The notes under the pieces are model-generated. The model made no database searches, was not told the origin of the DNA, and was given only the letters and a program-made list of their open reading frames with translations. From Saccostrea cucullata (lineage: Eukaryota), in the NCBI RefSeq assembly GCF_032062105.1, contig NW_026936290.1, forward strand, positions 124,001 through 188,000: 64,000 bases of DNA, in the 5' to 3' direction. Positions within the stretch are counted from its first letter, which is position 1, and each line of letters opens with the position of its first letter. Shown in pieces: positions 1 through 64,000 of the stretch. The translations under genes were made by a program, and so were the position numbers.

Positions 1-363
1 AGACCAGGTCTTCCAAAATATATTGGGATTCCCATGGATTTACCAATTGCGCCCCGTTATTAGCAGACCTATTTTTTCATATGAAGCATAATTTGTACAA
101 AATCTTAAATGTGAAAAGAAAACACTTGCTGTGGCTTTCAACTCAACATTTAGATTAGATATATCGACGACGTTTTGTCAATATCAATGGTTATTTCCAT
201 TCTTATGTCGATACGATATATCCTGGTGAGCTTGACAGAAAAAAAAATGACACAGAGTCTGGTACATCTGTTTCATTTTTGGATATTTTACATGAAAAAG
301 ACGTTAATGGTAATCTAACAATCAATCTCTATGATAAACATGAAGAGTAACTTGTCAATCGTC
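1..363 (+). mobile_element. Penelope-like (Naiad-type) RT fragment, near-identical to 910-1274
   Basis: Degenerate GIPMG-TNCAPLLADLF and RYIDDVLS RT motifs with frameshifts; almost base-for-base copy of 910-1274; runs off the window edge. Confidence 0.85.
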
Positions 364-652
364 ACACAACATCAAAAACTGCCTGACCTTGGTGACCTTG
401 AATTCCTCGACAATGGATTTTAATGGTAATAGCAGCTTTGTTTCTGTACTGTACAAACCAACACTACCGAAGCTCCTGGGAACTACGAGCCATCTATTAA
501 GATACTCACTGATCCTTCGCTCCATCGATACAACTGAAGTTAGTGGCTCATCGTAAACAAGTAGAGGCCAAAGAATTCCTGGAAATACGCCGTGCTGGTA
601 TATCCATACTTAGTATTTCCCTCGTAACGCACTTTTGTCTATGATATTCACC
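361..652 (-). mobile_element. HERO-clade (RLE-type) non-LTR retrotransposon remnant, RT C-terminal region
   Basis: Minus-strand translation IDKSALRGKY*VWIYQHGVFPGILWPLLVYDEPLTSVVSMERRISEYLNRWLVVPRSFGSVGLY...LPLKSIVEEFKVTK matches the recalled HERO pattern IDKSGLPGKxKxWIYQHGxLPRxLWPLLVYE; one in-frame stop. Confidence 0.75.
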
Positions 653-671
653 TAATTCTCCAATTGATTTC

Positions 672-776
672 AGAGGCCTGTTCAACAGAGCGAGCGTTTG
701 CAAACATTTCTACTGGTGGTATAAGGAATTTGGCGAGCGCTCGCAAATGTTCGCTCTGTTAAATAAACAGGCCTCT
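672..776. mobile_element. Small MITE-like inverted repeat
   Basis: agaggcctgttcaacagagcgagcgtttgc ... gcaaatgttcgctctgttaaataaacaggcctct; TSD not resolved. Confidence 0.55.
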
Positions 777-809
777 AGTGTCACTAACATTGTGTTTATC
801 TCACAGTGA

Positions 810-2160
810 ATCATCAAAGAACACATTCTGATTGTTCACACAAGTACTCTGAAGTTGACATTAAAAAGATGCTTGATTTTCTGATTGACAATATCTATGT
901 GGTTTTTGGAGACCAGGTCTTCCAAAATATATTGGGATTCCCATGGATTTACCAATTGCGCCCCGTTATTAGCAGACCTATTTTTTCATATGAAGCATAA
1001 TTTGTACAAAATCTTAAATGTGAAAAGAAGAAAACACTTGCTGTGGCTTTCAACTCAACATTTAGATTAGATATATCGACGACGTATTGTCAATATCAAT
1101 GGTTATTTCCATTCTTATGTCGATACGATATATCCTGGTGAGCTTGAAAGAAAAAAAATGACACAGAGTCTGGTACATCTGTTTCATTTTTGGATATTTT
1201 ACATGAAAAAGACGTTAATGGTAATCTAACAATCAATCTCTATGATAAACATGAAGAGTAACTTGTCAATCGTCTAATTACTTACACAGCAATATACCTT
1301 CATTATCCACATACGGAGTTAATGTATCTCAGTTGATTCGATACCCAAGAGCATGCTCTAGGGATGTGCGATTTTATCGGTATACCGGTGTATTGCGATT
1401 TTTTGTTGCATGATACGTATCGTGATACAGAGACCTAAATACCGGTCTTTAGGTACATATCATAATGTCCAGAAATTATTCATTTATTTGTTCAATCTTT
1501 CAAATTACAATTACCGAAAGTATAAAAAATGTTGTAAAAAGTGAAAAGAATGGCATCTTACCGTCCAAACATAATTGATTTTATATATATATATATAAAT
1601 TTCAAGAAAGTAAAATTTTGTTTTTCTAGCATATTTTTTAGAAAAATAATGACTTTTTATATAAAATCATTGTAAAAACTGCTTTTAAGAATATCATGAT
1701 ATTATCGTGATATTGTGGGAAAAAATCGTGATATATCGCGGTACAAAATTTTTGGCGATACCCATACCTAGGACATACAAATTCTAAAACAAGGTAAATT
1801 ATTGACAAACAAGTTGATGAAACAATATCACCAGTCTCGTTTAAAGAAATCATTTCGTAAGTTCTATGGTCGATACATTGACCTTGTCAGCAAATACATT
1901 TTGTCATTGAGTCAAATGGCAACGTTTTTCATGCTAACTGGTAGTCCATTGTTTACACACTGAATTGAAGACGAATTTTCCTGTTATTTACCGATCATGA
2001 TAAGGAGCACACGGAGGGTGTGGTCGGTCGGCAGGGGATGCTGACTCGTCCATGGCACCTGATCCCACCTCTGAAGTTTTGAAGGTCAATGTTTGATCTG
2101 CTCCTAATTTGAATTATTTTATAGATTTTGAGCTTGAATTCTGTACTTTATCTCCATATA
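810..2160 (+). mobile_element. Naiad-type Penelope-like element, 3' half, interrupted by an insertion at 1359-1770
   Basis: KYSEVDIKKMLDFLIDNIYVVFGDQVFQ, GIPMG, RYIDDVLS, LYDK, SQLIRY, KFYGRY remnants; conserved 3' motif at about 2002-2105. Confidence 0.85.
1359..1770. mobile_element. MITE-like insertion (TAGGG...CCTA ends, hAT-like) nested in the PLE
   Basis: PLE coding sequence stops at agagcatgctc and resumes at tacaaattc; tagggatgtgcgat...cgatacccataccta ends with cgata/tatcg subterminal motifs; no clean 8-bp TSD. Confidence 0.5.
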
Positions 2161-2169
2161 TTTCATGGA

Positions 2170-2940
2170 AAACTTGGTCTCCAATGACTTCATAGAATTT
2201 TGCGAGGGAAGACCTTTGGTATCCTTCCACTCGACATTTAGATATATCGACGACGTATTGTCAACGAACAATGGTTATTTCCATTCTTATGTCGATACGA
2301 TATATCCTAGTGGGCTTGAAATAAACAGATATCACAGATTCTGACACATTTGATTTAGTATTTAGATATTTTAATTGAAAAAGACGTTAATGGTAATCTA
2401 ACAACCAAGCTTAATGACAAACGAGATGCTTGACTTTAACTTTTCAATCGTCAACTTCCCTTACTTATGCAGCAATATACTTCATCATCTGCATACGGGG
2501 TTTATATCTCTCAGTTAATTCGATATGCAAGAGGATGCCCTACGTGTGAACAATTCTTAAAACGAGATAATTATTGACAAACAAGTTGCTGCAACAAGAA
2601 TATTAGCAGTCTCGGTTAAAGTAATCATTTCGTAACAACTTGTATGGTCGATACAATGACCTTAAGCTTATCAGCAAGTACAATTTATCAATAAGTCAAA
2701 TGCTGACTGACGTTTTTCATACTCATTGTTCATCTATTGTTTACACACTGAATTGGCGACGGATTTGTCAGTTATTTCCCGATCATGACAAGGAGCACAA
2801 TGCGGGCGTGGTGGATTTGTAGGGGATGCTGACTCCTCCATGGCACCTGATCCCACCTCGAATGTTTTGGAGGTCCTGCTTCTATTTTGTATTGTTAAAT
2901 GAATTTTCAGCCTGAAAACTGTTCGTTATCTTCATATATT
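2170..2940 (+). mobile_element. Naiad-type PLE 3' fragment (tandem copy)
   Basis: FRYIDDVLS, DFNFSIVNFPYLCSN, YGVYISQLIRYAR remnants; 3' motif at about 2790-2875. Confidence 0.85.
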
Positions 2941-3195
2941 CTATTAATTCATTCATTACTTGTTTGAAAGAAAATAATACTATTTAGCATGCATTAATTG
3001 TGGCTTAAAACATCAATAACGGTTCTCTTTAACCCCTATTCATCTTAAAGAAATAATGAAATGAAAATTCCGAAACCTTAAGTCCATTACAAAGACATCT
3101 ACATGACAACACCAGTCACGTTGCAAAAGATGATCTGGCTTTTACAAAACATTTTTGAAGGGGCTGGGAAATCAAAAACAGTGATCGATCTAATT

Positions 3196-3460
3196 AAAAC
3201 AAGATGTATTTGTGAAACACTGATGCCATTGTACAACAGCAGATGGCGAAAGTTAAACTTTCAAATGCAAACTTTAAGACTAAAAGATAAAAAATATTGT
3301 CACCTAAACAAAGGGCTTGTCTCAGTTAATATACTTGTGAAACGTGAAAGCCCTTGTACCAACTGTTTAAAAGTTATGACCAAGATTATAGTTTTCAAAA
3401 TTTAAGTTAAGTTAAAGGGTTTCTTTAATAGTTGGTCAAAAGGTAAAAACAGATAGATGT
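3196..3460 (+). mobile_element. Degenerate Helentron-associated (HINE/pearl-like) element
   Basis: Starts aaaacaagatgtatttgtgaaacac like the intact copy at 20968; aaagttatg...aaggt core-repeat remnant. Confidence 0.5.
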
Positions 3461-3484
3461 CAATATATTTTCATCTGAAGTTGA

Positions 3485-4960
3485 TGAAATATGTGGAGAT
3501 AACAAACAGTATTCAGACTCAAAAGTCCATTAAACAATACAAAATTGGAACAGCTGCATGAGCAAACATGGACCTCAAAAAAACATGTCAAACGTTGTTG
3601 TATCTTTTATTTTAAGCCCATCGGGCTATGTCGTATCGACATAAGAATGGAAATAACCATTGTTAGTTGACAATACGTCGTCGATATACTAGTATCTAAA
3701 TGAGAAGTTGAATGATACCAAGGATACCAAAGATCTTCACAAAATTCTATTAAGTCATTGGAAACTATTTCACCAAGTCTTCCATGAAATATATAGAGAT
3801 AATTAACAGCATTCAAGCTCAAAAATCCATAAAACAATTCAAAAAAGAAACAGAGCAAACATGGACCCCCAAAACATCAGAGATGGGATCAGGTGCCATG
3901 GAGGAGTGAAAATCCACTGCCGACCGGTCACATCTGCCGTGTGCTCCTTGTCATGATCGGGGAATAACGTAAAAGTTCGTCGCCAGTTCAGTGTGTAAAC
4001 AATGGACTAACAATAAGTATGAAAAACGTCAGTCAGCATCTGACTCAATGACAAATGTCTTTGCTGACAAGGTCATTGTATCGGCCGTAGAACTTACGAA
4101 ATGATGACTTAAAATGAGACTGTTGATATACATGTTTTTTCAACTTGTTTGTCAATAATTTACCTCGTTTTCGAATTTGTACATACGTAGAGCATATGCT
4201 CTTGCGTATCGAAGCAAATGAGAGATGTAAACTCCGTGTGCAGATGATGACGGTATAATTTTTGCTTCATAAGTAAGGAAAGTTGACGATTGAAAAGTTA
4301 AAGTCATCACGTTTTTCATATAGAGCTTGGTTGCTAGATCACCATCAATGTCTTTATCAAGTAAAATATCCGAGTAATAGAAGACTTCTGAAAGCCAGGA
4401 CTCTGTAATTTCTTTTTACCTCTGATTTTTACCCGGAATGAGATTTAAAAAATCATACTGCATTAATTTTTTCCTGAAGACACCACAAACCACATCTCAA
4501 AGATGATGCAGGTACTGCGTAAAATGTATGCGGAATTTTGTAGACAGTTTCGTAGAAAATTAAAAGGAAGAAAAGAGATCTAAAAAAAAATCTGTAGATA
4601 ATAAACAACTGTGAAAAGGTTACAAGCATGGACCCTGGATATTCCAGAGGTCGGATTAGGTGCCTAGGAAAGCTGACGATGGAAAAGTTGCAACAATCTC
4701 GTTGTTCATACATTTCAGTTGTTAGTTGATCCTTATCGTCAATCGTCAGTAGAACATCTACAAATGAAACAGATGTTGAGACTCTATGGTGTCTTTAATT
4801 TCAAGTTTACTTAGATATATCATATCAACATATGAAGAAAAGTAACTATTATTAATTGATTATATACATGGTCGATAGTCAAGTTGAAAGCCAAAGATGG
4901 GAAGGGCTTTTTTTTCTCTCATGTAGAAGTTTTTAATTAAATTCTTCTTCATACAATAGC
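3485..4960 (-). mobile_element. Cluster of minus-strand Naiad-type PLE fragments
   Basis: Reverse complements of the same RT C-terminal motifs; 3' motif at about 3850-3950 and a partial copy at about 4625-4668. Confidence 0.8.
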
Positions 4961-6887
4961 TAATGAAGGAGCAAAAAAAATTATTTCAATCGACCTTTAT
5001 GATAAAATGAAAACATAAATACATGCCCATCAAAGATTCAAAATAGAGGTACTTGAACTTAAATACATTCTCTTCAATGTTAGAAAGATCCCCTTATACA
5101 GAATGGAAAAGTTTAAATGATAAGTGCCTGTTTATTAATTACTAGTATATTTCAAACAATGACTTCGTTGAAACTACCAAAAATGTAAGAGGGGTGTTAC
5201 AGACAGTCAGCTGCTTTTTCACACCCCCTCTTCCATGTATTGCACAGTAATCGATGTATTGATATTCATTGATTTGCAACATCAATTATTCTCAAACTAT
5301 ATACTATATACTAGTGTATAATTTACTTTTTCTACTTCCGTTCAAACACCTGCAGAGTTTGGTCAGATTTTCTAAATGTTCGCTGTTATTCATTGTTGCT
5401 TTGTTAGTGAATCACAAGGCGTCATAACAAGAAAATACCAGATTTCTGTAAACAGATTATCTGCTTGCCAGACGGAACTGGATATTCAACATGTTACCAG
5501 ACAAAACTAAACATTTCAAAACAAACTTGATTAATTTTAAACCTCTATTTGCGGTTTTTAATTTTTGTTTTAGCTTAGATAATTATCATTAAATACATAA
5601 CATTAATTTTTTGTCTATATATAATTTATTTAGAAGTGATTTAAAAATAACTGTAAAAGAGTTGTTTTTACACACGAGAAATACGTAATGTGCTTGATTA
5701 ATATGCTCTCGACAATTTATATTATTTTACTTTCATAAATTTATCTGTTTTGTACTATTAAAAAATATATTAATCTAATATATTCTAGATTTTTTTATGC
5801 AATTTAGAAGACAAATTATGCATGTTTATTTTTCTATTACTATTGATGAGCTATTTAATAAAATTTATTTAGGATTTAAAAAATATTTGCATTTATTTTG
5901 TCTTTTTAAAATAAGAAAATCGTTTTATTGATATTTAAATTAAGAATTCAATGGCGAAAAACAAAAGAAAAAAGAACTTTTAGCTCGATCATTAAAACAG
6001 GAAGTATTCGAGTAATTACAATAAATATCTATTGTAACATGTAACTAGATACATTTAATGATAAAGCAGTTAAAATTGACGTACAGAATCCCTTAGTGAG
6101 ACAGGAGTGGCACAAAATGTGCTTTGCAATAATTATTTAATTTTAAAGCTAGAGGCTTTTAAGAAAAAGTTTAAATATTTATTTTGCAAGTGTCCAAAAA
6201 AGAAGGGAACATTACTTCCCAGGTCAAGGTTTGTTTTCACAAGTTCATGTTGAATTCAATCTAGAGCTCTTGTCTTATACACCATGGCTGTTTCAATTCA
6301 AACCTATCTGAGAAACATGACCTTAAAGTACTTATGATATTTTATAGATTATAAGATCTGTGGGCATATCAGTAGCTTTATCATGTACAGTACAGTTAAC
6401 TCTAAGGTAAAAAATAAAAAAATCTTAGATCAAATGTACCTGAACCAAGCTATAATGTACAACATACCGTACGGATTGCCCTGTATTGTAAAATTGCAGT
6501 ACGTTTTCATTAAAATAAAAAAGAATTATATTGTAATATGCATGGGGGTTGGACTTTAGAATATTGCATATTAATTAATCACAGGCTGATGGTGGAGTGT
6601 TTGTAAGTGAAGTAAAGTAGCATCCAGTTGTAAATCTATAAGAAATGTTTTATTGTTGATGTTATTTCATTATCTTATTGTTTACTTGAATTATTGATGC
6701 AATACACATTGCACTTCGACATTGTATTAATGTAAACAAATGCTGTTTTTGTGTTACTAGACGATCTAGCGAGATATTGTTGAACAGACAGTAAGGGACA
6801 GTGATACTGAGATGTTGTATGTCAGTTTTTCATCATTATCTACCATATTACGACTGTAATTTACTTACTTATTTCAGCATTATCACA

Positions 6888-7715
6888 TGTGTTGTAAATT
6901 GGGCGCCTGCCATCTTTCTTACGAAGAAATTAGTCATGTGACATAAACATTGTTGTTTTACAATTGATAAGATCGAAATAACACTGTCCGTGTCCTCAAA
7001 TATTCATAATTGATACTTAAATGTTATTTTATTGCAGTATTGTCATTTAATTATGCTGTATTTGACGAAATGTTTTGGAACTTGAATGTGTAGCGTAATA
7101 CTTATGTGTTTGCGTTATTGTTCGGTATTACTACGCCATGGATTGTGTGTGTCCGTTTTATTACAGATTGTTTGTTGAACTTGTTTTCTAATGTATATCG
7201 AATAGAATTTATAGCTCCCACTTTACATGTAGAAAGGACATTTTGAGCGATGTTATTTTCTTTGTATTACACAAAATGTATGTAAAGTAGTTCTGAGAGA
7301 CTCCAGAAAGGACAGTTATTCATTGGTTGTTGTGATCACGTGACCATTTATGGAAGGTTATATATATGAGCAGCGAACGCCAGTTTCATCACGACGATCG
7401 TAACGATCAGATCATATTACGTCATCAACATCACTGACTGTAAATTACTAGTGACTTAGGTAAAAGAAAATAATGTAAACTAATACAAATTAAGTAGTGT
7501 ATAATTTCTCCACCGCACGGACACCGCAATCCACTGTGTTTTATTAGGCCAGAGATGTTAAGCTAGGACTTTATATACTCATAGATGTACTGACTGTTTT
7601 GTTATATTTCATTGAACTTTGAAGTCTTTATTAAATGAAATATTTGAAACGAAAAATGGAACTTGGTTATGATTTACAAGGATGTGAAGTAAATTATCAA
7701 GGGTGTTTAAATACA
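6888..7715 (+). mobile_element. Possible solo LTR
   Basis: TG...CA ends (tgttgtaaattggg ... aaataca), internal TATA-like tatatatatgag near 7359 and ATTAAA near 7630; TSD ambiguous, no partner LTR. Confidence 0.3.
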
Positions 7716-9293
7716 TGTGACGGGCTGAGGATGCCCCCCCCCTTTTTTTATATGTGGACGGATGTCATGAGTAGTCCTGATAAAAATATAATTTTATAAT
7801 TTATTGAATTTACACGGGATGGAAACATTGTAAGCTGATTGGCATTTGACAGGGTGCTGAGGAAGCTTACAATATTTAAGAATTGCTTATTTTGATAAAA
7901 TGTCAAGGACTTTGAACTGAAGTCCAAGAATGGAAAGTACATACGGAGAAAATAAATACCCCTGTAAATCTTGAGATAAAAGTATATGTGAATCACCTCC
8001 GATCCTTTAAAAATTATCATCTCAAGTTTTACTTACATCTAGTAAATCATCGCAGTATTATCTGGTGCTAAATAACTCCTGGCAAAACACTAAATCAAAA
8101 TAGAAGATAAAAATTTAATTTAGTAAAACATAATCATTATTGCTTAACAAATAATAAATCATAGGATTTTTTAAGAAAAAAAAAAGAAAAAAAAGAATGA
8201 AGATGGTCAATCGCATGTGGTCTCACCAGGACCCTTATTCTTTGTTGACTGATTTCAAGTTGTTTATCAAATAACAGGATATCTTTCAAGGGGCTTAAAA
8301 ATGTCCACTCCTTGTGCTGTATACAACAAGGGTTACACAAATAGATATTTTATACATGCATCTACATTAATACACATTTTGTAAAAGGTCTACATATACA
8401 TATTTAGAACAATTTATATATATTCTGAAACATCTACATTATGGTACATTTTATAAATATCTACATAAATTCACATCTTATACAACATATTTTGTATATT
8501 TTGGAAAATATTAAGAAATATGAAAATTAAACAATTTTGAAGGCTATTTAGAACTTCATTAAGAATAAAACTTCGGATAAACGTATAAATACTTGTGGAT
8601 AGATACTTCTGTAGGTAAAAAGGAACGATTTTAAAAATCAACACCTGTTTCAAAATTATTAGTACAATTTTTTGTGCCTTTATAATCAGCAGTTTATAAA
8701 TGTTTTTCAAATAATTTTAATTGCATGAGAAAAAAAATGTAAAGATAAAATTATAATGATTAAATTATTTTCTGGTGAGGGTACTTTTCTAACATTAAAA
8801 TCTAGTTTAGAAATATAAATTATACTTTTGAAAATGCTAAAGCGTGTTAGTTAGAAATAATTAGATTTATTATAGAGTTTCTAATTGATGCTAATTGTGA
8901 ACTGTCGGGTTTATTGTCGGGTTTAATACTTGTTTTCTCTTTAGTGGACATGGCTTTTTTTTAACGTTTCTTCTCTTTTATAAGATTATTCTAAGGAATT
9001 TGATCATTGTTCCCGATTTAAGGTGAAGTCGAAATCCGATCAATCGGAATCACACAAAAGAGCGTCCATGAGTGAAGCACGAACGCGCAAACCTCCCGCC
9101 GTTATCCCCTCATAATTAAAATCACATTCAGGGACGTGCAAAATTAATCACGTGCTTTTAATCTCAAAGGAACCGTTCTTATGCTAAATGTTGGAACATC
9201 CATTTCCAGAATTTTCACGTTTGATCAGAAATAGGTCCCGCCCCTTGTCCACGAGTGATGGCATGTGTTTACCGGTGTGTGTCGGTGATCCGG

Positions 9294-9328
9294 TATATAA
9301 CACAGTGGGGTACAGGGGGTAGTCAGTT
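9294..9328 (+). promoter_or_regulatory. TATA box plus initiator of the secreted-protein gene
   Basis: TATATAA at 9294-9300 and TCAGTT initiator at 9323-9328, canonical ~30 bp spacing, about 50 bp upstream of ATG 9377. Confidence 0.7.
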
Positions 9329-9376
9329 CGTACTGTGGACCCGTCATCCTAAGGCTGTTACAGAAGAGAGAATTCA

Positions 9377-12300
9377 ATGTTCGGCATTGCCCTCCAGTTT
9401 GTTCTGTACTTGTTTCTGCTGGATTTGGGAGGTTGGTTTATTTTTACTTTCACTGTACATGTGTATATATTATATTATGTCATTCTAATCTCAATTTATC
9501 ATACACGTGGTCATATCACTTAACACTTATGTCGAATGCTGGTTCAGATAAAGTTATTTTTATATCTTTAAATTTTATTTAACGTTGTTTATATGAGATT
9601 AGAAAGAATATCTAAAAATTTAGCTAATAAAAATACTTTATTCAACTGAACTTTTAGTGACTTGTTTTGATAATTTCGTTCTAGCATACTTTTATCATAT
9701 AACATTTTCCATCATATATCAAAACCAACTAAATTAAGTAAAAAGCTGAATTTTGAATTGAATGTGAAAAAAATCTTCATATATAATTTGATTCAATAAT
9801 TATATTTTTGAACTCATTTTTAACTACATATCTTTAAAAACAGTAAATACAAGCATATACCGGTATATGCCGTCTACCAGTTTGTAACAATTTTATTTTA
9901 CACTATATTCCAAATATGAGAGTATTTAGTATCTTGTTAAACTATTTCCATTCAGTAAAAGGTTAAATTCAGCAGAACATTTTAGGATTCCTATCTGCAT
10001 TAAATCAAAATATCCTGCTGCAATGTGAAGAATTTAAGTTTTTTCGAAGTTGGAATTATATAAGTACTGAAACCTTAGATTTATTCTTGCTATAACTACG
10101 AGTAAGCTTCAAATTTTAAAAGGATAATAAAATCAGGTAATTGCTTTGTCTTAAAATTGATTGTTTTAAGCAGATTTTTTTTTTAATAAATTTTATAATG
10201 TTTTAATTTAATTATTTTGTCGAAACGATACATTCATGTGAACTTAAAATAAAGACACACCAGAATTTATCCTGTCTGTTTCATATGAAGAGATTTTAAT
10301 GACTGTAGATGGCAAGGATCTACTAATAAACTACCTTGTTTGACTGTCATCATGACTTCAGCTTTTTCATCGTAAACTTTCCCTATATGTGTAGGAATAA
10401 TTCACTATCACCTGCTTACTAGTATGATGTTTATATCTTTTATAACTTTTATATAACTTACAAATCATTTATAAAAAAAACATAACTTGAAATAAGCTTC
10501 ATTCCTTATAATTTAATTTCAATGTAGACAATGATACAATTTTTCCATCGGAAAAAGGCTTCAAATATAGCATATTTTAATAGTTAACGGCAAGCGGAGT
10601 AATACGTTTTTGACGTAACTCATTGTGACGTAGGCAAGTTATGGTATACAAAATGGATAAAACTGTTTAACCAATCAAATGACGTGTTACAACTAATATT
10701 AAATAATTTTAAAACAAAACATGCTACTAACTTATAAGTTGATGTAACAAGGATTTTAACAATCTTGATCAAAGTCGGCATTTCGTACATTTTATGGCCA
10801 ATATAATTATGATCTTGTTAGCAAATATGACCAAACATTTGGTCTTTGGTCATATTTTGGCTGACGTTGTTTCATACCATCTGAAAATCCTTTAATTCCA
10901 TAGTGAATTGACTTCAAAATGTTTCGCCCACCTTATCAGTAAAGAGAGATCACAGCGACCGTGACTGATCAACAAGGGAACATTTGCTCCTCTCAGGCTC
11001 CCCATCACACTATTTCCAAGGGCCTATGTTTTATGCACTTTTTACGTGTTTGTATTGCTTATTAGATTATTTAAAGTCTATCTCTATTTGTTATTTGCGC
11101 TTTTACATAACATTTGGATACAGTACTATTGAAAGCCTCCTCCGTCGAGCGCTCACACCCTTCGTAAGCCCATAGTATCAATTAGATGGCCGAATATTTC
11201 GTAAAATAAAAAAAAAAAAACATTTTGATATAAAAAAGTTTTAAGATCAGTCAAAATATGATCGACCCAGTGGTTAGTTTTACTTGCTTAAAAGGTCATT
11301 ATAATAATCAAAGACTTTTCATGAGATCGTTGAAATCTTTGTAACATCAAGTTATCCATCAGTAGTCTGTCCCATTTTAAACATTGATCACAAAGTCTAC
11401 ACTCGTAATATCATTCTGAGTATGGAACAAGATAAGGAGAGGCCTTATTTTGATGTATAAAGTTGCCAAAATTTGTAGATTTTCAAAATTCGACTGCTAA
11501 AATTACAATATAATTCAAAATAATAACATGATTGAAGCTAACACACAAAAATATTATTCAGGGATATATGCAAAGCAGGTGCAATTTGGCGACACTTCAA
11601 ACTGTCCGTCAGTGTGGCTGCCCGTCAACGGACAACGCCAGGACAACGTACTGTATAAGACCAAACCTATGTTTGTATTGGACGACAGAAGTGTCAAAGA
11701 GGGTTATCTTCCCGGAAAGTCATACTCACGTAAGTTCTGATCTGTTGCAACTCTTTGTAACTGAAACAAATAAAAAGAATTAGGAAATTAAGAAAATATG
11801 ATTGTACTGTGAGATTTAGGGCGAAACTATTTTGCGAATGGTGTTTTGCATCATTTTGGACTCATTGTTCGCACACTAAATGTCTCAGTTATAGTAGCTT
11901 AGATAGATTTGGTTGAATCGGACACCTTGGCTTAAATTTGAAAACAAGCATTGTGTACCGAGACAACCACAAAATAAAACTTGTCAGCCAGCCCTGTCCA
12001 TTTCTACAGTTCACGTGAATGCCCAGGACAGCGATAGGAAGTTCTCGGACGTTTTGGTCTGGGCAGAAGGAAGTGGGCTACAAGGTTGTAGCACAGGCAG
12101 TTTTGATACAAACCCAACCTACTACCATCAACCGGAAAACTGCTCTCATTTGGTTAGCCGGAACTCCAAGTTACCAGGGCACACGTTCCTTTTCACCTGG
12201 ACAGCACCACTGTGTGGTTGCATTACCATTAGGTGAAGTTTCAATCTAAAAAAATAAAGTGATTCCTTGAAATGCTTAGAGTGGTTGATATTGCATTGAT

Positions 12301-15300
12301 AGGTGTATATACATGTACTGTATATGAATTTGCATCTATTCATACGCTTTTTATTGTTTTGCAATGCAATGTCTGAATTTTAGGACAATAAATCAGAATA
12401 AATAGTTCAAGTGATTGAAACCAGCCGTATTCTTTTACCTCTAGGGCACGAGTGTCCATAGCTGATACTGGTTCGTTTGTTCTGGATGACAAATCTACAA
12501 AGGATGGGTATCTGACGTCACAAATTTGTCCCAAGGATGTCCATCCAATGTTGTCAACTGTAAGCATCTGTGTATTTCAAAAGAGAGATATAGATTATAA
12601 TGAATTAAATTCAAAACAGTTCATTTCAGATAGACAGGTCCTAATATAATCCCTTTGGGGTTATAATTTAATACTGACAAATCCATCCTGTTTTCTTGTA
12701 GCTCTCTCTAAGGGAGAAGGAAGACCTTTTGTGTCGAGTAGTCAGTGACATCACTGGGTCTGACATAGCAACCAGGAAAGATGTTCTGAAAAGGCGTAAA
12801 ATGGAATACAACGCCATGTCCCAACTCCAGAAAGAGGCTTGGGAAATTGCCCTTGGCCAAAGAGTTTACAACACGAAGAAGTGCTGTGGTCTGGTGTGTA
12901 CCGAAAATCAAAAACAATGACAAACTGAAATATTAAAGTTTAAATGATAAAATAGCAAAGAAAGACCAATCCTAGAGTAATAAAATCCAGTGATGTACAT
13001 GATATTTTTCTAAAAGCTTAAAAGCTATTAATATTCATTAATGACTGTTTCGTTATAAGACAGGGATGAACCATAAAAAGGTAAAATGCCAAACAAATTC
13101 TTTGAAAGCAATGATTGTTTATGAGGTTTTGATCTCTTTCTTGCAGACTGGAAGTGAGAGAAGCGAGTGTCTGGGAGATGACCGGCGACATCGCGTGGAC
13201 AGGTTCTGTGCCTACGGAGAATCCGTCATTCCATTCACCATTAAGAGGCGTGCCTTTATGGACAAACGACGGGAAGAATGCTGCTGGAAACTAGGTAATG
13301 CCATGTGCTTTCATGAAAGACTGTGTACATTTATTAACAAAATCAATTTACATTTCTTAAGATCAAAAATTGGTCTAGTAGATTTTTAGCCCCATTTCGT
13401 TATAATACATGTAGATATTTAACTACTCATGAAATAAGGGAAACTTACGTTTTAATCATTTAATACACAGGTGAACGTCGCTACCATTGTTTTGCGTATG
13501 TGCCTACTCAGCAAGCCAACAATCCCAACAGTCTCTGGAATGTGAAACACGTCCAAGAAATGGACGAGTCGGATCCAATAAACGACCTGGAGGACTATGC
13601 ACCAGAAGTCCTGAAAGAGGTATGTAAATCAGACTAAGAGAAAAATAAATACTTAAAATAATTTATTCATGAAGATAAAATTCACGATTGGGGCGTGTCT
13701 CTTTAGAATCATTGATGATAACCAATCTAATTAGATTGTGATGATAACTTGAAAAAAAAATTTGCCATGTATCTGATGAAACATGTCGTTACGTTTAATT
13801 GCTTTCATTTGCAGCTATCAAAACTACCTGCCTTCATGAACGCATATGCTGATAGTGCAACCTTAGAAGTAAATCTCAGTACAGAGGAACAACATCAAAA
13901 AGACCTGAAGGTTTCCAAGGAGACCAAACCTGTATCCTCTAAAGAAACAACCAACCTGTTAACAACAACTGCAACAACTAAGGCACGTGTTGTCCAGACA
14001 ACTACTGAGTCGCCAACGACTGTCTTCGTGACAACTACAGACATGGAAGAAAGCAAGAAAACAACAGACACAAGTAAAGGTAAAGTGACCTTATTTTACG
14101 CATTTTGTATCATCACGACTTAGTAGAAAATTTGCCATGATTTAGAAGTTAGTAGCATTAGTTTTATTAACATTTCTTAACGTTCTGTCCTACGTTCTAC
14201 CCTTCAAAATACTTTATCATTTATTCTGCATCTGATTAAAACTGTTGGGAGTCCCTTCATCACTTCTGGGTTTTGAACTGCCAACTATTTTCACATTATA
14301 TAATCTATCATGAAAGCAAAGATCTTAATTTGATGACATACTTTTAGTATTCTGTACAATCACATATTTTCATGTGTGTTAATTTTCGATGTTTTCGAGG
14401 TTTAAACAGACACAAAAAATGGAGTCCACCATAAAATATATTACGCCAAATTATTACGACTCAACAATTCTTAACCCTTCAAAGCAAATCCTCAGATCAC
14501 ACATTATTATTTTTTCTCAAACCCCACAAAATACATGTACATGTATGTGATTTTACAGTTATACATGTATTATTCGAAAGAGTTGATTTATGAGATTTAA
14601 ACTTAATTGACATAGCTTACCTTTTGTAGATTTGCAAAGGAAGATGAGAAAACTAAAGCTTCGTCTTGATTGCTGTGAGTCTGGACGTCAAACAGCGGAG
14701 GATGTGGAGGAGGATCCTTGGGGGAAATGTACCACTGCCTCCTATAAATACACCAGAAAAATGAGGGGCGGAAGGCGCATGTGCCGAACCTACTTCCTGA
14801 AATGCTGCATCGAGGAATCCCAAAGGTGAGGGACCTCATTAGACCACTGAAGATTGTTTGTTTCTAATTAATAGTTGTGGCGTATGTGTTTCTTTTTTAA
14901 TTTAATGTCACTTTTTGTGTTGTCCTGTCCATGTGTTCCTATATTTCTTCTTTTTATCAAATTTCAGTGGATCCTTTGGAATAATGCTTCTTGAGATGAA
15001 GAATTTAAAACGAACTCTAGATATTTTAAACTTGAAAATGCGTCAGAATTCTAAATCAGCTAAACTGAGATCGAAACAAAAAGTAAAATATTTGATTCAG
15101 AAGGCACAAACATCGATAAAAGTAATGCTGAAGATTTTAACAAATAATGCCAAAGACAACAATATGAACAATATGCCAGAATCAAAGTTATGGAATTTTG
15201 ATATTTCAAATGAAGTTCCTGAAATGTTAAACCAAGTGAAAATGCGTTCTCCCAATGATTTTGAATCTTTCAACCAAATTGTTTTGCGTCTTCATCAAAA

Positions 15301-15703
15301 ACACTAACCAAGACAATGACAGCTGTATGTGGTATGTGTATATAATCATATACATACATGTATGACTGTGATTTTGTAAAACATATAACTTTATACTCAC
15401 CCTGATGTTGTTACCAAATCTAAGTTTGATATTTTTAGTGAGGAAGAAAATTCCGGCCATCAAGATGACGACGATGAAGACGATGATATTGACGATGAGG
15501 ATACTTCAATGGTGAATTCTGAAGAAAGTGGCGATTACAGCGACGCCGGTGATGGCAGCAACGAGGATAACGATGATTCTGATTTTAAGACAACTAAATC
15601 TGTGAGTCGAATAAATCGGCGAAAATTAAATCGAAGAAAGAATAGCCTCAGGGGAAGACGACGAGGGCGAAAACGAAGCTCCATAAAACGCAAGAGAGGC
15701 TGA
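9377..15703 (+). CDS. Secreted Reeler-domain protein with ECM1-like CC-x9-C units, Thr-rich stalk, anaphylatoxin-like domain and acidic/basic tail (about 591 aa)
   Basis: Exons 9377-9431, 11562-11729, 12010-12232, 12445-12559, 12702-12893, 13147-13294, 13471-13619, 13815-14079, 14630-14825, 15439-15703: all GT-AG, phases consistent, total 1776 nt. Signal peptide MFGIALQFVLYLFLLDLGGIYA; Reeler C-terminal signature FTWTAPLCGCITIRARV; AATAAA at 16182. Confidence 0.85.
14968..15307 (+). CDS. Candidate alternative terminal exon of the Reeler-domain gene
   Basis: Pyrimidine tract plus tttcag acceptor in the same phase (2) as exon 15439; open for 340 nt (SGSFGIMLLEMKNLKRTL...LHQKH*). Confidence 0.45.
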
Positions 15704-17214
15704 AAACCACGTGACCATAAATTCTCACTGCCTTTGTTTAGAACATTGTACCTGTAGTCATTTCATAGAATAGGTAGTTCTACCTCTAAAGGAATAGTCT
15801 TGTCCATGTATGAACATTTAAAGGAATAGCTTTGTCTGACCTTTGTAGTTGTACGTACTTCTAAAGGGATAGATGTGTCTGATTTTGTAGTTTGTGTGTG
15901 AAATGTGTTGTAGGTCTAACCTTGCAGTTGTGAACTGTATTTTATTTCTGGTCGCCTCTTAGCATCTTGTTTCGTGCCATTTATGCGAAGACAGTGCTGT
16001 TTATGTTCAGTTAATGAGATTTTTTTTTACCTGAAAGACGCTTTTTTAAAAATATTTTTTGTTGTACTTTTCATAGGTGCTAGAGGATGTGGCATATACG
16101 TTTTGTGTTATTCTCTGTGAGAATTTGATGAGCATGATAATTGTTTTACAATATTATTTGTAGTTTTTTAATGCATTTTCAAATAAATCATTTTACAATG
16201 AATATATGCCTTAAATTATTTCTATCGAGTTTTAAATTGAATTCAAAATTTAAAAAATGATGGATAACTTTGACATACATATAAAATATAAACTAAAGAG
16301 AAATCAACAAAATCTAAGATCCTCAATCTGTTTTTTAAATAAAATTATTCATACTTTCGTGTTTCGTAGTCAAATGACTTTGTTGTACATTTGGATATTC
16401 TCTTCGAAGAAAGTTCTTGTTTGACCAGCTTGAGTTTAATTTGCTTGAAAATTTGCAATTTTATATAATATGTTAAAACATGTTTGAAGTATAATATATG
16501 ATTTTTTTGGGCAAAAGTTTCATTTGTTTGAAGTATTTCAAAGTATATTCTTAATTCATCATGGTCATGGGGCAAGGTCTCATCTACTTCCTTACGTATA
16601 TATTTAAAAAGTAATTTTAAATAAGTAGCTTTTGATATTAATGATACACTTTTTAAACTCTCGCTGTAAAAAGCCGCCGTAAACATACTCCTAGAAAACG
16701 TAAAGTTTGGTTATGACATGTTTGAGTAGGACTGTGGTTGAAATCTCCATTCAGTAAAACGGTGAAAAGAATAGCTTTCTATCCTTCAATTAGTGCATTT
16801 GGACGTATAAATATCAGAATATTTTAAGGCCTGCGATACCTTTTCTAAACGCTTTCAGAGATAATATTCCTTATATTGTAAAGTTGATTTTTTATTGCCT
16901 TCGCCAGTTACAGAGCAAAGGTGTAATGTGTCATATGTGTTTTGTCAATTCTACATGAGGATTTTAATAACTAACATCATCGGAAATTTAAATGCTAAAA
17001 AATCTTTTATTATATATTTTCAAATGCAAGTAAATCACTTTGCATTTATTGTATTGTTAACTAATATCTAATCTTATTTCAACAACTATTTCAGTAAAAA
17101 AAACTAACTTCGTTTAAAGTCATCATTTTGCGAATTTTATGGCCGATGTTATGGCCTTGTTTAAAAAATGCAATAAACTAGTATAGCATCTTTAAGTTGT
17201 ATTTTAATCAATGT

Positions 17215-18070
17215 ATGAAACATATGAATTTAACAAACAGTATTCAAGATAAAAAATCCATTTAAAAAATCCAAAATAGGAGCAGATTAAATACGGACAT
17301 TTCAAACACCAGAGATTGTATCAGGTGCCATGGAGGAGTGAGTATCCCCTGCCGACCGGTCACACCCGCCGTGTGCTCCTTGTCATGACCGTGAAATAAC
17401 GGAAATACCGTCGTCAATTCAGTGTATGAATAAAGGACTAACAATTCTTATGAAAAACGTCGGTCAGCATTTGTCTCGATGATAAATTGTTTTTGCTGAC
17501 AAGGTCATTGTATGTACCATAGAAGTTACGAAATGATTACTTTAAACGAGACTGCTGATATTCTTGTTTCAACAACTTGTTTTTTTCAAATAATTTACCT
17601 CGGTTTAGAAATTGTTCATACGTAGAATATGCTCTTGCGTATCGAATCAACTGAGATATATAAACTTCGTAAAAGGTGATGAAGGTATATTGCTGGATTA
17701 GTATGGGGAGTTGACGATTGAAAAGGTAAGGTCATCACGTTTATCATAAAGCTTGTTGTTAGATTACCGTTAACGTATTTTTCAAGTAAAATATCCAAAT
17801 ATGAAACAGATGTGTCGGAGTCTTTTATCTCAAGCTCACCAGGATATATTGTATCCAGATCAGAATGGAAATTGCCATTGTTAATTGACAATACGTCGTC
17901 TATATATCTGTATGTGGAGTTGAGGGCCACAACAAGTGTTTTCTTCTAATATCACTCATGATACTGGACAAAATTCTACTTCATATGAAAACAAAAATAG
18001 GTCAGTTAATAACGGGGCGCAATTGGTACCAATGGGAATTCAAATATATTGTTGGAAGATCTTGTCTCCA
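17215..18070 (-). mobile_element. Naiad-type PLE 3' half
   Basis: ORF 17616-17930 contains YRYIDDVLSINNGNFH...LEIKDSDTSVSYLDILL; IPIGTNCAPLLTDLFL at about 17990-18040; 3' motif at about 17278-17382. Confidence 0.9.
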
Positions 18071-18677
18071 ATTGTAAGGCTTTTTGTTTTATACTATAAT
18101 CAGTACACAACACTCACAGGGGGCGCTACAAGTCGATAGAGAATGCTACCTCCCCTTGAGCATCTGATCCCACCTCAGGACTTTCCAGGAATATGTTTTA
18201 AGTCCTGTTTAGAGATTTACATTCTTTTTTCAGAGCACTTTTCATTTTCTTCATCTATTTTAAATTGAATTACATATATACTTTGACATAACAACATTAA
18301 TCTTTAGTTTGATTGGTTTGATAGCATTCAACAGTCTGATATTCCTAGGCTTATTTTTCTCAATAAAATCATTCACGGTTTTGGTGATTTATAAGAGCAA
18401 ATTAATTTGAAGTTGAAATATGTTAATCTCTATTCCTTGTAATTTCCTTTTTAAAAAAGTCCCTACGTGCAATTTGTCCAGCGTTGGAAATTATCTAATC
18501 CAAAACAGAGAGCAAAGATTTATATTTAAAGGATTCTTAATTATATACAAAGTAATGAATGAGTAAATATTGTCGAAAATAAACTTCCTATAAGCTTTCC
18601 ACTGTGCTGTAGTCTTAGATAATAGGATGACGTTTCAAAAATGATAAATTGTCATTCGGATGTCAAATCGATTTATT

Positions 18678-20112
18678 TAAGAAATGAATTTCATTTTTGA
18701 AGATTCATGAGGTTATGAACTACGACGCTTCACGCCGGCATATTTCATGAAGCGCGTTAGCGCTTCATGATAAATATGCCGGCGTGAAGCGTTGTAGTTC
18801 ATATACCTCATGAATCTTTAAAAAATTAAAGTCATTTCTTATATTTACATTATTTTCCTGATAACTTGCCATAAATTTACGCCGTTCAACTGTCATTTTT
18901 AAAACAAAACAGTGTGCACTATATTTTTTGACTTTTTGACGTCAAGAGCGGTATTATGACGTAACAATGCAGATATTCCTGCTTATTCGTGATACATGAT
19001 ATACGAGGGCTGTTCGAAAATTATTGAGACAATTTCATTTACTGCATAAAGGACGGAACGGAGATACTTTCATGAAAATTCATCAACATTTTATATATAA
19101 AACTCTTATGCAAAATTTCTTATTCCTATGATAATAAGAAAAGTTTCGGTGAAATGATAAACATGCATATGTCTATCGACCCGGAGCAGCATCGCTACGT
19201 CATTTAACGTCACGTCAGCCTGAGATGGTTTCACACGTAAAACGATCAGGAAGCATGTATACTTTTCCTTCTTTGTAATTACATATAACAGTACAAAAAT
19301 CAAACAGTCTCTTTTCTTAAACTTCCTTAAAAATGTATGCTGTTGCTACCTGAGTGTAAAATTTTCATTTGTGGAAAAAGATGACTTAAAACCATGCAGT
19401 TCTGATTTGTGCAATGCATGTCAACGATATTAATACCGTAACTACGTTAATACCGTACGTAGTAACTGATGGTCGTCCGGAGCTTTTGATTTTACTCTGG
19501 TTGACTTTAAAAAAAATGTATACCAATAAAATAACAAACCCTAACACATTTTTCCTCGTTGTTATTGTTTTAGCAGGTCGTTGAGTCTGCAAAAGAGTTC
19601 TAGATTGCGCTACACAAAGTTTTAGGTATGTTCGCTGCTCCGCCATTGACATCAAAATCCATTTTTTCGTTCTAAGCAGATTTCTCTACCGCGCTTAAAT
19701 TTTTTATGATCTTCGTATTCCTGATCAATATTCTAACAAATTTGCACAACATGAATTTGAATGACAGCTGAAAAATTATAACATAAACAGAATTATTTTT
19801 TGCTCTTATTATGGGTCCACGAAGAGTTAGAACGTTGGTGTTACATATTTTCAATATCTGATTTTGAGACTGCTCCGGGTATCCCTACTGATGACGCATT
19901 TATATACCATTGTACAGAAAATATTTAATGTTTGTAAAATATTTTTTGCTGATATCAATTTTTAGTGTATGTCAAACGCATATGCAAATTTTCACCGAAA
20001 GACGTTCATTAGAAAGCAAAATATACACAGTGTCTCAATAATTTTCTCGTATATATACTGCATTTTATTTTGTAAAGAATCATAGGGGAAATTTATTGAA
20101 AATGTAAATATA
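18678..20112 (+). mobile_element. Hairpin-ended non-autonomous element, copy 1
   Basis: About 165-bp palindrome 18678-18841 centred on gaagcgcgttagcgcttc, followed by TATTTACATT; far end AATGTAAATATA at 20101-20112. Confidence 0.7.
19002..20051. mobile_element. Mariner-type MITE nested in the hairpin element
   Basis: TACGAGGGctgttcgaaaattattgagaca ... tgtctcaataattttCTCGTA; TA flanks; no transposase ORF. Confidence 0.7.
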
Positions 20113-20956
20113 TATATACCTTTGAACATGAGATTTAAAAAAAACGACATCGGGGATACAACATGTACAATGACCTTTTTAGCAATTTAATACAATTTAT
20201 CGTTCAGTCTAGTGTTAACTTTTTTTTTTCAAAGAAAATTGTTAGGCCAATATTTTCATTCTGAATTGTCTACAAGTTTTCCTTTTACCTCGTCATTATA
20301 GAAGGAGCACACGGCGAGTGTGACCGGTCGGGAGGGGATGCTTATGCCTCCATGGAAACTGATCTCATCTCTGATGTTTTAGACTGTTCTCAATTAGTAC
20401 TGTTCTAAATGACTTTTGAGCTTGATTACTGTTCTTTATCACAGAAACTTTTATTTTCATGAGGAATTAATACAATGTAATACTTTCTGAGAAATCTGTG
20501 ACAAGTGCCTAATCTTTCAATATTACGAATAACGACTACAGAGTATCCCATACTGACAATGTAACATTGTTTGCTATGTGCTAGAAATACATGTAGTTGT
20601 TATGGATGAAATGAGTTTAAAAATACTTTCGAAAAACAAACATTTCAACATCATTTATTTTTCTTCATGACATGATTTAGATAAAGATTTACAGGTAACA
20701 TGAATAAAGGTCAAACTTTCTTTGTGTTGTTGCTAGGGGAGTGGTGTTGTTGCTATGGAAATAAGTCATCGAACAATATTCAATAACTTGATACAATATT
20801 TTAAAGTCTTTCCGAACTATCAACATGCAATTATCAGCATATTACTTAAATATCCAATTCCATGACAAACAATACAATCTCAAAGTCAAATCTGTTTTAC
20901 AGGAGACATAGGAACTTTGGTTGTCATGTACACAGAACCCTTGACATTTGGGTTGA

Positions 20957-22286
20957 TTAAGTACCAAAAAACAAGATGTGTTTGTGAAACACTATGCGCC
21001 CGGCGGCAACAAAGTTCGGAAAAAGCTATTTTTAGCATTAAGATCACAGTCAAGGTCACAAGGTCATTGACCTTGGTGTCACCTGAAAGAACATAATTAG
21101 TGGAGTTTGCATACCAAATATGAAGTATCTATCTTTCATAGTTCGAAAGTTATGGCGAAGGTTAAAGTTTGCAGAAAAAAGCTATTTTTAGCATATAGGC
21201 CACAGTCAAGGTCACAAGGTCATTGACCTTGGTGTCATTTGAAAGAGCTTAATTAGTGGAGTATGCGTACTAAATATGAAGTCTCTATCTTTCATGGTTC
21301 AAAAGTTATGGTGAAGGTTAAAGTTCGGGACAAACAAACAACAGACAGACAGCTAGACAGACGGACAGACAGACAGACAGGACAAAAACAATCTACGTCC
21401 TGGATCTATCGATCCGGGCGCATAAAAAATAACAATATTAAAACCAACATTTCATTGTCAATTTGCTCAACCGGATTTTTCTGACTTATTTTGAATAAGC
21501 CTTAATAAGATTACACGAATACATGCCAAAATTACCTTTCTTTGCCTTGTTGCTATGGAGAACCTGCTGTTGCTATGGAGATAAAGAATTATGCAATATT
21601 CAATTATGTGCTATTGAGTCTAAATTTAATTAAACTATTTTAAAATTGGAATCTCGTTTATCATCAATAACCGTTCATTTGATTTTTCCCTAAACTTTTT
21701 ACATTGTTTCTCATTTTATGCATCAAAAAGCCCATTTTTGTTGCTAGGCAACAGATTCGATTTTCAAAAGAGCCCATGGAATTGACTTCAAATTCTAAAA
21801 GAGAAATACCTCTGCTTTTATGTGAGATACATGCAACAACTGTATTAATCTGGCCATTTTTGAAATTTGGCCTTGAATATTGCCAAAATCACGAAAAATG
21901 CTGAATCAGCAAAACTTGTAAAACATGTGTACCTTCCAATGTCTACCACGGAACTGACTTAAGACCTAAATATTTTTTATTACATTATTAGAACACAATA
22001 AATGTGTATCTTTATTACACTCATAAATAAGAATAATTCTCATGGTATTAACGTGTTATTTTAAGCCTCAAAGATAGATGATTTTTTGTCCTTCAACACT
22101 GAAAAATCCGCCCGTTGCTAAGGAAATTTCTTTGGCCGGGTTTCCATGGTTACCAAGACTCAAAACATTTTTCATTTTACATACATTGTTCATACTTCAA
22201 AATAAATCTATGAGTGAAAAATCATCAAATTCTGAGAACCCTCATATATCACCCTTTGTCTGATTTTTATGTGGACTGGTACTTAA
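20957..22286. mobile_element. TTAA-flanked non-autonomous DNA transposon (Kolobok/piggyBac-like), left end interrupted
   Basis: ttaa|gtacca at left and tggtac|ttaa at right; repeated gttgctatgg / gttgctagg internal motifs. Confidence 0.45.
20968..21429 (+). mobile_element. Helentron-associated non-autonomous element (HINE / CvA-pearl type)
   Basis: aaacaagatgtgtttgtgaaacac end, two ~156-bp core repeats (21021, 21177), (GACA)n tract at about 21332-21380, terminal hairpin cctggatc-tatc-gatccggg, A-run. Confidence 0.85.
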
Positions 22287-23039
22287 ATATATATGTAACC
22301 GAGCAGAAAGGCAGATGTTGTTTTTATCATTAATTAGGTATATAAAGGCATTGATCTAAAATGAACAAAGTACATAATAAGTCAAAATTACAGAAATGGT
22401 GAAACAGTAGACGTTTAAGAAAAATGAACTCCATGAAAAAATGTGTACTGTAAACAATTCAACTTGAAATCTTACAGACTCATTATTATTTCAGTAACAA
22501 CTTTGAATGCAAAAATACAATAAAGTAAAACTTTTGCAATCAAAATAATAACACAAATCGAAACTTTATATGGTAAGGAAACACATAATTAAATATATGT
22601 TACATACCATAAGATGCGTATGATGGACACTGGATCATAAATTTAACTTCTTTCTTGAAAACGTAATACTGCTCTGACACACATAGGTAAAGCGCGGTAA
22701 ATTTATACTTATAATGAAAATGTATTATTGGATGAAAAAATAGGAAATAACCAAGCAAATGAAAGAGCCAATGAAATGAGCCATAGAATAAAACTTTACT
22801 CAGGCAACTCAATCCAGATGCGCAATCGAAGTTTTAGTTAATCAAATTTTAAGATTATATTTCTGAAAACGATATGAAAATATAAATAAAAACGAATAAA
22901 TACATACAGAAATAGATTTCATAATATCACATATACAAAACTTGAAGTTATACCGGCTGTCCACAATCATTAGAATTGTGAAATGAAAGGCCCAAAATAA
23001 TGGTCTTACAATTGTATGAAGAACCTCAGTCGCTTAATG

Positions 23040-23272
23040 AAAAACTTTTCTTGCTGATTGGGTCACTGTGTAGACCATAGAACTTGCAAAATATGATGTT
23101 TAAACTGAAAATGTAATATGCTTAATCAAATTGTTTGTAGATAGCTTTCCTCATTTTAGAAATTGTTTGTACATACAGCAAATTTTTATGAATTAAATCA
23201 ACTGATAGATATAAACCATAAATCCATTAGAGTGATTAGGGTATCTTGCTTCACAAGTAAGGGAAGTTCAAT
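23040..23272 (-). mobile_element. Old Naiad-type PLE fragment abutting the RTE 3' end
   Basis: Reverse complement of NFPYL, YGLYLSQLI and KFYG remnants. Confidence 0.6.
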
Positions 23273-23273
23273 T

Positions 23274-25645
23274 CCTTACCTTTACCTTAATTCTCTTCGT
23301 GCCAGAAGGCACACAAGGCCTGAACATCTCTTTTTCACTGGGGCCGGTCTGCGGCTGCCCGGAATGCCGTGTTCCAGGAATTCCAGTCTGCATTATTTCG
23401 CATCCACCACAATCCGTCGCCATATTGTCTTGGGGCGGTCTAGTTTCCTTCTCCCCTTAGGCGTCCTCCCGAAGGCCACAACACAGCCATCTGTGGGATC
23501 CTTTCTAAGCACATGGCCGATCCAATTCCATCTCCTCCTCCTCACCTCGCTACTGATGCTTTTTGATTCTGACATTTCCAGAACTGTCTTATTTAATATA
23601 TGATGTTGTCATCTGACATTAAGATCCCTCTGAGGCACTTGGTCTGAAAGATGTCAATCTTCTTTTCCTCTGTCTTGATAAGCTTCGAAGTCTCACATCC
23701 ATATAACAATACAGAGAGGACCAGGCTCTTAAAGACGGAGACTTTTATCTTTCTACTGATGTCTGTAGTGTTCCAGATGTTAGCAAGCATCCTGAAGATT
23801 GTACCGGTCAGTGCTATCCTCTTCCTGGTGTCAGCAGTTCCTACTCCCTCTTGGTGACATTGGCGCCGAGGTAAGTAAAGCTGTCCACCTCGTCGGCTTC
23901 GCTGTTTCCATCTGTCGGGCTGATTTCACTCCTGCTTCAACACTTTGCACTTCTTGGCATTAAGCTTGAACTTTTGCGGAGTTTTCTTCCAGTTTTGTTG
24001 TCTTAGATTGTAGATCGTTCATTACTAATGACAATAAGGCAATGTCGTAAGCAAAGTCAAGGTCTCCAAGCATAGTGGTGAAGTCCCATCTAATTCCTTT
24101 TCTCTGACAGTCTGTCGCATCACCAAGTCTATATAACTAGGAGAAACAAGAAGCCTGACATGTAGCAGCTTTGTTTGACACCAGTCATCACAGGAAAAGG
24201 GTCTGTGGTCTCGTTGTCTTCAATCACAGAACACCGAAATATGTCATACAGGGCTTTGACCATTAATCAATTTTCTGGGTATTCCATATTTCTTCATTAT
24301 GACCCAAAAGCTGTCTCTGTGCACCGAGTCAAAAACTTTCTCAAAGTCCACAAAATTGATGTACAGTGTAGCATTCACCTCGTTGACTTCTTCCAGGATT
24401 TTCCTAAGGATGAAGATCTGGTTAACAGTCCCTCTTCCTTTCCGGAACCCTGACTGCTCTTTCCTCGGGATGCAGACAACTCCAGCCTGTATTCTGTTGA
24501 TGATGATCCTGCTGAGTGCTTTGCTGGGTAGGGGCAGCATTTAGACTCTCCTCCAGTTGCTGCAGTCCTGTAAGTTGGCTCTCTTGGGAATTTTACAGTT
24601 CAGTCCTCTGGTCCATTCTTTGGGTACCTTTTCCTTCCATAGCTAGTCAAAGGTGTGATTCAATTCCTGGTTGCCCTTATCAAGGTCTGCCTTTAACATT
24701 TCTGCAGTTATTTTATCTGCTCCAGTGACCTTCCTATTCCGAAGCGTCTTAAGTGCAGTCCTTATTTCCTATGTGGCGGGTGGCTCAAGCTAGATGTCTA
24801 GCTCTTCTCCCTCCTCATGTTCATCTTGTGGTGGTGACTCCAGAGTTTCTCTGTTGAGTACTTCCCCAAAACGTTCCCTCCATCTGGCAAGCCCTTCTTT
24901 ATTTTTCAGCAGCTCTCCATATTTGCGCTTCACCGCTGCTGTTTGTTTATTACTCTTTCTTCTCAGCTGCTTTACTATGCTGTACAGTTCCTGCTGTCTC
25001 CTGTTCTCGGCTGCTTTCTGTGCTCGCTCAGCTTTCTCTGCCATCCATCTCCTCTTGTCCTCTCTCGCACTTTTCTTGACTAGTAGTACTTTGTCTTTCT
25101 CCCTGTAATTTTCCTTCAACTTTGCCTTGACTCTTTCTGATCTTGTGCTCTCTATCTTTGTCTTGATGTCTTTTCTTTCATCTATCAACTTCCAGGTGTT
25201 TTCGCTGATCCAAGGTTTACTTTTGCCTTTCCTGTAGCCAAGTACTCCCTCTGCTGAGTTCACATATGCCATCTTCTGCTGTTCCCAAATTTTATCAATA
25301 GGTCTTTCATATCCATTATTGTTACTCCCTACCTTAGAGTTGAGGTCCCCCATGATAATAATGATGTCGTTGTTATTACATCCATCAAAGGTCTCTTGTG
25401 ACTCCTGATAGAATTTGGCTTTCTCTTCCTCTTCCTTTTTATCATGTGGCGCATAAGTTTGGATCACCGACACCCTCCTGTACCTTGAATAGAATCGTGC
25501 TGTAATGATTCTTTTACTGACAGGTGACCTACCATGAGTGATTTCATGCCTGCCGGTTGGTCATTATAGAAACTCCTCACTCATGGAGTTCTTCATCCCC
25601 GCTGTATATGACGGTCTGGCCCAAGGTCAGTCTCATCTTCAAATT
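23274..25645 (-). mobile_element. RTE-clade LINE, frameshifted (APE endonuclease plus RT)
   Basis: IQTYAP...IIMGDLNSKVG (APE); EQSGFRKGRGTVNQIFILR, FVDFEKVFDSVHR, DLDFAYDIALL, SVLLYGCET, RRWNWIGHVLR (RT and C-terminus); 3' (TAAGG/TAAAGG)n tail at 23274-23289. Confidence 0.92.
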
Positions 25646-25693
25646 GGTGTTTTTTTTAATAGTAAAATACAGATGGGTCAGATGGCTTAACAC

Positions 25694-26180
25694 CAATGGT
25701 AATTTAATATCAAAGCTCTATAATAAACGTGACGACTAACTTTTCAATCGTCAACTTCCCTTACTTTTGCAGCAATATACCTTTACCACCTGTATACGGA
25801 ATTAACATCTCTAAGTTGATTTGATACCCAAGAGCATGCAAGAATATCAACAGTTTCATTCAAAGTCATCATTTTATAAGTTTTATGATCGATACATTAA
25901 ACTTGTCAACAAATACAATTTACATTTAAGTCAAATGGTGACTCGCTTTTTACATACTGTTAAGCCATTATTTGCACACTGAGTTTTCGATGGATTTTTC
26001 TGGGTTTTTTTTCCAAACAGAACAAGGAGCACACGGCAGGTGTGACCAATCTGCATAAGACGCTAACTCCTCCATGGCACCCGATCCCATCTCTAATGTT
26101 TTGGAGGTCCATGTTTGCTCCATGCACCTTTTGTAATGGTTGATGGACTTATGAGCTCGATTGCTGTTCATTATCTCAAC
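25694..26180 (+). mobile_element. Naiad-type PLE 3' fragment
   Basis: NGNLISKLYNKRDD..FSIVNFPYFCSNIP remnants; 3' motif at about 26023-26120. Confidence 0.85.
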
Positions 26181-26242
26181 ATTTCAGTAAGAAATTTAGC
26201 TGATATACGGATACATAATGTTATAGAAAATGACTAATTTCT

Positions 26243-26547
26243 GTCTCCCGCGTGGCACAGTGGTTAGAGCATCTGCTCTAGAGTTGTGAAGTAAGGAGTT
26301 GATCCTTACGTCACAGGTTCGAATCTCATTGTAGGACATGGAGACTGGTCCTTTGGATAAGACCGTATAAACCAAAGTCCTGTGTCCCAGTGGGTGCTGG
26401 CACGAAAAAGATCTCTCCCTGCTCAATGGCCCCGAGTGTCGAGTATAGGACAAACTTTGCAGCTATCCACCGGCAAGTGGTAGCGTCTCCATATGAGTGA
26501 AAAATTCTTGAGAGGGATGTTAAACAATATACAATCAATCAATCAAT
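26243..26547 (+). mobile_element. tRNA-derived SINE
   Basis: A box TGGCACAGTGG, B box GGTTCGAATC, about 300-bp body, (CAAT)n tail. Confidence 0.85.
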
Positions 26548-27202
26548 GTACATATTTCATTATTTATAAATAACAAACCTTTTTGATCCAACAAAGATTT
26601 AGAGGATACTAGTAACATGGGTTCTTAATTTGTCTTAGTTTTACCTTGGGCAGGAGGAAAATCATTTTTCCTGTAAACTTTGTATAAATATCACACAAGC
26701 AGTAGTTTGAATGTTGATAAATTTATTATGACTTCTTGTCATCAAATATAATTATCTGAAAAAAATCAAATGAAGAACAAAAAAGAATAAAGAATCTATA
26801 GAGCCTGAGTAGAGATACAGGGACTCGACAGATCACAGGGTACAATTAGCAATCTGCTAAAACAGTGAAATGTATAAAAAGAATCTCAAAGAATGAAATA
26901 AAAAGTGATTATAACAAACAAAGATGGAATAAATACAGGTAACAATGAGAAATCCTGTCTCTACACTTTGGTCTAATCGGACACTTCCATGTTACTTAAA
27001 ATAGCCCCCATGACTAGTGCACACTGGGAAAAATAAAATCCACCATCTCCTACTCTGTAATTTTAAAGTTTTAGAGGACCAGGTAATAAAGTACAATTTG
27101 ACTGGAACTGGTCCATTTTACAGGTACACTGTGTACTCTATTTTTATGTCATCTGATAAATAAATTTTATGTTCATATTCAGTGATCAATGCATTGAATT
27201 AC

Positions 27203-27413
27203 TACTGTAAACGTATTACATTTGGCTGTGTATTCTTTTTAGCATTTTTGGCGGAAAGCAATATCGGCTAATTCAAGTACTACGCTAAATGTCTGGCACA
27301 TATACCTATAAAGAAGTAGATTAAGATATAAGCTAAATCAAATACACACTAACTTGTTCAAAATCCAATTTCCACCAAATATCGTACACGCTAAATATAA
27401 TACATTTATAGTA
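27203..27413. mobile_element. Tc1/mariner-type MITE in the putative BAK 3' UTR
   Basis: tactgtaaacgtattacatttggc ... gctaaatataatacatttatagta inverted ends with TA flanks. Confidence 0.6.
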
Positions 27414-28955
27414 TTTAAATTCTTAATTCATTTTGTGACCAGTTAATATAGTTTATGAATTTTTTGACCTTAGAGGTATAAGTTAATAAAGATGCATATA
27501 TTAAGCACTAATTACAAAGCCATATACAATCATTACATGTATATGCATGTATTACCAATTATATCCCAGATTTGTTCAACAATGAAGTACAATGTACTCT
27601 AAATTCATTCAAACATATACATGCATTACACAGTCATGGACATCTCTAAGTGACTCTAACTTAAAAAAAATAGGAATAAGAAAAAAACACAAAACACAAA
27701 CTAAAATTACATTTTGTGGCATAATTCAAACAAATGTGACCAATCAAATTACAAACAATTATTATTTTATAGTATGTATGACACCTTTGCATGAATTGTA
27801 CATAATGAGAAGATCAAGTTTAGAATTGGCACACGTTGTAGTGATCAGAATGTTGACAGAGGTTTGATTCTTAACAAAGATGGACATGAAAAGGTAAGTA
27901 GATTCATTGCCAATAGTTTATGTTCATGAATCATGATATTATTTACAGTAACTGATACACAAAACACTTTTTTTTCTATTTTACAAAAGTATTTTCATAA
28001 CATAATCTGTCTTCATCATGTTTATTATACAGTATTTGATTTTTACAGGGCAAAAAATTACTTTATGCTCATTACTACACTGTAATTGCAGAATGGTACA
28101 AAAAATATTTGTGTTGTAAAACAAGCATCTTCACTAGTACTGAACATAACCACAATTAAAACTCAAGATTACATGATTGATTGAAAGAAAGTGATTGGAA
28201 TATTTACACATGAATCAAATAGAAAACATAGGAATCCAAACTACATGTATATGCACACCAAATTTATATTTTAAAACATTCTTTAAACAGGAATATTAAG
28301 GTTTAAAGTTTGCAACAATTTATATTCATTTTAATTAGGTTCAGAAAAAGATGCCAAACAACTTAGAAAATTTAATTACTGTTAACTGAAATTAGAGTTG
28401 AACCACAAATATGAAATAATTTATTCTAAAACTAAGTTCTAATAAATATATTGCTTCTAGAATCTACTGCACCATAGATGCCCTATATAAAATCTCCTGC
28501 TAGGGTGTAATTCATTGCATAATCTACCTACAATCTGAGCAGATTGGACACACAAGGACACAGTGTTACACACTGATATCCTGGGTGTTGAGATCAGGGC
28601 TTGGAAATGAGCTGCTTTCAGGTGACTTAACCATTTTAAGATGAAAAGTAAGAAAACATAAAGATGGATTCTCCCTGCCACATTTCAATTCTGATTTCAG
28701 AAAGAAGGAATTTAGAGATTACAGAAAATGGTTAAACCATTAAGACCTTGAAAACATTATTTCCATGGTGAATATCCCTACAAATGGTGAAGTTCACTTC
28801 AAATAGAATTCTTTCGGCACACATTTGATGTTCAGCTCATACAAAGGGACACATTCCTGAACTAAATGATCACAGATCAGTTTGTCAGTACACTAAGAAC
28901 CAGCAGTCAGCATGGTTATTGTGCGTGTTTTATGGATTTCCGTTATCCTCGGGCT

Positions 28956-31744
28956 TCAGCTCTTCTTGCTGAAGTAAAATACTGCTGCTATGGCAACCAT
29001 ACAGGATCCTACAACGATAGAGAGAGTGGTAAAACTCGGAGAGGGGGAGTACTGGAGAGCCGCACTCTGTAACGAAAAAAAAACAAAACATTGTAATAAT
29101 CAGTTACCTACACATGTTTGTCTGGTGTTTTGATGCATTCAGAAATTGGTGTACCAGTAAACTGCACACATCACTGTATTTGTTAAATATACCCTATACA
29201 GTAAATGAAACTTTACTGAACATTTTTTTTGGTGAATGCTTTTCACATTAATTTTTTCTACTGTATATATATGTCATTGAAAACACAATAAATTACACAA
29301 ATGTCAATATAAGGAGAAATGATATTGCTCCTATTTAAGCAATAATTGTATATATATACATTTGTGGTATCTCTCCATTATGTAAACATACAGAGAGCAA
29401 ATATCTTCAATTCTGTATGAAGTTTGTCAGAGGTCAGAGGTCAATACGTGACCTAATCACACGGCGCAATAATATCTACCGGTACACACAGGGACTGGGG
29501 GCAAGTCCCTGTGCAGTACATAAATTATAAAATGACCTGCTCTACTTGCTTTTCTCGTATAAAAATGAACAAAATAAGCAAGTAAAATGATAATTATTTT
29601 ATTTACAATGTAAACAAGTATTTCTTACAGTTTTTTGGCTATCGACTCAACCTATGTACATAGAGAAAACTAGCGTTTGTTTACATTTTTTTTTTTTACA
29701 CTTTTGTCAGCTGCACAGTCTTGACGTTCATTCTTATTTTTTTGGTAGACCTTTAGTTAAATTTTCATGATAAACTATTATTTTATCTTTAAATTTTACT
29801 CACGATAAATGTGTAAATCTAATGGAAAATATCATTGCATTCATGCCATGAACAGCTGCCAAACACATTGGCATTTTCGTAGTTCAAAGTAAAGCTGTCG
29901 CCAGTGTCTCCGTGTTTACCAGTGTTTTACGATAAGTATGCCTCTAGTTATTACTGAAATGGTAGAATGTTTTCGATCAAATTGCAAATTAACTGGCTCG
30001 GGAAAGTGTCTCAATCCATCGGATCCATCCATCCATTTCCGGCGACCGAAATTCCTCCAACTTTTATCATCAAACCTCGTACGTGTTTCTTGTGTCTTTT
30101 CAGCATCGATTATCAATTTTCACGAATAAAAATATTCCCAGAAAACACTCTGTTCACTATTACTGATCACAAGTAGCCTTTCACAAAATATTCCCTTCGA
30201 AATAGATTTCTTGGCCGAAGCGTAACCGCCATACAAGCCGATTTACACATTGCGTAATTTTTCAAAATCTACGACGGACGGTTAGTACAATGATTTAAAT
30301 TCGAAAATATTCAATTGTCTGTCTCAAATGTATATATAAGTAATAAATAACAAGTTTATAAACTTCAATGGGAATTGAAGTGGGTCGGTACGTGATAAAA
30401 TCTTCTGAGAAGACCTTCGGCCTTCACAGGATTTGATCACGTGACCGACCCACTTCAATTTCCATTGAAGTTTATAAACTTGTTATTTATTTCTTAAATA
30501 CATGTCAATTATATATTGTATACAAGGATGACATACCCATCCCCCTTGTTGAGCAATCCATCCAGCTATCTTCTCCTTGATGAATCGAACCACATGACTG
30601 ACAATGATCTTCAGGAATTGTGCAAACTTTTTGGCTCGTTCCTTGACTACTGTCATGGTGATTCGGTAAGCGAGGCACATAAGAGCGGCTACACGTCCCC
30701 AATTAATTTCATCAGCAAACAGCCTGCAATGGTACAAATAAATCATCATAACAGTATGTAGATGGATTTTTTGGGTGAAGTATCTCAAAGATGATGGTAA
30801 ATGCTGAAATAACTTTAGTTTACTTCAGCTATACCTTGCAACAATTGCTCAACTTGCTAAACATAACAAAACTTGCATAAACCATAAGCATCCTCTGCAT
30901 GTACACTTAGTTTTTCAAAGTAAAGTTTGCAAAAATTAGAACTCTTTAGTCCCCTTTGGGAATGGTGAAAGAAGCTCGTAAATGTTAGTGATTCATACCA
31001 AGGAACACAGTGTTTTACAATTATTTCGAGACAAAGCTAAATCCATTTATTTTTTAACTCTTCCATTTTGACATTGATATAAGTGGGACATAATCTAATA
31101 GAAATTTATACCCACTTTTTAGCCACTCCAGCGAACACGTCGTAAGCCGTTTCCTCCGTCACATTCAGCTGAGAGATCATGTCTTTGAAATCATCAGCGT
31201 ATCTCCTGTTAATATCGTCACCTATTCTGGCCAACTGTCTACCAACCTGGGAGGCTCGACTACAAAATAGAGGACATTTATAAAATAATGTTGATTTGTA
31301 AACAGTTTTGATAAATTACAGAAATAATTTATGATAAAATTAGAACATAGTAAGATGTTATTATAATTATTTAATAAATTTTCTATTCTTTTTAACATTT
31401 GAAAAATTCACTAAAAAGATAAATCTTTAATGCGACTTTGACAATCAGTGGAAAACTAATTCAGTGACTATTTATCTCCTCTTGACAAACCTGACTGGAT
31501 CTGTTGTAAAATTACACAGCTCCGGGACTGTTGGCGTGGAGGTGTCGGGCGGCTCTTCCTCCAACTGATGCCGATAACTCTCGTAAATAAAATTCCTGAT
31601 CACGTCCTCCGCCTCGTCAATTACGTTTTCCTCTGTGTCTGGAGTCATTTGCTCGGAGTTAGGGGACGGAATCTGTCGGACGTCGGAGGTGGGAGGTACT
31701 CGTCTCCCATCGTGGGTCCCAGACCCTCCGTCCCAGTACGCCAT
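28956..31744 (-). CDS. BAK1: Bcl-2 homologous antagonist/killer (about 231 aa)
   Basis: Exons 31744-31491, 31259-31116, 30723-30537, 29066-28956 (696 nt, GT-AG). BH3 QVGRQLARIGDDINRRY, BH1 LFADEINWGRVAAL, BH2 IAGWIAQQGGW, C-terminal TM LSIVVGSCMVAIAAVFYF-SKKS; 5' UTR acceptor at 31798. Confidence 0.96.
29351..30496 (-). mobile_element. Hairpin-ended non-autonomous element, copy 2, in the last BAK intron
   Basis: Palindrome 30337-30496 centred on gaagaccttcggccttc; adjacent caaatgtatatataag (30325-30340) is complementary to far end tatatatacatttg (29351-29364). Confidence 0.7.
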
Positions 31745-32895
31745 CTCTGGGGGGTCTCTCTCCTTAATCACACCATCCAAACTCAGTTCTCAGTAGGCTG
31801 GAAGCAATTAAAGACTTTTTATTATAAGTTTGTGACCAAAAAAAAAAAGGATGGTGCAGGAAATACGAGAATATGTATAAAACTTGATTTCTCAATTACC
31901 TCAGTTAGAAGAGAATACTAATTATGATGTCATAATGTGTATTGAATATCATAACATGTCCAAGGCATTGAGTATGCATTAAAGGTGAGTTTAATAGAGA
32001 AATCTCTTATGCATTTAAATTGACTCATTTGCATAAAAATGCCCATACTTAGATTACACTCACTTATATTGATATAAGAAGAAACCATAGAGGGAACTAA
32101 ATATATATCATAAATACACGTGCTTATTGAGACAGTATTAACTTCATAAAGAGACAGTGTTAAGTGGATGGCACACACTTAATGCATGTGACATAGTGTG
32201 ACCGATCAGAACTTAAACAATGGGACAATAGTGAATACAACACCAGACTACTTTACTATTGGTCGAAAAACATGATAATGGTAAGTATTTTTTTTTTTGG
32301 AATGCAATAATTTCATTAAATTTGGGAAAGGTACACCTTGTGCAGGAGAGGGTATTTACATTGTGTGTATGTTGTCTATTCTGTTCATTAAATAATTAGA
32401 GTACAAGAGGAGGGTAGGGTGCTGGATATTCATGGCTTCATCTTCGTCTGGTCACTGAAAATTCAGCTGTATAGAGAATAACCTGAATGATTTAAAACCT
32501 TATTGAAAAAATTTTGTAGTTTATATTCAGTGAAGTCTACAGACAGGGCATATTTGGTGGACAATGATTTACTGTTAAATCACTAAATATTTGTGATACT
32601 TTATTTTCGTGAGATTGCCATCAGCTCTTTATTAGCAAGACAAAATTTCCACGAATTGTGGTTTTTGCTCTATATAATGGAATGCTATTATATGCGAAAA
32701 TGAAATTTTCCCAAGCAAACTGTTCTTGCATAATTACAGTATTTTACTCCATGATTGACAGTGTAATTACACAGGTTAAAATTTGTTGCACAAATGGTGA
32801 ATAAAATCTATAGATTAGAACATGAAAGAATAAACTTGGTTAGAGGAGTTCGGGTTTGAAATAAAAAGCCAAACACAAAGAACAGACAAATAGAT

Positions 32896-33003
32896 TTTCA
32901 TAAAAATTCCTCATCACAAGTGTCCCCACCACTGATAAGTGAGCTCTCTGACCATTACCTGATCAGACGGTGATGGGGACACTTGTGATGAATTTTCATG
33001 AAA
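32896..33003. repeat. About 108-bp imperfect hairpin upstream of the BAK coding exons
   Basis: tttcataaaaattcctcatcacaagtgtccccacca...tgatggggacacttgtgatgaattttcatgaaa. Confidence 0.75.
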
Positions 33004-35890
33004 TTCCGCATTAAAGCATAATTTATGAAAGTGAGCTTTTTGATCATGTTGATCAAATTGTAAACTGTGCTAGTTATTAATATATTGTTTTCTTGAGGGT
33101 CCTTCATAGAAGTTGGCTTTCCAAGGAGGTGCAATGACTAGCACTCAAAATGATTCAAGATCAAGGGAGGATATTTAGTAAGGGATTGTCTCTAAGACCT
33201 GGAGGCCAGGGAATTCCCCACCTAATAATGATGTAGTCCCCTGGCTATTTTGGTTTTCCTCCTAAACTCCCAATCAGGGGAGGAACCCAAAATCCCCTTC
33301 TACTTTTAAAATGCCTCATGGACAACCCTGGAAATGGAATGCTACTGTCTATCCATGTTGAGGCTTCTGAATGTTTGTCAAATCAGTGTTTATATGGTTA
33401 TCATCATTTATACTGTACTATGTTTGGAATGATAATATAATTTGACAATTTGATTTACATTAAATACAACCTTGCCAAGAAAAATTCTACACATTTCTGT
33501 TCCCTGTTTGAAAACTTTTGAAAAAAGATGAATGATTACATCAGCAATATAACATCTAAAAATAGATTCAATCCAAAACGTATTACAAAACATTAAAGAT
33601 CGATAATTATTCACGTGAAAATGATAACAATTACATATATGCACATATATTCAGAAGTGAAATCTCTGGATAAAGTAACTTAAACAATTGATGCAGCGTA
33701 GGTCATTCACCCACCCCGTTGACCATACGCGTAATTTCAGAAGCATGGGGCATGTGTTCACTATAAACTAAACAACTCAGCAAATCTTCTTAGACAGCCG
33801 TGTAAATGTGCTCTTCTTATAGTTCTTATTGTGCATATTTATATAGCAGTGCGTGTAAATTGTTTTATGAAATATTTAAATAAACCTACTTGAATTCTTG
33901 AAACCGCGGAAATATCGTGAAGGTCGTTTTCCAAATATCTTCTGCTCTAAAAATATCTCGATTCCAAGCTATCGTTAAATTCTCAAAAGAGCAGAATTTA
34001 CATCATCGTTCCAACTTTAATCAAGCAATGCCTGCTGTGATTAATCTCTTCTAAAAAGTCTTTGTTTATATGTTGTGTCATTCTGCCAAAATATTCCAGT
34101 GGAACTCTTCTGTTTGATAACTCGTACGAATTTTATTCGTGTTATCGAAATGCCACCATGCATTTAAATGGACAATTTAAAATTATATTAAGATTCGATG
34201 AATTATGATTTCTGAAAAAAGTGATACCCTAACTTCATTGTTATGGGATTATGTAGCATCTCGGCTCATTATTAAGCTGTCAGACTACAGATGAGTAAAA
34301 AGATGTATGTAAATTCACATAGAATTACACAACATGTGTGTAATTGAAGATATAAAATATATATGGGAATGAAGAATCAAATATATTTTAAAATATATCT
34401 ATCAAAGTCAACCTTTCAAGAACACTTGATCCTACATTGCTAAAAAATCTTTTCTGTAACTGATTATGAGAATCAGATTATACGATCATAATGCCCAACA
34501 TTGGTGCCACGCACATTAATGGAAGAAGAAATCAAGAAAATTTTTGCAATGTCTATGCCAAGAGATGCAATGCATTATGTTTAGATTCTGTATCACTAGT
34601 TTTGTAGTTTTGAATCTACATTTCCTTTTTCCAATAAAATCAAAAGCAAAAACAAAAAAAAAACCAAAAAAAAAAAAAAAAAACAACCAAAGTTTCATAT
34701 TAGTAATTTATTAAATCAACAATGACTTTTATTTACAACTTAATATAATGCATTTAAATTTTGTTTTGGGAGGGTAACCATAATGAGAAAAATTGATAAA
34801 ACATTGATTTTGTCTCTTAAATTCTGTCTCTTAAAGAAATTATTGTTCCTCACTGAATTCATAAAGATGATCACAGATACCTGATACAAATATATATTAA
34901 TGATAATACATGCAGATCTGATCATTACTTCTGATTTTAATGAGATTTTCAGCATGGTAAAAAAAATGCCCCATCATATTGAGAGAATGTCGAAATAAAC
35001 AAATACATGTAATAATGAAAATGACTGTAAAAATGTACGATTAATTGAGATCTTACAACGGTCTGAGCAATAAAAGAAGAACAACCTGCATTTTCACATA
35101 CATGTATATATTGTTTATAATAATACTCCAATACAGAAAAACCTGAAAATGGAATGTGCATTTCAACAATTCTTGAAGACAACAGTCCGTAATTTCAAGC
35201 ATTCTCCACTAAATTACAAAAAAAAGGTTTACGAAAGATTAAGATTTGACTATTACAGTAGCTGGATGCTCTCTTTGATTAACAATGTATAAGATACTAT
35301 CTACTTAATACTTAAAGAGAATTCGAAAAAGAAATGTTCTTTTCAAAACAGGGATGAAGAGTCAGCTAAAATGACAACAATGCTCGTGGAATAAAATGTC
35401 TTTACTTTGAGTGTACACAAAGATCATGGCACTTTTACCCTGAAATCAAACTAACTTAAATCATGAGGCACTTATTATGAAAGAAACTGCACACTGCATC
35501 AATTTGAACAAAGGCTCATTCATTGATCAAAAGCACTTTTGGATGCATAACATGAAAGGCAAACTAAAGTCATTATCAAAAACAATGCAATAAACATCAT
35601 CTCAAAGACATAAAAATGTCTCATTCTCAAACAAATTAAATAAATGGTTTCATAATAAGCTGCAAACCACTAACACAATAAAACTGATCAGACATAGCTG
35701 TCATAAAAACAGACTAAAACTTCAAGGCCTATAACAATCAAATTCTTAGATCCTCCTAAATATCACCTAGTGAAAATCTTCACAGTATTCTAAGATCCAC
35801 CTTCCCATTGTGATGAAGTGAGTGTTCCTTCCAAGGAAATCTGGCAGCTGCAGTACAGTGTGTACACTTATTGGAGCAGTGGTCAGTAGC

Positions 35891-38800
35891 TCAGTCAATC
35901 TCCAGATCTGTGTCACTGTCCAAACAAGTGTCCTGAAATAGAGTCAAAACAAAAATAATGAACGCAAAAAAAAAAACCAAAGTAGGGCTTAATTAGAATT
36001 CACTCATTCTTAAAAAAACAATTAAAACAAATTTAATGTGTTTTGTACTGTATTTGATTTAAACAGGAATAAAAAATAAATCAGGCCTAGAGACCATGCA
36101 TAGACTGAGAACAGACTTAAGTCAAAATTTGATATTGAATACTCCGGTAGCTTGTAATTTATAACACAAATGTTATGTAAAATAATCCAGTTTGTGTAAT
36201 ATTCCAATTAAAACATGATTTTAGGTAAAAATTTTGTTTTGGTGTTAAAATTAATTCAAAACTTAATTTGATTGAAATTTTGACATAAGCCTTATCTCCA
36301 TGTATGCCATGGTCTTGGGGCCTGATCTCACAAGGGCTTATCATAATCTATATGCACATATGCCAACTTTCTAACATGATATGTTGGGACATGGCCCCTC
36401 ATTCATGTCAAATGTCTGGTCATATCCTGTGAAGATATTTTATAAGCTTCAATAGGGGGGTTGAAGGATCATTGTTGAGGGGTGATGATGTGATTTTGGG
36501 AGTGTGGCCTATGTATATGGGTCCAGTTTTGGCATTATGCTTTTCATTTTTCTTGATTTTAACCACCCCTACATTATACTAAACATAAATATGGTCACAA
36601 ATATGAAGCCTGTATATAGGTTTTCTGATAAGCATCTGTGAGTAATGCTAGGAAAATGCCCCTTCCCCTGATTAGCCTTACCCATCCACCCTGATCCACG
36701 ATCCAGGAGGCGAACTTATCCGCCACAAACTCCGCCGCTAAGTCCTTCACCTGCAGCGCCACCGCCCCTCCGGCCCCCGCCAGGGTAATGGCTTTCTTTG
36801 TGAGGTAGAACACAGCTGCTATCTGATCCCAGCTGTTTCCGGGCCCCACCGTGTTATTTACCGTCTCCTGGAAAGTCTGGTAGGTGGCGTGCTTAGCGAT
36901 CTCCAGCGCGGCGTCCTTCACAGAGTCAGGGGACACATTCAGCTACAGAATAATGTCATCAACTGGTATGTATAAATACAGGTATGACTACTGACATATG
37001 GTGCGTATATAGAAAAGAGTCTTATATGTATATTTTGTGTGTATAGTTATTCACATTAAGAACCAGTTTATAAGAAATAAACCAAATGACAGGCATTAGC
37101 ACACTGAAGTATTCATTATTTGGATAATTGTAAAAACTCACAGCAAAACTATCCCCAAATTCCCGAAGCCTGTCTCTTAACTGTCTCTCCAGCTCCGTCA
37201 ATCCTTCACCTGTAAATAGCATGTACTTAAAGATGACACATTTTATACTTTATATGAATTATTACATTTATATATAACTTTCATTCTAATAATTATAAGT
37301 AATATTGCATAGCCAAAAAATCATGGCAATACAAGCTCCTTCCAATTATATTTTGGATTAAAAAAAAAGTTACTTCAATAGACAAAACGGTTTACAGTCA
37401 ACTCGTACACAAACCGACTCATACACAAACCGAGTCGTACACAAAAAGTCAACTCGTACACAAATCAGAAGTCAACTCGTGCACAACATTTTATTTACAA
37501 CTGTTATGAATTACTTTTATATGAATGGAGTATAATCAAGAAAAATACAATAAGGACAAAGAGATGTGTTAATTTATTATTTTTTTATAAATATTTTAGA
37601 GGTTTAATTAAACAATAAAATGCTTTCTTTGTTTGTTATTACTGGAATTAACGGAAGAAGCTGTTGCAGAAAAAATACATAGCCCGAGTAAGTGGGTTAT
37701 GTAAATTTTTTCTGCAACAGCTGCGACCGTTAATTCCAGTAATAACAAAAAAAGAAAGACATTTCATTGTTTATATTTATATCTGTTTAAATAATCATTT
37801 AAAGTAGGATTAAAAAGATTAATTATTGTATTAATGATGCGAACGTCTTTATACGTTTCATTGATGGAACAGCCACTGATCAAGAAATCTGTACAGGCGA
37901 CATGCCGACTGTAGTTCATGCAGTGATTAATGCAATGGGTTTTCTTAAAATATAAAGGAGAAAATATTCAGCGGATGTAAATATCATTTAATTAACCTGG
38001 CTTCTCTTGTTAAGAATTCAAACAATTATTGTTAAACCAACACAAGCGCGGCGGTTTTGTGTACTGTACGAGTTGACTTCTCAATTTTTCTACACTAAGG
38101 AAAAGAATTCCTTAAATCACACAGGAAAACCTATGTAGGAATGACAAAAGTCTTGTGTACGAGTTGACTTCTGCTTTGTGAACGAGTTGACTTCTGCTTT
38201 GTGTACGAGTTGACTTTTTGTATACGACCTGGTTTGTGTACGACTCGGTTTGTGTATGAGTTGACTGGACACCGACAAAACACATACAGTGTAAATTATT
38301 TCTTAATCAGCTGAATAACAAAATGTACCCACCATCTCTCTCATCGACCCCCGTTAAGTTTGGCGTCCTGGCACTGACGCGTCTGCCGAGAGTGTGTTCT
38401 ACAGAACTACTGCCGCTTTCCGATAGTGGACTGGTGGCCATATACTGGTCTCCTATATGAGCTAACTTTTCAGCCACGGCGGAGTACAAGCGGTCCTTCT
38501 CTGGGTCTGATGGCTGGGACACTGCATGTCTGGGACACATTCCTAAAATAGAAACTGAACTTAAGAGATACATGGAGAATAGAGAGGGTTGCCTTATGTA
38601 ATTCAGTTAAACTCGGTTATAATGAAGTCACTGGGACCTGTGAAATTGCTTCGCTATATCCTTATTCGTAATATCCGTATAAGAATTCATTAAATTTATG
38701 TAGCTGGGGATTCAAGATAACTTCGCTATATCTCTGAATTCACAATATCTGTGTGCGTACTAAACAAGTTTTACTGTATCTGTTAGTTGCCGATACTAAA

Positions 38801-60150: not shown

Positions 60151-61537
60151 AAGAACGATACATATCCAGTTATAGTTCAGGGTAACATCCTGATAGCTAT
60201 GCAACGTTCCATAGGCAACGTCGCCATGCGTTTAGGCATTGGGACATTCATAGAATACTTTTGTAGCAATTAAATTCATTAATAATATGAAAAAGTAGAC
60301 TACATGTAGTACAGTGTATTAATATGTTTTAGGAACTGAAAACATATAATTTAATGATGATATGATGTTTTTTTTCTTGTGTTCAATTATTTATAAAGAG
60401 TTAGAAACATATGATAAGAATAATTTATATGCTGTAAAACAACGCACACACAAACACTGATAAAACGACAAAAGTGAGAACATTTTCCAAGTTTATACCA
60501 GTATCCTGTGCAAAGTTCTATATTCATCAAATACTGTACATTGTTCATTTAAAATTAATATCCTGATACGACAGAAACCACCCCCAAAACAGGAAGTTAT
60601 TGTTTTCCGACGTTATCGACAGTAGAGGAGGGATTCTAACTAGGAAATAGAAAAATAGGAAGATGAATATAACTCAACAAAAAACCCCTCATCCAGGAGG
60701 AATTTAAATTAGTACTCATATATTTTTCACTCTGTTTGAAGAAAGATCTTTTTTTAAATCGTTAATATATACGTCATCGATGTCTTAATCGTGAACAAAC
60801 TCAATTTGTATACATGAATGTTGCTAGCCTAGACTAGAATGTTGCCAATATGACTTATATTTTATTGAGTATCATGTGCTTTAACTCGTGGATATTTCTC
60901 GTACGCTAAAAATATTTGGTTTACAATATGTTTGTTTTATATACTGAGCATTGTTGCATAATTGACATAAGTGATGACACATGTAACAAACAGTGATTCG
61001 ATATCATCTCAAATTTATATTTATATACTCACCGTCAATAGAAACGTAACATCCTAATTTAAGGGGTGAAAATTATGTACGGGATATAACTATGTACCAA
61101 AAAAGTTAGGACATCTTTTACTTTGCCAAATCAGTTATTTAACGGTTGAACGATTTTCATTCCATTACCGGAAGTTGATTTTTTAGCCCTTTTAACAGAA
61201 ATCAAAAATTAGCATTTTTAATAAAATTATTGACAATATTTTGGGTTTTCAAGGTTTTGTACCTGTTAATCATAAGTCTTGTACTAAAATTCCGGAAAAA
61301 AATATCCTTCTTTCTTTTCCGGATGTGATGCCTTTATTTCCTCAAAATTACTGAAAGCACGCAAATTTTCATTGCTCACGTTGGAAATTTTCAAAATAAA
61401 GAAAAGGGAGAGCTACAGATGCAAATATACACTACATAACGACTTTTCGGGCTCATGTGTTTCAAAAGCATGAATGACAGTTCCTTGACCGGAAGTACAA
61501 GGGTTACTACACTACGCCAAGTTAGAGAAAATTCGAC

Positions 61538-61540
<3 letters not shown>

Positions 61541-61588
<48 letters not shown>
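61541..61588. repeat. (TA)n microsatellite
   Basis: About 23 TA units directly abutting the inverted tRNA-containing element. Confidence 0.97.
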
Positions 61589-61591
<3 letters not shown>

Positions 61592-62350
61592 CACATTTTA
61601 CAACAACTCTTAAACTACAACAACTCTTAAACTAACATAACTGCCCTAAGTGAAGAAATATTAATATAGAAAGCACAAAGAAATTCACTTTTACATGGAT
61701 ACCCACTTCCGCCCCAGCCCGGGGTTGAACTCTCGACCTTCGGAATCTGTCTCCTAGCAGTGCAGGAACAGCGCGCTAGACCGCTCGGCTATCTAGGCAA
61801 GTCAAAGAACTTGCTTTCGATGCCGATGGAATTCTCGCGGCACTGTCCTACACTACACGGTCATTGAGAATAGAAGTGAGATACAGTTATTTGGATATTA
61901 GTTTTAACAGAGGATTGTTACCAATACATGTTGTAATGAAATTAATTATTATTTATAAAGCACATTTTACAACAATTTCTTTGTGCTTTCTATATTAATA
62001 TTTCTTCACTTAGGGCAGTTATGTTAGTTTAAGAGTTGTTGTAAAATATGCTTTATAAATAATAATTAATTTCATTACAACATGCATTGGTAACAATCCT
62101 CTGTTAAAACTAATATCCAAATAACTGTATCTCACTTCTATTCTCAATGACCGTGTAGTGTAGGACAGTGCCGCGAGGATTCAATCGGCATCGAAAGCAA
62201 GTTTTTTGACTTGCCTAGATAGCCGAGCGGTCTAGCACGCTGTTCCTGCACTGCTAGGAGACAGATTCCGAAGGTCGGGAGTTCAACCCCGGGCTGTGGC
62301 GGAAGTGGGTATCCATGTAAAAGTGAATTTCTTTGTGCTTTCTATATATA
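61586..62350. mobile_element. Inverted pair of a 352-bp tRNA-containing repeat unit
   Basis: 61586-61975 (-) and 61976-62347 (+) are reverse complements with different start points; tRNA-like core TAGCCGAGCGGTCTAG ... GAGTTCAACCCC. Confidence 0.85.
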
Positions 62351-63146
62351 TAAGCAATCCTGTGGATCATGTGTCCCAAAGAAGGGTAATCGTCAACTGT
62401 TGACCATCACGCCAGCCGTAAGTCTTATGTATTATGTAAACGGAACATTCTTTAGATTTCTTAAAATTTACGAAAATCAACTTTCAAAGACAAGTTGTTG
62501 AAATCGCTGTTATATCAACTTATCTGTAAGTAGCCTGTTCCGGTTAAAAATTGATCGTAGTTGGAACATCTAATAAGTTGGGAGATGAAATCATTTCATC
62601 ATAAACCTAGTAGTGTATCAGCCCTGAGATAGCCAAGAGAGCACCAGGGAGGTAGAGCTGACTCGCTCTCAGGGCTGAGATATCTCTGAAAATATAGAAA
62701 AGAAGCTCTTGCATTCAATGCCAAAAAAGAGAAAAAATTCGGCAATCATAATCATCTTTGTATTTCTACAAGGATTTGCAACATTACTGAAAAATATCTG
62801 TGGAATCTTTTTTCAACTATTAAGGACTTTTAACATTAGAAACTCCTCTATAGGGAATTACTTTTAGGAACTGATAATACTGAAATGAATGAAAGTCCGT
62901 TGCCCGTTCGTCCACATATTCAAAAAAAAACAAACTAAAATATAAAAAACCAGTAATTATTTAGCTGTTTATTAATTCATATGTACTTATTTCAGATGAG
63001 TTTGCACTCAAAGACAGACAACTTTTGTTTCATGAATTTTTAAACCTTTTCAAGAATTCTGTTCATTAGTTATTCCCACTTTTTTTCAATCCCGCATGAA
63101 GTCGATTTGTTTGGGAAAATAATTACACTGGGCACATTTATGGATG

Positions 63147-63349
63147 TACGAAAGCCCAGAAGGCTCATTCGAGATTTGAGGTTCGAAATTCGAGTTTCGA
63201 AATTCAAGATCCAAACTAACCAATCAAAAGCGGGTTCAAATGTTTAACATGCGTTTGATTGGTTAATCTGGATCTTGAATCTCGAAACTCGAATTTCGAA
63301 TCTCGTATTTCGAACCTCGAATCTCGAATGAGCCTTCCGGGCTTTCGTA
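63147..63349. mobile_element. IS3EU-like palindromic MITE
   Basis: tacgaaagccc...gggctttcgta, near-complete 203-bp palindrome with 7-bp tcgaaat/tcgaatc repeats; 6-bp TSD TGGATG (63141-63146, 63350-63355). Confidence 0.88.
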
Positions 63350-64000
63350 TGGATGAGAATCATATAACTTATCATTTTTTTTGTATTTCTGTGATGAAGT
63401 AAAAAAAATGTGTACATGTGACTTTTTAATCCCCTGTTTCTTTATATTGTTCTCTTAAACTAATACTTTAATTTAAATGCACCAATGTGTATTTAAAATT
63501 CTTAATACAGAACGACTAGATGATTTTCATTTTGCCCCTCAATCGCCCAATGTGAGATCTTAATAATCATCTGATACATTTAACCCAGTCCTCTTATTAT
63601 ATCAGGCCCTTCATTTGGTGTAATTTCACAATATTTATCATATTTATAAAATAATAATGCCAGGTGTTAACGGGCTTTAAATTGTCGGTCCAAAATTAGT
63701 TTTAGTGAGTTGGAGTGGATTAATTAATTTATTGAAACATGACAGGACTAATTACAAACAAATGGACACGCAAGTAATTTTCAAAACAATGAACTCATTT
63801 CTCGAGAGAGATGGGTTTATTAATATTTGAGAAGTATTGTGGGAGAAACTTGTTTATATGCTGTAAAAAAATGGCTAGGTTGTAAAATATAATACAGGCT
63901 ATGGTCATTAAAATTTATTTCACTAAGATTTGCATAATTAGTAAACAGTATAAAAACTGGAGGTGTCGGGTGTCCTCACTATGGTGACTTCTGATATCAA

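Follow-up and report, generated by a model that had tools for sequence, protein, structure and literature searches.

What kind of element comes to lie as two head-to-head copies inside a (TA)n repeat, with a Pol III promoter in its interior and no ORF, and what moved it there? The question is raised by a locus near the right-hand end of the 64,000-nucleotide stretch of Saccostrea cucullata DNA that we analysed (the window), in which a 352-bp unit occurs twice on opposite strands, joined 5'-to-5' and flanked by (TA)24 and (TA)5. We hold it to be moderately probable that the locus records the insertion of two copies of a non-coding, high-copy, non-autonomous retroelement of 352 bp, which carries a Pol III promoter and was pasted into TA repeats by a Penelope-like enzyme from a multi-unit RNA. 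The parts of the locus are listed here, with the sense strand defined as the one that bears the promoter boxes (A box and B box).

61541 to 61588: (TA)24 at the left end, the likely target site.
61586 to 61975, minus strand: minus arm, with its 3' end toward the left (TA)n; 374 nt are templated (unit + 22), and a 17-nt duplication is added.
61599 to 61632, minus strand: 17-nt tandem duplication close to the minus-arm 3' end.
61710 to 61798, minus strand: tRNA-derived part of the minus arm, with the A box at 61791-61781 and the B box at 61730-61722.
61974 to 61977: 5'-to-5' arm junction, where 2 nt of microhomology (61974-61975) are present and no trace of TA is left.
61976 to 62347, plus strand: plus arm, 372 templated nt (unit + 20), or 374 (unit + 22) when the 2-nt central microhomology is counted, 3' end toward the right (TA)n.
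61976 to 62035, plus strand: unpaired centre of the palindrome, 60 nt, equal to the offset between the two rotations.
62015 to 62128, plus strand: AT-rich predicted stem domain, containing the second TGTGCTTT-TATA site (62047-62057, plus coordinates).
62131 to 62192, plus strand: segment complementary to the tRNA-derived segment, predicted to form a long rod with 62218-62309.
62197 to 62214, plus strand: conserved hairpin that caps the rod and spans the first base of the tRNA-derived segment.
62213 to 62301, plus strand: tRNA-derived part of the plus arm, with the A box at 62220-62230 and the B box at 62281-62289.
62334 to 62347, plus strand: first TGTGCTTT-(C)TATA site, at the plus-arm 3' end, a recurrent 3' end among other copies.
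62343 to 62352: right-hand (TA)5; read depth of the family ends at 62353.

The coordinates and periods given in an initial annotation of this DNA were recovered exactly, the terminal repeats being spaced 369 nt in the minus arm (352 plus the 17-nt duplication, which is likely the product of slippage or re-priming) and 352 nt in the plus arm. As that annotation also held, the arms are the same unit with different cut points: aligned in register, the units show 8 differences over 352 positions, with a rotation offset of 60 nt. Each arm is one 352-bp unit plus 20-22 nt, and the inverted arms (61659-61975 and 62036-62352) are 97% complementary over 317 nt. No poly(A) or simple-repeat tail is found at either outer end, where the unit sequence passes directly into the target (TA)n.

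The A box (62220) and B box (62281) lie 61 nt apart and are present in both arms; identified with consensus sequences that we take to be those of the two boxes, a pair at such spacing arose in 12 of 10,000 shuffles. Judged from these boxes, the family is likely to be transcribed by Pol III from within, and the core is internal rather than at the 5' end, as previously described, with 177-237 nt of unit upstream of it in both arms. The Pol III core described earlier holds as to its boxes, but "tRNA-containing" was an overstatement: ARAGORN at default settings calls no tRNA in the whole window, Rfam gives no tRNA match at E<=5 or 10, and the T-stem is broken. A cloverleaf at about 62213-62301 is drawn only at a relaxed ARAGORN score (a setting that returned 105 and 63 overlapping, mostly absurd calls on the dimer, from which we used one cloverleaf drawing), and in it the acceptor stem is partly paired and about two of five T-stem pairs form, so that the intact cloverleaf of a functional tRNA gene is absent. 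The Leu identity of the segment is presumed from resemblance. Further A-box/B-box pairs at tRNA-like spacing occur in the window at 26253 (plus strand) and 42762 (minus strand) and are possibly SINE heads.

The sense strand of the minus-arm unit contains no run of four T, a state also found in about 5% of 2,000 shuffles, which is a weak hint, from the sequence, that Pol III may read through; a T6 run at 62202 is private to the plus arm.

How far this unit represents a family can be judged from sequencing reads, at least 20 runs from 12 studies containing part of it among the runs listed. We compared the plus arm and its right flank with a DNA run (X1), a second species (X8), random-primed RNA (X6) and oligo-dT RNA (X24). 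Depth in X1 is 0.3-1.1 million across all 17 full unit bins as against about 84 in the nearby flank (two bins taken as single copy), and it is near zero directly after 62353. The resulting unit-to-flank ratio is about 8,000, a figure drawn from summed contig depth and raised by overlap among short contigs; from the lowest variant column it would be about 950, and the family probably numbers thousands of copies. X8 gives the same high-depth picture. Upstream of 62213 depth is maintained, over the 237 nt that precede the tRNA part as well, and we found no place around the unit where many molecules begin or end. The joint from unit end to unit start (62327>61976) is present in four of four runs, in contigs of X1, X6 and X8 and in 29 RNA reads with 20 starts in X24. 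The family is therefore circularly continuous, as had been proposed, with reads that cross from one unit into the following one, although this joint is expected equally from tandem arrays or permuted single copies and, because it occurs in DNA contigs as well, cannot show a circle.

Head-to-head inversions also arise through LINE twin priming, and the locus might on that account be a twin-primed or rearranged insertion of an ordinary LINE-driven tRNA SINE present in tandem arrays. The tRNA-derived A and B boxes and the SINE-like size and copy number would agree with this, as would the tandem and palindromic SINE structures known from bivalves in the sections consulted of PMC11481361; bivalve tRNA SINEs share with the unit their A/B boxes, a length of 300-350 bp and a high copy number (excerpts of PMC11481361 and PMC4758252). 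Against it stand the high depth all round the unit, without a common molecule start or end, and the absence both of a tRNA head at the 5' end and of an A-rich or simple-repeat tail, features by which SINE2 elements are known and which, together with circular continuity, set the unit apart from those SINEs. The six S. glomerata SINEs listed in the source sections at hand are 295-343 nt long, with ATT, AATC or AACT tails and Thr, Ser or undetermined heads. We regard this explanation as improbable.

A second bivalve family invites comparison on account of its promoter. Helenus (TRIMp3) is non-autonomous, has an internal tRNA-derived Pol III promoter with a non-functional tRNA fold, and occurs in oysters, including S. 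glomerata (sections of PMC10886601), so that the unit could in principle be such a TRIM, with the promoter inside an LTR, in tandem form. Helenus, however, has LTRs, a PBS, a PPT and 4-bp duplications and depends on Gypsy (same sections), none of which applies to the unit: it has no purine run of >=9 on either strand, its ends are not TG..CA, there is no 4-bp target duplication, and the arms are inverted, and four unit motifs had no match in the Helenus sequence file. This reading is largely refuted and scarcely credible. Background on bivalve SINEs, TRIMs and Sm-alpha was taken from portions of PMC11481361, PMC4758252, PMC6934838 and PMC2770079.

Searches for the unit elsewhere were negative within their scope. 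Unit motifs revealed no copy in the supplements of PMC10886601 (1 file), PMC11481361 (8 files, with no SINE sequences among them), PMC8557442 (1 file), PMC4758252 (all but file 1) and PMC10294476 (12 of 33 files). A 21-nt unit pattern had 0 matches in viral, metagenome and genome contigs, and a 20-nt pattern had 0 in viral contigs. Looser patterns returned 103, 21 and 120 loci; compared with both arms, these 244 gave a longest alignment of 36 nt around the seed, which we dismissed as chance, and the 21 metagenome loci contained no tRNA.

What then determined the ends of the two arms? Free cut points, as first supposed, are not what the outer ends display. The 352-nt circle holds exactly two TATA 4-mers (61991 and 62054, plus coordinates), both directly following TGTGCTTT in the minus-arm unit, and both outer 3' ends of the locus (2/2) fall at these sites, the minus arm ending at the second and the plus arm at the first, with an offset of about 62 nt on the circle. 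The first site is reused by other copies, eight X8 contigs stopping at 62352 and then continuing in TA; one X1 contig (record 8) has its 3' end at 62345 and a 200-nt arm that begins at its inversion joint. Strand switches account for 4 of the best 15 of 42 joints, each at another place, and the two with contigs listed both read 5'-to-5'. In this sample (24 of 550 loose ends and the best 15 of 42 joints, rather than a family-wide map), 3' ends lie at preferred sites and 5' ends vary, which is the pattern expected from target-primed reverse transcription with internal priming. Fixed ends, which the initial annotation had named as a point against its proposal, are accordingly seen in part: the 3' ends are at preferred sites but the 5' ends are not constant. 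The Penelope-like hallmarks that it had invoked are borne out by the inverted arms, by both 3' ends lying outward on (TA)n, by variable 5' truncation and by strand-switch joints in other copies, and the microsatellite target is seen at the locus as well as in the eight X8 contigs entering TA at the same site.

Under the reading that we favour, transcription by Pol III would begin in a tandem source copy, at its tRNA-derived segment, and continue through the next unit, as the lack of a run of four T in the minus-arm unit, which is near the family majority, would permit. The helper's endonuclease would nick both strands of (TA)n, and each nicked 3' end would start synthesis internally on the RNA, at one or other of the two TATA sites in the unit, giving two cDNAs whose outer ends lie about 62 nt apart, like a Penelope "tail", and which would be joined 5'-to-5' via the 2-nt microhomology. 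That the template extended beyond one unit, in tandem or circular form, was also claimed initially, and it follows from the copying of sequence upstream of the promoter. From its own promoter a lone arm would transcribe only the last 135-197 nt, which probably makes this locus a dead end, the likely sources being tandem copies. A similar situation is described at second hand for Sm-alpha, a lone copy of which, having its promoter at the 3' end, is unable to propagate, tandems being the sources (excerpts of PMC6765202 and PMC2770079).

The helper is probably Naiad. According to sections of PMC8557442, Naiads prefer (TA)n and carry no canonical hammerhead; they occur as inverted 5'-truncated copies and partial tandems, one end of which bears a tail. 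The unit resembles them and non-autonomous PLE derivatives such as MRC1 (same source, in part) in its (TA)n target, inverted and tandem copies, tail-like end difference and lack of a canonical hammerhead; it differs in having no ORF, in its internal tRNA-derived promoter and in showing no likeness, by eye, to the ends of Naiad_Sglo, and its end offset is about 62 nt as against 30-40 in the Naiad-type elements covered there. An anole PLE studied in vitro primes at two internal RNA sites, the intervening stretch becoming the tail (PMC11167929, in excerpt); no homology links its priming site to the target, whereas both ends of the oyster arms lie at TATA. A broken Naiad copy lies in the same window at about 46300-47900, close by eye to the published Naiad_Sglo consensus, and makes Naiad the plausible partner that had been suggested. 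In the consensus file of Craig et al., three of four short unit motifs are absent and the fourth occurs once, in an algal Chlamys element.

Several other repeats and genes lie in the window. Within the Naiad copy's short TA run, and bordered on both sides by (TA)41, lies an insert of 142 bp (47136-47277) that can form a hairpin; TTTGTGTTTTC, found in the insert's inverted repeat, resembles the motif before the unit's 3' end, and the insert has no significant sequence in common with the unit (best E 0.079). A MITE-like palindromic element of about 200 bp, made of 7-nt repeats, occupies 63147-63349, and minisatellite arrays at 52433-52801 and 37401-38256 contain opposite orientations close together. 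Frames at 23160-25560 (minus strand) resemble a decayed LINE; 24793-25560 had no Pfam match. Bcl-2-family coding pieces lie at 30483-30824 and 36595-36942 (both on the minus strand) and a B-box/NHL gene at 55420-56925 (minus strand), whose protein finds its nearest relatives, at 61% and 56% identity, in clusters that include Ostrea edulis and Crassostrea virginica members.

An origin at the level of DNA must also be weighed: the locus could be a foldback element, a MITE at TA or a dispersed satellite, or else two repeat copies misassembled from short reads. An 8-nt inverted motif does lie beside TA at both outer ends, but it is internal to the unit; strand switches occur at four different places and the centre joint of this locus is not among the best 15 of 42 joints, which indicates that the palindrome was not amplified as a whole. 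As to assembly, PLE-type inverted structures are described as troublesome for short reads (sections of PMC8557442), and a local error in this palindrome is possible. At each of seven listed arm differences (7/7, p 0.016) the minus arm has the family-majority letter and the plus arm a rare one, a skew that could reflect two RNA templates, partial gene conversion or the collapse of a repeat in short-read assembly. The arms nevertheless have the rare alleles 62115 and 62169 in common, which speaks for one source. With the RNA evidence described below also against a DNA-level repeat, we consider these explanations highly improbable.

Depth over the unit differs between the two kinds of RNA library. 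Relative to DNA depth in X1, unit depth is 0.070 in random-primed X6, compared with 0.002 for a neighbouring repeat, and 0.00016 in oligo-dT X24, compared with 0.0008 for that repeat, figures that come from one run per kind, summed contig depth and different animals, with X6 possibly containing DNA. The neighbouring repeat, used as depth control, belongs to another family, adjoins the insertion at 62480-62563 and has relatives at 10705-10794 and 11329-11389. One allele set prevails in X6 (for example, T at 62171 in 74% as against 18% in DNA), and the data fit an abundant RNA without poly(A) that stems from some source copies, in keeping with the RNA stage postulated at the outset. The 408 X24 records come from both strands, and 53% of them continue into unrelated sequence, which points mostly to copies inside host transcripts. 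Such copies are likely subject to A-to-I editing: A>G changes at 62021, 62026 and 62095 are found in about 17-30% of oligo-dT RNA reads and in <0.5% of DNA depth, and A>G to G>A changes number 43 to 17 in X24 and 6 to 6 in DNA, an RNA-DNA contrast that is not significant (p 0.14). Between 62102 and 62311 RNA depth is higher, which we did not take for a sign of a shorter transcript, since it follows GC content (r 0.76).

Compared with its shuffles, the monomer folds better (z -4.6 linear, -3.3 circular), with the antisense strand also scoring z -2.7 to -3.7. The main predicted feature is the rod formed by 62131-62192 with 62218-62309, capped by the GCAAGT/ACTTGC hairpin (pair probability 0.96), and it engages the strand that would otherwise form the T-stem. 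Of the two hairpins described initially, this one holds; the other, GTGCCG/CGGCAT, is seen in a short local fold but lost in the whole-unit fold, and the C present at 62169 in about 98% of family depth weakens it and strengthens the rod. Variants in the family were used to examine the predicted pairing, 26 of 40 listed rows (139 in total) being analysed after exclusion of 7 arm differences, 1 row in the terminal repeat and 6 in the flank. Among 13 variants above 5% in X1 or X6, at sites paired in a fold predicted from one arm, 11 keep the pair (p 0.027, with 55% of transitions expected to do so by chance), and 12 of 13 do so when the two-sided change of 62174 C>T with 62235 G>A is counted (p 0.005), leaving one that breaks it. 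Supported in this way by family variants, the RNA is predicted to fold into long rods in which an antisense stretch upstream pairs with the tRNA-derived part, a pairing that suggests that this part serves as promoter rather than as tRNA. The conserved pairing and the RNA enrichment together argue for an RNA stage. An origin of the antisense stretch as an inverted duplicate of the tRNA part is unconvincing, with 17 of 500 shuffles scoring equally.

No ribozyme could be recognised in the unit. The layout had been likened to a hammerhead, a comparison that we abandon: the sense strand has no hammerhead core within one mismatch, Rfam yields no ribozyme match for the unit, and the proposed stem II is not conserved. 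An HDV-like search gave 0 matches in either arm (its loose descriptor matches 9 of 30 shuffles), and the sense strand has no hairpin-ribozyme loop. On the antisense strand, a weak hammerhead-core-like match without proper stems and one local hairpin-ribozyme-loop match were rejected, as were Rfam miRNA matches, which are below gathering scores and reflect the palindrome only.

These features bear most directly on a variant of our reading in which promoter and helper are the same but the template is a unit-length circular RNA, in effect a ribozyme-free retrozyme. The reverse transcriptase would go once round and displace about 20 nt of its own product, with the two arms coming from two circles. 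Both arms being one unit plus 20-22 nt, this accounts better than a linear template for their equal lengths (372-374 nt), which have a chance of about 1% under uniform truncation and were noticed after the fact. The z-score of the circular fold, the predicted closed fold of a monomer that begins at 62213 (nt 1-8 pairing with 330-338), the RNA found in random-primed rather than oligo-dT data and the one-sided differences at the 8 sites at which the arms differ are further points for a circle, and 352 nt matches the 350-390 nt of mussel retrozyme circles in the portions consulted of PMC7229834. Its weaknesses are the lack of any recognisable ribozyme on the sense strand, the presence of the end-to-start joint in DNA contigs too, and the 200-nt arm of the inverted copy in X1 record 8, from which it follows that full turns are not the rule. 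The broken T-stem, moreover, makes the tRNA part a doubtful RNase P/Z substrate and the rod sequesters the tRNA half, so that tRNA-type processing of the unit RNA is unlikely. We keep this circular template as a tentative minority reading. Tandem read-through is favoured over it because no unknown cutting step is needed and because it matches the description of Sm-alpha; that one or other of these two Penelope-like-element readings applies we hold with good confidence.

A more specific version would let a tRNA mimic act as promoter and also as the cutting signal that replaces the hammerhead, in a ribozyme-free circular RNA parasite of Penelope-like elements. The end of a first unit would pair onto its own tRNA half and so free that of a second unit, which RNase P would cut at its first base; the resulting 352-nt monomer, its ends held together, would be ligated by a host enzyme, and on both strands of (TA)n a Naiad reverse transcriptase would copy one full turn of the circle and about 20 nt more. 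This particular chain of events is unlikely, and a circular RNA formed by any route is possible though doubtful.

Two described systems work in much the way proposed for the unit. Like Sm-alpha and Sj-alpha of Schistosoma, it is a tRNA-related, apparently Pol III-transcribed unit with tandem and dispersed copies (PMC6765202 and PMC2770079, in part); Sm-alpha combines its promoter with an active hammerhead, whereas the oyster unit has the boxes and no hammerhead, and the Sm-alpha descriptions in those parts do not include a Penelope-type inverted (TA)n insertion. Like animal non-LTR retrozymes, it is a self-paired unit, according to the predicted fold and the pairing-preserving variants, within their range of 170-400 nt, with monomers and tandems linked by the end-to-start joint and abundant RNA (sections of PMC7229834 and bioRxiv 10.64898/2026.07.22.740005). 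Non-LTR retrozymes are proposed there to depend on Penelope-like elements, mussel units measuring 350-390 bp, and the 2026 preprint ties retrozymes to PLE pseudo-LTRs, with no mention of tRNA in the sections at hand (bioRxiv 10.64898/2026.07.22.740005). The type I hammerhead that defines retrozymes is absent from the oyster unit, and no tRNA-derived promoter is reported in retrozymes; their circles are demonstrated, whereas for the unit a circle is only possible and no pLTR homology was found (Naiad_Sglo, by eye and with four motifs).

The unit works like an animal retrozyme or Sm-alpha, yet lacks the hammerhead by which these are defined; it has the promoter of a SINE without a 5' head or tail, and that of Helenus without LTR, PPT or target duplication. 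We found no description of a ribozyme-free PLE passenger with a tRNA promoter in the open-licence literature, and Repbase or Dfam may name the family otherwise. Such families escape both SINE finders, having no 5' head, and retrozyme finders, having no hammerhead. Both LINEs and LTR elements have passengers with Pol III promoters, SINEs in the former case and Cassandra and Helenus in the latter, and to our knowledge the Penelope-like class is not usually thought to carry them. If the family is moved by a Penelope-like reverse transcriptase, the same passenger strategy would extend to a third retroelement class. The unit would then also stand as a ribozyme-free counterpart of the retrozymes, a case relevant to the suggestion that PLEs carry hammerheads as dispensable passengers. 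As an abundant, protein-free substrate of 352 nt with two defined priming sites and paired ends, it would make the formation of PLE tails and inverted copies testable in vitro.
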